Positions 1 through 64,000 of a stretch of DNA of 64,000 bases are shown piece by piece. Each line of letters starts with the position of its first letter. Position 1 is the first letter of the stretch. Origin of the DNA: Trueperaceae bacterium (GTDB lineage Bacteria; Deinococcota; Deinococci; Deinococcales; Trueperaceae); assembly GCA_034520945.1 (NCBI GenBank), contig JAXHNB010000005.1, positions 256,001 to 320,000 on the forward strand, written 5' to 3'. A model generated the notes under the pieces. That model worked only from the letters and a program-made list of their open reading frames with translations. It was not told where the DNA came from and ran no database searches. The position numbers and the translations under genes were made by a program.

Positions 1-1
1 C

Positions 2-1375
2 AATGCCCGCTACCGCCGACTGCTGGCGGAGGGATCGACCGGGTTGTCGGTCGCGTTCGACCTCCCCACCCAGTTGGGTCTCGACCCGGACGACCCGCTG
101 GCCGCGGGGGAGGTGGGCCGCGTCGGCGTGTCCATCGCCACGGTGGACGACATGGACCGACTGTTCGCCGGCATTCCGTTGGACGAGGTCACCACCTCGA
201 TGACGATCAATGCGCCCGCCACGATGCTGCTGGCGATGTACACGCTGGTGGCGGAACGCCGCGGGACGCCGCTTCACGACCTGAACGGCACGGTTCAGAA
301 CGACATCCTGAAGGAGTACGCCGCGCGGGGCACCTACGTGTGGCCCATCGCGCCGTCCATGCGGCTGGTGACCGACCTGTTCGCCCATTGCGCGCGCGAG
401 CTGCCGGCATGGAACACCATCAGCATCTCCGGCTATCACATCCGTGAGGCCGGTGCGACGGCGGCGCAGGAGTTGGCGTTCACGCTCGCCAACGCGGAGG
501 CGTACGTGCGGGCGGCGCTGCGTGCGGGCCTGGAGATCGACGCGTTCGCGCCACGCCTCAGCTTCTTCTTCGCCTGCCACTCCGACCTGTTCGAGGAGGT
601 CGCCAAGTTCCGGGTCGCCCGCCGGGCGTGGGAACGGCGCATGCGAGAGCGCTTCGGCGCCGAGGATCCCCGCAGCCTCCGCCTGCGGTTCCACGCGCAG
701 ACCGGCGGGTCGACGCTGACGGCCCAGCAGCTCGACAACAACGTGGTGCGGACCGCGTACCAGGCCCTCGCCGCCGTGCTGGGCGGCACGCAGAGCCTCC
801 ACACCAACGCCAAGGACGAGGCGCTGGGGCTGCCGACCGAGGCGACGGCGCGCACCGCGCTTCGCACGCAGCAGATCCTGCTGCACGAGACCGGCGTGGC
901 GGACGCCATCGACCCCCTGGCGGGCAGCTACTACCTGGAGCACCTGTGCGATGCGCTGGAGGCGCAGGTGGAGGCGCTTCTGCGGCGCATCGACGACCTG
1001 GGCGGGGCGGTGGCCGCGCTGGAGTCCGGCATGGTGCACGAGGAGATCGAGGCGGCCGCCTACCGGCAACAACAGGAGATCGAGGAGGGCCGCCGCGTCG
1101 TGGTCGGGGTGAACCGGCACCGCGAGGAGGCGGGCGTCCAGCCGCCGGTGCAGCGGGTCGACGCCGACCTGCAGCGCCGCCGCGCCGAGGAGGTCCAGGC
1201 GTTCCGGGCGGCGCAAGACGGCGCCGCCGTCTCCGACGCGCTGGATCGCGTGCGCCAGGTGGCGGCCGGAACGGGCGACACCTTTGGGCCGATCCGCGAC
1301 GCGCTCCGTGCCGGCGCGACCCTGGGCGACACGTGCGGCGCGCTGCGCCAGACCTGGGGCGTCTACGAGGGGTGA
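2..1375 (+). CDS. Methylmalonyl-CoA mutase family, N-terminal substrate-binding (TIM barrel) subunit; 5'-truncated by window edge
   Basis: Frame open from position 2 (NARYRRLLAEGSTGLSVAFDLPTQLG). Motifs GTVQNDILKEY, WNTISISGYHIREAG, LRFHAQT, GGTQSLHTN. No C-terminal DxHxxG B12-binding domain. Confidence 0.92.
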   Translation, partial: NARYRRLLAEGSTGLSVAFDLPTQLGLDPDDPLAAGEVGRVGVSIATVDDMDRLFAGIPLDEVTTSMTINAPATMLLAMYTLVAERRGTPLHDLNGTVQNDILKEYAARGTYVWPIAPSMRLVTDLFAHCARELPAWNTISISGYHIREAGATAAQELAFTLANAEAYVRAALRAGLEIDAFAPRLSFFFACHSDLFEEVAKFRVARRAWERRMRERFGAEDPRSLRLRFHAQTGGSTLTAQQLDNNVVRTAYQALAAVLGGTQSLHTNAKDEALGLPTEATARTALRTQQILLHETGVADAIDPLAGSYYLEHLCDALEAQVEALLRRIDDLGGAVAALESGMVHEEIEAAAYRQQQEIEEGRRVVVGVNRHREEAGVQPPVQRVDADLQRRRAEEVQAFRAAQDGAAVSDALDRVRQVAAGTGDTFGPIRDALRAGATLGDTCGALRQTWGVYEG

Positions 1376-2346
1376 GGCGCCGCGCGGGCTCGCGCCGCCG
1401 TTCCGCGCGGTTCCTCGCCCTCGACCACCGACGCGATCAGATCGACGGTGGCGTCCAGATAGCTGCGTCCGTCTCGCAGGTGCCGTTCGGCGTCCATGTA
1501 CCCGTCGCGGCCGGTGTGGTCCATGGGGCCCATGTCGGCGACGGTGACCAGCCCCGAACGTTTGGCGCGGTTCCAGCTGGACCAGCGTACGAACGGCCAC
1601 CGTCCCGGGAACGCGATCGTGCTGAGCCGGGCCACCGCGTCGCGCCGACCCCGCGCATGCACGACGCGGTGCAGGCCCTCCAGGGTGCGCGGGCTGGCCA
1701 TCACGCCGCCCAGCGATAGCACCGTCGGCGACACGCCGAGCCGAGTGGCGAGCGGCCGGGCGGCCCCCAGCGCGATCTGCCCGCCGCCGCTGTACCCGAT
1801 CAGCACCACCGGCACGCCCGAGCCCGGCCGATAGCCGGCGCTCCGCAACCGTTGCGCCAGCAGGTCGGCCGAGCCCGCGTCGTACATCGGGCCGTAGCGG
1901 CGGTCGGCCGACACCGCCACCTGCCAACCGTTGCGGATGTTGATCAGCATGCCCGCCAGCCCAGCCAGCTGCCGCTTGGAGAGCTTGCGTGCGAGGGCCC
2001 AGCGCCAGAACCGCGCGAAGGTGCGTTGGCCGGTCAGTGGCCGGTCCGTCACCGAATAGGGGAACACCTCCAAAATCTCCGCGTCGCGCAACTCGGTCAT
2101 GAGGCGGTCCAGAAGAACCCGTTCACGCCGCGCGAAACTGACCCCGGACACGGTGTGGATGCCGGAGAGGAACACGACGTAGCAGGCGGCGTCGTTCTTG
2201 GGCACGTCCGGGTCTGGATCGCGGCCCCCCTCCTCGCCGAACCAACCGGCCCACCAACCCAACGTCTCGAGCGGGGCCAGCGCACCGGCGACCAGGAGCG
2301 CGACGGTGCCCACCAGCAGGACGGTCCAAGGGTCGGGGAACGTCAC
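1363..2346 (-). CDS. Membrane-anchored alpha/beta-hydrolase-fold protein
   Basis: GTG at 2346 overlaps the upstream stop (GTGA). N-terminal TM helix, GYSGGG nucleophile-elbow motif, later D and H residues (MDHTG). The upstream part of the 728-aa track ORF overlaps other genes. Confidence 0.65.
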   Translation of the reverse strand: MTFPDPWTVLLVGTVALLVAGALAPLETLGWWAGWFGEEGGRDPDPDVPKNDAACYVVFLSGIHTVSGVSFARRERVLLDRLMTELRDAEILEVFPYSVTDRPLTGQRTFARFWRWALARKLSKRQLAGLAGMLINIRNGWQVAVSADRRYGPMYDAGSADLLAQRLRSAGYRPGSGVPVVLIGYSGGGQIALGAARPLATRLGVSPTVLSLGGVMASPRTLEGLHRVVHARGRRDAVARLSTIAFPGRWPFVRWSSWNRAKRSGLVTVADMGPMDHTGRDGYMDAERHLRDGRSYLDATVDLIASVVEGEEPRGTAARARAAPHPS

Positions 2347-2909
2347 GTTCCCTCGCCTTTCGTGCGCCAAGCCTCGCGCCGCGCCCGCCAGCGCCGAAGC
2401 AACAGGTACGGGCCCTGCACCGTGCGACTCAGCCCCTCGGTCACCAGCCACGCCAGCGCGAACGCCAGCAGGGCCTCGGCCATGCCGACCCCGAACGCGC
2501 CGCGGGCCCCGACCGACAGCGCCAGGAACGTCCAGATCGTGAACAGGGCCGAGAGGGCGGACCCGAAGTACGGCGTCAGGATCAGGAACGAGAACAGCCG
2601 CGGCGCCTGCGCCAGGCCGACGACGCGCACCACGGCCGAGGGGTCCAGGTCCCGGCCGAACGCCGCCCCCAGCACCGCCAGCACGACGCCCCACACCACC
2701 ACCGACAACGCGAAGCTGGCCGTGCCGAGGGCGAGGCTCAGGGCGAAACGCCGCGGGCGGACCCGCGCCACGAACAGCGCCACCGACTGCCCCACCGCGT
2801 GCGAGGCGCTGGCGATGATCAGCACCGCCAACGCGAGCCACAGTCCGTTCGGGGCCTCCACCACCCGCGCGAACGCGGCCGGGTCCAGGCGCAGCGCACC
2901 CCCGATCAT
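2343..2909 (-). CDS. Yip1-like multi-pass membrane protein
   Basis: About 5 hydrophobic helices, 'VRVVGLAQAPRLF' Yip1-like segment, coupled to the downstream hydrolase gene. Confidence 0.6.
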   Translation of the reverse strand: MIGGALRLDPAAFARVVEAPNGLWLALAVLIIASASHAVGQSVALFVARVRPRRFALSLALGTASFALSVVVWGVVLAVLGAAFGRDLDPSAVVRVVGLAQAPRLFSFLILTPYFGSALSALFTIWTFLALSVGARGAFGVGMAEALLAFALAWLVTEGLSRTVQGPYLLLRRWRARREAWRTKGEGT

Positions 2910-2912
2910 CGG

Positions 2913-4064
2913 CTAGTGGGCGTGGCCCGCGTCCAGTTCGCCCGGCCTCAGGGGCAGGCGGTCGCCGCGGAAGGCGAAGGCGGCGATGGACGTGGTGAGC
3001 GGCACGGCCAGGACCAGGCCGATCGATCCGACCAGGGTGTGCACCACCTCGGCGGCGATCAGCTCCATGTTCACCGCGCGGCTCAGGCCGAACGAACCTT
3101 GGCTGAGCAGGACCAGTAGGGGCAGGGCCGCGCCGGTGTAGGCCAGAACGAGTGTGTTGACCAGCGACCCGACATGGTCGGTGCCGACCCGCATGCCGCG
3201 CAGGTACAGCGTCCGTAGGTCGCAGTCGGGGTCGGCGTGCGCCAGTTCGCGCACCACGGCGGCCTGCACGATGGTGATGTCGGTCAACGCGCCCAGCGCC
3301 CCCACCAGCAGTCCGGCCAGCATCAGGCCGCGTAGCGCCACCTGCGGCGCGACGGCGGCGATCATGCCCGCGTCTTCGCTGCCGTAGCCGGTGAGGTGAG
3401 CGGCGTTCGCGAAGAACACACCGAGCCCCATCGTGACCACCACCGCGATGGCGGTCCCCACGAGAGCGACGGTCGTCGACCACGACACGCCGTGCACGAA
3501 GTAGATGGCCAGCACCAGGATGCCGCCCACGCCCAGCAGCGACGTCCACACCGGGTCGGCGCCGGCCACGATCCGGGGGACGACGAACCCGATCACGATC
3601 GTTAGGCTGGCCGCCGTCGACACGAACGCACGCAAGCCCTTGTAGCGGGCCACCGCCACCGAGACCAGCAGGAACAGGGCGACCAGCCAGCCCAGGGCAG
3701 GACGACGGATCCAGTCGGACACGACGTAGGTGCGCCGACCGTCAGGCCCTGGCGAGACGTACACCTCGACCCGTTGGCCGGCGCGGAAGGGCGGCGCCGC
3801 CTCCTCGGCGTCCGGGTGTGGCGCCGGAAGCATGGCTTCGACCACGCGGCCGTCGTCCAACGCCACCACGGCGGTCCCGCCGTCCTCGCTCGGCGCTACG
3901 GATTCGAGACGTCCCTCCAGGTAGCCGATCTCGTCGCCGCTCGCCGCCCCCTGCGCCTGCACGGGCAGCGCACCCACCAGGAGCACACCGATCAGGACCG
4001 CCGCGATCCGGATCGCCAGCAGCGCCGAGGGCCATGATCGGCGGGCCACGCGAAGGCCCGTCAC
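2913..4064 (-). CDS. YibE/F family membrane protein
   Basis: Motifs GALGALTDITIVQA, GSLVNTLVLAYTGAALP, LVGSIGLVLAVPLTT. Start overlaps the fur stop (GTGA). Confidence 0.85.
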   Translation of the reverse strand: MTGLRVARRSWPSALLAIRIAAVLIGVLLVGALPVQAQGAASGDEIGYLEGRLESVAPSEDGGTAVVALDDGRVVEAMLPAPHPDAEEAAPPFRAGQRVEVYVSPGPDGRRTYVVSDWIRRPALGWLVALFLLVSVAVARYKGLRAFVSTAASLTIVIGFVVPRIVAGADPVWTSLLGVGGILVLAIYFVHGVSWSTTVALVGTAIAVVVTMGLGVFFANAAHLTGYGSEDAGMIAAVAPQVALRGLMLAGLLVGALGALTDITIVQAAVVRELAHADPDCDLRTLYLRGMRVGTDHVGSLVNTLVLAYTGAALPLLVLLSQGSFGLSRAVNMELIAAEVVHTLVGSIGLVLAVPLTTSIAAFAFRGDRLPLRPGELDAGHAH

Positions 4065-4474
4065 GAGCGCGGCGGCGCGGTGGCGGGTGCGCCCGTGCGG
4101 CCGCAGTACGGGCAGTGCCCGTACAGCGTCAGGGCATGGGCCTCGACGCGGTAGCCGCCCGGCAGGGTCACGCCCTCCAGGCCCGAAACCGGGCAGTCGG
4201 CGTCCAGCTCGTACACGCGGTCGCAGGCCAGGCAGCGGAAGTGATGGTGGTGGCCGCGGCCCGCCGGCTCGTAGCGCGTGGCGTCGTCCGGCAGGTGGAC
4301 CGGTACCACGTCGCCCGACGCCTCCAGGCGGGCGAGGTTGCGGTACACCGTGGCCAGGCCCAGCGTGTGGGCCTCCTGCAGGGCACGTTCGTGAACCTCC
4401 TGCGGGGTCAACGGGCCCGGCGCGGCGTGCAGGGCCTCCAGGATGGCGCGGCGTTGGTGGGTGCGTCGTGGCAT
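4061..4474 (-). CDS. Fur-family metalloregulator, probably Zur
   Basis: MPRRTHQRRAIL, GLATVYRNL, HHHHFRCLAC and C-terminal GHCPYC. Lies near znuACB. Confidence 0.88.
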   Translation of the reverse strand: MPRRTHQRRAILEALHAAPGPLTPQEVHERALQEAHTLGLATVYRNLARLEASGDVVPVHLPDDATRYEPAGRGHHHHFRCLACDRVYELDADCPVSGLEGVTLPGGYRVEAHALTLYGHCPYCGRTGAPATAPPRS

Positions 4475-4494
4475 GACGCTCAGTGCCCGCCCCC

Positions 4495-4854
4495 TCACCC
4501 CTGAGGGCGGGTCGTCAGCATGGGACCGAGCGGTCGGCCCCCAAGTAGGTGGACGTGCAGGTGGTTCACCTCTTGGCCGCCGTGCTCCTTGCAGTTCACG
4601 ATCAGACGGTAGCCGTGGGCCAGGCCTTCGTCGGCGGCGATTTTTCGAGCCACGGTGAACAGCCGTCCCAGCACGGCCTCGTCCTCCTCGCGGACGTCGT
4701 CGACCGTTTCGATCACGTGATTCGGCACGATCAGCACGTGCACCGGCGCTTTCGGCGAGATGTCGCGGAAGGCGGTGACGTCGTCGTCCTGGTACACCAC
4801 GTCGGCGGGGACCTCGCCCCGCACGATCCGTTGAAACAGCGTGTCCTCGGGCAT
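4495..4854 (-). CDS. Histidine triad (HIT) nucleotide-binding protein, HinT-like
   Basis: [17 protein letters not shown] and [16 protein letters not shown]. Confidence 0.93.
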
Positions 4855-4863
4855 GGCGACAGT

Positions 4864-5406
4864 CTACTGGCCGTCGGCGCCGGACGCCGCATCGGCGAGT
4901 TCGCGCATCGTGAACAAGGCGCGCAGCTCCACGCCGATGTCGCGCATGGCGCCCGGGCCGCCCGCTTCCCGGTCGATGACGCATACGGCGTGCGAGACGA
5001 GGGCGCCCCGCTCGCGCAGGTCGCGGATGGAGGCCAGCAGCTGCCCCCCCGAGGTCACCACGTCTTCGACCACGAGCAGTCGCCGCCCCTCCACCTCGCC
5101 CCCTTCGGCCAGCCGCCGTGTGCCGTACGCCTTGGCCTCCTTGCGCACGAAGCGGGCGGGCAGGCCGGAGCGCTGCGCCAGCATCACCGCGAGCGGAATG
5201 CCGCCCGTCTCGAGCCCCGCGAAGGCGTCGATGCCGTCGGGAACCGTTCTCATCAAGGCGTCGCTCACGCGCCCCAACAGGACGGGATCGGCCTCGAACA
5301 GGTACTTGTCGAAGTACTCACTGCTGACCACGCCGCTGCGGAGGGTGAACGAACCCTGCAGGTGGGAGGCGCGGTACAGGTCGCGGGCCAGCGAAGCGTC
5401 GTCCAT
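4864..5406 (-). CDS. pyrE: Orotate phosphoribosyltransferase
   Basis: FTLRSG..S..YFDK, VRKEAKAYG, PRPP-binding VVEDVVTSG. ATG at 5406 follows TATCCT by 6 nt. Confidence 0.9.
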   Translation of the reverse strand: MDDASLARDLYRASHLQGSFTLRSGVVSSEYFDKYLFEADPVLLGRVSDALMRTVPDGIDAFAGLETGGIPLAVMLAQRSGLPARFVRKEAKAYGTRRLAEGGEVEGRRLLVVEDVVTSGGQLLASIRDLRERGALVSHAVCVIDREAGGPGAMRDIGVELRALFTMRELADAASGADGQ

Positions 5407-5460
5407 GCCGAAAGGATACCGCGGGCCGCGCCCATGCCCTAGGCGGGCGCACAGCGTACG

Positions 5461-5469
5461 TGCTAGAAT
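5461..5469 (+). promoter_or_regulatory. Extended -10 promoter (TGcTAGAAT) for rpmB
   Basis: TGCTAGAAT about 125 nt upstream of the AGGAGG RBS and ATG of rpmB. Confidence 0.55.
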
Positions 5470-5596
5470 CTCAGGAATGTGCCGGGCCCGCGCTCGGCCG
5501 CACCGCAATGTTCGCGGACGGCCCTGGACCGGGCGACCGGACGGCACCACGCCACCGCGTACCACGGGGCTTCGCGCCCCGCCCTAGGAGGAACCG

Positions 5597-5839
5597 ATGC
5601 CACGAGTGTGCGCCGTCACCGGCAAGAAGACCCGCAGCACCCAGTCCAGCAAGCGCAAGGGCTCGCCCAAGAAGCGGGGCGGCGTCGGCGTCAAGCAGGT
5701 CGGCGTCCACAAGCGCCAGGTCAAGCCGAACCTTCAGAAGCGGACCGTCTGGGTGGACGGTAAGCCGAAGCGGGTGTGGTTGTCGGCCAAGGCGATGAAA
5801 AACATGGATGCCACCGCGTTCGTGAACCCGAGCAAGTAG
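5597..5839 (+). CDS. rpmB: 50S ribosomal protein L28
   Basis: MPRVCAVTGKK...GGVG...KPNLQK. Strong AGGAGG RBS. Confidence 0.93.
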   Translation: MPRVCAVTGKKTRSTQSSKRKGSPKKRGGVGVKQVGVHKRQVKPNLQKRTVWVDGKPKRVWLSAKAMKNMDATAFVNPSK

Positions 5840-5869
5840 CCACCGCCACGCCGAGCTTCGCAGCGTGCG

Positions 5870-5895
5870 CAGGCCCGCCCCACGGGGCGGGCCTG
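5870..5895 (+). terminator. Hairpin, probable intrinsic terminator after rpmB
   Basis: Perfect 12-bp inverted repeat CAGGCCCGCCCC-AC-GGGGCGGGCCTG. Confidence 0.55.
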
Positions 5896-5927
5896 ATCGT
5901 CGTTCGCCGGAGGGAGGGGCCGGGGCG

Positions 5928-5956
5928 TTGCATTGCCCCGAGCCACCGGGTACAGT
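5928..5956 (+). promoter_or_regulatory. Sigma70-type promoter for leaderless znuA
   Basis: TTGCAT (5928-5933), 17 nt, TACAGT (5951-5956), 7 nt, ATG 5964. Confidence 0.6.
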
Positions 5957-5963
5957 CGCGCTC

Positions 5964-6926
5964 ATGAAAACGCATTCTCAAGAACTGGCGAGCTGGCACC
6001 GTCGTCTACGCTGGGGCGCCCTCTCGGCCCTCCTGTCGTTCGCCGCGCTCGCCAGCGCGTCGGGCCTCCACGTCGTGGTGTCCATCCCGCCGTACCAGGA
6101 GGTCGTGGCGCGGTTGGCCGGGGCCGACGCCACGGTGGAGGTCTTGCTCCCGCCCGGCGCCAGTCCGCACGCCTACGATCCCACGCCGCGCGACCTGGCC
6201 CGCCTGGAAGGGGCCGACCTGGTCGTGCTGAACGGCGGCGTGGACGCGTTCGTCCACACGCTCGTGGACGGCGCGGGCGGGCACGCGGCGGTGTTCGTGG
6301 CGCTCGACGCCCTGGCGGAGGCGGACCCGCACCGCACGCACGAGGCGGGCGAAGGGGCGCACGAGGAGGACGAAACGCACGAAGGGCACGAGGAGGACCA
6401 CGACGACGAATTTGATCACGGCGGGCCGAACCCCCACGTGTGGTTGGACCCGGTGCAGATGACCCAGATCGTGCAGGCCCTGGCCGAGCGCATGGTGGAG
6501 ATCGCGCCGGAACGCGCGGACGCCACCCGGGCGGCAGCCGATACCCTGGTGGACGAGCTGGAGGCATTGGACGCCGAACTGCGAACCCTGCTGGCGCCGG
6601 TCCGCGGGGCCGCCTTCGTGCCGTTCCACGACGCCTGGCCGCACTTCGCCGCCCGCTACGATCTCGACCTCGTGCTCGAGATCGAGCCGTTTCCGGGACG
6701 GGAGCCGGGCGCGGGCGAACTGGCCCGCGCCGTACGCGCGGTACGGGAGGCCGGCGCCCGGGCCATCTTCGACGAAGCGCAGCTGGCGGGCCGCTCCGCG
6801 CAGGTGCTGGCGGACGAGGCGGGCGTCGAGGTGGCGACGCTCGACCCGCTGGGCGACGGCGGGCCCTACGCCGAGCTGCTGAGGCGCAACGCCCAGACGA
6901 TCCTCGCCGCCCTCGCGGAGGAGTGA
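5964..6926 (+). CDS. znuA: Zinc ABC transporter substrate-binding protein
   Basis: Signal peptide, GASPHAYDP, His/Glu-rich loop (HEEDETHEGHEEDHDD), NPHVWLDP, FHDAWPHF. Confidence 0.88.
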   Translation: MKTHSQELASWHRRLRWGALSALLSFAALASASGLHVVVSIPPYQEVVARLAGADATVEVLLPPGASPHAYDPTPRDLARLEGADLVVLNGGVDAFVHTLVDGAGGHAAVFVALDALAEADPHRTHEAGEGAHEEDETHEGHEEDHDDEFDHGGPNPHVWLDPVQMTQIVQALAERMVEIAPERADATRAAADTLVDELEALDAELRTLLAPVRGAAFVPFHDAWPHFAARYDLDLVLEIEPFPGREPGAGELARAVRAVREAGARAIFDEAQLAGRSAQVLADEAGVEVATLDPLGDGGPYAELLRRNAQTILAALAEE

Positions 6927-6927
6927 C

Positions 6928-7665
6928 GTGCGGCCGCCGGCGGTGCGCTTGGACGGCGCCTGCGTCCGCGCCGGCGACGTCGAGGTCCTGAACGACGTCA
7001 CCTTCGCGCTCCCGGCGGGGCGTTTCCTCGCGGTGATCGGACCGAACGGCGCGGGCAAGTCCACGCTGGTCCGGCTGCTGCTCGGCTTGATCCACCCGCA
7101 CCGCGGGTCGGCCGAGGTGTTCGGGGGCGTGCCCGGTCGCGCCCCGGAGCGGATCGGCTACGTGCCGCAGCTGAAGTCGTTCGACCGCAGCTTCCCCGCC
7201 ACCGCGCTGGAGTTGGTGGTGTCGGGGGTGCGGCGCGCCTGGCCCGGGCGGGCCACGCGGCACGAGACGAAGGCCGCTCGGGCTGCGCTCGCGCGTGTCG
7301 GGGCGCCGCACCTCGCGGCGCGCGCCTTGGCGCGCCTGTCGGCGGGCGAACTGCAGCGGGCGTTCCTCGCGCGCGCCCTGGTGCGCGGTCCCGACCTGCT
7401 GCTGCTGGACGAGCCGGCGACCGGCGTGGACGTGCTGGCCGAGCACGACCTGTACGAGCTCCTCGAAGCGCACCAAGCCGCCACTGGCGCGACGGTCGTG
7501 ATGGTCACCCACGACCTGTCCGCCGCCCGACACCACGCCAGCGACGTGCTGGTTCTGAACCGAAGCGTCCACGGCTTCGGGCCGCCCGAACAGGCCCTCC
7601 AAGCCCACTGCCTGGAGCGCGCCTACGGGCACGTCGGACACGCCCATGGGGTCGCGCTGCCATGA
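6928..7665 (+). CDS. znuC: Zinc ABC transporter ATP-binding protein
   Basis: Walker A GPNGAGKST, IGYVPQ, LLLLDEP, VTHDL, His-rich C-terminus. Confidence 0.87.
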   Translation: MRPPAVRLDGACVRAGDVEVLNDVTFALPAGRFLAVIGPNGAGKSTLVRLLLGLIHPHRGSAEVFGGVPGRAPERIGYVPQLKSFDRSFPATALELVVSGVRRAWPGRATRHETKAARAALARVGAPHLAARALARLSAGELQRAFLARALVRGPDLLLLDEPATGVDVLAEHDLYELLEAHQAATGATVVMVTHDLSAARHHASDVLVLNRSVHGFGPPEQALQAHCLERAYGHVGHAHGVALP

Positions 7666-8504
7666 TCCTCGAGCTGCAGGAGATGCTCGGCTTCTCGTTC
7701 ATGCAGCGCGCGTTCCTCGGGGGGGCGGCGGTGGCGCTCATGGCCGGCCTGCTGGGCACCTTCGTCGTGCAACGCGGGTTGTCGTTCCTCGGCGACGGTC
7801 TGGCGCACGCCTCCTTCGGCGGCCTCGCGCTGGGCGCGCTGATCGCGTCGACCACCGCCGCCACCGGTGCGATGGGCCAGCCGTTGCTGATCGCGTTGCC
7901 GTTCACGGTGCTGGTGGCGTTGCTGATCGCGTGGGTGCGGGACGTCACCACCCTGTCCAGCGACACGGCGATCGGGGTGTTCTTCGCGGTCTCCGTCTCG
8001 CTGGGGGTGCTGTTCCTGTCCCGCATCCCGCCGGACCAGAACGTGATCGACGTGTGGCACCTGTTGTTCGGTTCCATCCTCGCGGTCGGCCCAGGCGACC
8101 TTCGGGTGATCCTCGCCACCGCAGCCCTCGTCCTGATCCTGGTGACGTGGCTGTGGGGCCGCTGGGCGTACGCGACCTTCGACGCGGAGCTGGCCCGGAG
8201 CGACGGAGTGCCGGTCCGCCGCTTGGACTACGCGCTGTTCGTGCTGGCCGCCGTCGCGGTCGTGGTCAGCGCGCAGGTGGTGGGCGTGATCCTGATGGCG
8301 GCCTACCTGGTGATCCCGGCGGCGTCGGCGCGCTTGCTGGCACGGTCGCTGATGGGGATGAGCGTCGGATCGGTCGCGATCGGCTTGGTCACCACCCTGG
8401 CCGGGCTCACGGGGTCGTACCTGTTCGACGTGCCCAGCGGGTCCGCCATCGTGTTGTTGCAGGCCTGCACGTTCGCCCTCGCCATGATGCTGCGGCCGCG
8501 TTAG
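7662..8504 (+). CDS. znuB: Zinc ABC transporter permease
   Basis: FMQRAF, FLGDGLAHASFGG, LLFGSILAV, DVPSGSAIV (ABC-3 family). Confidence 0.87.
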   Translation: MILELQEMLGFSFMQRAFLGGAAVALMAGLLGTFVVQRGLSFLGDGLAHASFGGLALGALIASTTAATGAMGQPLLIALPFTVLVALLIAWVRDVTTLSSDTAIGVFFAVSVSLGVLFLSRIPPDQNVIDVWHLLFGSILAVGPGDLRVILATAALVLILVTWLWGRWAYATFDAELARSDGVPVRRLDYALFVLAAVAVVVSAQVVGVILMAAYLVIPAASARLLARSLMGMSVGSVAIGLVTTLAGLTGSYLFDVPSGSAIVLLQACTFALAMMLRPR

Positions 8505-10399
8505 TCGTCGCCGTCGCCCCGGCCGCTGGGAAGAGCCTTCGCGGCCGGCGCCGCATCTTCGTCGTCCGCGCCCGTGCCCTGTTCGCGGCGGGCCGCCTCG
8601 ATCAGGTCGGCGAAGCGTTCGTCGATGCGGGCCTGCACCTCACGGTCCATCACGATCTTGTCGGGCCACGGGCGGGTGAAGCCCTCCGACGCGAGCTTCG
8701 GCGTGCCGTCCACCACCCAGGTCGGTCCACTGAGCGCATCCTCGATCACCTGGACGTCGCGCTCGGGGTCGATGTTGTTCAGCATGGTCCACATGCACGC
8801 CTCGAAGTCGCCGGTGTCGGTGGTCTCGTCCAGGACCGCGATCCACCGCACCCCCCGTGCCGCGGTCTGCCGTGCCGCCCACTCGCCCAGGTGACGGCCC
8901 TGATCACTGCGCGTCTTGCGGGTAGCGATGAACCAGAAGCCACCGCCCGGTTGGTGCTGTCCGGTGATCTCGCCGTGGTGCGGCAGCACGGAGGCGTGGC
9001 GCGGGCCGGCCGGTTCGAAGCGGTCCTCGCCCCCCTCCTCCTCGTGCTTGATCGTGCCGTCCAGCACCAGCTTGCTGCCGTACCCCCAGGCGCGGCTGGC
9101 GTGGTCCAGCACGTCGATCGGCCCCTTGGCGAGCTGCTGGTCGCGCCCAGGGCGGGCGTGCCTGAGCACGTGTCGCCAGAACGCGGCGTGCTCCTGCGGC
9201 GCGACCGTGCCATGGTCGGTGACGAGGATGACCTTGGCGAACATCATCTGCCCCAAACCCAGCAGCCCGTTCGCGACCTTGTACGCCTGGCCCGGATAGC
9301 TCTTGCGGATGGTGACGTTGACCAGGTTGTGCGCGATGCCGGCGGGCGGCATGTGGTAATCGATCAACTCGGGCAGGATCAACTGCGCCGGGGGCAGGAA
9401 CAGGCGTTCGCTGGCCTCGATGAAGGCCGCGTCCTCCATCGGGGGGCGGCCCACGATGGTGGTGGGATAGATGGCGTCGCGCCGCATGGTGACGGCCGTG
9501 ACGTGAAACGTCGGATAGTCGTCCACCAGCGTGTAGAAGCCGGTGTGATCGCCGAACGGTCCCTCCGGCCGCCACGGTTCGGCAGGGTCGACGTACCCCT
9601 CGAGCACCATCTCGGCGTGCGCCGGCACGTCCAGATCGACGCTGACGCCCTTGGTGACCTCCGTGCGGCGCCCCCGCAACCATCCGGCGAGCGAGAACTC
9701 GTTCAGGCCCGGAACCGGCGGCAGCGGCGCGGTGGCGGCGTAGATCAGCGCCGGGTCGCCCCCCAACGCCACCGCGACCGGAAGCGGACGGCCGGTGGCG
9801 GCCGCGTTCTCGAGGTGCCGCGCCCCGGTCTTGTGGCGTTGCCAGTGCATGCCGGTGGTGCGGGGACCGTACACCTGCATGCGGTACATCCCGACGTTGA
9901 CGTCGCCGCGGACCGGATCGCGCGTGATCACCAGGGGGAGCGTCACGAACGGCCCCCCGTCCCCCGGCCAGCAGGTCAGGACCGGCAGGCGGCCCAGATC
10001 CACCTCGTCGCCCCGCCACACCACCTGCTGGGCCGGCGCCCGGCGCACCCGCTTCGGCGGCAGCGCCGCCAACGAACGAAGCTTCGGTAGGTTCGACGCC
10101 AGCCCCATCAGGCCGCTCCCCACCTTCATGTCCAGCAGCGCATGCACGCGCTGGCCCAGCTCGTCGAGGCTGCCGACCCCGAGCGCCCGCGCCAACCGCT
10201 GCGGCGTCGCGAACAGGTTGATGGCGAGGGGGTAATCGCTGCCGACCACGTTCTCGAACAGCAACGCCGGCCCCCCGGCCTTCACCAGGCGGTCCGCCAA
10301 GGCGGTGATCTCGAGCTCCGCCGAGATCGGTTCGCGGACGCGTACCAGATCGCCCGTGCGGTCGAGCTCCCGTACGAAGCTCTGAAGGTCCCGGGTCAT
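8501..10399 (-). CDS. UbiD-family decarboxylase, probably the futalosine-pathway menaquinone biosynthesis decarboxylase (MqnL-like)
   Basis: GGPALLFEN, NVGMYRMQ, EGPFGDHTGFY, VGRPPMED, GLGQMMFAK, GPIDVLDHAS. Long form with C-terminal extension. Confidence 0.85.
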   Translation of the reverse strand: MTRDLQSFVRELDRTGDLVRVREPISAELEITALADRLVKAGGPALLFENVVGSDYPLAINLFATPQRLARALGVGSLDELGQRVHALLDMKVGSGLMGLASNLPKLRSLAALPPKRVRRAPAQQVVWRGDEVDLGRLPVLTCWPGDGGPFVTLPLVITRDPVRGDVNVGMYRMQVYGPRTTGMHWQRHKTGARHLENAAATGRPLPVAVALGGDPALIYAATAPLPPVPGLNEFSLAGWLRGRRTEVTKGVSVDLDVPAHAEMVLEGYVDPAEPWRPEGPFGDHTGFYTLVDDYPTFHVTAVTMRRDAIYPTTIVGRPPMEDAAFIEASERLFLPPAQLILPELIDYHMPPAGIAHNLVNVTIRKSYPGQAYKVANGLLGLGQMMFAKVILVTDHGTVAPQEHAAFWRHVLRHARPGRDQQLAKGPIDVLDHASRAWGYGSKLVLDGTIKHEEEGGEDRFEPAGPRHASVLPHHGEITGQHQPGGGFWFIATRKTRSDQGRHLGEWAARQTAARGVRWIAVLDETTDTGDFEACMWTMLNNIDPERDVQVIEDALSGPTWVVDGTPKLASEGFTRPWPDKIVMDREVQARIDERFADLIEAARREQGTGADDEDAAPAAKALPSGRGDGDD

Positions 10400-10497
10400 G
10401 CCTGCATGCTACTAGCCGCGAAGGCGCACGGCCGCGCGTTTCGACACGCCGCGGCCGTGCGTCCAGGCGGACGGCCGACGCCCAGGAGCGCACGCCA

Positions 10498-11901
10498 TCA
10501 GAACAGCCGCGTAAGGATGCGGGCCCCCGCCAGGTACGTCCCCACCGCCGAGCCGAGCGTCGCGCCGAAGAACACCAGCAAGGTGCGTGCCACGCGGTTG
10601 CGGTACCAGCCGCGCATGGTGGTGGTGTCGCGGCGCAGTGTCGCGAAGTCGCCCATGCTGGGCTTGCGACGCCATAACTCGAGGCCGGCCGCCACGAAGC
10701 CCGCCCCGATGGTGGGGTTGAGGCTGGTGAACGGCGCTGCGAGGACCGTGCCGATGACCGTCACCGGATGTGCCGACGCCAGAAGGGTGCCCAACGCCGT
10801 GGTGGCGGCGTTGATCAGGAACCAGTCCCCCACCAGTTGGCGGCCGAGGTCGGGATCGCGGACGAAGCCGGTCACGAACCCGGCCAGGATCAGGGCCACG
10901 AGAATCCACGGAAACGCCCGCCGCCACGCGGGCGGGGGCGGGACGTGCGTCAGCTCGCGAATGCGGGCGTCGGGATCGGCCACCGCGGCTGCGCCAGCGG
11001 CGTCCGCGTCGGTCGCGGGCTCGGACGCGGCGGCGGCATGGCGCAGAAGGGCGGCGAGCCCCTTGAGGTGACCGGCCCCGATCACCACCAGCACCTCGCG
11101 CGGTCCGTCGCTCGAAGACCGGCTGGCACGCGCGGCCTCTTGGCGAAGCCGGGCCGCCATGTAGTGGTCGCGCTCCTCGATCAGCGGCACGTACAGCCGC
11201 TGTGAACGTTCGGCGAACTCGGCGAACGTCGATTCCAGCACGTCGCCGTCCTTGAGCCGCTCGATTTCGTCTTCGTCGATCTCGTCGCTGGACAGCAGGC
11301 CGGCCAGCAGGCCGGCCATCAGCGTCAGCCTGCGCCACCACGGCACGTTCGCGTACACGCGGCGCAGCGTGATGCCGAGGTCGCGATCCACCAGCCACAG
11401 CGGCACCCCCGCCGCTTCGGACGCCTGAATGGCGTCCCGCATCTCCTGGCCGGGCTCGATGCCGTACTGGTCGGCCAGGCGCTGCTGAAACGCCCCCAAC
11501 GCCAGGTTGGCGGCCATCGTTCCGGCCCGTCCGCTGCGGATGACGGTGAACAGGTCGGTCTTGAGCATGCGATCCGGATCGGTGAGGGCCGCGTGGCGCG
11601 AGGCGTCCAACTCGACCGCCACCGCGTCATAGCGGCCGGACGCGATGCGGTCGCGGACCTCCTCGGCGCTGGCGCGCGAGACGTGCGCGGTGCCGAGCAG
11701 CGTGAAGCGGACCTGGCCCAGTCGCAGCGTCTCGGTCGGCCCGGAACGAGGCGATGCCCCTTCCGAAGGCGCGGCGGGTCCGGTCGCGTCCGTCGCGTCC
11801 GTCGCGTCCGTCGCGTCCATGCGCCCCTCCACGGCCGTGGGCGCGTCCTCGTCGCCGGCCGTGACGCTGGGCGTGGGATGGGGTCGCTCGCCGTTCGTCA
11901 T
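10498..11901 (-). CDS. TraB/PrgY/GumN family protein
   Basis: LLGTAHVS, VAVELD, PGQEM, LIEERDHYMA, VVIGAGHLKG, C-terminal TM helices (APFTSLNP). Confidence 0.88.
   Translation of the reverse strand: MTNGERPHPTPSVTAGDEDAPTAVEGRMDATDATDATDATGPAAPSEGASPRSGPTETLRLGQVRFTLLGTAHVSRASAEEVRDRIASGRYDAVAVELDASRHAALTDPDRMLKTDLFTVIRSGRAGTMAANLALGAFQQRLADQYGIEPGQEMRDAIQASEAAGVPLWLVDRDLGITLRRVYANVPWWRRLTLMAGLLAGLLSSDEIDEDEIERLKDGDVLESTFAEFAERSQRLYVPLIEERDHYMAARLRQEAARASRSSSDGPREVLVVIGAGHLKGLAALLRHAAAASEPATDADAAGAAAVADPDARIRELTHVPPPPAWRRAFPWILVALILAGFVTGFVRDPDLGRQLVGDWFLINAATTALGTLLASAHPVTVIGTVLAAPFTSLNPTIGAGFVAAGLELWRRKPSMGDFATLRRDTTTMRGWYRNRVARTLLVFFGATLGSAVGTYLAGARILTRLF
11783..11818. repeat. 9-bp tandem repeat x4 (GTCGCGTCC), encodes (DAT)4 in the TraB N-terminal region
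   Basis: Read directly from the sequence. Confidence 0.85.
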
Positions 11902-11993
11902 GGCGTCCGAGTGTACCGCTCCCCGCGGTAGGGGCGCGTCCACGGGCGCGGAGGACGCTGCGGCGAGGCGGTTCAGCCGGTAGGCTCGGCCCT

Positions 11994-13829
11994 ATGGACG
12001 CCCACGCAGCGGCCGGGACGCCGCCTCGCACCGACGTCGAACCGGTCGCATCTTCCGGCCGGACGCTCTCCCGGCAGATCCAGCGGACGCGGTTGTGGTT
12101 CCCGGTCACCATCGCCGCGGTCGTCGGCGTGTTCGAGATCCTGCTGTTTCCGCAACTGGGGCCGGTGGTCCTCTGGGTGCGGCTGGCGTTCTACGGTTTG
12201 CTGGGGCCCGCACTGACCTTCCTCACGCTCAGCTGGATCGTCGGCGAGGTCGAGGCCCGCGAGGCGGCCCAGCGGCGCTTCTGGACCACCTACCACGAGC
12301 TTCAGGACAGCCACGAACTGTTGTCCTCCATCCAGCGCGTGACGGAGCGCTTCGCGGCGGCCACCGACCTGGAGACCGCCGTCCGCGCGGCCGCGAGCGG
12401 GATTCGCGAAGTGACCGGCTCGGAGGCCGCGGCGGTGCTGTTGGGGTCCGGCCCGCGCGAACTGGTGGCGCACGATGGGCTGCGCGAGGGGATGGAGGTG
12501 CTCCTCCAGGAGCGCGACGCCGCCCTACGGCGAGGGGAGTCGCAAGCGGACGCGTGCGACACGCCGTACGGGCCGCGGGTGGTGATCTCGATGCCGATCC
12601 GGACCGGGGGCGAGGTGGAGGGCAGCCTGCACGCGATGTTCACGGAGGTGCCGGGTGCGCGGGCGCGCGAGGCGTTCGGGATTCTGGCGGGCCAGTTCGC
12701 CTCCGTGGCGGAGGCCGCCCGCAGCCGCATGCGGGACCTGCTGACGCTGTTCGACGTCGACCGGTCGATCCGCGCGGAGGGGAACCTTCACCGCCTCCTG
12801 GAGGCGCTCCTGGAGCGGACCATGCAACGCCTGGGCGCCACGCGGGGGGCCGTGCTGCTCGACGACGGCGCCGGCGAGCTGCAGCCCCAGGTCGTACGCG
12901 GAGCGGCCTCCGCCCAGCCGCTCCGGCTGGCGGGTGGGCAGTTGGGACCCCTCGGCGGCGGGAGCGAGCCGGTGCTGTTGTCCCGCCTGGACGAGGCGGC
13001 GCGTCGTGAGGCCGGGCCGTTGCTCGACGAGGCGGGGTGCGCCGTGATTCTCCCGCTGTCCGCCGACGGCGAGCCGCTCGGCATGGTGCTCCTGGCCCAC
13101 GAGGACCCGGGCGCGCTCGAGGAGGCTCAATTGTCGTTCCTGTCGCTGATCGCCGGGCAGGTCAGCCTGGCGCTGCGGAACGCGCGCGCCTACCTTCACT
13201 CCGAGGAGGTCGCGATCGGCGAGGAGCGGTCCCGCATCGCGCGCGAGATCCACGACGGGGTGGCGCAGTCGTTGGCGTTCGCCGCGCTCAAGATCGATCT
13301 CGGCCGTCGCTTGCAGGGCCGGGATGCCGAGCGCGCCGCGCAGGAGTTCGCGGAGGCGGGCGACACGGTCCGCGAAGCGATCCGCGAGTTGCGCCGCAGC
13401 ATCTTCGCCTTGCGCCCGGTCGATCTGGAGCGGCACGGCTTCAAAGAGACGGTGCGGCGCTACCTCGGTGATTTCGGTCCACAGAACGACGTACGGGTCG
13501 AGACGGCGTTCGGCGAGCTGCCCGACCTGGAGGTGCGCAACGAAGCGGTGCTGTTCCGGATCTTTCAGGAGGCCATGCACAACGTCGCCAAGCACGCGGA
13601 CGCCTCCACGGTCACGGTGCGGCTCGGGACCGACCCGGAGGGGCGCGCCTTCGTGGAGGTCGAGGACGACGGGGCCGGCTTCGATCCCGAGGCGGTCAGC
13701 GACCGGGTGACCAGCGCGGGCGGTTTGGGGTTGCGTCAGATGCGCGAACGCGTCGAGGCGCGCCGGGGCAGGTTCACGTTGAAGAGCGCGCCGGGCCACG
13801 GGACGCGCGTGCGGGCCGCGCTGCGCTGA
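11994..13829 (+). CDS. Membrane sensor histidine kinase with GAF domains (HisKA_3/NarX-like)
   Basis: Two TM helices, GAF-like segments, ERSRIAREIHDGVAQ H-box, QEAMHNVAKHA N-box, EDDGAGFD, GLGL G-box. Confidence 0.9.
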   Translation: MDAHAAAGTPPRTDVEPVASSGRTLSRQIQRTRLWFPVTIAAVVGVFEILLFPQLGPVVLWVRLAFYGLLGPALTFLTLSWIVGEVEAREAAQRRFWTTYHELQDSHELLSSIQRVTERFAAATDLETAVRAAASGIREVTGSEAAAVLLGSGPRELVAHDGLREGMEVLLQERDAALRRGESQADACDTPYGPRVVISMPIRTGGEVEGSLHAMFTEVPGARAREAFGILAGQFASVAEAARSRMRDLLTLFDVDRSIRAEGNLHRLLEALLERTMQRLGATRGAVLLDDGAGELQPQVVRGAASAQPLRLAGGQLGPLGGGSEPVLLSRLDEAARREAGPLLDEAGCAVILPLSADGEPLGMVLLAHEDPGALEEAQLSFLSLIAGQVSLALRNARAYLHSEEVAIGEERSRIAREIHDGVAQSLAFAALKIDLGRRLQGRDAERAAQEFAEAGDTVREAIRELRRSIFALRPVDLERHGFKETVRRYLGDFGPQNDVRVETAFGELPDLEVRNEAVLFRIFQEAMHNVAKHADASTVTVRLGTDPEGRAFVEVEDDGAGFDPEAVSDRVTSAGGLGLRQMRERVEARRGRFTLKSAPGHGTRVRAALR

Positions 13830-13858
13830 GGCGCGCCTTCGCCTCCGCCCCACGCGAA

Positions 13859-13881
13859 GGCCGGCCCCGAGGGGGCCGGCC
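13859..13881. terminator. Hairpin between the convergent kinase and rpmE genes
   Basis: GGCCGGCCCC-GAG-GGGGCCGGCC inverted repeat. Confidence 0.55.
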
Positions 13882-13902
13882 GAATCGTCGCGCCCGCGGG
13901 CG

Positions 13903-14115
13903 TCACTTGCGCCGGTAGCTGGTCCCGAACCGCTTCTGGAACTTCTCGACGCGGCCTTCGGTATCGATGAACCGCTGTTGGCCGGTATAGAACGGGTGGT
14001 TGCCGGACCAGACGTCCACGTGGATCTCGGGCTTGGTGCTGTAGGTTTCCAGCACCACTTCACCGTCGCACACGATCTTGCAGGGCACCACGTTGGGATG
14101 GATCTTCTTCTTCAT
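13903..14115 (-). CDS. rpmE: 50S ribosomal protein L31
   Basis: MKKKIHP...HPFYTGQQRFIDTEGRVEKFQKRF. GAGGAG RBS. Confidence 0.95.
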   Translation of the reverse strand: MKKKIHPNVVPCKIVCDGEVVLETYSTKPEIHVDVWSGNHPFYTGQQRFIDTEGRVEKFQKRFGTSYRRK

Positions 14116-14207
14116 GACCGACTCCTCGAAAGCGGAATGCCGGCGACTCGGCGCCGGCCGATGCGAACTGCGCCGGAGCACTCTAGCAGACCTGCCGGAT
14201 CGGCGTG

Positions 14208-14636
14208 TCAGGCGGGGGTGGCCTCGCGGACTTGGCGCTTGACGCGCCCCAGCATGCCCTCCAAGCCCCGCAGGCGTAGCGGGCTGACCAACTCGGCCAG
14301 GTCGAGGTCGCGGTGGAAGTCGGCCGGGACGGCCAGGACCTCCTCGGCGGGCAGGCCGTCCAACCCGTGCGCCAGGATCGACGCGAAGCCGCGGGTGGTG
14401 GGGGCCTCCGGGGGGGCGTCGAAGTACAGCGAGACCTTCCCGTCCTGGGTCTCGGTGGCCAGGAACAGCGGCGTCTGACACTCCTCCACCTGTTCGAAGC
14501 GGTCTTTGGCGTCGGCCCACCCCTCGGGAAGCGCCGGCAGCGCGTCGGCGTACTCGAGCAACAGCTCCAGGCGCAGCGAGCGGGGGGCCCGCGCGAACTT
14601 GTCCACGATCTCCTGCAACGGGGCGGGAACGCTCAT
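14208..14636 (-). CDS. sufE: SufE-family Fe-S assembly sulfur acceptor
   Basis: LLLEYADALP, VEECQTPLF (acceptor Cys), EAPTTRGFA, LVSPLRLRG. Confidence 0.88.
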   Translation of the reverse strand: MSVPAPLQEIVDKFARAPRSLRLELLLEYADALPALPEGWADAKDRFEQVEECQTPLFLATETQDGKVSLYFDAPPEAPTTRGFASILAHGLDGLPAEEVLAVPADFHRDLDLAELVSPLRLRGLEGMLGRVKRQVREATPA

Positions 14637-14748
14637 GCCCTGATGGTACCGGGCTGGGGCCGGCGGAGAGGTGGTCCAGGCGCCAACCCGCCCACCCGCG
14701 GGCGCGACGCGGCGCCGGGCGGGCGCGCCCTCTGGTATTCTCCGCGGC

Positions 14749-16077
14749 ATGTCCGTGCCCGTCCCATGCGGGGATGCTGCCCTGCCCGACCCCCTGCCGT
14801 TGCGCGCCGGAGGGCCCGTGTCGGTGCGGATGGCCGTCCCCGGGTCGAAGTCGCTCACCAACCGTGCCCTGGCCATCGCCGCGCTGGCCGGGGGAACCTC
14901 CACCCTCCGAGGCGCGCTGGTGGCGGAGGACCGGGAGGTCATGGTGCAGGGTCTGCGCCAGCTCGGGATCGAGATCGAGGGCGACGGCGAAACGCTCCTG
15001 GTTCACGGCCAGGGCGGCCGCGTCCCCGCCGCCCGCGCCGAGCTGGACCTGCGCCTGTCGGGGACCGCCATCCGCTTCCTGGCCGCGATGTGCGCGGTGG
15101 GACACGGAACCTATCGCCTGGACGGCAACGCGCGCATGCGGGAACGGCCGATCGGCGACCTTCTGCAGGCGTTGCGTGCGCTGGGCGCGTCGGCCGAGAG
15201 CGAGGCAGGGAACGATTGCCCGCCCGTTCGGATCCGGAGCGAGGGGCTGGCCGGCGGCGAGGCGCGCATCGCCGGCCAGCGCTCGTCGCAGTACCTCTCG
15301 GCGCTGCTGATGGTGGCGCCGGCGGCGCGGGGTCCCCTCGCCATCGAAGTGGAGGGCGAGCTTCTCTCCAAACCGTTCGTCGACATGACGGTGGCGCTGA
15401 TGGAGTGGTTCGGGGTGTCGGTCACGCGCGACGGCTACCGCCGCTTCGACGTCGCCCCGGCCCGCTACGCGCCGCGCGATCTCCGCGTCGAGGGTGACGC
15501 CATGGCGGCGGGGTACTACTTCGCCGCCGCCGCCGTCACCGGCGGCCGTGCGTGCGTCACCAACGTGCAGCGCGGCGGGTTCCAGGGCGACCTGCGCCTG
15601 GTGGAGGTGCTCGAGGCCATGGGGTGCCGGGTGCACGACGACATCGAGGGCCTCACCGTGGAGGGCCCTCCCAGCGGCGTGCTCACCGGCGGGCGTTTCG
15701 ACCTGAACGACATGCCTGATCAGGCGCAGACGCTGGCGGTGTGCGGACTGTTCGCCGATCGTCCGGTCGAGATTCGCGACGTCTGGAACCTGCGCATCAA
15801 GGAGACCGACCGCCTGTCCGCGTTGGCGCGCGAACTCTCACGCCTGGGCGCCCACGTCAGTGAACATCACGACGCGATCACGGTGCACCCGCTGCCGGCG
15901 CCGGACGCGCGCCGGGAGGTGGTGATCGACACCTACAATGATCACCGCATGGCGATGGCGTTCGCCGTCGCCGGGCTGCGCATCCCGGGGCTGGCGCTCG
16001 CCGACCCCGGCTGCGTCGCCAAGACCTATCCCGGCTTCTTTCGCGACTGGGCCGCCACCGGGGGGGTCGCGGCGTGA
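14749..16077 (+). CDS. aroA: 3-phosphoshikimate 1-carboxyvinyltransferase (EPSP synthase)
   Basis: PGSKSLTNRAL, RMRERPI, SSQYLSALL, LRIKETDRL, DHRMAMAF, VAKTYP. Confidence 0.95.
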   Translation: MSVPVPCGDAALPDPLPLRAGGPVSVRMAVPGSKSLTNRALAIAALAGGTSTLRGALVAEDREVMVQGLRQLGIEIEGDGETLLVHGQGGRVPAARAELDLRLSGTAIRFLAAMCAVGHGTYRLDGNARMRERPIGDLLQALRALGASAESEAGNDCPPVRIRSEGLAGGEARIAGQRSSQYLSALLMVAPAARGPLAIEVEGELLSKPFVDMTVALMEWFGVSVTRDGYRRFDVAPARYAPRDLRVEGDAMAAGYYFAAAAVTGGRACVTNVQRGGFQGDLRLVEVLEAMGCRVHDDIEGLTVEGPPSGVLTGGRFDLNDMPDQAQTLAVCGLFADRPVEIRDVWNLRIKETDRLSALARELSRLGAHVSEHHDAITVHPLPAPDARREVVIDTYNDHRMAMAFAVAGLRIPGLALADPGCVAKTYPGFFRDWAATGGVAA

Positions 16078-16733
16078 GGGGCGGAGGGCGCGAGGTCGTG
16101 ACCCTGGACGGGCCTGCGGCCAGCGGCAAGTCGACCGTCGCCCGGCGCGTCGCCGAGGCGTTGGAGGTGCCGTTCGTGTCCAGCGGCCTGCTGTACCGCG
16201 CCGCGACCGAACTGGCGCTGCGCGCGGGCGTGGACCCCGGCGCCGAGTCCGAGCTGGCCTCGTTGCTGCACGGGCACGAGGTCCGCCTCGAGCCCGGCCG
16301 CGAGGCGGACCGCGTGTACGTGCAGGACGAGGACGTCACGCACCGCCTTCACGCGGATGCCGTCGACGCCGCCGTCTCCGAAGTCGCGGCCCATCCGCGG
16401 GTGCGCGCCTGGGTCAACGCCCGGCTGCGCGAGATCGAGGGGCCGTTCGTGATCGACGGGCGTGACATGGGGCGCGACGTGTTCCCCGACGCCTACGCCA
16501 AGTTCTTCCTGACCGCGCGTCCCGAGATCCGCGCCGCCCGTCGCGTCGGCGAGCGCGCGGCCGACCTGGACACGGTGACCGAGATGATGCGGCGTCGCGA
16601 CGCCGGCGACGTCCGGCAGTCCGGGCCCGCGCCCGACGCCGTCCGCATCGATACCAGCGACCTGAACCTGGACGAGGTCGTGGACACCGTGCTCGCGTAC
16701 GTGGCCGAACGCCGGGCCGACGCGGCGACGTGA
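16074..16733 (+). CDS. cmk: Cytidylate kinase
   Basis: LDGPAASGKST, SGLLYRA, DGRDMG..VFPDA..KFFLTA. Confidence 0.93.
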   Translation: MRGGGREVVTLDGPAASGKSTVARRVAEALEVPFVSSGLLYRAATELALRAGVDPGAESELASLLHGHEVRLEPGREADRVYVQDEDVTHRLHADAVDAAVSEVAAHPRVRAWVNARLREIEGPFVIDGRDMGRDVFPDAYAKFFLTARPEIRAARRVGERAADLDTVTEMMRRRDAGDVRQSGPAPDAVRIDTSDLNLDEVVDTVLAYVAERRADAAT

Positions 16734-17629
16734 GCGCCCCGTTCCCCGTGCCGGCGGCCTCGTTGCGCCGCGTGGGGGTGACCGCCAGCCCGCACAAGCC
16801 GGACGCCGCCCCGCTGGCGTCGGCGTTCGCGGCGCGCCTACGGCGCCTGGGCATCGAGGTGTGGACCGAGCTGGCGGGGGACGGGTCGCTCTCCGAGCTC
16901 GGTGTGGGCGCCGACGTGGTGGTGTCGGTCGGCGGGGACGGCACGCTGTTGGACGTGGCCCGCCGGCTGGTCGGCACCGACGTGCCGGTCCTGGGCGTCA
17001 ACCTCGGAAAGCTCGGCTTCTTGGCCGGGTTCTCGCCGGAGGAGTTCTGGGACTACCTGGACGGCGCCTCGCCCGCCGCGTGGCGGGTCGACCGGGAGAT
17101 GATGCTGCGGATCACCGTCGACGGCGGGCCGGCCCGGGTCGCGCTGAACGACGTCGCCGTCTCGCAGGGGGTCATGACGCGGCTGGTGGAGCTCGACATG
17201 TGGATCGAGGGCGAGCACGCCATCGCCTACCGGGCCGACGGCCTGGTCGTCAGCACGCCGGTCGGATCGACGGCGTACTCGTTGTCGCTCGGGGGACCGA
17301 TCCTGGGGCGGGGGCTCCGGGCCTTCGTGATCACCCCCATCGCACCGCACTCGCTCACCAACCGACCGATCGTGGTGGACGGGCGCGAGGCGGTGTCGTT
17401 CGAGGTGCGCGGCCCGGTCGAAGAGCTCGCACTGGTCGTCGACGGGCAGGAGCGCGTCGACCTGTCGGCCGGCGATCGCGTCGAGATCGCGGCCTCGGAG
17501 GGCGACGTGCGCCTGGTCAGCAGCGGCCGGCTCGGCCCCTACGCGGTGCTGCGCGAGAAGTTGGGGTGGGGCCTGGCCCCCGTCCCGTTGCGGCGCGCCG
17601 CGCAAGACGAGGACGACACCCGCGACTGA
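16730..17629 (+). CDS. nadK: NAD(+) kinase
   Basis: GGDGTLL, GVNLGKLGFL, ALND, DGLVVSTPVGSTAYSLS. Confidence 0.93.
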   Translation: MSAPFPVPAASLRRVGVTASPHKPDAAPLASAFAARLRRLGIEVWTELAGDGSLSELGVGADVVVSVGGDGTLLDVARRLVGTDVPVLGVNLGKLGFLAGFSPEEFWDYLDGASPAAWRVDREMMLRITVDGGPARVALNDVAVSQGVMTRLVELDMWIEGEHAIAYRADGLVVSTPVGSTAYSLSLGGPILGRGLRAFVITPIAPHSLTNRPIVVDGREAVSFEVRGPVEELALVVDGQERVDLSAGDRVEIAASEGDVRLVSSGRLGPYAVLREKLGWGLAPVPLRRAAQDEDDTRD

Positions 17630-17684
17630 CATTGCCTGGGACCACGCGCCGGCCTGGCTCCCCACGGCCGCTATACTGCCCCTC

Positions 17685-18905
17685 GTGCGAACCGCGTCCG
17701 GCACGGTCCTCCTGATCTCGAACGGCCACGGCGAGCACGTGGTGGGGGCGCGGATCGCGGCCGCACTGCGGGCGCGGGCGCCCGCGCTGCGGATCCTGGC
17801 TCTGCCCACCGTCGGGCCGGGCGAGGCGTACGCGGACGGCCCGGCCGTGCGGATCGGCCCGTCCCGTGCGCTGCCGAGCGGCGGGCTGACGGTCCGCGAT
17901 CCCGCCCACCTGTGGGCGGACCTTCGCAGCGGGTTCCTGGACCTCACCTGGCGCCAGGCGCGCACCCTGCGCGCCCAGCGGGTCGACGCGGTGGTGAGCG
18001 TCGGCGACGTGTGGGCCGAAACGCTGGGGTCGCTTCCGGGGGCGCCCGCCCGCATGGCGGTGCAGACGCTGGTCTCCGTCCGCATGATGGGCGGACCCGC
18101 GCCGCTCGGCCTGCGGGCGTTTCGGGAGCGGTTCACGGCGCCCGAGCGCCAACTGTTGCGTCGCGCCTACCGCGTCGCGTACGTGCGCGACGCCGAGAGC
18201 GCGCGCTGGCTGCGGGCGCGCGGCGTACCGGCGCGGTTCGCGGGGAACCCGATGATGGACGGCCTGGACGCCGCACCGTTCGCGCTGGACGGCGAGGGGC
18301 CGCGCCTGGTGCTGCTGCCGGGCAGTCGCGGCTATGCGCCGGCGGCCGTGCGGACGATGTTCGACGTGCTGGCCCGGCTCCCCGCGGTCACGGCGGTCCT
18401 TCCCTGGCCCGAGGGGGCGCCCGCGTTGCCCGACCCGGCCGATTGGCGGCCCCTGCCCGGACCCGAAGGCACGCGGGCGTGGCGACGCGGGCGGCGGTAC
18501 GTGCAGGCCACGGCGCGCGGCCTGGCCCCGGCGCTGGCCTGGGCCGACATCGCGCTCGGCACCACGGGAACGGCCCAGGAGCAGGCCGCCGGGCGCGGCG
18601 TCCCCGTGGTCACGTTCCCCGTACCGGGCGCGATTCCGCTGGGGTTCCTGCGCACGCAGCGCCGCGTGCTGGGCGACGCGCTCGAGATCGTGACGGACGG
18701 ACCGGACGCGGCGGCACGCGCGGTGCGGCGCCTGGCCGTGGATCCCGCCGAGCGGGCGCGACGCGGCGCGATCGGCCGGGCCCGCATGGGGCCGCCGGGC
18801 GGGGCCGCCGCCATCGCGGACGATCTGCTGCGCCGCACCTACGCCGCCGACGACGCCATGGGGCCGCCCGGGCAGGTAGCCTACGCCCCCGGGGAGGAAC
18901 CGTGA
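17685..18905 (+). CDS. Lipid-A-disaccharide synthase (LpxB)-related GT-B glycosyltransferase
   Basis: LLISNGHGE, LPSGG, GNPMMDGL, LLLPGSR, GTAQEQAAGRGVPV, RMGPPGGA. Confidence 0.75.
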   Translation: MRTASGTVLLISNGHGEHVVGARIAAALRARAPALRILALPTVGPGEAYADGPAVRIGPSRALPSGGLTVRDPAHLWADLRSGFLDLTWRQARTLRAQRVDAVVSVGDVWAETLGSLPGAPARMAVQTLVSVRMMGGPAPLGLRAFRERFTAPERQLLRRAYRVAYVRDAESARWLRARGVPARFAGNPMMDGLDAAPFALDGEGPRLVLLPGSRGYAPAAVRTMFDVLARLPAVTAVLPWPEGAPALPDPADWRPLPGPEGTRAWRRGRRYVQATARGLAPALAWADIALGTTGTAQEQAAGRGVPVVTFPVPGAIPLGFLRTQRRVLGDALEIVTDGPDAAARAVRRLAVDPAERARRGAIGRARMGPPGGAAAIADDLLRRTYAADDAMGPPGQVAYAPGEEP

Positions 18906-20071
18906 ACGACCCGCAGGAGCACGCCACGCAGGGGATGGGCCCCGCGCAGCCGGGAGAGCGCGCCGTGCTGGAGATCGCGGGCCTCACCAAGAGCTACCAG
19001 GACCCCGCCCACCCGGCCTTGGACCGGTTCTCCCTGCGCGTGGAGCGGGGCGAGACGGTGGCGCTCCTGGGTCCCTCAGGGTGTGGCAAGACGACCCTGT
19101 TGCGCCTCATCGCCGGGTTCGAGGCGCCCGACGAGGGCCGGGTCCGTGTGGCGGGACGCGACGTGACCGGCCCCGACGTGTTCGTGCCGCCCGAAGCGCG
19201 ACGCATCGGCTTCGTGTTCCAGGACTACGCGCTGTTTCCGCACCTCGACGTGCTGGGAAACGTCGCCTTCGGGCTGACGGGCCGATCGGCGGCCGAGCGG
19301 CGCGCCCGTGCGCGCGAGGTGCTGGATCTGGTCGGCCTCACGGTGTTCAGCGGCCGCTACCCCGGTCAACTGTCGGGCGGCCAGCAGCAGCGCGTGGCGT
19401 TGGCGCGCGCCCTGGCGCCCGAACCGGAGGTGATCCTGCTGGACGAGCCGTTCAGCAACCTCGATGCCGCGCTGCGGGCGGGCACCCGCGAAGAGGTGCG
19501 GCGCATCCTACGTCGGAGCGGCGCCACCACCATCCTCGTCACGCACGACCAGGAAGAGGCGATGACCTTCTCCGACCGCTTGGCGGTGATGCGGGCAGGT
19601 CGCCTGGAGCAGGAGGGGACGCCCGAGGAGACGTACCTTGCGCCGCGCACCGCGTTCGTGGCGGGCTTCCTGGGCCGCACCAACCTGCTTCGCGGCGAGG
19701 CGCACGGCATCACCGCGGGCACGTGCCTGGGCGAGATCCCCCTCGCCCATGAGGCGAAGGGGCCGGTCCTGGTGTCGTTGCGGCCGGAGGAACTCGATCT
19801 GCGGCCGCGTGGGGACGGCTCGGTCCCCGACACGCCCTCGGAGGGACCGCCGCCGCGGCACGGGTGGGGCATTCCGGTCGTCGTGCGGGCGCGGACGTTT
19901 CAGGGGCACGACCTGCTGTTCCGCTGCGCGCCCGACGAATCGCACCCCGTGGACGACGGCGACGAGGCCTTCCTGGTACGGAGCGGCCCCGGCTCGCCGC
20001 TGCGCGTCGGCGACCGGGCGTACCTGCAGGTCCGTGGCCGGGCCGTTCCGCTGGAGAGCAGCCGATCGTGA
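18902..20071 (+). CDS. ABC transporter ATP-binding protein (FbpC/PotA-like)
   Basis: GPSGCGKTT, FQDYALFPHL, LSGGQQQR, LLDEPFSNLD. GTG overlaps the upstream stop. Confidence 0.88.
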   Translation: MNDPQEHATQGMGPAQPGERAVLEIAGLTKSYQDPAHPALDRFSLRVERGETVALLGPSGCGKTTLLRLIAGFEAPDEGRVRVAGRDVTGPDVFVPPEARRIGFVFQDYALFPHLDVLGNVAFGLTGRSAAERRARAREVLDLVGLTVFSGRYPGQLSGGQQQRVALARALAPEPEVILLDEPFSNLDAALRAGTREEVRRILRRSGATTILVTHDQEEAMTFSDRLAVMRAGRLEQEGTPEETYLAPRTAFVAGFLGRTNLLRGEAHGITAGTCLGEIPLAHEAKGPVLVSLRPEELDLRPRGDGSVPDTPSEGPPPRHGWGIPVVVRARTFQGHDLLFRCAPDESHPVDDGDEAFLVRSGPGSPLRVGDRAYLQVRGRAVPLESSRS

Positions 20072-20074
20072 GCG

Positions 20075-21163
20075 TCACCCGGCCGGCGCCGCCCCGTGCC
20101 CTTCCGTCAACAACTCGGCCAGCCGCGAGCGGCAGCGAGCGAACTTCGCCGCGTAGGCGCCGTGCGCGTAGCTGGCGTCGAACAGCCGGTCCAGCGAGAC
20201 GGGGCCCGAGGTGCGCAGCGCGACGCGGAGGTCGTAGAGCACGTCGATGAAGTGCACCAAGCGCAGCGCCGCCCCCTGGTCCGGCGGCCGCGGCAGGTCG
20301 GTGAGCACGAGCGTGCCGATCTGGCGCAGCAGGCCCCGGTAGCGCAGCGGGTGCAGCCGCGCCAGCGTGCCCAGCAACGTCGCGCCGTCGGCGCGCACCA
20401 CCGGCTTCAGGGGCGCGGCGGCCCCCCCGTCCGGCGGGCGTCGGCCGGCGTGCCCGTTGCGCCGCGCGTCCGGCCCGTCGATGCGCACCACCTCGAACGC
20501 CGCGGCGATGCCGTGGATCTGGCGCCGGAAGTCGTTTGCGGCGAAGCGCCCCTGGCCCTGCGCATCCGGCGGCGTGTTCGACGTGGTCACCACGTGCGTG
20601 CCCGCCGCCAGGACGTCGCCCAGGAACGACGCGATGATCAGGGTGTTGCCCGGATCGTCCAGCTCGAACTCGTCGATGCACAACACGCGCGTGCCGGCGC
20701 ACCAGGCGAGGCCGCCGGCACGCCCACGCACCCCCACCAGGTGCACCAACTCCTGAAAGGTCAGGTAGCGCTTGGCCTCGGGCCCGACCGGCGCCGCGCG
20801 CCAGGCCGCGGCCAGGAGATGGGTCTTGCCGACGCCGAACCCCCCGTCCAGGTACAGGCCGCGACCGGTCCGTGCCGGACGGCCCCACGGTGGCCGCCAC
20901 CAGGGGCGCCGCGGCGGCGCGCCGGCGGCGCGCACGAACGTCGACACGCGCTCACGGGCGGCCTCCTGACCGGGGGTGCGGGGCCGGTACGAGGCCAAGG
21001 TGGCCGCGGCGAAGCGCGGCGGCGGCACCCACCCCTCCGGCACCGAGGACGCCGGCGGAGGGGGCGCGAGGTCCCGCAGGTCCAGCACCCGCGTCCCGGC
21101 GCCCAGGCGACCCGTCGCGGCGCCGGCGGGCGGCGTGGCGGGGGTTCGTGGCGGCCTCGGCAC
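20075..21163 (-). CDS. zapE: ZapE/AFG1-family ATPase
   Basis: GLYLDGGFGVGKTHL, LCIDEFELDDPG, VTTSNT, LVHFIDVLYD, RCRSRL. Confidence 0.88.
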   Translation of the reverse strand: MPRPPRTPATPPAGAATGRLGAGTRVLDLRDLAPPPPASSVPEGWVPPPRFAAATLASYRPRTPGQEAARERVSTFVRAAGAPPRRPWWRPPWGRPARTGRGLYLDGGFGVGKTHLLAAAWRAAPVGPEAKRYLTFQELVHLVGVRGRAGGLAWCAGTRVLCIDEFELDDPGNTLIIASFLGDVLAAGTHVVTTSNTPPDAQGQGRFAANDFRRQIHGIAAAFEVVRIDGPDARRNGHAGRRPPDGGAAAPLKPVVRADGATLLGTLARLHPLRYRGLLRQIGTLVLTDLPRPPDQGAALRLVHFIDVLYDLRVALRTSGPVSLDRLFDASYAHGAYAAKFARCRSRLAELLTEGHGAAPAG

Positions 21164-21186
21164 GGCGGGAGGCTATCACGGGGCCG

Positions 21187-21215
21187 TTGACGGCGCCCGC
21201 CGCGCGGCGTACCAT
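21187..21215 (+). promoter_or_regulatory. Sigma70-type promoter for the riboswitch-btu transcript
   Basis: TTGACG (21187-21192), 17 nt, TACCAT (21210-21215). Confidence 0.7.
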
Positions 21216-21221
21216 TCCAGC

Positions 21222-21330
21222 ACCCCCGTGGACCGGGGAAGTCCGGTGAGAGTCCGGCGCTGTCCCGCAACGGTATGCGCATTGCACGAACCCGCATGTG
21301 CGAGCCCGAATACCGGTCCAGAGGAGATGT
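21222..21330 (+). ncRNA. Cobalamin riboswitch
   Basis: GGGAAGTCCGGTGAGAGTCCGGCGCTGTCCCGCAACGGT core, B12-box-like GAGCCCGAATACC, closing helix TGGACCGG/CCGGTCCA. Lies upstream of btuFCD. Boundaries approximate. Confidence 0.9.
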
Positions 21331-21443
21331 CGGCACCCCTTGCGAGGACGAGGACGGGCCGCCCCGGCGACCGAGAACCGCGCTCGCCCCGGCATCCCAC
21401 CCGTGTTCATCGTCGTTCGCAAGAGCCCGAGGAGGCTTTTGTG

Positions 21444-22367
21444 ATGCGTTCCATCCTGACGAATCCGCTTGGCGCGCGGGCGCGGCGTGACACTCGCGCC
21501 GTTCTCGCCGCCGCGCTCACGGCGCTCCTGGCGTCGCTCGCGCTGGCGCCGGCCCAGGTCGCCGTCGAGGACGATCTCGGCCGCGAGGTGCGCTTGGTGG
21601 ACCCGGCCCAGCGCGTCGTGACCATGATCCCCACGCACACCGAGACCGTGTGCGCCCTGGACGCCTGCGATCTGCTCGTGGGGCGCGACACCTTCAGCAA
21701 TCATCCGCCCAGCGTCACCGAGCTTCCCGACCTGGGCAGCGCCTTCTCGCCCGACCTCGAAGCGCTGGTGGCGCTGGAACCGGACCTGGTGCTGACCGAC
21801 GAGTACAGCGGGATGGCGTCGTCACTGGACGACGTAAGCGTCCCCGCCTACGCCGGCACCGCGCAGACCCTCGAGGACGTCTGGCGCACCACCCGGCAGG
21901 TCGGCACCCTGTTGGGACGCGACGAGGAAGCGGCCGACCTGATCACAGCGGCGCAGGCGCGCGTGGCGGCGTTGACGGCGCGCGTGGAGGGCCGACCCGG
22001 GCCGAGCGTGTTCGTGGAGCTGGACGCCACGCCGTACAGCGTGGGCGAGACCTCGTACCTGGGGCGGCTGTTGACGCTCGCCGGCGGCGACAACGTCGTG
22101 CCCGCGGAGCTCGGCGAGTTCCCGCAGGTCGACCCGGAGCTGGTGATCGAGGCCGACCCCGAGGTCATCCTGCTGGCCGACGCCCCGCACGGTGAGAGCG
22201 CCGACACGGTCGCCGACCGCCCCGGTTGGGGCCAGCTCCGGGCCGTCCGCGAGGGCCGCGTGATCGAACTGACCCAGGCGCAGGTCGACCTGCTGACGCG
22301 GGCGGGACCCCGCCTGCCCGACGCCCTCGCGCTGCTCATCGAGCTCCTCCACCCGGACCTCGACTAG
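21444..22367 (+). CDS. btuF: Cobalamin ABC transporter substrate-binding protein
   Basis: Signal peptide, DDLGREV...QRVVT..P..TE, LEALVALEPDLVL, RAGPRL. Downstream of the B12 riboswitch. Confidence 0.85.
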   Translation: MRSILTNPLGARARRDTRAVLAAALTALLASLALAPAQVAVEDDLGREVRLVDPAQRVVTMIPTHTETVCALDACDLLVGRDTFSNHPPSVTELPDLGSAFSPDLEALVALEPDLVLTDEYSGMASSLDDVSVPAYAGTAQTLEDVWRTTRQVGTLLGRDEEAADLITAAQARVAALTARVEGRPGPSVFVELDATPYSVGETSYLGRLLTLAGGDNVVPAELGEFPQVDPELVIEADPEVILLADAPHGESADTVADRPGWGQLRAVREGRVIELTQAQVDLLTRAGPRLPDALALLIELLHPDLD

Positions 22368-23414
22368 GTGGCGCGCGCCGCGCGGGCTCCACGCGCCGGG
22401 CCGGCGGCCGCGCGCCGCGCCGGCCCGGTCGCGCTGTCGCTGCTTGCGTTGGCTGCCGTACTGGTGGTGTCGGTGACCGTCGGATCGGTGGCGGTGACGC
22501 CGGACCGTGTCTGGGGTGCGCTGATGCGCGGGATGGCCGGGGAGCTGGCCGGCCCGGCCGACGTGATCGTGTGGTCGGTCCGACTGCCGCGCGCCCTGCT
22601 GGCCGCCGGCGTCGGCGCCGCCCTCGGCCTGGCGGGCACGGCCTACCAAGCGGTGTTCCGGAACCCGCTGGCGGACCCCTACCTGCTGGGGGCGGCGTCC
22701 GGCGCGGGCTTCGGCGCGGCGCTGGTGATGGTGTACGGCGGCGTCGTCCCGGTGCTGGCGCAGCTGGGCGTGGGGCCGGTCGCGTTCGCGTTCGCGCTGG
22801 CGGCCGTGACGGTCGTGGTCGTGCTGGCCAGGCGCGGCGGGCACCTCCCCGTCACCTCGCTCATTCTCGCGGGCGTGGTGGTCGGGTCCAGCCTGTCGGC
22901 AGGGACCAGCTTCGTGATGCTCGCGGCCCGTGAACGCTCGACCGGCGTCCTGTCGTGGTTGCTGGGCAGCTTCGCGTTCGCGGGCTGGGACGACGTGAGC
23001 CGCGTCCTGCCCGCAGTGGCGGTCGCCGTGCTCCTCGGCGTGGCGGGGCGCCGGGCGTTCGATTTGCTGCAACTCGGGGACGCCTCGGCACGGCAACTCG
23101 GCCTACGGGTCGAGGCGTTCAAGGCGACGGTGATCGCCCTCGCCACCGTCCTCACCGCCGTCGCGGTGGCGGCGTGCGGCGTGATCGGGTTCGTCGGGCT
23201 GATCACGCCACACGCCGTCCGCCTGGCGCTCGGGCCCGGCCACGCCACGCTGGTACCGCTGGCCGCCGTGTGGGGCGCCACCTTCCTGATGGCGGCCGAC
23301 CTGCTGGCCCGCACCGCCATCGCGCCGGCCGAGATCCCCGTCGGCGTGGTGACGGCCCTCGCCGGCGGTCCGTTCTTCCTCTACCTGTTGCGCCGGGGCG
23401 GCGGTGCGACGTGA
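22368..23414 (+). CDS. btuC: Cobalamin ABC transporter permease (FecCD family)
   Basis: VRLPRALLA, FRNPLADPYLLG, GVIGFVGLITPH, EIPVGVVTALAGGPFF. Confidence 0.85.
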   Translation: MARAARAPRAGPAAARRAGPVALSLLALAAVLVVSVTVGSVAVTPDRVWGALMRGMAGELAGPADVIVWSVRLPRALLAAGVGAALGLAGTAYQAVFRNPLADPYLLGAASGAGFGAALVMVYGGVVPVLAQLGVGPVAFAFALAAVTVVVVLARRGGHLPVTSLILAGVVVGSSLSAGTSFVMLAARERSTGVLSWLLGSFAFAGWDDVSRVLPAVAVAVLLGVAGRRAFDLLQLGDASARQLGLRVEAFKATVIALATVLTAVAVAACGVIGFVGLITPHAVRLALGPGHATLVPLAAVWGATFLMAADLLARTAIAPAEIPVGVVTALAGGPFFLYLLRRGGGAT

Positions 23415-24169
23415 GCCTACGGGCCGAGGGCCTCCATTTCGCGTACCCGGGCGGCCCGGCCGTGCTGCGGGGGGTAGACGCCGAGGTGGGCCGGGGCGAA
23501 CTGGTGGGCCTGGTGGGCCCCAACGGGACCGGCAAGTCGACGTTGGTGGCGGTACTGGCCGGGCAGGCGCGCCCCGGGGCGGGCGGCGTCACCTTGGACG
23601 GCCGCCCGCTGGGGCGCCTCCGCCGCCGCACCCTGGCGCGCCGCGTGGCGCTGGTGCCGCAACGACCGGAACTCCCCGAAGGGTTCGTCGCACGCGACAT
23701 CGTCCGCATGGGGCGCGCCCCGCACCTCGGCTTTCTGTCCTCCGAGCGTTCCCATGATCGCGACGTCGTCGAAGCGGCCATGCGTCGGACCGACACCTGG
23801 CGGCTGCGCGAGGCGCGCGTCGGCACGCTGTCCGGCGGCGAACGCCAGCGGGTGGTGCTGGCCCGCGGGTTGGCCCAAGAGCCGGACTGGCTCCTGATGG
23901 ACGAGCCCACCACCCACCTGGATCTGCGCTTCCAGGCGGAGCTGATGCGGCACGCCGCCGACCTCGCGTCGGCCGGCCTCGGGGTGTTCGCGGTGCTGCA
24001 CGACCTGAACCTCGCGGCCCGCTGCGACCGCGTGCTGCTGCTGGCCGGGGGGCGCATCGTCGCCTCGGGCCCGCCGGGCGAGGTGTTCGACGCGACGCTG
24101 CTCGCCTCGGTGTTCGGCACGCCCGTTCGCGTGCTGCCGGGGGTCCGGCCGGTGGTCCTGGCGGAGTGA
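23411..24169 (+). CDS. btuD: Cobalamin ABC transporter ATP-binding protein
   Basis: GPNGTGKST, MGRAPH, LSGGERQR, DEPTTHLD, VLHDLNLA. Confidence 0.85.
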   Translation: MSLRAEGLHFAYPGGPAVLRGVDAEVGRGELVGLVGPNGTGKSTLVAVLAGQARPGAGGVTLDGRPLGRLRRRTLARRVALVPQRPELPEGFVARDIVRMGRAPHLGFLSSERSHDRDVVEAAMRRTDTWRLREARVGTLSGGERQRVVLARGLAQEPDWLLMDEPTTHLDLRFQAELMRHAADLASAGLGVFAVLHDLNLAARCDRVLLLAGGRIVASGPPGEVFDATLLASVFGTPVRVLPGVRPVVLAE

Positions 24170-24189
24170 CCCGGGCCGTGACCCGGGCG

Positions 24190-25368
24190 TCAGCGCCGCC
24201 GGCGTCGGCCGCGGCTCCGGGGCAGGGCGTCCGCGTCGGGATCGAACAGGCTCTGCACTCGGGTCGCCAGGCGGTAGTAGGCGACCAGCGCCTCCGTCGC
24301 GGCGCGCCAGCCGTACGGCTCCATGTCCTGGCGCGCCTGGCGGCCGAGCCGCAATCGGAGCACGTCGTCGGTCAGGAGGCGCCGAAGCTGCTCGGTCAGT
24401 TCCCCCAGGTCGCCGGGGGTGAACATCAGGCCGTTCTCGCCGTGCCGAATCACGTCCGGAATCCCGCCCGCCCGCGCCCCGACGGCCGGCACGCCGGACG
24501 CCATCGCCTCCATCGCCACGAAGCCGAGCGTCTCCGTGTCGGACGGGAAGGCGAACACGTCGGCGCTGGCGTAGGCCGCGGCCAGCTCCTCGCCCGCCAG
24601 GTAGCCCGTGAACACCGTCCGGGTTCCTTCGAACCGGCGGCGAAGCTCCTCCTCGGCCGGCCCCGAGCCCACGAACGCCAGGCGCACGTTCGGGAGCCGC
24701 GTCACCGGCGCGTACAGCCAGTCCAGGCGCTTCTCGAAGGAGAGGCGGCCCACGTAGAGCATCAACGGGTCGTCCGGGTGGCCGTCCGTCAACCGCGCGC
24801 GCATTGCCGGGTCGTAGCGGTTGGGGTGGTACAGCTCGGTGTCGACCGCCTTCGGCCACAGGCGCACTCGCTGGATGCCCAGGCCTCGCGCCGAGTTGAC
24901 CATCGGCCGGCTGGTGCACAGGTTGACGTGCGCCTGGTTGTGCACGTCGCGCAGGAACGTCTCGGAGATGGACCCGAGGAAGTTCAGGCGCAGGTGCTTG
25001 GCGTACTGCGTGATGTCGGTGTGGTAGCTGGCCAGGAGCGGCAGGTTGCGCTGCCGCGCGACCATCGTGCCCCATAGCCCCAGGATGACCGGGTTCACCA
25101 CGTGCACCACGTGGGGGCGGAAGGTGTCGAGCTCGCGGCCGATGCGGGGCCGCGGCAGACCGAGGAACAGTTCGGGGTACCAGGGCCGGAACGGCACGCT
25201 GGGGACCCGGACCACCGGGTAGCCGACCGCCTCCGCGGGGGGGCGGCCCGGCGCGAAGATCACCACCTCGTGCCCCAGCTCGCGCAGGCGTTCCAGCGTG
25301 CGCACCACGCGGGTGACGACGCCGTCGACCTTCGGCAGGAACGTTTCGGTGAAGAGCGCGATGCGCAC
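24190..25368 (-). CDS. sqdX: GT4 glycosyltransferase, sulfoquinovosyldiacylglycerol synthase (SqdX-like)
   Basis: N-terminus MRIALFTETFLPKVDGVVTR as in cyanobacterial SqdX, ASYHT, YVGRLS.EK, FPSDTETLGFV..EAMASG. Directly downstream of sqdB. Confidence 0.82.
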   Translation of the reverse strand: MRIALFTETFLPKVDGVVTRVVRTLERLRELGHEVVIFAPGRPPAEAVGYPVVRVPSVPFRPWYPELFLGLPRPRIGRELDTFRPHVVHVVNPVILGLWGTMVARQRNLPLLASYHTDITQYAKHLRLNFLGSISETFLRDVHNQAHVNLCTSRPMVNSARGLGIQRVRLWPKAVDTELYHPNRYDPAMRARLTDGHPDDPLMLYVGRLSFEKRLDWLYAPVTRLPNVRLAFVGSGPAEEELRRRFEGTRTVFTGYLAGEELAAAYASADVFAFPSDTETLGFVAMEAMASGVPAVGARAGGIPDVIRHGENGLMFTPGDLGELTEQLRRLLTDDVLRLRLGRQARQDMEPYGWRAATEALVAYYRLATRVQSLFDPDADALPRSRGRRRRR

Positions 25369-25389
25369 GGCGGCGAAGGAGCGCGTTCC

Positions 25390-26603
25390 TCAGCGACCGT
25401 TGCCGGTGGGGGTGGGCGTGGGGGGCACGCCCGGCTTCTGGCGTTTGGTCCAGGTGCTGGTGGCGGGGATCTTGCTCGTGTCGGCGCGGTGGGCGTATTC
25501 GCGGGCGATGTCGGTGACCTCGGCGAGGAGGCCTTCTTGGAGGGTGGTGGGGTCGAGGCCCATGTCGAGGAAGAGGTCGTTTCTGACGTGGAGGTCGTTC
25601 TCTGCGTCTTCGTTGCGGGGGTTGTCGGTGTAGGCCACCTCGGCGCCGGCGATGTTGGCGACGAGTTCGGCGAGGTCGCGGATGCGGTGGGTTTCGGTCA
25701 TTTGGTTGAGGATCTTGACGCGTTCGCCGGGGTCGGGGGGGTTTTCGAGGGCGAGTTGGATGCAGCGGACGGTGTCGCGGATGTGGATGAAGGCTCTGGT
25801 TTGGCCGCCGGTGCCGTGGACGGTGAGGGGGTAGTGCGCGGCGGCTTGCATCAGGAAGCGGTTGAGGACGGTGCCGTAGTCGCCGTCGTAGTCGAAGCGG
25901 TTGATGAGGCGTTCGTCCTGGTCGCACTCCGGGGTGTGGGTGCCCCAGACGATGCCTTGGTGGAGGTCGGTGATGCGGAGGCGGTCGTTCTTGGCGTAGT
26001 AGGCGAAGAACAGTTGGTCTTGGGTTTTGGTCATGTGGTAGATGCTGCCGGGGTTGGGGGGTAGAGGATCTCTTGTTGGACTTTGCTGCCGTCGTCGGTG
26101 GTGACTTCGACGGGGAGGTAGCCTTCGGGGATTTTCATGCCGGCGGTGCCGTAGCCGTAGACGCCCATGGTGCCGAGGTGGGCGAGGTGCACGTCGAGGC
26201 CGCTCTCTACGATGGCGGCGAGGACGTTGTGGGTGGCGTTGAGGTTGTTGTCGACGGTGTAGCGCTTGTGGGCGCTGCTTTTCATGGAGTAGGGGGCGGC
26301 GCGTTGTTCGGCGAAGTGGACGATGGCGTCGGGTTTCTCGTCCTGGATCAACGTGAGCAGGCGGTGGTAGTTCTTGGCGACGTCGAGGCGTTCGAAGCGG
26401 ATCTCGCGTCCGCTGACCTCGCGCCAGGCCTGCAGTCGGGTGCCCATGTATTGGATGGGGGTGAGGCTGGTGGCTTCGAGTTCGTTGTCGATGTTGCGCC
26501 TCGAGAGGTTGTCGATGATGGTCACGTCGTGGCCGAGGTTGCTGAGGTGCAGGCTGGTGGGCCAGCCGCAGAAGCCGTCGCCGCCGAGGATGAAGATCTT
26601 CAT
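25390..26603 (-). pseudogene. sqdB: UDP-sulfoquinovose synthase, split by a single-base frameshift at about 26056-26061 (real, or a sequencing error)
   Basis: 5' frame: MKIFILGGDGFCGWP, HFAEQRAAPYSMK, HLGTMGVYG, IPEGYL. 3' frame: NPGSIYHMTK, ITDLHQGIVWG, RFDYDGDYGTVLNRF, GTGGQTRAFIHI. The two frames join at a C6 tract. Confidence 0.9.
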
Positions 26604-26706
26604 GTCCGGTCCTCCGAACGCGGGAAATGGCCGAGCAAGACACGCCTCGCCCAGCCTGTGTGCGTGCCGGGAGTCTAGCATCGGCGCCCGCGGGGCCGCC
26701 GGACCG

Positions 26707-27912
26707 TCACGCACGCGGGCGGAACCGGCGCAGCCACGTCCGCCACTTGCGGGCCAGCAGCCTGCGCCGGTACGCCTGCGCCCCCGCCCGCCACTCGCCG
26801 CTGGCCAGCAGGGACCACAGCACCACCACCGAAATGAAGAACGGATGGAGGAGTGACCACCCCACGAGCGCAGGCCGCAGCAGGTCCTCGCGTCCCAGTT
26901 GACGCGCCCCGATGGACATCCCGACCAGCTGCATCGCCACTTCGGCGCCCCACACGCCCGCCACCCAAGGCACCAAAGCGGGAATCCACGGCGTCAGCAC
27001 GATGCTGGACGACAGCACCACGCTGTGCGCGCCCAATACGGCGATCCCCGCGAAGAACGCCGGATGGTAGTGCACAACGTGGTGGTAGCGCGACACCCAG
27101 CGCCGACGCTGCCGAAGCAGGGCGCCCCACGAACGCGCCGGTTTGGTCAGCACGCGCGTCTCGGGCAGGCTCGCGAACGCCATGCGGCTACGCGGCAGCC
27201 GGCCCAGCCGCTGCGCCAGCAGGTCCTCGTCGCCGCTGGGCGCCCGCCCCGGCGCGCCGAACCCGCCGGCGGCGTCGAAGGCCGCGCGCCGGTAGGCCTG
27301 GTTGTTGGCGCTGGACGCGAACTTGAACCCAAGGCGCGTTAAGGAGCGCGACGTCAGCATCAACGACAACCAGTCGATGGTCTCGAACAGGTGCAACCAG
27401 CGCGAGGCCTGGTTCTTGCGCGTCGTTTCGACGTACCCGACCACCATGACTACGCCCGGCGCGAAGTGGGCGACCATGCGTTCCAGCCACCCCGCTGGGT
27501 AGCGGCAGTCGGCATCGCTGGTCACCACGATCTCGCCGCTGGAGGCGCGGATGCCGTGGTCTACCGCGTTTACCTTGGGTGACAGTCGGGTGCTGGGCGC
27601 GCGGACCTGGACCAGGCGCACGCGCGCGTCCCGGGCCGCCGCCCGCCGTACGACCTCGGCCGTCGTGTCTTCCGAGCGGTCGTCGACGATCACGAACTCG
27701 GCCTGGCCCGGATACGTCTGCGCGCTGAGCGACGCCAGCGTGTCCGGCAGGTCCCGCTCTTCGTTGTGCGCAGGGATCACGACCGACACGGATGGGCGCG
27801 CAGCCACCTGCGGTTCGCGGCCACGCAGGAACATGCCTGCCGCCACCAGCCCCATGGACGACAGGTAGATCACGGCCAGCAGGCACAACGAGACGACGTG
27901 GACTTCGAACAC
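26707..27912 (-). CDS. GT2 family membrane glycosyltransferase
   Basis: VSVVIPAHNEE, VDDRSED, SDADC, SGDEDLL, QRRRW, flanking TM helices. Confidence 0.88.
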   Translation of the reverse strand: MFEVHVVSLCLLAVIYLSSMGLVAAGMFLRGREPQVAARPSVSVVIPAHNEERDLPDTLASLSAQTYPGQAEFVIVDDRSEDTTAEVVRRAAARDARVRLVQVRAPSTRLSPKVNAVDHGIRASSGEIVVTSDADCRYPAGWLERMVAHFAPGVVMVVGYVETTRKNQASRWLHLFETIDWLSLMLTSRSLTRLGFKFASSANNQAYRRAAFDAAGGFGAPGRAPSGDEDLLAQRLGRLPRSRMAFASLPETRVLTKPARSWGALLRQRRRWVSRYHHVVHYHPAFFAGIAVLGAHSVVLSSSIVLTPWIPALVPWVAGVWGAEVAMQLVGMSIGARQLGREDLLRPALVGWSLLHPFFISVVVLWSLLASGEWRAGAQAYRRRLLARKWRTWLRRFRPRA

Positions 27913-28004
27913 AGGGGAAGCCCTCCAGGGGCGTTCCAGAGCGTAGCACGCGCCGGCGAACGCGCTCTACGCGCGGGCCCAGACCGCTGCGGTAGCGTCG
28001 CGCC

Positions 28005-30338
28005 ATGCCGCCGCCCACCGCCTCCGATACGGAGGGCCCCGCCGCGTTCGAAAGCTTCCACGCCTGGCTGCGTTCGCTTCCTGACGGCGCCGAGCGTATC
28101 GCCGCGCACGCCTTCCTGCCGCCCCGCTCGGGCCGCCAAGGGGGCGAGGTGGCCGCGCCGTACCGGTCGTGGCTGCGGCGCCTGGGCCTGACGCCATGGC
28201 GGCACCAGGCCATCGCCTTGAACCACCTGGCGGGCGGCCGGGACGTGGTGCTGGCGACGCCGACGGCTTCGGGCAAGTCGCTGGCGTATCAGCTGCCCGC
28301 GCTGCACGCGGTGGACGCGGACCGCACCGCCCTGCTGATGTTTCCCACCAAGGCGCTGGCCAACGATCAGTGGGCGGCGCTGTGCGCCATGGCGGAGGCG
28401 GCGGGCCTCGACCTGCCCGAGCGGGGCATCGCGCGCTACGACGGCGACACGCCGCGCCAGGCGCGGCGCCGGCTGCGCGAAGAGGCGTCGGTGGTGCTGA
28501 CCAATCCGGACATGCTGCACCTCGGGATCCTCCCCTTCCACGCCGGCTGGGCGTCGTTCCTGGCCCGCCTGGACGTGATCGTCATCGACGAGCTGCACGC
28601 CTACCGCGGCGTGCTGGGGAGCCATGTCGCGGGCGTGCTCCGTAGGCTGCTCCGCCTGGCGGCGCACTACGGCGCACGGCCGCGCGTGGTGGCGGCCAGT
28701 GCCACCATTCAAAACCCCGCGGGGCTGTACCGCGCGCTGAGTGGCCGCGACGCGGAGATCGTGGCCGAGGACGACGCCCCGCACGGCCCACGCGAGGTCG
28801 TGTTCTGGGAGCCGCCGGCCCGCCCCGGCGGGGACGGGCGACGCCGCAGTCCGGTGGCGGAGGCGGCGGGCTTGGCGGCGACCTTCGTTCGCACAGGCGT
28901 GAAGAGCCTGTTCTTCTGCAACTCCCGCAAGGCCGCGGAGCTGGTGCGCCGGTACGCGGCCGCGCACCTGAGCGACGCGGAGGCGCGCACCATCGACGCC
29001 TACCGGGCCGGCTACGACGCCTCGGAGCGCAGCGCGATCGAGGCGTCGTTCCGTCGCGGCGAGGTGCGGGTGCTGGTGTCCACCAGCGCCATGGAGCTCG
29101 GCGTGGACGTCGGCGGCGTGGACGCCGTCGTGATGGTGGGGTACCCGGGCTCGATCATGTCGTTCTGGCAGCGGGCCGGACGTGCCGGTCGCGGCGGGGC
29201 GCGCTCGTTGACGCTGCTGGTTCCCGGCGACGACCCGCTCGACGACCACTACCTACGCCATCCGCACCAGGTCACCGACGGAAGCGTCGAGGCGGCCGTG
29301 GCGGATCCGCACAACGAGGTGATCCACCCGGCGCACGTGGTGTGCGCCGCGGCGGAACGCCCCGTCCACCCGGGGGAGGACTGGTTGCGTCCGGGGCTCG
29401 ACCTGGAGGCCGTGCCGGGGCTGTACGCGCTCGGGTCACGGTACGCCTCGGTGCGTCGCTTCCCGCAGCGGCGGGTTTCGCTCCGGGGGGGCGGGGGGCG
29501 GCGGGTCCGGTTGGTGGAGGCGTCGAGCGGTCGTTCGTTGGGTCACGCCGACGCCGGGCGCGCCGTGCGGGAGCTGCACCCGGGGGCGGTACACCTGTAC
29601 CGGGGCGAACCGTACCTGGTGGTGGACCTGGACCTGGAGGCGGCCACGGCGACGCTGGTGCCGCACATCGAGGACTGGTACACCCAGGTCCGCGGCGAGA
29701 CGCGCGTCGAGATCCTGGACGGCGCCCAGGGCGGCGACACCGGGCGGCGCGTGGCCGAGCTGCTGTCCCTTCCGCCCGGCGTGCGCGTCGGCCGGGTACG
29801 CGTGGTGGAGGAGGTGACGTCGTACGTCCGCAAGCGCTACCGCACCGAGGCGATCCTGGAGGAGGTGCCCCTCGATCTGCCGGAGAGCAGCTACCTCACA
29901 CGCGCGATGTGGACGACGTTCACACCCGAGGCGACGGACGGCGTGCTGCCCGCCGGTTCGCTTCCCGCCGCGATGCATGCCCTGGAGCACGCCATGATCG
30001 GGCTGCTGCCCGCGTTCGTGCTGTGCGAGCGGGCCGACGTGGGCGGGGTGTCGTACCCGCTGCACCCGCAGTTGGCCGAGCCGGCCATGTTCGTGTACGA
30101 CGGCGCGCCGGGGGGCGTGGGGTACGCGGAGGCCGGCGCGTCGCAGCTGCAGCGTTGGCTGGCTGCGGCGCACGCGCGCTTGCGCGATTGCCCCTGTCGT
30201 GCCGGGTGCCCCCGCTGCATCCTCTCGCCCAAGTGCGGAAACGGCAATCAATACCTCGACAAGGCGGCCGCCTTCGCGCTGGCGGACGCGTGGGCCGGGC
30301 GGTTGGCGGAGGGCGCCGCGGCGGTCGTGCGGGCGTGA
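28005..30338 (+). CDS. DEAH-box helicase with C-terminal DUF1998 zinc-binding domain (MrfA/YprA/SftH/Hrq1-like)
   Basis: TPTASGKSL, PTKALANDQ, TNPDMLH, IDELH, SAT, ELGVDVG, QRAGRAGR, YDGAPGGVG, CPCRAGCPRC. Confidence 0.92.
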   Translation: MPPPTASDTEGPAAFESFHAWLRSLPDGAERIAAHAFLPPRSGRQGGEVAAPYRSWLRRLGLTPWRHQAIALNHLAGGRDVVLATPTASGKSLAYQLPALHAVDADRTALLMFPTKALANDQWAALCAMAEAAGLDLPERGIARYDGDTPRQARRRLREEASVVLTNPDMLHLGILPFHAGWASFLARLDVIVIDELHAYRGVLGSHVAGVLRRLLRLAAHYGARPRVVAASATIQNPAGLYRALSGRDAEIVAEDDAPHGPREVVFWEPPARPGGDGRRRSPVAEAAGLAATFVRTGVKSLFFCNSRKAAELVRRYAAAHLSDAEARTIDAYRAGYDASERSAIEASFRRGEVRVLVSTSAMELGVDVGGVDAVVMVGYPGSIMSFWQRAGRAGRGGARSLTLLVPGDDPLDDHYLRHPHQVTDGSVEAAVADPHNEVIHPAHVVCAAAERPVHPGEDWLRPGLDLEAVPGLYALGSRYASVRRFPQRRVSLRGGGGRRVRLVEASSGRSLGHADAGRAVRELHPGAVHLYRGEPYLVVDLDLEAATATLVPHIEDWYTQVRGETRVEILDGAQGGDTGRRVAELLSLPPGVRVGRVRVVEEVTSYVRKRYRTEAILEEVPLDLPESSYLTRAMWTTFTPEATDGVLPAGSLPAAMHALEHAMIGLLPAFVLCERADVGGVSYPLHPQLAEPAMFVYDGAPGGVGYAEAGASQLQRWLAAAHARLRDCPCRAGCPRCILSPKCGNGNQYLDKAAAFALADAWAGRLAEGAAAVVRA

Positions 30339-30369
30339 GCTGCACCCCTGGGTGCTACACTGCGCGGCC

Positions 30370-31230
30370 ATGCGCGTCGGATTCGTCACCAACCTGCTGT
30401 GGGATCGGTACGGCCCGTTCTGGGTGGGGTTGCTCGAGGCCGCAGGCGCGGAGGTCCGACTGCCCGACCCCGAGCGCGTGCGGAAGGTGTGGGACGATCC
30501 GCGCCTCGACGTGGTGGCGGGGACCGCGTTTCGGCGCGCCGTCGCCGAGGCGCTGGCGCTGGCCGGGTGCGACCGGATCGTCGCGCCGGCGTTGAACCCC
30601 GGGTACGAAGGTTCGCGCGGCAGCGCGCAGGATCCGTTCGTGGCGCGCTTCCCCGAAGCGTTGGCGCAGGCGGTGCCCGGCCTGCCGCCGGTGGTGGCGG
30701 TGCCGGCCGATCTGGAGGCGCCGGGACTGGCGCCACTGGCCATCGACACCCTGCAGATGGTGGCGCCGGGGCCCGCCGCGGTGCGGCGGGTATGGCAGAC
30801 GCACCGCGCGTCGGCTCGGCCGCCTCGGCCCCCGGGCGGCATGCCGGAGGCGCCGCCCTCGACCGACGTCGTCGCGTTGGTCGGTCAGCCGTGGTCGTTG
30901 AACGAGGGCGTGGAGCGGGCGTTGCAGGGGCCGGGGGAGCTGGTGGTGTCGGCCGCGCGCTTCCCCCCGCGCGCGTTGCGCGAGGAGGGGACGCGCGTCG
31001 AGGCGGGCCTGGCGCCGACCGACGCCGAGGCGCTGGGGGCGGTGCGGCGATTCGCCCGCAGCGGCACCGTGACGCGGGTGCGGATGGTGGTGGATCCCGC
31101 CTCGGGCGCGGACGCATGGTTGGCGCGCAGGGCGCAGGCCTGGGTGCGCCGGCCGTTCGAGACCGTGCCGCCGCCCGATCTCGGGGCGCACGAGGACGCC
31201 GCCGCGTCCACGGCGTTCCCAGAGGACTGA
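30370..31230 (+). CDS. Hypothetical protein, weak resemblance to acyl-CoA dehydratase/activase-associated (DUF2229-like) proteins
   Basis: MRVGFVTNLLWDRYGPFW..LLEAAGAEV N-terminus, VALVGQPW. ATG 8 nt after TACACT. Confidence 0.5.
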   Translation: MRVGFVTNLLWDRYGPFWVGLLEAAGAEVRLPDPERVRKVWDDPRLDVVAGTAFRRAVAEALALAGCDRIVAPALNPGYEGSRGSAQDPFVARFPEALAQAVPGLPPVVAVPADLEAPGLAPLAIDTLQMVAPGPAAVRRVWQTHRASARPPRPPGGMPEAPPSTDVVALVGQPWSLNEGVERALQGPGELVVSAARFPPRALREEGTRVEAGLAPTDAEALGAVRRFARSGTVTRVRMVVDPASGADAWLARRAQAWVRRPFETVPPPDLGAHEDAAASTAFPED

Positions 31231-31234
31231 CGCC

Positions 31235-31552
31235 TTGGGATGGGTGTTGATGCTCGCGGCCTTCGGGTACGCCGTGTCGGGCGCGTTCGGGGCCTGGACG
31301 GTGGTGCGGCGCCGACCGCGGCTGGCGTTCCTGTTCATGACGGCGGCGTCGGTGCTCACGGTCGGCGGTGTGGCCGCCGCCTATCGCCTGCCCGAGACCT
31401 GGTGGCTGCTGGCGCTCGGCGCGGCGGGATCCTCGCTGGCCTCGTACCTGAACGCTCGCCTGGTTCTGGGGAGGATGGTGGCGCGCAACCACGCCGCCCG
31501 CGCCGTGGCGGGCGCCCTGCTGGCGGTGCTGGCGGCGTGGACGTTGCCGTGA
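31235..31552 (+). CDS. Small hypothetical membrane protein (about 4 TM helices)
   Basis: Hydrophobic 105-aa ORF filling the gap directly after the upstream gene. Start codon uncertain. Confidence 0.6.
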   Translation: MGWVLMLAAFGYAVSGAFGAWTVVRRRPRLAFLFMTAASVLTVGGVAAAYRLPETWWLLALGAAGSSLASYLNARLVLGRMVARNHAARAVAGALLAVLAAWTLP

Positions 31553-31604
31553 GGCGCCCGGCGCGCAGGGGCGCCGCCGGGCGCCGACCCTGCGCCGCCG
31601 ACGC

Positions 31605-32798
31605 TCAGAACGCCGCGTGCCCCGTGATTTCCCGCCCCAACAGCAGGGTGTGCACCGTGTCGGTCCCCTCGTAGGTCGACACCGTCTCCAGGTTCAGCAT
31701 GTGCCGAATGGCCGCGTACTCGGTGGTGATGCCGTTCCCGCCCAGCAGGTCGCGGGCGGCCCGTGCCACATTCAGTGCAGCGCGCACATTGTCGCGCTTG
31801 GCGAGGCTGACGCGAGCGGGGGTGTCCTTGCCGTCGTCCTTGAGGCGTCCCAGGTGGTAGGCCAGCAGGCTTCCCTTGGTCAGGTCGCCCAGCATGTCCG
31901 CCAGGCGGGCCTGCACCAGCTGCTTGGCGCTCAGCGGCTCGCCGAAGGCGGGGCGCTCCTCGAGGTAGCGCACCGCCTCCTCGAAGCAGGCGAAGCCCGC
32001 CCCCAGGGCCCCGAAGGCGATCCCGTAGCGCGCCTGGTTCAGGCACGACAGGGCGCCCCCCAGTCCGACGACGTCCAAGCGGTCCGCGTCCGGGACGGCA
32101 ACGTCGTCCAGCCGAAGCTCGCTGGTCACGCTGGCCCGCATCGACGCCTTGGTCTTGATGTCCTCGGCGGAGAACCCGTCCGCGTCGGTCGGCACGGCGA
32201 AGCCCAGCACCCGGCCGGAGTCGTCGTCACGGGCCCACACGATCGCGACGTCGGCCCGGCTGCCGCTGGTGATCCAGCGCTTCACGCCGCGGATCACCCA
32301 GTCGCCTCCGACCTGGTGACAGCGCGTGGTCATGGCGGCCGGGTCGCTGCCGGCGTCCGGTTCGGTGAGGCCGAAACAGCCGATCGCCTCGCCGCGCGCC
32401 AACGGCGGCAGCCAGCGGGTGCGGAGCGCCTCCGACCCGTAGGTGTGGATCGGCCACATCACCAGGCTGGACTGCACGCTCACGAAGCTTCGCAGGCCGC
32501 TGTCGGCGTACTCGAGCTCCCGGTTCACCAGCCCGTACGCGGTGTGCGAGGCGCCCGCCCCCCCGTACGCCTCGGGCAACGCCACGCCCAGCATGCCCAT
32601 CTCGCCGAAGGCGCGCGGGAGGTGCTCCGGGAAGATCCCCTCGCGCCACCATTCGCCCACGTGCGGGAGAAGCTCGCCCTGCACGAACTCGCGCACGCTG
32701 TCTCGGATCATGCGCTCTTCCGGGGCGTACAGGCCGTCGATCTCGTAGAAGTCCTGGAGCTCGCGCCCCGTCTTGGTCTCGCTCGGTGCGGGGGTCAT
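31605..32798 (-). CDS. Acyl-CoA dehydrogenase (glutaryl-CoA dehydrogenase-like)
   Basis: SVQSSLVMWPI, GCFGLTEPDAGSDP, KRWIT, CLNQARYGI, LGGNGI, TYEGT. AAAGGA RBS. Confidence 0.9.
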   Translation of the reverse strand: MTPAPSETKTGRELQDFYEIDGLYAPEERMIRDSVREFVQGELLPHVGEWWREGIFPEHLPRAFGEMGMLGVALPEAYGGAGASHTAYGLVNRELEYADSGLRSFVSVQSSLVMWPIHTYGSEALRTRWLPPLARGEAIGCFGLTEPDAGSDPAAMTTRCHQVGGDWVIRGVKRWITSGSRADVAIVWARDDDSGRVLGFAVPTDADGFSAEDIKTKASMRASVTSELRLDDVAVPDADRLDVVGLGGALSCLNQARYGIAFGALGAGFACFEEAVRYLEERPAFGEPLSAKQLVQARLADMLGDLTKGSLLAYHLGRLKDDGKDTPARVSLAKRDNVRAALNVARAARDLLGGNGITTEYAAIRHMLNLETVSTYEGTDTVHTLLLGREITGHAAF

Positions 32799-32817
32799 GG
32801 CGTCCTTTCGAAGCGGT

Positions 32818-33060
32818 TCACTCGCCGAACAGTCGGCGAAGCGCGTCGGCCTTGTCGGTCTTCGGCACGCAGGCGTAGCGGCCGTCCGTGGTTTCACGCA
32901 CGCGCTCCGCCTCCACCAGGGCGGTGAGGGAGGCTTCGATCGTGTCGGGGGCGAGCTCGTCGCCGTGCACGTCGTCGATCCAGCGTTGAATCTCCCGTAG
33001 CGTGGCGCCACGCTCGCCGGAGGATTCGACGGCTTCGAACACCCACTCGTCGACGGTCAT
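32818..33060 (-). CDS. Small hypothetical protein, winged-helix-like
   Basis: MTVDEWVFEAVESSGERGATLREIQRWID...DGRY. ATG 6 nt after TACACT. Confidence 0.6.
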   Translation of the reverse strand: MTVDEWVFEAVESSGERGATLREIQRWIDDVHGDELAPDTIEASLTALVEAERVRETTDGRYACVPKTDKADALRRLFGE

Positions 33061-33112
33061 GGCGCGAGTGTACCGGCACGCGGGGGTGTGGGAGCCGGAC
33101 CGCGACGGGGCG

Positions 33113-34099
33113 TCACGAGGTGCGCGCGACCCCGCCCTCCGGTGCGTCGTCGGGGTCGCGGCGGTAGACCTCGCGCGGCCCGGAGGAGGCCTTCGACCAG
33201 GGGGGCGTACGGTCCATCCGGATCGCATCCACCGGGCAGGCCGAGACGCAGGCGTCACAACCGATGCACGCGGCGGGGTCCAGCACCAACGCCCCGCCCC
33301 CGTTCGCGTCGAACGTGCGCGAGAACGCGTCGGTCGGGCATACCCGCGTACAGACCGGACACAGGATGCACGTCTCGTCGACGTCGGGGACCGGCCAGGG
33401 TACGTGCGTCTCGGGCACCAGATCGGACAGTTCGAGCGCACGCCAACGCCGGGCCGGCTCCTCGGGGAGGTCGTCCTCCTCGCCGCCTGGATCCAGCGGG
33501 GCGAGCGCGTCGGCGGCACTGCGCGCGACGTTTCTCCAGCCTCCCTGCAGCAGGCTGCGACGGTCCATGCGTTCCTGCGTGCCCGTGTCGTCCTGGCGAT
33601 CGGTGACCTCGACGCGGATGGTGCGTTCGACGCCCCGCAACGCGAGCAATTCCTGGGCGTCGGCCACCACCCCGTCGATCGCTTCGGCCACCGCGGCGTT
33701 GCCGATCGGGCAATCCGCGCACTCGGCGCGTGCGAGGGTGACCTCGTCGTGTCCACGGACGAGGCGGTGCAGATCGCTGGGGCGTAGCCGGCCCAGGCAG
33801 TGCACCGTTTGTGCGTTCCCCTCGACCTGCGAGCACTTGACCGAACCCGTGCTCGGCAGCCGAACGTTGGAGGTCAGGGCCTCCGACGGGCATGCCTGCA
33901 GGCACAACCCGCAGCCGCTACAGTCCACGTCGTCGATCTCGACGCCGCGGCTACGTACGGTCACGGCGTCGTGGGGACATACTTCGGCGCAGCGCCGGCA
34001 GGCGGCCGGAGACTGCCGTACCGCCAGGCACCGTGACTTCGTGAACGTGGGCCGCACGTCAGCCGCACGAAACACGTAATTCAGCAGGTCGTCGAACAT
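33113..34099 (-). CDS. Multi-[4Fe-4S] ferredoxin-like protein
   Basis: CxxCxxxCP, CSGCGLCLQACP, CILCPVCTRVCP, CIGCDACVSACP. Confidence 0.85.
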   Translation of the reverse strand: MFDDLLNYVFRAADVRPTFTKSRCLAVRQSPAACRRCAEVCPHDAVTVRSRGVEIDDVDCSGCGLCLQACPSEALTSNVRLPSTGSVKCSQVEGNAQTVHCLGRLRPSDLHRLVRGHDEVTLARAECADCPIGNAAVAEAIDGVVADAQELLALRGVERTIRVEVTDRQDDTGTQERMDRRSLLQGGWRNVARSAADALAPLDPGGEEDDLPEEPARRWRALELSDLVPETHVPWPVPDVDETCILCPVCTRVCPTDAFSRTFDANGGGALVLDPAACIGCDACVSACPVDAIRMDRTPPWSKASSGPREVYRRDPDDAPEGGVARTS

Positions 34100-34143
34100 C
34101 CTCGCCTACCCACGTCTCTGAAGCGTCGGGGAACGCGTAGGCA

Positions 34144-35244
34144 TCAGAAGCCGTACACCTCGTGTCGCTCGGGGGTGAGCTTCTTGTGGTAGCCGGTCGC
34201 CTCGAGGTAGGCGTCGAAGTCGTCGAAGTCGACTTGCTGCTTCTGGTCGGACAGCGCCACGGCTGGGTTGGGGTGTACCTCGACCATGATCCCGTTGGCC
34301 CCAACGGCGAGCCCCGCCTTGGTGAGGGGGACCAGCAGGTCGCGACGTCCACCGGAGTGCGTCACGTCCACGATCACGGGAAGATGGGTCTCGAGCTTGG
34401 CCAGCGCGACGCTGGACACGTCCAACGTGTTGCGGGTCGTCGGTTCGTAGGTGCGGATCCCCCGTTCGCAGAGGATCACGTTGGGGTTGCCTTCGTACAG
34501 CAGGTACTCGGCGGCCATCACCCATTCCTGCACGGTCGCGGCCAGGCCGCGCTTGAGCAGGATGGGTCGGCTGCTGCGCCCGAGGGCACGGAGCAGGGTG
34601 AAGTTGTGCATGTTGCGCGCGCCGACCTGCAACACGTCGACGTATTCCTCGAACGCGGGAAGGTCACGCGCATCCATGATCTCGGCCACGAAGCCCAGGC
34701 CGTGCGCGTCGCACGCTTCCCGGCCCAGCTTGAGGCCTTCGACCCCCAGGCCTTGGAAGGAATAGGGGTCGGTCCGCGGTTTGAACGCGCCACCACGGAA
34801 CAGGCGTACGCCGCGCGACGCCATCCGCTCGGCGGTCAGCATCACCTGCTCGCGCGACTCGATCGCGCAGGGACCGGCGATGAGGACGGGCGACTCGCCG
34901 TTGCCGACGCGGACGTCGCCGATCTCGACGTGCGTGTCGTGCTCTGGGGACCGGCGCGAGATGAGGTAGCTTTTCTTGTCCTGCTCCTGCTCCAGGTGCA
35001 TCGACGCCTGGAAGATCTGTTTGAACAGGCTCTTTACGGTGGCGTCGTCGAACGGCCCGCGATTGGCCTCGGTCAGGGTCTCCAACATCTCTTGCTCGCG
35101 GATTGGGTCGTAATGGGACGAGCCCGCCTTGGTCTGGAGCTCCCCGATCGATTCCGCGATCTCGGCGCGTCGTGAGAGGAGTTCGAGAATCTCGAGGTTC
35201 AGCGAGTCGATCTCATTCCGGAGGCTCCGGATCTGATGTTCCAT
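34144..35244 (-). CDS. Bifunctional chorismate mutase / DAHP synthase (type I-beta, AroAG-like)
   Basis: N-terminal AroQ-like domain (LRNEIDSLN...YDPIREQEML), IAGPCAIES, GGAFKPRT, QVGARNM, LCERGIRT. Confidence 0.92.
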   Translation of the reverse strand: MEHQIRSLRNEIDSLNLEILELLSRRAEIAESIGELQTKAGSSHYDPIREQEMLETLTEANRGPFDDATVKSLFKQIFQASMHLEQEQDKKSYLISRRSPEHDTHVEIGDVRVGNGESPVLIAGPCAIESREQVMLTAERMASRGVRLFRGGAFKPRTDPYSFQGLGVEGLKLGREACDAHGLGFVAEIMDARDLPAFEEYVDVLQVGARNMHNFTLLRALGRSSRPILLKRGLAATVQEWVMAAEYLLYEGNPNVILCERGIRTYEPTTRNTLDVSSVALAKLETHLPVIVDVTHSGGRRDLLVPLTKAGLAVGANGIMVEVHPNPAVALSDQKQQVDFDDFDAYLEATGYHKKLTPERHEVYGF

Positions 35245-35941
35245 GGCGTTCCTTCCGCTGTGAGAGACGCACGACGACGATACTGAGCTCGTAGAGTATC
35301 ACGAGCGGCCCGGCCACCAGCGCGAAGTTGAAGGGGTCCCCCGTCGGCGTGATCACGGCCGCCAACGCCAAGCCCGTCACCAAGGCCCACTTGCGCTGAC
35401 GGACCATCACCGGATGCTGCAGGAGGCCGATGCGGGCCAGGAGGAAGGCCAAGACCGGCATTTCGAACATCACGCCGAACACGGCCATCAGCGTCAGCAG
35501 ATTGGTGATGTAGCGCCCGATCGACAGCAGCCCCTGCGCCTGTTCGCCCAGGAACCCGAGGAGGATCGGGATCGTGAACGGGAGGACGACGTAATACGAG
35601 AACAGGACGCCGGATGCGAACGCCAAGGCCGTAAGCGCGATGAACGGCACGGCGTAGCGGCGTTCTTCGGGGTAGAGGCCGGGGGCGATGAAGCCCCAGA
35701 TCTGCGACACGATCGCTGGCGACGCCAGCACCAATCCGAAGAACGAGGCGATCTGCATACTGGTGACGAACGGCTCGAGGATCGAGAAGTAGTTCAGCGT
35801 CATCGCGTCGGGCAGCGGAGCCTGCAACCACGCGAGCACGCGGAACCGGAAGATGAAGGTGATCCCTGCCGCCACCACCCACGCGCCGAGCGATACGAAC
35901 AAGCGGGTGCGGAGCTCGGCGAAGTGATCGATCAGCGTCAT
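35213..35941 (-). CDS. tatC: Twin-arginine translocase subunit TatC
   Basis: MTLIDHFAELRTRL, QIWGFIAPGLYPEE, FEMPV, AAVITPTGDP, LYELSI. Confidence 0.95.
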   Translation of the reverse strand: MTLIDHFAELRTRLFVSLGAWVVAAGITFIFRFRVLAWLQAPLPDAMTLNYFSILEPFVTSMQIASFFGLVLASPAIVSQIWGFIAPGLYPEERRYAVPFIALTALAFASGVLFSYYVVLPFTIPILLGFLGEQAQGLLSIGRYITNLLTLMAVFGVMFEMPVLAFLLARIGLLQHPVMVRQRKWALVTGLALAAVITPTGDPFNFALVAGPLVILYELSIVVVRLSQRKERHGTSDPEPPE

Positions 35942-36019
35942 GGTGAAAGGCTACCTTGCACACGAACCCCCCGCCCGCGGCTGCGACGGCGCCACGCTGA
36001 CAGGATCTGGGGGGGTGGT

Positions 36020-36373
36020 TCAGGCCTCGGGCGCGGCCGTCTTCGAGCGGGTCTTCTCCTCGGTGCGGTCCTGTTCGCCTTCGCCGGCCGGCGCTTCTTC
36101 GGTGGCCTCGGCGGCCTGCGCGTCGGCGGGTTCCTCGGTGGGCTCGGAGCGGGGCGCCGCGGGTGCGGCCTTCGCGGCCGTCCTCTCCCGTTCGGACGTG
36201 CCTTCCGCGCCCTCCTCGAAGTCCTCCTTCATGTCACGAACGCCCTTTCGGAACTCGCGGACCGACTGCCCGATTCCTTTGGCCATCTCGGGAAGGCGGC
36301 GCGGGCCGAAAATCAACAAGACCACCACCAGGATGATCAGCAGTTCCCAAATGCCAAGCGGACCGATGCGCAT
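36020..36373 (-). CDS. tatA: Twin-arginine translocase TatA/E family subunit
   Basis: GIWELLIILVVVLLIFGPRRLPE..KGIG....EFRKG. AGGAGGT RBS 7 nt before ATG 36373. Confidence 0.9.
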   Translation of the reverse strand: MRIGPLGIWELLIILVVVLLIFGPRRLPEMAKGIGQSVREFRKGVRDMKEDFEEGAEGTSERERTAAKAAPAAPRSEPTEEPADAQAAEATEEAPAGEGEQDRTEEKTRSKTAAPEA

Positions 36374-36586
36374 ACCCACGACCTCCTAAACAAACGCTAG
36401 CACGATCGTCGGTACCAGGGAGGGCCGAACGTCCGGGGCGGGTTCGCGTCCAGCGCTACGCGCATCGATCGTTCGGCTCGCCCGTCCTGGTGGCCCGTCG
36501 TAGGGGGCGACGGCGATGCCATGGAGCGGCCCGTCCCCCGATGGCGGCGCGCCGGTTCCGGCCTTCGTGGACCCGAGAATCCGTTG

Positions 36587-36615
36587 TTGACACCCCCATG
36601 GGCCCATGCTAGGCT
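36587..36615 (+). promoter_or_regulatory. Sigma70 promoter of the tRNA-tuf operon
   Basis: TTGACA (36587-36592), 17 nt, TAGGCT (36610-36615) with a TG extension. Confidence 0.75.
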
Positions 36616-36665
36616 TCCCCTCCGGACGTTGGCTCATGGCGTCTGGACGCTGCCGCGAGGAGGAT

Positions 36666-36741
36666 GCCACCCTAGCTCAATTGGCAGAGCATCCGACTTG
36701 TAATCGGAAGGTTGTCGGTTCGACTCCGATGGGTGGCTCCA
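36666..36741 (+). tRNA. tRNA-Thr(TGT)
   Basis: Acceptor GCCACCC/GGGTGGC, anticodon loop CT-TGT-AA, GTTCGA T-loop, encoded CCA. Confidence 0.95.
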
Positions 36742-36779
36742 GCACCGTGACCGAGGTCCGCGCGGCTCCGGGTTCGCCC

Positions 36780-36864
36780 GGGCAGGTGCCCGAGTGGTTA
36801 AAGGGGACGGTCTGTAAAACCGTTGGCTACGCCTTCGCTGGTTCGAATCCAGCCCTGCCCACCA
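36780..36864 (+). tRNA. tRNA-Tyr(GTA)
   Basis: Acceptor GGGCAGG/CCTGCCC, anticodon loop CT-GTA-AA, long variable arm, GTTCGAA, ACCA end. Confidence 0.95.
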
Positions 36865-36927
36865 CGCTAGGAGCCGTTCCGGGGGCGCGCCTCCGGGGGT
36901 CCGGGTCCGGGGTCCGCCCCGATCCGT

Positions 36928-37003
<76 letters not shown>

Positions 37004-37047
37004 AGCATCTCCGGCTGCCGTCGGAGGTGCGCTCGGGTCCCGAGTAG

Positions 37048-37122
<75 letters not shown>

Positions 37123-37239
37123 ATCTGGATCCCAGGCCCGCGTGATCGGCACGGAGCGTCCGGCCGGTCACGCAGATGCTGCCGCCGCGCCTGACGTACG
37201 ACACCCTCCCAGGCCGGCCCCCAGGAAAGGACGATTGTC

Positions 37240-38457
37240 ATGGCGAAAGCGACGTTTGAGCGTTCGAAGCCGCATGTGAATGTGGGGACGATTGGGCATG
37301 TGGATCATGGGAAGACGACGTTGACGGCTGCGATTACGTTTGCGGCTGCGGCGGCGGATCCGTCTGCTGAGACGATGTCGTATGAGCAGATCGATAAGGC
37401 GCCGGAGGAGAAGGCGCGGGGGATTACGATTAATACGGCGCATGTGGAGTATCAGACGGGGGCGCGTCATTATTCGCATGTGGATTGTCCGGGGCATGCG
37501 GATTATGTGAAGAACATGATTACGGGGGCGGCGCAGATGGATGGTGCGGTGTTGGTGGTGTCGGCGGCGGATGGGCCGATGCCGCAGACGCGTGAGCATA
37601 TTTTGTTGGCGCGTCAGGTGGGGGTGCCGTATGTGGTGGTGTTTTTGAACAAGGTGGACATGGTGGATGATGAGGAGTTGTTGGAGTTGGTGGAGATGGA
37701 GGTGCGGGAGCTTTTGTCGAGTTATGAGTTCCCGGGGGATGATGTGCCGGTGGTGTCGGGGTCGGCGTTGAAGGCGTTGGAGGCGTTGGTGGCGAATCCG
37801 AATGTGCAGCGGGGTGAGGATTCGTGGGTGGATCAGGTTTGGTCGTTGATGGATGCGTTGGATGGGTATGTGCCGACGCCTGAGCGTGATGTGGATAAGC
37901 CGTTCTTGATGCCTGTGGAGGATGTGTTCACGATTACGGGTCGTGGGACGGTGGCGACGGGTCGTGTTGAGCGGGGTGTGGTGAAGACGGGGGATGAGGT
38001 CGAGATCGTGGGGTTGTCGGCGACGCGGAAGTCTGTGGTGACGGGTGTGGAGATGCATCGGAAGACGCTTCAGTCGGGGATGGCTGGGGATAATGTGGGG
38101 GTTTTGTTGCGGGGGGTTGCGCGTGATGAGGTGGCGCGGGGTCAGGTGTTGGCGAAGCCTGGGTCGATTACGCCGCATACGAAGTTTCGGGGGTCGGTGT
38201 ATGTGTTGCGGAAGGATGAGGGGGGTCGGCATAGTGCGTTTTTTGCGGGGTATCGGCCTCAGTTTTACTTTCGTACGACGGATGTGACGGGGGTGTGTAC
38301 GTTGCCGGGGGATGTGGAGATGGTGATGCCGGGGGATAATGTGGAGTTGTCGGTGTCGTTGATTAAGCCGATTGCGATGGAGGAGGGGTTGCGGTTTGCG
38401 ATTCGTGAGGGGGGTCGTACGGTGGGTGCGGGTGTCGTGACGGGGATCGAGGAGTAA
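37240..38457 (+). CDS. tuf: Elongation factor Tu
   Basis: [37 protein letters not shown]. Located after the tRNA cluster (tufB-type locus). Confidence 0.98.
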
Positions 38458-38460
38458 GCC

Positions 38461-38502
38461 CGCGCGGCGGCCGGCTTGCGAAAGGGCCGGCCGCCGCGCG
38501 TT
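38461..38502 (+). terminator. Hairpin after tuf
   Basis: CGCGCGGCGGCCGGC...GCCGGCCGCCGCGCG inverted repeat. Confidence 0.6.
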
Positions 38503-38661
38503 GCGCGACACCGACCGGTGCGCGCAGATGCTAGGCTCGGTAGGTTGCCCCGGCGCGGTTCGTCGCGCTGAGCCGTCCGAACCCGTGCCGAGACCCCGCG
38601 CGGGGGTCCCTGGCACGGATTCACGAACGCCCGGAACGTACGCCCCGAACGGGAGAAGATC

Positions 38662-38826
38662 ATGGCCAGTGACGTCCGAATCAAACTGCTGTTGGAGTGC
38701 ACGGAGTGCAAGCGCCGCAACTACGCTACGCACAAGAACCGGCGCAACACCACGGCGAAGCTCCAGCTCCGCAAGTTCTGTCCGTGGGACCGCAAGCACA
38801 CCCCTCATCGCGAAGTGAAGGTGTGA
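38662..38826 (+). CDS. rpmG: 50S ribosomal protein L33
   Basis: Translated by hand (below the ORF-track cutoff): [54 protein letters not shown]. Confidence 0.95.
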
Positions 38827-38829
38827 GGC

Positions 38830-39009
38830 GTGAAGGCGATCCTGCGCTACTTGCGGAACTCCCGCGCCGAGCTCGGCCGCGTCACCTGGCCCACGCGGAA
38901 CGAAGTGATTCAGGCCACCCAGGCGACCCTGTTGTTCGTGCTGATCACGGTGGCGTTCCTTCTGGTGGCGGACACCACGCTCGGCAACCTCATCGGCCTG
39001 ATCACCTGA
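38830..39009 (+). CDS. secE: Preprotein translocase subunit SecE
   Basis: Translated by hand: VKAILRYLRNSRAELGRVTWPTRNEV plus one TM helix. Lies between rpmG and nusG. Confidence 0.93.
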   Translation: MKAILRYLRNSRAELGRVTWPTRNEVIQATQATLLFVLITVAFLLVADTTLGNLIGLIT

Positions 39010-39048
39010 TCATCGCCGTGGGCGCCCCGGTCCCGGGAGGACGTTGAC

Positions 39049-39606
39049 GTGAGCATCGAATGGTACGCCGTCCATACCTACGTGGGCCACGAGGACAAGG
39101 TGAAGGACAACATCCAGAACCGGGCCAAGACGCTCGGGATCTCGGATCGGATCTACCAGGTGGTCGTGCCCAGCGAGGAGACGGTGGAGCATGCCGGCGG
39201 CGGCAAGCGCGAGGTGGTGAAGCGGAAGCTGTTTCCCGGCTACATCTTCGTGCAGATGGACCTCGGAGACGACCCCAACGAGCCCAACGAGGCCTGGGAG
39301 GTCGTGAGGTACACGCCGGGCGTGACCGGGTTCGTGGGCAGCTCCTCGCGGGCGGTGCCGCTCTCGCCGGAAGAGGAGCAGAGCATGTTGGGGACGTTCG
39401 GCATCACCGGCTCGAAGGCGGCCCCCAAGATCAAGGTCACCTTCTATCCCGGAGACACCGTGCAGGTCACGTCGGGACCGTTCGCGGACTTCACCGGCAT
39501 GGTGTCCGAGGTGAATCCGGAGCGGGGAACCCTCAAGGTGTTGGTGTCGATCTTCGGGCGGGAGACCCCGGTCGAACTCGATTTTGCGCAGGTCGTCAAG
39601 AGCTGA
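39049..39606 (+). CDS. nusG: Transcription elongation factor NusG
   Basis: [50 protein letters not shown]. Confidence 0.97.
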
Positions 39607-39673
39607 CGGCTCCGAGGTGCACGCGTCATGACCCCGGCGGCGGCCACCGATCCGGGGGAGCGAAGGAGGAAGC

Positions 39674-40106
39674 ATGGCCAAGAAGGTCGCAGGAATCGTG
39701 AAACTGCAGCTGCCCGCGGGGGGCGCCACGCCGGCGCCGCCGGTGGGGCCGGCGCTCGGCCAATACGGCGCCAACATCATGCAGTTCGTCAAGGAGTACA
39801 ACGCCGCCACCGCCGATCAGGCGGGCGCGATCGTGCCGGTCGAGATCATTATCTTCTCCGACCGCTCGTTCACGTTCAAGATGAGGACGCCACCCGCCAG
39901 CTACCTGATCAAGCAGGCGGCGGGCATCGACAAGGGCTCGGGCGTGCCGCACAAGGAGAAGGTCGGCAGCATCAGCTGGGACCAGTGCCTCGAGATCGGC
40001 CGCCGCAAGATGAGCGACCTGAACGCCACCGACGAGTCGGCGGCCGCCCACATCATCGCGGGAAGCGCCCGCTCGATGGGCGTCGACGTGGAGGGAGCCC
40101 CCGCTG

Positions 40107-40114
<8 letters not shown>
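39674..40114 (+). CDS. rplK: 50S ribosomal protein L11
   Basis: [28 protein letters not shown]. Confidence 0.97.
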
Positions 40115-40790
<676 letters not shown>

Positions 40791-40854
40791 ATGAAAGGCA
40801 TCCCGGTGCGTAGCGGGGTGACGGCGCCCGGAGGGCGCCGCCCGAACCACCTGA

Positions 40855-40915
40855 TGGCGTTCGAGACAGCAGGGGCCGGCCAGGCTTAAAGATCCTGCCG
40901 AGGCGCTCGGGAGGC
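40855..40915 (+). promoter_or_regulatory. Probable L10 leader (ribosomal protein autoregulatory RNA)
   Basis: CGAGACAGCAGG...GGCTTAAAGA.CCTGCCGAGG resembles the L10-leader core and sits in the rplA-rplJ gap. Boundaries approximate. Confidence 0.7.
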
Positions 40916-41006
40916 GATGGACGTCGCACCCGTTACGCCTCGCGGCACGTTCCGCCGCGCCCGTCGGGGCGGAACGAACGCAAGTGAGATACCGAGAAAG
41001 GTTCAC

Positions 41007-41537
41007 GTGGCCAATCCAAGAAACGAACGGACGATCGCCGCGCTCCGCGAGTTGCTCGCGGACGTGAAGACGTTCTTCCTCGTGGACTACCAGGGCTTGT
41101 CCGCAGGCGACCTTGGTCGCCTGCGCGCCGAAGTGCGCGATGCTGGCGGACGGATCCTCGTGGCGAAGAACACCCTCCTGGGCGTCGTGCTCGGCGAACA
41201 GGGCATCGAGGGGTTCGACGACACGCTCCGGGGGCCGACGGCCCTCGTGCTGATCGAGGAGGACCCGGTCGCCCCCGCCAAGGCGCTGATGGACTTCGCC
41301 AAGGGGCACCCCAAGAAGCTACCGACCGCCAAGGGCGGCATGCTGCAAGGGGGCCGGGTCGGCCCGGAGGCGCTGGCGCGCATCGCCACGCTGCCCAGCC
41401 GCGATCAGCTGCTCAGCGAGCTGGTCGGCGTCCTGGAGGCCCCGATGCGGCAGCTCGTGGGCGTCCTGCAGGGGCCTGAGCGAGACCTGGTGTCCGTGAT
41501 GACCAACCATTCCGACAACTTGAAGGAGGAGAACTGA
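41007..41537 (+). CDS. rplJ: 50S ribosomal protein L10
   Basis: DYQGL, VAKNTL, GPTA, ATLPSR. GTG start after GAAAGG. Confidence 0.95.
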
Positions 41538-41538
41538 G

Positions 41539-41925
41539 ATGGCATTCGACAAAGACGCAATGGTGGAACAACTCAGCGGGTTGACGGTCCTGGAACTCGT
41601 CGATCTGGTCGAGGCGCTCAAGGAGAAGTGGGGCGTCGAGGCGTCGGCCGCGATGCCCGCGGGCATGATGATGCCGCAGGGGGGCGCGCCCGCCGCGGAA
41701 GAGGCGGCCGAGGAGCAGACCGAGTTCACCGTCACCATCACCAGCGCGGGCGACAAGAAGCTCCAGGTGATCAAGGAGGTCCGCGGCATCACGCAGCTGG
41801 GTCTCAAGGAGGCCAAGGAGCTGGTCGAGTCGGGTGGCACGGTCAAGGAAGACGTGAGCAAGGACGAAGCCGACGAGATCAAGGAGAAGCTCGAAGCCGC
41901 GGGGGCGTCCGTCGAGGTCAAGTAA
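41539..41925 (+). CDS. rplL: 50S ribosomal protein L7/L12
   Basis: [41 protein letters not shown]. Confidence 0.97.
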
Positions 41926-42318
41926 GGCGCCCCACCCGCACCGGATGCAACGCGGGACGGCCCGGCCGGCCGAGTTCGGCCGGGCCCCGCGCCCAAGATG
42001 CGGGGCGTTCTTGCACGTGGACGACATCGCCGCGTCCTATTTGGTCGTACGCTTGGTATTTGAACTGTTCGCCCGCCTGCTCCCCGTGGAGGTGGACTTG
42101 CGCAGCGCGTCAGAGATCACGGTCTCGTGCACGGACCGAACGGGACCGGCGGTGGAGAGGGGCACGCCTCCCGCCAACCTCTCAGGAACGTCTTCAGGCA
42201 GCGACCGGGCACGCCCGACGGCACATGGCGGGCGGGTATCTCCGTGCGCGCCCGCACCGCGTGACCGGGAAGAGGGGCATCCTACGGCGGTCCCAACGTA
42301 CGCAGCGAAGGGGTGACA

Positions 42319-45300
42319 ATGCGCAAGATCGAATCGTTCGGCAGCATTCGTGAGGTCACGGAGCTACCGAACCTCACCAACATCCAGATCACGTCCTACG
42401 AGCATTTCCTGCAACGCGAGCTGGCACCGAATCAACGCGACATGCACGGCCTGCAGGCGGCATTCCGCGAGGTCTTCCCGATCGACGAGACCGAGCGCGG
42501 CCGCCAGACCGGCCTGGTCATCGACTTCCTCGAGTATACCTTGACCGAACCGGAATTCGGCCCGGACGAATGTCGCGAGAAGGACCTCAGCTACCAGGCG
42601 GGCCTGTTCGCCAAGCTCCAGTTGGTGCACAAGGACACCGGCCTGATCAAGGAGGACCAGGTCTTCCTGGGCGACCTTCCCTTGATGACGGAGGATGGCT
42701 CGTTCGTGATCAACGGCGCGGACCGCGTGATCGTGTCGCAGATCCACCGCTCGCCCGGGGTGTACTTCACCAGCACCCTGCGGGGCAGCGGCGCGAAGAG
42801 CCTGACGGCCAGCATCATCCCGATGCCGAAGCGCGGCCCGTGGATCGAGCTCGAGTTCGACAACGCCGGCGTGCTGTGGATGAAGGTGAACAAGCGCAAG
42901 TTCCCGTTCTCGCTGCTGTTGCGCGTCCTCGGCTACGACGACGGGAGCATTCGGGAGCTGTTCGAGGGGAACGCCGCGCTGGTCGACCCGACGTTGGAGG
43001 CGGAGGAGTCGGCCGGCATCACGCCGGAAGAGGCGCTGTTGCGCCTGTTCACCGTGCTTCGGCCCGGCGACCCGCCGAAGGTGGACAAGGCGACCAGCTA
43101 CCTGCACAGCCTGCTGGCCGACCCGCGCCGCTACGATCTCGGCGACGCGGGCCGCTACAAGGTCAACCAGAAGCTGGGTTTGGACTTCGAGGAGAAGACG
43201 CTCCTCGGCTACGAGGACGGCCGCTTCGTCGACTACGGCCTGGTGCCGACCCTGCAGTACCTGATTCGCCTTCAGGCGAATGATGAAGAGGTGGGCGAGG
43301 ACGACATCGACCACCTCGGCAATCGCCGCATCCGCACGGTGGGCGAACTGGTGGCCGATCAGATCCGGGTGGGCCTGGGCCGCATGGCGCGCGGCGTGCG
43401 CGAGCGGATGCTGCTCGGCAACGCGGACGCGGCCACCCCCCAGAAGCTGATCAACAACCGGCCGATCGTCGCGGCGTTGCGGGAGTTCTTCGGCCGAAGT
43501 CAGTTGTCGCAGTTCAAGGACCAGATCAATCCGCTCTCCGAGCTGCGGCACAAGCGGCGCATCTCGGCGCTCGGCCCGGGCGGCCTCACCCGTGAGCGCG
43601 CCGGCTTCGATGTTCGCGACGTGCACCGCACCCACTACGGCCGCATCTGCCCCATCGAGACGCCCGAGGGCGCCAACATCGGGCTGATCACCTCGCTCGC
43701 CAGCTACTCGCGCGTCAACGGGCTCGGCTTCATCGAAGCCCCCTACCGCCGGGTGAAGAACCACAAGGTCAGCGACGAGGTCGTGTACATGACGGCCCAC
43801 GAGGAGGACAAGTACGTCATCGCCCAGGCGAACACGGTCCTCGAGGAGGACGGCTCGTTCCAGAACGAACGGATCGTGGCCAGGGACCGGGGCGAGCCGG
43901 TGTTCGCCTCCTGGGACACCGTCGACTTCATGGACGTGTCGCCGAAGCAGATCATCTCGGTGCCGACCTCGCTGATCCCGTTCCTCGAGCACGACGACGC
44001 CAACCGGGCCTTGATGGGCTCCAACATGCAGTCGCAAGCGGTGCCCCTCGTCAAGGCCGACGCGCCGTACGTCGGGACCGGCGTCGAGGAACGCATCAGT
44101 CTCGACTCCGGCACCTGCCTGGTGGCGATGGAGGCCGGCACGATCAGCTACGTCGACGCCAACATGATCCGCGTCACCAGCGCCAAGGGCGTCGAGCGGG
44201 AGTACGTGCTGACGCGCTTCCAACGCTCGAACCAGAACACCAACCTGGACCAGCACCCCGTCGTGAACCTCGGCGACGAGGTGGCCGAGGGCCAGGTCAT
44301 TGCCGATGGGCCCGCCTCCCAGAACGGCCGATTGGCGCTGGGACAGAACATCCTGATCGCGGTGATGCCGTTCGACGGGTACAACTTCGAGGACGCCATC
44401 GTGCTGTCCGAAGAGCTGGTCCGCAGCGACGCCTACACCTCCGTGCACGTCGAGAAGTTCGAGAAAGAGGCGCGCGAGACCAAGCTGGGCCCCGAGAAGA
44501 TCACCCGAGACATCCCGGGCCTGTCCGAAGCAGCGCTGCGCGACCTGGACGAAGACGGTGTCGTCCGCATCGGCGCCGACGTGAAGCACAACTCGATCCT
44601 GGTGGGGCACACCAGCTTCAAGGGCGAGAAGGATCCCACCCCCGAGGAGCGTCTGCTGCGCTCGATCTTCGGCGAGAAGGCGCGCGAGGTCAAGGACACC
44701 TCGCTGCGCGTCCCGCCCGGCGACAGCGGCGTGGTGCTCCGCACCGTGCGGTTCCGCCGCGGGGACGAAGGGGTCGAGCTCAAACCCGGCGTGCAGGAGA
44801 TGGTGCGCGTCTACCTCGCCCAGAAGCGCCGCCTGATCGAGGGCGACAAGCTGGCGAACCGGCACGGCAACAAGGGCGTCGTCGCCAAGATTCTTCCCCC
44901 CGAGGACATGCCCTACCTCGAGGACGGCACGCCGGTCGACCTGGTGTTCAACCCCCTCGGCGTGCCCAGCCGCATGAACCTCGGGCAGGTGCTCGAGACG
45001 CACCTCGGCTTCGCCGCCTACAAGCACGGCGTCAGCTACGTGACCCCGGTGTTCGACGGCGCGGGCGAGGACCGCATCAAGGACCTGCTGGAAGAGGCGG
45101 TGCGCGGCGACATCGAGGAACGGAACAAGGCCGGCTACCAGCCCGATCGGCGCGAGTTGGAGGTGATCCGACGCGCGGCCAAGCTGGGGGTGCTGGAACA
45201 CGGTCAGGATCCCGAGGATGCCCAGATCGCGCTGGCCCGCTCCGGGAAGTCCGTCCTGTACGACGGCCGCACCGGCGAGGCGATCGACGCGCCCATCGTG

Positions 45301-45696
45301 GTGGGCATCATGTACGTGCTGAAGCTCTACCACATGGTGGAGGACAAGATGCACGCCCGCTCCACGGGCCCCTACAGCCTGATCACGCAGCAGCCGTTGG
45401 GCGGCAAGGCCCAGTTCGGCGGGCAGCGCCTCGGAGAGATGGAGTGCTGGGCGTTGCAGGCCCACGGCGCCGCCCATACGTTGCAGGAGATGCTGACCAT
45501 CAAGTCGGACGATCTGGACGGCCGAAACGCCGCCTACGAGGCGATCGTGAAGGGCAGTGACGTGTTGGAGGCGACCATCCCCGAATCGTTCAAGGTGCTC
45601 GTCAAGGAACTGCACTCGTTGGGCCTGGACGTCAAGGTGCTCGACGCGGACGACACGGCGCTCAGCATCTTCGACGAAGCCGGGCGGCACTGGTGA
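42319..45696 (+). CDS. rpoB: RNA polymerase beta subunit
   Basis: [56 protein letters not shown]. Alternative GTG start at 42313. Confidence 0.98.
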
Positions 45697-45728
45697 ACGC
45701 GCGTTCGAACACGTTCGAAGGGACACGC

Positions 45729-50312
<4,584 letters not shown>

Positions 50313-50344
50313 TGGAGGCGGCGGCGCCGGCCCGCGCGGGTCGG

Positions 50345-50370
50345 CGCCTACGTAGAACGCCTACGTAGAA
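50345..50370. repeat. 13-bp tandem duplication CGCCTACGTAGAA x2
   Basis: Read directly. Each unit contains the palindrome CTACGTAG. Confidence 0.85.
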
Positions 50371-50431
50371 CGTCGATGTCGAACGCGGCCCGCCCGGATT
50401 CCGGGCGGGCCGCCGGCGTGTAGGCTGCGGC

Positions 50432-50893
50432 GTGGCCGATTCGCGTCCCCCTCCGGCCGACGAGGCGCGCCACGAGGGCGCGGCCGCGCGTGAGCGTCTC
50501 GTGGCGGCGTTCGATCCGGGCCGCAACGTGGGGTTCGCGCTGGTGGACGTGCGCGGCCAGGCCCTCCGGCTGGCGGTCCTGCGACGCGAGGAGGTGGCCA
50601 CCGTGGCCCTGCCCAGCGAGGCCGTCGTGGTCGTCGGCGCAGGGACCGGTCGCCGCGACGTTCTGGCGGCGTTGCGCCAGCGCGGCCTGGAGCCCCGGCT
50701 GGTGGACGAGCGCGGCACCAGCCTCGAGGGGTTGAGGTTGTGGCGCCGGCACGCGGCGGCGCGCGGTCTGACGCGGCTGCTGCCCGCGGCGCTGCGCACG
50801 CCGGCGCGTCCGATCGACGACCATGCCGCCTGGGCGATCGCGCTCCGCTACCTGGCCCAACGGCGAGCCGACCCGGAACAGGGGGCAGGGTGA
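50432..50893 (+). CDS. YqgF/RuvX-like RNase H-fold protein
   Basis: VAAFDPGRNVGFALV, VVVGAGTG, VDERGTS, IDDHAAWAIA. Confidence 0.7.
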   Translation: MADSRPPPADEARHEGAAARERLVAAFDPGRNVGFALVDVRGQALRLAVLRREEVATVALPSEAVVVVGAGTGRRDVLAALRQRGLEPRLVDERGTSLEGLRLWRRHAAARGLTRLLPAALRTPARPIDDHAAWAIALRYLAQRRADPEQGAG

Positions 50894-50920
50894 GGCGACC
50901 CGCGCGCCGGCACGAACGAA

Positions 50921-50948
50921 CGCCCCCCGGACCGTGTCCGGGGGGCGT
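50921..50948. terminator. Hairpin between the convergent YqgF-like and carD genes
   Basis: CGCCCCCCGGAC-CGT-GTCCGGGGGGCG, followed by TTCGTTC on the minus strand. Confidence 0.65.
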
Positions 50949-50971
50949 GTGCCGCGGTGCGCATCGGCACC

Positions 50972-51478
50972 TCAGTTCAGGACTTCGTCTTCGCTGACTT
51001 CCATCATGGCGCGCGCTTCGTCGGTGCTCACGTCGAGGACGGCGCTGATCTCGCCGGCCAAGAGACGCAACGCCCGCCGGTAGGCCTGCCGGTCCAGGTC
51101 GGGAAGGCCCCGCTCCAGATCCCAGCGGCGCAGTTCGCTGGCGAGGGTGGCGATCTGGTAGGGATCGCCGCTGGTGAGGATGTCGGTGACGCGGCGGTGG
51201 CGTGCCGCCCACTGCTTCGGCAGGTTGATCCGCCCGTTGGAGAGGCGTTCGAGGACGCTGTGAACCTCGTCCTCGGTCAGCGCCGCCCGCAGCCCCGCCT
51301 CTTGCGGTGCATGGACGGGCACGTATGCGCGTGAGGTACCGTTCGGAAACTCTACCTGGTAGTACTGCAAATCAGTACCCGCCACGGTCTTGGTGGTGGT
51401 TCCGGAGACGATCCCCACGCCGTAGGGTGGGAGGACGACCTGATCACCGTTCTCGAAGTCCTTGCTACGGGTGTCCAT
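50972..51478 (-). CDS. carD: CarD/CdnL family RNA polymerase-binding transcription factor
   Basis: GDQVVLPPYGVG, AYVPV...GLR, LPKQWAARHR (conserved Trp), LAGEIS. Confidence 0.92.
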   Translation of the reverse strand: MDTRSKDFENGDQVVLPPYGVGIVSGTTTKTVAGTDLQYYQVEFPNGTSRAYVPVHAPQEAGLRAALTEDEVHSVLERLSNGRINLPKQWAARHRRVTDILTSGDPYQIATLASELRRWDLERGLPDLDRQAYRRALRLLAGEISAVLDVSTDEARAMMEVSEDEVLN

Positions 51479-51646
51479 CAATGCGGCTGCTCCTTTTCCA
51501 CCCCGTGCGACGGCGACGGTCCATGCCGCACGTCACCGCCTGGGCGGTGCCGGGAATTCCTGACTTCACTGTGCGAGGGGGGTCGCGTGCCGGTGGGCCT
51601 CTCGGGGGAATCCGCGACCGCAATCACGGTGGTCATTGTAGCAGAT

Positions 51647-53111
<1,465 letters not shown>

Positions 53112-53145
53112 GCTGGCGCCGACCAGAGACCGGGCACGCCGCGGC

Positions 53146-53505
53146 TCATGCCCGCAGCATGCGCCAGGCCAGCACGCCCCATCCCGCGATCATCATGGCG
53201 CCGCCCACGGGCGCGACGGCCCCGAACGCCCCGGCGTCGGTGAGGATCAGCAGGTAGAGGGCCCCGCCGAACGTCAGGCTGCCGGCCAGCAACAGGGGCG
53301 CCGCCGCGCGGGCGGGCGGCGGCAGGACGGACACCAGCAGCAGGGCGAGGCCATGGAGCTGCAGGTAGCGCGTCGCCGTGTCGAACGTTTCCAGCCGGTC
53401 CGGGGGCAGGGCGGGCGCCAGGAGGTGCGCGCCGACCGCGCCCAGCGCGACCGCCAGGCCGGCGAGCAGCGCGCCGGTCGCCGCCCAACCCTGCGCGGCG
53501 GTCAC
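53146..53505 (-). CDS. DUF423 family membrane protein
   Basis: LAVALGAVGAH, FDTATRYLQLHGLALL, GAVAPVGG....AGW. Start uncertain. Confidence 0.82.
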   Translation of the reverse strand: MTAAQGWAATGALLAGLAVALGAVGAHLLAPALPPDRLETFDTATRYLQLHGLALLLVSVLPPPARAAAPLLLAGSLTFGGALYLLILTDAGAFGAVAPVGGAMMIAGWGVLAWRMLRA

Positions 53506-53533
53506 GGTGCGGGCGGGGCGAGGCGGGCGCGGT

Positions 53534-55594
53534 TCAGCGCCCGCCACCACCGCCACCCCCTCCGCCGCCGCCCCCGCCACTGGAGGAGCCGCCCGAGGAG
53601 GCGGAGGCCGAGGCGCTGGACAGGGCGCTGGACACCGAACGGGCGGCTTGCGACACGCTGGCCAGGTTGGTGGCGGCCGATGCGCCCGTGCCCATCCATG
53701 CGGCCTGGCGCGCCATCTGCCGGTCGTCCAAGCCGCGTTCGGGCGCGGCCCGCTCCAGCGTCTTCAGGTAGCGCTCGCTCACGCCGAGCGCGGCGGCGTA
53801 CGAGAAGTAGCGGTCCCACAGGCCGAAGAAGTCGTTGGGGGCGTCCTTCATGATGGTGTAGTCGCTCAGGGTGCGCCTGAACCCCTTCCAGCCGGCTACC
53901 TCCGTGGCGATCTCGGGCCGCCAGGACGGCAGCGCCTGTCCGGCCGCGATCACCGCGACGATCGACGCGCCCGCGAGTCCGAAGCTGATGGGCGCCGCCT
54001 GCCCATCGGCCACCAGGAAGGCCCAGCCAAATGCGACCGCGCCCACGGCGAGCCCCTTGAGCCCCCACGCATTCGCCGCCTCGCGACTCTCCTTGGTGGT
54101 GAGCGGGCCGCCGCGGGTCTCCTCGACGCGCTTGCGCACCTTGCCCGCCCAGCGCTTGACGAACTTCTTGCGTCGCTTGGCGTACGACTTCAACTCGCCC
54201 AGCGTCATCTCCAGGTCCTCGCCGCGCCGGTGTTGGGTGGCGGCCTTGCGGATGTGCGTTAGCGCCTCCTCCTCGTAAGGCCGAAGCGGCTCGTCCTGCG
54301 CGATACGCGCGGCCTCCTCCTCGTTCGGGAGGATCACCTTGAAGTTGCGTCCCTCGCCATCGAAGCGGACGTGGCCCCGCCGCGCCAGCTCCATGAGCAT
54401 GGCCGAGAACGCGTCGCTGGCTTTCTGCCCCTGCCAGCGCTGGTGGAGGAACACCGCGACCTCGGGCGGGTTCAGGTCGGAGGGCGGTTCGAAGGGGTAC
54501 TTCATGCCGTCGGTCTTCGGCTCGCGGCCGACCCGCCGGTAGGCGCGCCACACGCCCTGGGCCAACCACGCCAGCGCCAACAGCGGCGGCAGGGCGGCGA
54601 GGGGGTGTCGTCGGGCGCGGTCGAGGGCGCTGCGTCGCACGTAGGTGCGCTCGGCGCTGCCGATGGTGTCGTTGTCGGCGTAGGCCAGGACCGTGACCCG
54701 CGTCTCGCCCATGCCGACCGGGCCGACCTCGCAGCGGAAGTCGGTGGTTCCCTCGCAGTCGACCGACGTGCCCCCGGCCGGCGTGGCGGTGACGCGCGTG
54801 ATGGTCGCGTTCCCTGGGTTGGCCTCGCCCTGGACCACGACGGTGTCGCCCGACACCTCGGTGGCGTCCTCGAGGTACACCTTGGGCGAGCCGGGCACGT
54901 CGATGTTGGCGATGGCGGCCTCGTCCTGGAGGTAGGCCTCGAGCATGCGGCCCTGGCCGCTCACCTCGAACAGGTCGGGGGGCATCAGGTAGCGGATCTC
55001 GACCCCTTCGCCGGCGGGGATCCGCTCGAAGCCCACCTCCAGCCGGTCGCGATCATTGGACAAATTCACGGTCGGTTCTTCGGGGTTGTCGAAGCGGTGC
55101 ACGAACGCGTCGAAGGGCGCCTCGGCGGGACCGGGGGTGGTGACGGTGAGCTGGTAGCCGCGCAAGGGGGGGTTTTCGGTGCCGTAGATCTGCCAGTACC
55201 ACTGCACCACGTCGTCGTGCACCTGCAGCGCGCCGTCGAGCCGGTACTGGAAGCGCACGCGGCGTTCGCTGACGCGTTCGTCCTGTTCGATCACCATTTC
55301 GGTGCCGGCGGCGCCGGACTCGCACGCCTGGGTGTAGGCGCGCGCGCCCGGGCCGTCACTCACGGCGCCGCTGCCGTCCAGCAGCGTGAGATCGATGTCG
55401 GGGGCGTGCTGGACGCAGAGGAACGCTTCGCCGAAGTCCTCGTCGGTCCAGAGCGTGCGCACGTCGTCGACGACGACGCTGCCGTCGCTACGGATGTCCA
55501 CGGTCTGCTCCACGTCGCGCCACTCGAAGCGTGCCTGGGCGAGGGTGGCGAGAACGGCGACGGCGAGGACGAGCAGGAAGCGGGCGTACGGCAT
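53534..55594 (-). CDS. DUF2207 family membrane protein
   Basis: Signal peptide, beta-rich N-domain, YRRVGREP, WKGFRRTL, WDRYFSYAAALGV, Ser/Gly tail SSGGGGGGGGGGGGGR. Confidence 0.85.
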   Translation of the reverse strand: MPYARFLLVLAVAVLATLAQARFEWRDVEQTVDIRSDGSVVVDDVRTLWTDEDFGEAFLCVQHAPDIDLTLLDGSGAVSDGPGARAYTQACESGAAGTEMVIEQDERVSERRVRFQYRLDGALQVHDDVVQWYWQIYGTENPPLRGYQLTVTTPGPAEAPFDAFVHRFDNPEEPTVNLSNDRDRLEVGFERIPAGEGVEIRYLMPPDLFEVSGQGRMLEAYLQDEAAIANIDVPGSPKVYLEDATEVSGDTVVVQGEANPGNATITRVTATPAGGTSVDCEGTTDFRCEVGPVGMGETRVTVLAYADNDTIGSAERTYVRRSALDRARRHPLAALPPLLALAWLAQGVWRAYRRVGREPKTDGMKYPFEPPSDLNPPEVAVFLHQRWQGQKASDAFSAMLMELARRGHVRFDGEGRNFKVILPNEEEAARIAQDEPLRPYEEEALTHIRKAATQHRRGEDLEMTLGELKSYAKRRKKFVKRWAGKVRKRVEETRGGPLTTKESREAANAWGLKGLAVGAVAFGWAFLVADGQAAPISFGLAGASIVAVIAAGQALPSWRPEIATEVAGWKGFRRTLSDYTIMKDAPNDFFGLWDRYFSYAAALGVSERYLKTLERAAPERGLDDRQMARQAAWMGTGASAATNLASVSQAARSVSSALSSASASASSGGSSSGGGGGGGGGGGGGR

Positions 55595-55643
55595 GGATCG
55601 ACCTCCTTGCGGGGGATGCGGTGAAGCAGCGACGTGGGCGAGC

Positions 55644-56828
55644 TCAGGGTGCCGGGAAGGCCTCTCCGGTGACCGCGCCGCCCGAGCCGAGCGCGCCGAT
55701 CGATTCCCCGTCGACGATGACCTCGAGGCCGCCGGCGTTGCCGACGTGCAGGTATACGGGGCGCGAGAACTCGAAGCGCTCTCCGGGTTGGGCGGTGGTG
55801 TAGGCGAGGCGTTCCCCTTCGCCGCGGGACGTGCTCTGGTACGCCTCGAGCCAGCTTGCCTCGTTGACGATCACCACGACACCGCTCGGGTCGCCGGCCG
55901 CGATGGCGCCCTCACTGCCGCCTTCTGCCTCGGACTCGGGCGTAAGCGTGACGGACAGGCTGCGATCGGTGGAGAGATCGACGGCGTCCTCGAACGGTTG
56001 GTAGCCCTCGCGGGTCACGCGGACGGTGCGGGCCTCCCGTGCCGTGACGGGGACGTCCTCGATCGGCGTCGTCCCCGGAAGCGGGAAGGCGTCCACGGTT
56101 ACTTCGGCGCCCGGTGGGTCGCTGGTGACGGAGAACAGCACCTCGTCGGGAAGGGCGTCGCCGCCCGGCAGGGCCGGCGCCGCCGGCCCGTCCTCCGCGG
56201 ACGCGTCAGGGACTCCGTTCCCGTCGGCCCCCTGCGGCTCCTGTCCCTCCTCGGCGGTCGGGGTCGACACCGGGCCGGACGGCTGGAACAACAACTCGTT
56301 GAACCCCCACACGGCCAGCCCGACCAGCGCGCCGGCCAGGACCAGCGTCATCAGGAGCGGCCCGACCTGCCGCACCATGGCACGGGCCCGGCCCGTGTCG
56401 CGACGAGGCGCCGCCGAGCGGCGCGCCCTTCGCGGTGCCGCGTCCTGAGGGGGGGTGGACCCCACCTCGCCCGTGTTGTTGGCGGGCGCCTCGCCGCTGG
56501 GCGAGGGCCGTGCGGTTTGCGCGTCGGCCTGCGCGTGCGCTTGCCCGCTCGCGGGGGGCCCGTGCTGGGCCGCTTTGGCGGCGTCGTAGCGTGTCAGGGC
56601 ATCCTGCACGTCGATGCCGACAGCGCGTGCGTACAGCCGCAGGAAGTTGCGTGCGTACACGTCTTCGGGCAGGGCGGCGAAGTCCTCGTTCTCGAGCGCT
56701 TCGAGATAGCTGGCGCGCACGTGCGTACGCGTCGACACCTCGTCGAGCTCGAGGCCGGCACGCGTGCGCGCGTCGCGAAGCAGAGAGCTCAGGCCGTGGC
56801 CCGTGGGCGTGGCGTCGTCAGGACTCAT
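55644..56828 (-). CDS. rodZ: RodZ-like protein (HTH, TM, PEGA-like domain, DUF4115)
   Basis: LRDARTRAGL..EVSTRTHVRASYLEALE...LPEDVYARNFLRLYA, TM helix, VTSDPPGAEV, VGNAGG. Confidence 0.8.
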   Translation of the reverse strand: MSPDDATPTGHGLSSLLRDARTRAGLELDEVSTRTHVRASYLEALENEDFAALPEDVYARNFLRLYARAVGIDVQDALTRYDAAKAAQHGPPASGQAHAQADAQTARPSPSGEAPANNTGEVGSTPPQDAAPRRARRSAAPRRDTGRARAMVRQVGPLLMTLVLAGALVGLAVWGFNELLFQPSGPVSTPTAEEGQEPQGADGNGVPDASAEDGPAAPALPGGDALPDEVLFSVTSDPPGAEVTVDAFPLPGTTPIEDVPVTAREARTVRVTREGYQPFEDAVDLSTDRSLSVTLTPESEAEGGSEGAIAAGDPSGVVVIVNEASWLEAYQSTSRGEGERLAYTTAQPGERFEFSRPVYLHVGNAGGLEVIVDGESIGALGSGGAVTGEAFPAP

Positions 56829-57739
56829 ACGGAAACTCCGATTCCGCCCGGGGCGAGTGCGTGGGCGATCGCTGCGGCGAGCGAGGCGTTTTCTTCGAGC
56901 AACCGAACGTTGACGCGGACGGTTTCGCCGCCCGACAGCTCGGCCAGGGCGGACAACAAATAGGGCGTCGCGTCCTTGCCGCGCACGCCCGCGGCCGCGG
57001 CGTTCTCGTGCGCCGTGGCGAGCCAGGCGCGCATGCGTTCGGGCGCGATGCCCTCCGACACCGGGTTGCTGATCAGAACGCCGGCCGGGAGTCGGAGCGC
57101 TCGTTGGGTGCGAATGATCGCCGCGAGTGCGTCCGGTTCGTCGGCGCGGGCGGCGAGGGGCAGATCGGTCGTGCGGACGTGGAAGCCGGCCAGGTGATCG
57201 GATCGGTAGCCGATGGTGGGCACGCCGTGACTCTCGAGGCGTTCCAGCGTGGCGCTCGCGTCCAGGATGCTCTTGGGGCCCGAGCATACCACGGCGAGAG
57301 GGGTGCGTGACAGCGCCAGCAGGTCGGCCGATTCGTCGAACGGAGCCTCGTGCACGCCCCCGATCCCGCCGGTCGCCAACACGGACGCGCCGGCGAGGGC
57401 GGCGGCGTGCAGGGTGGTCGCCACCGTGGTGCCGGCGTCGCCCCCGCGCGCGCAGATGGCGGCGAGGTTCCAGGGCGACGCCTTGTCGGCGTCGCCGCTG
57501 GCCAGGCGTTCCAGCTCGTCCGCGTCGAGGCCGACGACCAGGGTGCCTGCCACCACGCCGATCGTGGCCGGGACGGCGCCGGCGTCCTGCACCGCCGCTT
57601 CGAGGCGGTGGGCGAGTGCGAGGTTCTCCGGTCTGGGAAGCCCGTGCGTGACGACGGTCGACTCGAGCGCGACGAGAGCGCCACCCGCGTCGCGCGCCTC
57701 GAGAACGTGCGGGGCGATGCGCAACTCCACGGGCGCCAT
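56825..57739 (-). CDS. psuG: Pseudouridine-5'-phosphate glycosidase
   Basis: VALESTVVTHGLP, GTTVA.T, ATGGIGGVH, SADL, CSGPKSILD, GKDATPYLL. True start may be GTG 57730. Confidence 0.88.
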   Translation of the reverse strand: MAPVELRIAPHVLEARDAGGALVALESTVVTHGLPRPENLALAHRLEAAVQDAGAVPATIGVVAGTLVVGLDADELERLASGDADKASPWNLAAICARGGDAGTTVATTLHAAALAGASVLATGGIGGVHEAPFDESADLLALSRTPLAVVCSGPKSILDASATLERLESHGVPTIGYRSDHLAGFHVRTTDLPLAARADEPDALAAIIRTQRALRLPAGVLISNPVSEGIAPERMRAWLATAHENAAAAGVRGKDATPYLLSALAELSGGETVRVNVRLLEENASLAAAIAHALAPGGIGVSV

Positions 57740-57807
57740 GATAGCGCACCCGCATGAGGAGTCCGCGGCGCGCCGGCGAAGTGCGCACCGTGCTAAGGTC
57801 GCTCGTC

Positions 57808-58137
57808 GTGGACGTGCCCGACCTCTCCTCGGTCCTTCCCGCCCTGGAGCAGCTCGGCTTCGGGGCGGTGGCCGGGTTCGTCGCCGGGTACGCGCTCAAG
57901 AAGGTGGGCAAGCTCGCCGCCGTGGTGGTCGGCCTGTTCTTCGTCGGCGTGCAGCTCTTGGCGTGGGCCGGCTACCTCACCATCGAGTGGGGCCGGGTGC
58001 GCGCCGAGGTCGAGCCGTTGCTGGCGCCGTCGTCGCTGAACGAGGCCTGGCACGCCCTGGTGTCCGTTCTGACGTACAACGTGCCGTTCGCGGCGGCGTT
58101 CGTGCCGGGCTTCCTGCTGGGGATGCGCCGCGGCTGA
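57808..58137 (+). CDS. FUN14 family membrane protein
   Basis: LGFGAVAGFVAGYALKKVGK, QLLAWAGYLTIEW, AAAFVPGFLLG. Confidence 0.82.
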   Translation: MDVPDLSSVLPALEQLGFGAVAGFVAGYALKKVGKLAAVVVGLFFVGVQLLAWAGYLTIEWGRVRAEVEPLLAPSSLNEAWHALVSVLTYNVPFAAAFVPGFLLGMRRG

Positions 58138-58173
58138 GGCCCGCACGCCGGCCGGCGAGCGGGGCTGATAAGA

Positions 58174-58194
58174 TCTGAGCACGCATCACTCAAG
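58174..58194 (+). promoter_or_regulatory. HAIR-like operator (HspR)
   Basis: TCTGAGC-N7-ACTCAAG against consensus CTTGAGT-N7-ACTCAAG, just upstream of the -35 box. Confidence 0.6.
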
Positions 58195-58198
58195 GGAC

Positions 58199-58228
58199 TT
58201 GACAGGTCGTGCTCGGTTCGCATAGGAT
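58199..58228 (+). promoter_or_regulatory. groESL promoter
   Basis: TTGACA (58199-58204), 18 nt, TAGGAT (58223-58228). Confidence 0.65.
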
Positions 58229-58236
58229 AGCCCAAG

Positions 58237-58263
58237 TTGGCACTCACGCAGGAAGAGTGCCAA
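58237..58263 (+). promoter_or_regulatory. CIRCE element (HrcA operator)
   Basis: TTGGCACTC-N9-GAGTGCCAA. Confidence 0.92.
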
Positions 58264-58313
58264 TCCTGCGTGGGCCCGCCCACGAACCCCACACCCATCT
58301 GTATGGAGGAGTC

Positions 58314-58601
58314 ATGACGCTGAAACCGCTCGGGGACAAGATCGTCGTCGAAGTGATCGAGGAGCCACAGACCACTGCGAGTGGGATCGTGCTGCCCGAC
58401 ACGGCACAAGAGAAGAGCCAGCGCGGCAAGGTGCTCGCCGTCGGCAGCGGCAAGCTGCTCGACAACGGTGAGCGCGCGCCGCTCGAGGTCAAGGAGGGCG
58501 ACACGGTCGTCTTCGCGAAGTACGGCGGGACCGAGATCAACCTCGACGGTCAGGAGTTGATGATCCTGAGCGAGCGGGACGTGCACGCCGTCGTCGCCTG
58601 A
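58314..58601 (+). CDS. groES: Co-chaperonin GroES
   Basis: [43 protein letters not shown]. Confidence 0.97.
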
Positions 58602-58670
58602 TCCCGAACGCTTCGGAACCCCCCGAGATCTCCCGAGACACGCTCTAGAAGCATCGAAAGAGGAACTGCC

Positions 58671-60341
<1,671 letters not shown>

Positions 60342-60384
60342 TCCAGCCCCCCACGCGGCCCACGGGCCGCCCGCCTGCACGTCA

Positions 60385-60422
60385 CATCGCGCCCCGGACC
60401 TCAGCTGGTCCGGGGCGCGATG
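60385..60422. terminator. Hairpin between the convergent groEL and gpmI genes
   Basis: CATCGCGCCCCGGACC-N6-GGTCCGGGGCGCGATG, 16-bp stem. Confidence 0.65.
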
Positions 60423-60465
60423 CTGGGCCGGCGTAGCCGCCACCGCACGCCCGCGTGCGCACGCT

Positions 60466-62037
60466 TCAGCGCAGCAGGGAGCGTCCCGTCATCTCCTCGG
60501 GGCAGGCTACGCCCAGCAGCCCCAGGATCGTGGGCGCCACGTCGCCCAGGACGCCGTCCTCGCGCAGCGCGACGTCGCCTGCGCCGACCAGCACGCACGG
60601 CACGGGATTGGTCGTGTGCGCGGTGTGCGGGCTGCCGTCCTCGTGTTTCATGCACTCGGCGTTGCCGTGGTCGGCGATGACGATGGCCGCGCCGCCCTTG
60701 GCCAGCACCGCGTCCAGGACCTCGCCCAGCCCGGCGTCGCTGGCTTCGCAGGCCGCCATGGCCGCCTCGAGGCTGCCCGTGTGGCCCACCATGTCGGGGT
60801 TGGCGTAGTTGATCAACACGAAATCGTCGTCGCGCTCGCGCAGGCGCCGCACGGTGGCGTCGGTCAGCTCGGGGGCGCTCATCTCCGGTTGCAGGTCGTA
60901 GGTGGCGACCTTCGGCGACGGGACGATCTCACGATCCTCGCCCGGAAACGGCTCCTCGACCTTGGCATTGAAGAAGTAGGTCACGTGCGGGTACTTCTCG
61001 GTTTCGGCCGTGTGGTACTGGCGCAGGCCCGCCTCGGACAACACCTCGGCCATGCACCGGTACACGGGGGGGAGCGCCAGCGCGTAGGGAACGTCCAGCG
61101 CCTCGTCGTACTGCATCAGCGTGGCGAACGCGATCTCCGGGACGCGGCAACGGGCGAAGGCGTCGAACGCCGGGCCGCCGGCGAGGGCGTGCGACAGTTG
61201 CCGCGCTCGATCGGCGCGGAAGTTGAAGAACAACGCCGCGTCGCCGTCCTGGATCGGTCCCAGCGGCGACCCGTTCTCCTCGATCACGGTCGGCGCCACG
61301 AACTCGTCGGTCTCGCCCCGCGCGTACGCGGCGGCGATCGCCGCGTCGGCACTGCCGGCGTGGTGTTCCGCGTCGCCGCACACCACCGCTTGGTACGCCC
61401 GCTCGGTCCGGTCCCAACGCCGGTCGCGGTCCATGGCGTGATAGCGGCCGGTCACGCTGGCGACGCGGGCGTCCAACTCGAGCGTCTCCATGTACGCGAC
61501 CAGTTCCTCCAGGAAGCCGCGCCCGGCGTCGGGCGCGGTGTCCCGGCCGTCCGTGAAGGCGTGGACGCGCACGCGCGCCACACCGTGCCGCTGCGCCAAC
61601 CCCAGCAAGCCGAACAGGTGCTTCAGGTCGCTGTGCACCCCGCCCCGGCTCACCAGGCCCATCAGGTGAAGCGTTCCCTCGCTGGCCTGGGCGCACACCT
61701 TGGTGAGCACCTCGTTCCGGTCCAGCGAACCGTCGTCGATGCGGTCCTGCACGAAGCTCAAACTCTGCTGCACCACGCGGCCGGAGCCCAGGTTCAGGTG
61801 GCCGACCTCGCTGTTCCCCATCTGCCCCTCGGGCAGACCGACGGCGCGTCCCGACGCCTGCAGCGACGTGTGCGGCGCATCGCGCCAGATGCGGTCGAAC
61901 ACGGGCGTGTCCGCCCGCGTCACGGCGTTGCCGGGCCCGCCTGGGGCCAGGCCGAACCCGTCCAGGATCACCAGCGCGACGGGGCGACGCGACGGCGTGG
62001 ACGACGTTGCGGATGAAGGTGTGGACGGGTGGGACAT
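60466..62037 (-). CDS. gpmI: 2,3-bisphosphoglycerate-independent phosphoglycerate mutase
   Basis: ILDGFG, GQMGNSEVGH, AMDRD, NFRADR, ETEKYPHVT, PDMVGHTG, ADHGN. Confidence 0.96.
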   Translation of the reverse strand: MSHPSTPSSATSSTPSRRPVALVILDGFGLAPGGPGNAVTRADTPVFDRIWRDAPHTSLQASGRAVGLPEGQMGNSEVGHLNLGSGRVVQQSLSFVQDRIDDGSLDRNEVLTKVCAQASEGTLHLMGLVSRGGVHSDLKHLFGLLGLAQRHGVARVRVHAFTDGRDTAPDAGRGFLEELVAYMETLELDARVASVTGRYHAMDRDRRWDRTERAYQAVVCGDAEHHAGSADAAIAAAYARGETDEFVAPTVIEENGSPLGPIQDGDAALFFNFRADRARQLSHALAGGPAFDAFARCRVPEIAFATLMQYDEALDVPYALALPPVYRCMAEVLSEAGLRQYHTAETEKYPHVTYFFNAKVEEPFPGEDREIVPSPKVATYDLQPEMSAPELTDATVRRLRERDDDFVLINYANPDMVGHTGSLEAAMAACEASDAGLGEVLDAVLAKGGAAIVIADHGNAECMKHEDGSPHTAHTTNPVPCVLVGAGDVALREDGVLGDVAPTILGLLGVACPEEMTGRSLLR

Positions 62038-62067
62038 GGGGACATCCTCCAGTTCGGGCCGCGGGCC

Positions 62068-62904
62068 TCAGGCCCAGCGGCGCAGGGCACGCGCGACGCG
62101 CGGGTCGAGCCCGCCTACGTCGTCCAGGTTCACGTCGAAGGGGTCGCAGCCGCGCGCCAGCGCGACGCGGTTGCGGGCGGCGGCCGCCAACTGCGGCGCC
62201 AACCGCGGCGAGGCCAGCACCTCCGGCAGGAGCTCCAGCATGCGGGCGTCCAGCCGTTCCACCGCCAGATCGCGGGCGACCGCCCGCTCGTCGTCCCCGA
62301 ACGCGCCCATGGCGAGGGTCGGATCGAGCGCCAGTCCCTCGGCCGCGCGCACCACGCGGGGGGCGGCTCGGTGGCGGCGGCAGGCGTCGCACGGTTGTGT
62401 ACCGGGGGACAGCGCCCCGCAGTGCGGGCACGGGGTCCAACCATCCGCGCGGGCGCGAACGCGGTGGCGGAGCATGGCGTGCGCCGCCGCCAGGGTGGGG
62501 CCCGCCACTCCGTCGGGCAGGTCCAGCCGGCCGAGCTCGCGCTCGAGGGCGGACGATTCCGCCTCGTCCACGGCCGGCGGGGCAGGGGGCGCCGGCGGCG
62601 CCTCCGCAGCGCTGGGTCGGCCGGCGCGAAAGCGGATGTCACGGACGTCGCGTTGCCCGAAGCGTTCCCGGTACGCCTCCAGGAACTGCTCGCGCTGCAG
62701 CGACAGGTGCATGGCGGTCTCGCTGTCCGGCACGTCGACGAACAGCACGCCGCCCTCGAGGGCGCGCGCGGTGGTGAAACGGGCCATCTTCGCGCCCACG
62801 ATCCGTGGCCAAGCCAAGACCGCTTCGGCGCGCCGAACCGCACGGCGCATGCCGCCCCGCCGGAACACCTCACTGATCAGGTCCCGGACGTGCTTCTCAG
62901 GCAC
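62068..62904 (-). CDS. DUF721/DciA family protein with C-terminal Zn-ribbon
   Basis: WPRIVG..MARFT.A.....GVLFV, DIRFR, CPHC...CDAC. Directly downstream of recF. Confidence 0.78.
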   Translation of the reverse strand: MPEKHVRDLISEVFRRGGMRRAVRRAEAVLAWPRIVGAKMARFTTARALEGGVLFVDVPDSETAMHLSLQREQFLEAYRERFGQRDVRDIRFRAGRPSAAEAPPAPPAPPAVDEAESSALERELGRLDLPDGVAGPTLAAAHAMLRHRVRARADGWTPCPHCGALSPGTQPCDACRRHRAAPRVVRAAEGLALDPTLAMGAFGDDERAVARDLAVERLDARMLELLPEVLASPRLAPQLAAAARNRVALARGCDPFDVNLDDVGGLDPRVARALRRWA

Positions 62905-63946
62905 GGGGCGACACCTCGCCGTCCGCCACCCGCAGCATCGATGCGGCGTGCGGCGGGGCCTCCGTGCCGGACACCAGCGCCTGGGGACTTCGCTCGGTGA
63001 GGGCCAACAGGTAGCGGCGCCGGTCCGGGTCCAGTTCGGCGGAGAAGTCGTCCAACAGCAGGATGGGCGCCTCGCCGTGCTTGTCCTCCAGCAGCCGGTA
63101 TTCACTCACCCGCAACGCCAACGCCACCGTGCGCGCCTCCCCCCGAGAGCCGAAGGTGTGCACGCTCCGCTGGTCCAGCGCCAGCACCAGGTCGTCGCGG
63201 TGCGGCCCCACTACCGTTACGCCGCGCGCCCGTTCCTCGGCGGCCGCCTCGCGCAGCGCCTGCCGTAGCGGCAGCTCCCCTTGGGCGCGCACCAAGCAGA
63301 GCCCCAACGTCTTGTCACCGCCCGCGATTTCGGCGTAGGCCGCCCGGGCCAAGTCGTGGGCACGCTGAATCATTCGTTGCCGCAGCCGGCCGATCTCGTC
63401 GCCCACCTCGGCCAAACGATCGCTGAAGGCGTCCAGCATGGCGGGGTCGCCGCCGCCTCGCAGCACGGCGTTGCGCTGTTCGAGCAGCTTGGCGTACTCG
63501 CGCGACAGCGCCGCGTGCCGTGGGGAGATCCTGTCCAGAAGGTCGTCCATCCAGGCGCGCCGACCCGAGGGGCCGCCGTGCACCAGGTCGGCGTCCTCGG
63601 GCGTGATGCGTACCGCCGCCGCGACGCGGGACAGGTCCACGCGCCGCACCGCCTGCCCGTCCAGGCGCAGCAGCTTGCGGCCCGCCGCCAGCCCGACGTG
63701 CACCTGCGACGTCCCGTCCGTGTGCGCGACCTCGGCGGCCACGAATCCCTCCTCCAACCCCCAGCGGAGCGCGTCGCCGATGCGGCCACGCGGCAGGTCG
63801 CCGCTGGATGCGAGGTAGCAGGCGTCCAGCAGGTTGGACTTGCCGGCCGCGTTGGGCCCCACCACGGCGGTCACCCCGGGCTCGAAGGCGAGCTCCGGGG
63901 TGGACAGGTTGCGAAACCCGTACTGGCGGAGGCTCCGCAGGATCAC
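62897..63946 (-). CDS. recF: DNA replication/repair protein RecF
   Basis: GFRNL, GPNAAGKSNLL, GGPSGRR, GPHRDDL, GSRGE, ILLLDDFSAELD. Confidence 0.95.
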   Translation of the reverse strand: MILRSLRQYGFRNLSTPELAFEPGVTAVVGPNAAGKSNLLDACYLASSGDLPRGRIGDALRWGLEEGFVAAEVAHTDGTSQVHVGLAAGRKLLRLDGQAVRRVDLSRVAAAVRITPEDADLVHGGPSGRRAWMDDLLDRISPRHAALSREYAKLLEQRNAVLRGGGDPAMLDAFSDRLAEVGDEIGRLRQRMIQRAHDLARAAYAEIAGGDKTLGLCLVRAQGELPLRQALREAAAEERARGVTVVGPHRDDLVLALDQRSVHTFGSRGEARTVALALRVSEYRLLEDKHGEAPILLLDDFSAELDPDRRRYLLALTERSPQALVSGTEAPPHAASMLRVADGEVSPRA

Positions 63947-64000
63947 CCGATCAGCATACCGCCCGGCCCCGGCCCGCCGGGTGCCCGCGTCGACCCCCGG

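Follow-up and report, generated by a model that had tools for sequence, protein, structure and literature searches.

The tuf gene of the 64-kb window analysed here (the whole stretch of DNA under study, 64,000 nt) carries G or T at the third position of 392 of its 405 codons, a share (hereafter keto3) of 0.968. The gene is duplicated in the source assembly (G000), and comparison with related genomes reveals bias limited to identical tracts in two unrelated gene families, tuf and recA, a preference for a keto base at silent sites, and an association with one repair state (NucS found, MutS not found). The bias goes with conversion tracts rather than with whole genes or transcripts, since fusA and rpsJ in the same operon as the second tuf copy, as well as the recA codons outside the identical tract, are normal. 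That both converted pairs share the bias points to a one-sided check during copying and not to a need of the proteins, and we place at about an even chance the reading that the tuf pair is kept identical by gene conversion policed by NucS and biased to sense-strand G or T. The features of the tuf neighbourhood are as follows.

36666..37122, plus strand: four tRNA genes, Thr(tgt), Tyr(gta), Gly(ccc) and Thr(ggt), identified with ARAGORN directly upstream of tuf in the canonical tRNA-tufB layout.
37123..37239, plus strand: spacer and leader of 117 nt from the last tRNA to the ATG, C-rich (C 45, G 37) and unskewed.
37240..38457, plus strand: tuf (EF-Tu), tufB-type copy and G/T-skew tract, from the open reading frame, codon counts and Pfam.
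38458..38662, plus strand: 3' flank of tuf with a G+C-rich inverted repeat (hairpin read by eye), unskewed.
37168..38808, minus strand: antisense open frame of 546 aa across tuf, a by-product of codon usage with no gene evidence.
39049..39606, plus strand: nusG, keto3 0.52, a control with ordinary codons.
39674..40114, plus strand: rplK, keto3 0.44, a control with ordinary codons.
42313..50312, plus strand: rpoB and rpoC, keto3 0.44 and 0.45, T3 0.03; rpoB assigned by Pfam, rpoC by position and length only.
58671..60341, plus strand: groEL (Cpn60), C3 0.58, T3 0.03, keto3 0.38, a control.

The 405-aa product of 37240..38457 has the length of about 400 aa and the domain set of EF-Tu, with Pfam matches to the GTP_EFTU G domain (PF00009, 5.8e-66), domain 2 (PF03144, 1e-19) and domain 3 (PF03143, 1.4e-38). 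Its third positions comprise 279 G, 113 T, 12 C and 1 A, the TAA stop being extra. A preliminary description of this DNA had noted that none of the first 50 codons ends in C, the first to do so being ATC at codon 51, and that GAT, CAT, ATT, TTT, GTG, GGG, TTG and CGT dominate the gene; we obtained the same count, and the codon tallies agree (GAT 25/26, CAT 11/11, ATT 11/14, TTT 9/12, GTG 48/54, GGG 29/40, TTG 24/26 of Leu and CGT 11/24 of Arg). Two-fold pyrimidine sites take NNT in 75 of 85 cases, and four-fold sites hold 183 G, 38 T, 2 C and no A, compared with 48,706 T and 40,485 A at four-fold sites genome-wide. AGT serves 2 of 19 serines; AGG and AGA serve none of 24 arginines, because a C to A change brings no keto gain. 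The codon rule is a keto base wherever the code allows, not avoidance of C, and the A-versus-T and arginine-codon counts already separate the two. The C->T plus A->G transition process proposed in the preliminary description does not account for this outcome, given the four-fold counts and the tuf genes of close relatives, which differ mostly by G<->T. The antisense frame is free of TAA, TAG and TGA for want of A at the sense third positions of tuf, with which it is in register.

Within the genome this composition is extreme. Mean keto3 over 2,627 non-overlapping ORFs is 0.472 (SD 0.061), which places tuf at z = 8.1, and tuf has 59% G+C against 71% for the genome and a GC3 of 0.72 against a genome mean near 0.86. 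Among 10,855 ORFs of at least 120 aa only the two tuf copies exceed 0.85; the maximum of 34,601 sliding 600-nt windows likewise falls at the two tuf loci. Chance is excluded as the source of the third-position pattern.

The skew has sharp edges. From 0.444 in the 5' spacer, the G+T fraction rises to 0.688 in the tuf coding sequence and drops to 0.488 in the next 205 nt, the shift falling within 3 nt of both ends of the coding sequence, as the preliminary description had reported in more general terms. Its statement that the neighbouring genes use mainly C-ending codons holds for rplK, rpoB and groEL (C3 0.51, 0.52 and 0.58; rpoC 0.51; T3 0.03-0.04 throughout) and goes a little too far for nusG, where G3 (0.48) exceeds C3 (0.44).

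The second tuf copy lies outside the window (G000:C5:484701-485918), between a fusA-like gene and rpsJ, and differs at 4 of 1218 nt (coding positions 492, 495, 498 and 666), which bears out the suggestion that the gene is duplicated and removes the objection that it might be single-copy. Identity of the two loci begins 3 nt before the ATG and ends 3 nt past the stop, so that the proposed comparison of skew tract with identity tract yields a match, both being the coding sequence +/- 3 nt. Around the second copy codon usage is ordinary, with keto3 of 0.43 over the final 100 codons of fusA and 0.41 over the initial 100 of rpsJ. Str-operon and tRNA-tufB contexts, together with near-identity limited to the coding sequence, mark the two genes as concerted duplicates of the tufA/tufB kind. 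Across genera the tuf proteins are 82-92% identical in amino acids and the copies within a genome 99.7-100% identical; from this persistence of within-genome identity among diverged proteins we infer that the pair is probably homogenised by RecA-dependent gene conversion. In one relative (G018) tuf is a mosaic, with weaker bias over codons 1-220 despite identity of the two copies along their whole length. The second copy of another (G005) has three in-frame stops; decay to a pseudogene was considered and rejected in view of a +1 insertion, a -1 deletion some 200 nt away and about 14 substitutions, which look like a local frameshift or assembly error.

The recA gene is also duplicated in G000 (C2:418546-419520 and C6:599212-600186, 99.3% identical over 975 nt). 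Within the identical tract its keto3 is 0.748, whereas the C-terminal codons beyond the tract stand at 0.48-0.51, and the same contrast holds for relatives G019 (0.919 in the tract against 0.529/0.476 in the flanks), G020 (0.878 against 0.583/0.455) and G005 (0.797 against 0.529/0.424): recA, duplicated and homogenised in the family Trueperaceae, is biased solely inside the identical tract. Where recA gives one match it is unbiased in G012, G023 and G024 (keto3 0.42-0.52) and biased (0.69-0.86) in four fragmentary same-genus MAGs, match numbers not being copy numbers. The earlier proposal that the process acts on repeated sequence thus survives in part, in that recA, the only other native converted pair in G000, is biased inside its identical tract. 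It does not extend to repeats in general, since 13 other repeat groups (IS-like copies, tandem duplications and contig-level redundancy) are unbiased, with ORF keto3 of 0.18-0.60; a repeat-targeted (RIP-like) process was rejected on the same grounds. Duplication and conversion are themselves insufficient for bias, since 100% identical pairs of tuf or recA occur without bias in relatives: in G013, where MutS_I was found and NucS was not, both pairs are 100% identical at keto3 0.43 and 0.497.

Below tuf, the next-highest G000 ORFs encode a group II intron reverse transcriptase, Mrr, type I restriction proteins, an HD-domain protein and an IS4 transposase. Keto3 climbs as high as 0.70-0.77 in defence and mobile genes that are single-copy, with no paralogue. 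An expression gradient was rejected as the cause of the ranking, these ORFs not being highly expressed genes. Two minus-strand genes have the opposite, A/C-ending bias inside plus-strand G/T-rich islands. A G/T-rich repeat pair (C5:15.7-17.2 kb and C6:941-942.5 kb) matched no Rfam family, and its minus-strand ORF matched no Pfam family. As to the sign of the skew, the recA pairs of G019 and G020 are inverted and 100% identical, which argues for a sense-strand rule and against a sign set purely by the replichore. GC skew is a weak signal in G000, with positive values on the plus strand for most contigs. In G020, with dnaA at 2.79 of 2.92 Mb, GC skew is positive in 7 of the 8 windows of 20 kb sampled from 0.2 to 1.2 Mb, which suggests that the inverted recA copies share a replichore, although the remaining chromosome is noisy.

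The mismatch-repair state of G000 appears to be NucS/EndoMS-only. A full-length NucS ORF lies at C2:304155-305096 (NucS_N 2.8e-17, NucS_C 1e-23), and neither MutS_I nor the MutL DNA_mis_repair domain gave any match in this draft, which is 97% complete; one MutS_V ORF of 816 aa lacks domain I and is probably MutS2-like. A search tool supplied 41 relatives, 28 of them with a tuf sequence, and presence was called for each protein from one Pfam domain in draft genomes, so that absence means not found. Among these 28 relatives repair state tracks tuf bias. Those with NucS found and MutS not found (n=11) have tuf keto3 of 0.68-0.986, median 0.968, and those with MutS found and NucS not found (n=9) a median of 0.469; genomes with both (n=4) stand at 0.351, 0.356, 0.476 and, in G030, 0.785, and genomes with neither found (n=4) at 0.269, 0.269, 0.472 and 0.505. 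The relatives are not independent, and the NucS-only genera of Trueperaceae may form one clade.

A second phylum, that of an 'Actinomycetota' MAG, was surveyed in 68 genomes, 30 of which were the best DNA matches to a G/T-only query and hence ascertained for bias; tuf matches in these genomes are not copy numbers. Genomes with NucS, without a MutS match and with two tuf matches (n=30) have a median keto3 of 0.73 (0.58-0.92), and 7 of 10 with one tuf match lie at 0.41-0.50, the other three being biased (0.69-0.96) and all on MAG contigs. MutS-bearing genomes with two copies (n=12) have a median of 0.53, five MutS-bearing genomes reaching 0.62-0.68, and 7 of 8 two-copy genomes with neither protein found lie at 0.36-0.40. 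The pattern by repair state is the same as among the relatives, in a partly ascertained sample. In lower-GC genomes four-fold G gives way to T, not A. Five Actinomycetota genomes (G041-G045) gave no NucS_C match and served only as an entry to the phylum. Outside the relatives, values above 0.93 came from one Actinomycetota MAG, in which NucS was found, MutS was not and tuf gave a single match.

If NucS polices the exchange, conversion biased to sense-strand G or T would ratchet each synonymous tuf position to a keto base. By analogy with the C. glutamicum and M. smegmatis enzymes, from which the mismatch range is known, the archaeal-type NucS of this lineage would recognise keto-keto mismatches only (G·T, G·G, T·T) and be blind to A·C, A·A and C·C. 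Supposing that the heteroduplex usually pairs the recipient sense strand with the donor antisense strand, a donor G or T meeting a recipient A or C would form a mismatch invisible to NucS and be copied in; a donor A or C meeting a recipient G or T would form a visible mismatch, be cut, and the event would abort. Because cutting would fall on keto-keto mismatches and not on A·C, A·A or C·C, G/T alleles on one strand would be ratcheted in, new G/T variants spreading into both copies and new A/C variants being erased, while the genome's G+C pressure would decide between G and T. Polarity might arise if, as one possible cause, transcription-coupled repair leaves lesions, and hence post-replication gaps, on the non-transcribed strand. 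We infer both the policing of the heteroduplex by NucS in this lineage and the polarity of the strands. EndoMS is reported to cleave G/T, G/G and T/T and not C/A (PMC6159521), NucS to repair G-G, G-T and T-T in vivo (PMC11551767), and NucS to inhibit homeologous recombination in the literature. Conversion between Salmonella tuf genes is described as 200-1000-fold lower with recognised mismatches, poorly recognised ones escaping (PMC5485169), and deletion of nucS in Haloferax as crippling gene conversion (PMC11276520). Counting against the NucS reading are the exceptions to the repair-state pattern given below, the one-domain calls in draft genomes, the relatedness of the genomes compared, the ascertained part of the second-phylum sample, the biased single-match tuf and recA genes, the two A/C-ending minus-strand genes of G000, its biased single-copy defence and mobile genes, and the G018 mosaic. 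A broader statement, to which we give a chance a little under even, is that prokaryotes with NucS/EndoMS alone have a strand-specific 'keto-biased gene conversion' that rewrites any concerted paralogue pair to G/T-only silent sites on the sense strand.

Another recombination asymmetry could favour G/T-rich sense strands in duplicated genes without NucS, and we regard this as unlikely while giving it real weight. RecA prefers GT-rich single strands, and besides this preference a mismatch glycosylase, or a MutS that sees G·G and G·T better than C·C and A·C, are candidate agents. The limitation of the bias to identical tracts is what such a drive would produce, and NucS is not required for moderate bias, given the MutS-bearing exceptions: G027 and G031, with MutS_I and only sub-threshold NucS-like hits (tuf 0.81-0.83), G030, and the five second-phylum genomes noted above, a range of 0.62-0.83 in MutS-bearing genomes where NucS was not found being counted in its favour. 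Mismatch-dependent MutS efficiencies are also described as shaping tuf conversion in Salmonella (PMC5485169). Against a NucS-independent drive, RecA is universal, yet copies are identical and unbiased in G013, G033 and G026 and in seven two-copy genomes of the second phylum; among the 28 relatives, no value above 0.93 was seen outside the genomes with NucS found and MutS not found; and a bulk composition preference is, by our own estimate, unlikely to yield the roughly 100-fold per-site bias needed.

Transcription-associated damage, in which deamination of the non-template strand (C->T, A->G) accumulates in the most heavily transcribed gene and conversion merely spreads the product to the second copy, we consider improbable. 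Deaminating A and C does yield G and T, the bias is on the sense strand, tuf is more biased than recA within the same genomes (in G000, 0.968 and 0.748), and an excess of leading-strand C->T and A->G is reported for wild-type C. glutamicum (PMC6159521). The boundary data nonetheless weigh heavily against it. Transcription asymmetry should leave a skew over the whole transcription unit that grows with expression, and none was found at the leader (G+T fraction 0.444), the fusA end (keto3 0.43) or the rpsJ start (keto3 0.41): fusA and rpsJ are normal up to their last and first codons and the tufB leader is C-rich. The recA codons outside the identical tract are normal within the same ORF and presumably the same transcript, and 12 ORFs of the ribosomal-protein region are unshifted (mean keto3 0.438, NNY T fraction 0.086). 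Moreover, four-fold G lies far above T and relatives differ mostly by G<->T, both of which need transversions, and relatives with an equally essential tuf are unbiased.

Selection on the tuf mRNA, whereby a C-poor, G/U-rich message would fold weakly, resist Rho, which loads on C-rich RNA, or escape a C- or A-specific ribonuclease, appears quite improbable. The bias is confined to the coding sequence of the most abundant message, and its silent sites are almost without C and have an excess of G; lower folding energy would follow trivially from the loss of C. Against such selection stand the absence of AGG and AGA, the sole C-free arginine codons, at all 24 arginines, and four-fold counts of 0 A to 38 T, where a Rho-resistant message should be indifferent between A and U and where A would pair less than U. 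The leader is C-rich, the ribosomal-protein genes, fusA, rpoBC and groEL show nothing of the kind, and recA bias ends at the identical-tract edge within the ORF and is missing from the recA of G012, G023 and G024.

That translation selects codons ending in G or T to suit the tRNA pool is very improbable. Although tuf is a classic target of codon selection and tRNA-Gly(CCC), the reader of GGG, is encoded in the tufB operon, NNT is preferred over NNC in every two-fold family though one G34 tRNA reads both, and the usual translational preference at NNY is C, opposite to the direction in tuf. No other highly expressed gene is biased likewise, and the tract boundaries in recA come close to refuting this reading.

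Least credible of all is an artefact or foreign DNA (mis-assembly, consensus error or a transferred tuf allele), for although tuf has the low G+C content given above and the assembly an estimated contamination of 5%, the bias is carried at both canonical loci, as it is in the same genus and family (which accords with the earlier view that horizontal transfer is unlikely), contigs of the probable source run tile tuf, departing from it only at three letters, where they carry the variants of the second copy, close relatives occur in independent metagenomes, the bias is present in these independent samples and in 10 other NucS-only genomes of the family, and no plausible donor with such genome-wide usage was seen, since none of 80 tuf genes from other, distant lineages exceeds 0.76. 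A metatranscriptome (X17) holds only pieces 90-95% similar to this tuf, which therefore come from relatives.

If conversion policed by NucS is the correct reading, this would be a clear case of strongly biased bacterial gene conversion, strand- and base-class-specific and overriding codon selection in the most highly expressed gene; the role of conversion bias in bacterial base composition is debated. Pairs such as tuf and recA would be natural recorders of mismatch specificity and heteroduplex polarity, and hence an inexpensive way to read NucS specificity and the polarity of recombination intermediates from genomes. Nucleotide sequences would have converged across phyla (this tuf and actinobacterial tuf genes are 77% identical in nucleotides). 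Use of tuf as a reference for 'optimal' codons, expression indices or alien-gene detection would mislead in these lineages, and since tuf and recA serve as phylogenetic and barcoding markers, convergent G/T-only recoding would inflate similarity between unrelated phyla. As a separate observation, both genes break MAG contigs.

The closest known system is the concerted evolution of tufA and tufB in Salmonella and E. coli, attributed to RecA-dependent gene conversion limited by mismatch repair (Abdulkarim and Hughes 1996, cited in Paulsson et al. 2017, PMC5485169). There, too, the two tuf genes occupy the canonical fusA-tuf-rpsJ and tRNA-tuf-rpmG-nusG loci and share identity over the coding sequence only, and mismatch-limited conversion is the principle invoked for G000. 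Unlike G000, where 97% of silent sites are G or T, no directional, strand-specific composition outcome is described in the available part of that account (PMC5485169), and the enteric model uses MutSL where the mismatch system of G000 appears to be NucS. NucS/EndoMS repair as known from C. glutamicum, M. smegmatis and the Thermococcales (PMC6159521, PMC11551767, PMC5290159) agrees with G000 in its full-length NucS with MutS1 and MutL not found, and its substrates G·T, G·G and T·T are exactly the keto-keto mismatch set. In C. glutamicum the EndoMS pathway is reported to give more T and G on the leading strand, wild-type cells having more C->T and A->G there (PMC6159521). These published effects are genome-wide and mild, amounting to skew, whereas the effect in G000 is near-total and lies in converted paralogues, a restriction for which no counterpart was found in the literature searched.

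Two further systems resemble the bias in part. Replication and transcription strand asymmetry gives G over C and T over A on leading and non-template strands, and is alike in sign, the keto excess of tuf being on the sense and probably leading strand. Background keto3 in G000 nevertheless differs between strands only as 0.485 to 0.457, and tuf stands at 0.97, with a bias that ends at the coding sequence and spares co-transcribed genes. GC-biased gene conversion (gBGC) favours G:C pairs on either strand, and is alike in being a non-adaptive, selection-like fixation bias that stems from heteroduplex repair. This process, which Duret and Galtier and, in 2015, Lassalle and co-workers are said to have described, differs in that tuf does not favour G:C over A:T whatever the strand: T is preferred over C at 75 of 85 two-fold sites and GC3 falls below the genome mean (0.72 against about 0.86). 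The preference for G over C (183 to 2 at four-fold sites) is strand-specific, and gBGC cannot explain it because a pair-level bias is unable to choose a strand. New in the present analysis are the tract-limited bias of recA, the lack of bias in identical pairs of MutS-bearing relatives where NucS was not found, the values above 0.93 where NucS was found and MutS was not, and the keto rule itself.

The tuf gene of the window lies in an assembly (G000) of 3.47 Mb, 71% G+C and 10 contigs (C1-C10), downstream of four tRNA genes in the order Thr-Tyr-Gly-Thr and upstream of rpmG (identified from sequence reading), nusG, rplK and rpoBC. A second copy was found on the same contig, between an EF-G-sized ORF and rpsJ, and the two loci resemble each other over the coding sequence and 3 nt on either side of it, with no similarity beyond:

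Window 37240-38457, + strand: tuf, encoding a normal 405-aa EF-Tu.
G000:C5:484701-485918, outside the window: second tuf copy, with 4/1218 nt differences and an identical protein.

Counting third positions over all 405 sense codons gives 279 G, 113 T, 12 C and 1 A, so that 392/405 codons end in G or T, confirming the preliminary description, which had also correctly placed the earliest C-ending codon at number 51. By our count from the codon table, the synonym richest in keto bases (G, T) is used in 390/405 codons. Two-fold NNY codons end in T in 75/85 cases, and NNR codons end in G everywhere except for one AAA. Four-fold sites carry G 183, T 38, C 2 and A 0; Leu is encoded by TTG 24, CTT 2 and CTG 0, Arg by CGG 13, CGT 11 and AGR 0, and Ser by TCG 15, TCT 2 and AGT 2. 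Genome-wide, A (40,485) and T (48,706) are about equal at four-fold sites. The rule in tuf is a preference for keto over amino (A, C) bases on the sense strand. Mere avoidance of C predicts that AGG and AGT are favoured and that A equals T, none of which holds (AGR 0, AGT 2, A 0 vs T 38), and the C->T and A->G transition spectrum previously proposed for this gene fails because, from a C-rich ancestor, it cannot yield four-fold G (183) far in excess of T (38).

Only two of the 10,855 G000 ORFs of at least 120 aa, both tuf, exceed 85% G or T at third codon positions (keto3, as a fraction). Across 2,627 non-overlapping ORFs keto3 has a mean of 0.472 (SD 0.061), with tuf at 0.968 (z = 8.1) and the runner-up at 0.769, and among 34,601 sliding windows the peak falls on the two tuf loci. 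The edges are sharp, with a G+T fraction of 0.444 in the 117-nt leader (C 45, G 37), 0.688 in the CDS and 0.488 in the following 205 nt, and they coincide with the tract of identity between copies. At the second locus, the last 100 codons of fusA (keto3 0.43) and the first 100 of rpsJ (0.41) are normal, which excludes a transcript-wide or regional process there. Other highly expressed genes are also normal (nusG 0.52, rplK 0.44, rpoB 0.44, rpoC 0.45, groEL 0.38, fusA 0.49); in the S10-spc region the mean over twelve plus-strand ORFs is 0.438, and T fills 8.6% of their NNY sites vs 88% in tuf. Below tuf, the next places go to a group II intron reverse transcriptase, an Mrr nuclease, type I restriction subunits, RecA, an HD-domain protein and an IS4 transposase. 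With normal highly expressed genes, and with genes that are not highly expressed in the places below it, tuf does not represent the top of an expression gradient. Single-copy defence and mobile genes of G000 reach keto3 values of 0.70-0.77, and an island at C5:20062-28600 (+ strand), encoding type I restriction-modification (HsdM, HsdR) and an Mrr-type nuclease without a paralogue in G000, has G-rich third positions and keto3 of 0.64-0.73. The intron-encoded ORFs are:

C5:835810-837240, + strand: group II intron reverse transcriptase/maturase ORF, second only to tuf in G/T-ending codons (keto3 0.77, T3 0.26).
C5:576316-576945, + strand: fragment of a group II intron reverse transcriptase/maturase ORF.

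The tuf pattern is not an artefact, as shown by contigs of public run X1, probably the source sample, and by relatives in other runs. Eight X1 contig pieces among the matches listed tile 36694-39100 with zero differences, bar one piece with changes at 37731, 37734 and 37737 that correspond to variants of the second copy (CDS nt 492, 495 and 498). The public run with the best match carries the label salt pan metagenome. In relatives from other studies' runs, tuf differences are mostly G<->T (35/78 in X3, 41/108 in X5, 32/59 in X17), a dominance predicted by a constraint to G or T only. Elsewhere in G000, long near-identical stretches link contigs C1/C7 (97-98%), C2/C3 (99.4%), C4/C8 (97%) and the C5 end with the C10 start, part of which may be strain redundancy, given an estimated contamination of 5%; C2 also carries a 16.9 kb tandem duplication.

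Among 41 relatives chosen by tool from the same genus, family and order, 28 provided a tuf sequence. Values of 0.93-0.99 occur in four genomes of the same genus (G001, G003, G004, G005) and in three further genera (G016, G019, G020), lower ones in G015 (0.83) and G018 (0.82), and ordinary or C-rich tuf genes in G013 (0.43), G017 (0.47), G033 (0.36), and G026 and G034 (both 0.27). No tuf gene in a sample of 80 from many lineages exceeds 0.76. The G018 gene (loci L131, L132) is a mosaic, moderately C-ending in codons 1-220 and almost purely G/T-ending in codons 220-405, and despite this both copies are identical across the entire CDS. In six complete or near-complete genomes, biased or not (G013, G018, G019, G020, G030, G033), the two tuf copies show full or almost full identity over the CDS and no relation in their flanks. 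Judging from this identity in biased and unbiased genomes alike, duplication with conversion appears general among the relatives and the bias does not (G013 and G033 being duplicated, identical and unbiased). The earlier attribution of the skew to repeated sequence as such is not supported. The second copy of G005 (L140, G005:C13:518418-519632) has a +1 insertion ~200 nt from a -1 deletion (in a G run), placing ~68 codons out of frame, either through homopolymer assembly error or as a real compensated frameshift.

Self-comparison of G000 revealed a second duplicated gene, recA, with a 975-nt tract of 99.3% identity and unrelated flanks and N- and C-terminal ends:

G000:C2:418546-419520, + strand, outside the window: recA copy 1 tract.
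G000:C6:599212-600186, - strand, outside the window: recA copy 2 tract.

Tract keto3 is 0.748, reached by only 3/2,627 ORFs, and falls to 0.51 and 0.48 in the C-terminal codons past it. Comparable tracts in relatives suggest that two recA genes evolve in concert in several genera of the family.

Table. recA tracts of relatives (genome; repair domains found, +, or not found, -; tract length and identity; keto3 in tract; keto3 before/after).
G019; NucS+/MutS-; 930 nt, 100%; 0.919; 0.529/0.476
G020; NucS+/MutS-; 982 nt, 100%; 0.878; 0.583/0.455
G005; NucS+/MutS-; 961 nt, 99.4%; 0.797; 0.529/0.424
G013; NucS-/MutS+; 972 nt, 100%; 0.497

C-ending codons concentrate at the 3' boundaries of the tracts. 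With one recA match, keto3 is 0.32-0.56 in genomes of other families and 0.42, 0.47 and 0.52 in the NucS-only genomes G023, G024 and G012 (match inside a contig); biased values (0.69-0.86) come from four fragmentary MAGs of the same genus, each with at least one copy (one match). No argument for a conversion-linked process, and against message-level or translational selection, is stronger than this tract-limited bias in a second protein of lower abundance. The core of the preliminary description, a strand-asymmetric, conversion-linked process acting on duplicated sequence, is largely borne out.

The keto/amino split resembles the substrate range of the mismatch endonuclease NucS/EndoMS, which led us to search for this enzyme. 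EndoMS is reported to cut G/T, G/G and T/T mismatches and not C/A, and its authors describe a resulting mutation pattern that enriches the leading strand in T and G (PMC6159521); in vivo, M. smegmatis NucS is reported to repair G-G, G-T and T-T (PMC11551767). Within Bacteria, NucS is described as occurring only in Actinobacteria and Deinococcus-Thermus (PMC5290159), and passages of a 2017 survey mention only Deinococcus-Thermus species carrying both NucS and MutS. Strong NucS_C matches were obtained in each of the genus's 11 genomes, G000 among them, and, among the 41 relatives, in most genera of the family, in none of which was MutS domain I found; this domain turned up in G011, G013 and G017, which represent the family's three genera with data and no NucS, and in other families. 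A MutS_I and MutL domain search of G000 returned none, and one MutS_V ORF lacks domain I:

G000:C2:304155-305096: NucS ORF with full NucS_N and NucS_C.

Table. tuf keto3 of relatives by repair domains found.
NucS+/MutS-; n=11; 0.68-0.986, median 0.968
NucS-/MutS+; n=9; 0.349-0.825, median 0.469
Both found; n=4; 0.351, 0.356, 0.476, 0.785
Neither found; n=4; 0.269, 0.269, 0.472, 0.505

Exceptions to this trend are G027 and G031 (MutS+, 0.81-0.83) and G030 (both, 0.785), in which G replaces C at four-fold sites, yet T occupies just 33-44% of NNY sites.

We also searched tuf DNA against 401 genomes of the phylum of an Actinomycetota MAG (G041, L071). The best cross-phylum matches reach 70-77% nucleotide identity, and nearly all best-matching genomes have two equal-scoring tuf matches 15-40 kb apart. 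NucS_C was found in 130/401 and MutS_I in 30/401, including genomes flagged unpublished, which enter these two counts and no other result. We measured keto3 in 68 genomes, 30 of which are top DNA matches to the biased query and hence not an unselected sample.

Table. Actinomycetota tuf keto3 by repair domains and number of tuf matches.
NucS+/MutS-, two; n=30; median 0.73 (0.58-0.92)
NucS+/MutS-, one; n=10; seven 0.41-0.50, three on MAG contigs 0.69-0.96
NucS+/MutS-, three or four; n=2; 0.62 and 0.64
NucS-/MutS+, two; n=12; median 0.53 (0.45-0.68)
Neither found, two; n=8; seven 0.36-0.40, one 0.74
Neither found, one; n=6; 0.40-0.58

NucS-only genomes picked by category, blind to value, gave 0.82, 0.79, 0.73, 0.73, 0.71, 0.64 and 0.58 with two matches (n=7) and 0.50, 0.49, 0.47, 0.46, 0.44, 0.42 and 0.41 with one (n=7). 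G+C content was rejected as the cause: biased genomes at GC3 0.47-0.58 use T and not A at four-fold sites, and unbiased two-copy genomes occur at GC3 0.94-0.99.

From tuf alone, sense strand and leading strand are not separable. The recA copies of G020, at 0.59 Mb (+) and 0.84 Mb (-), lie in inverted orientation, share 100% identity and have keto-rich sense strands, as do those of G019. Polarity set by replication only would, we reason, make inverted copies diverge, and their identity favours transcription-linked polarity over the replichore dependence suggested earlier; in G020, the dnaA position (2.79 Mb in a total of 2.92 Mb) and a weak GC skew suggest one replichore for both copies. Two minus-strand genes speak against a sense-strand rule that holds universally, being A/C-ending within plus-strand G/T-rich islands; they are listed here with a copy of the first:

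G000:C5:16362-17051, - strand: hypothetical ORF with the lowest keto3 of the genome (0.183), A/C-ending (many CGA, CTA, CAA).
G000:C6:941632-942459, - strand: copy of this ORF, 90% identical, keto3 0.284.
Window 26031-26714, - strand: epimerase-like ORF (SQD1-like, by eye), keto3 0.22, C3 0.665, A3 0.115.

The hypothetical ORF, which mirrors the tuf pattern, encodes two CxxC pairs and sits in a pair of 1.5-kb repeats 90% identical; no Pfam or Rfam family matched the ORF or repeat. At the SQD1-like ORF the plus-strand skew (G+T minus A+C per base, 0 being balanced) is 0.37. This ORF may continue in a different frame at 25390-26643 (-), an apparent shift for which a frameshift or sequencing error may be responsible. 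A tandem array of ~543-nt units at 99% identity (C2:316278-317820), within a 727-aa minus-strand ORF, is also strongly G/T-rich on the plus strand (skew 0.39), which amino-acid composition may explain.

Full-text searches, with most subscription journals outside their scope, found no account of G/T-only tuf genes or keto-biased conversion. In the mechanism that we propose, a silent difference between copies would produce, according to the strands paired, either of two complementary mismatches, the keto-keto mismatch being visible to NucS and the amino-amino one invisible. If the heteroduplex mostly joins the recipient sense strand to the donor antisense strand, only donors with G or T on the sense strand would succeed. 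Transcription-coupled repair might conceivably supply this polarity, by leaving lesions on the non-transcribed strand and post-replication gaps opposite them. A·G and C·T mismatches would settle G vs T and A vs C and, being handled alike, would keep Arg at CGN and let the G:T ratio track genomic G+C. With MutS also present, A·C would be seen too and the asymmetry would fade; with neither system, no bias is expected. The graded bias across repair states in the 28 relatives and the second phylum fits this model, the named exceptions apart, and we offer NucS as a specific, testable explanation with about equal chances of proving right or wrong.

A preprint suggests that mycobacterial NucS repair is lowered during recombination, which, if general, would weaken the proposed mechanism. 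Deletion of nucS in Haloferax is reported to impair gene conversion severely (PMC11276520). In Salmonella, a heteroduplex recognized by MutS reportedly makes tuf conversion 200-1000-fold rarer, poorly recognized mismatches passing (PMC5485169). By our estimate, holding T at ~90% of NNY sites vs a background of ~14% needs a ~100-fold bias, which is within the effect measured in Salmonella.
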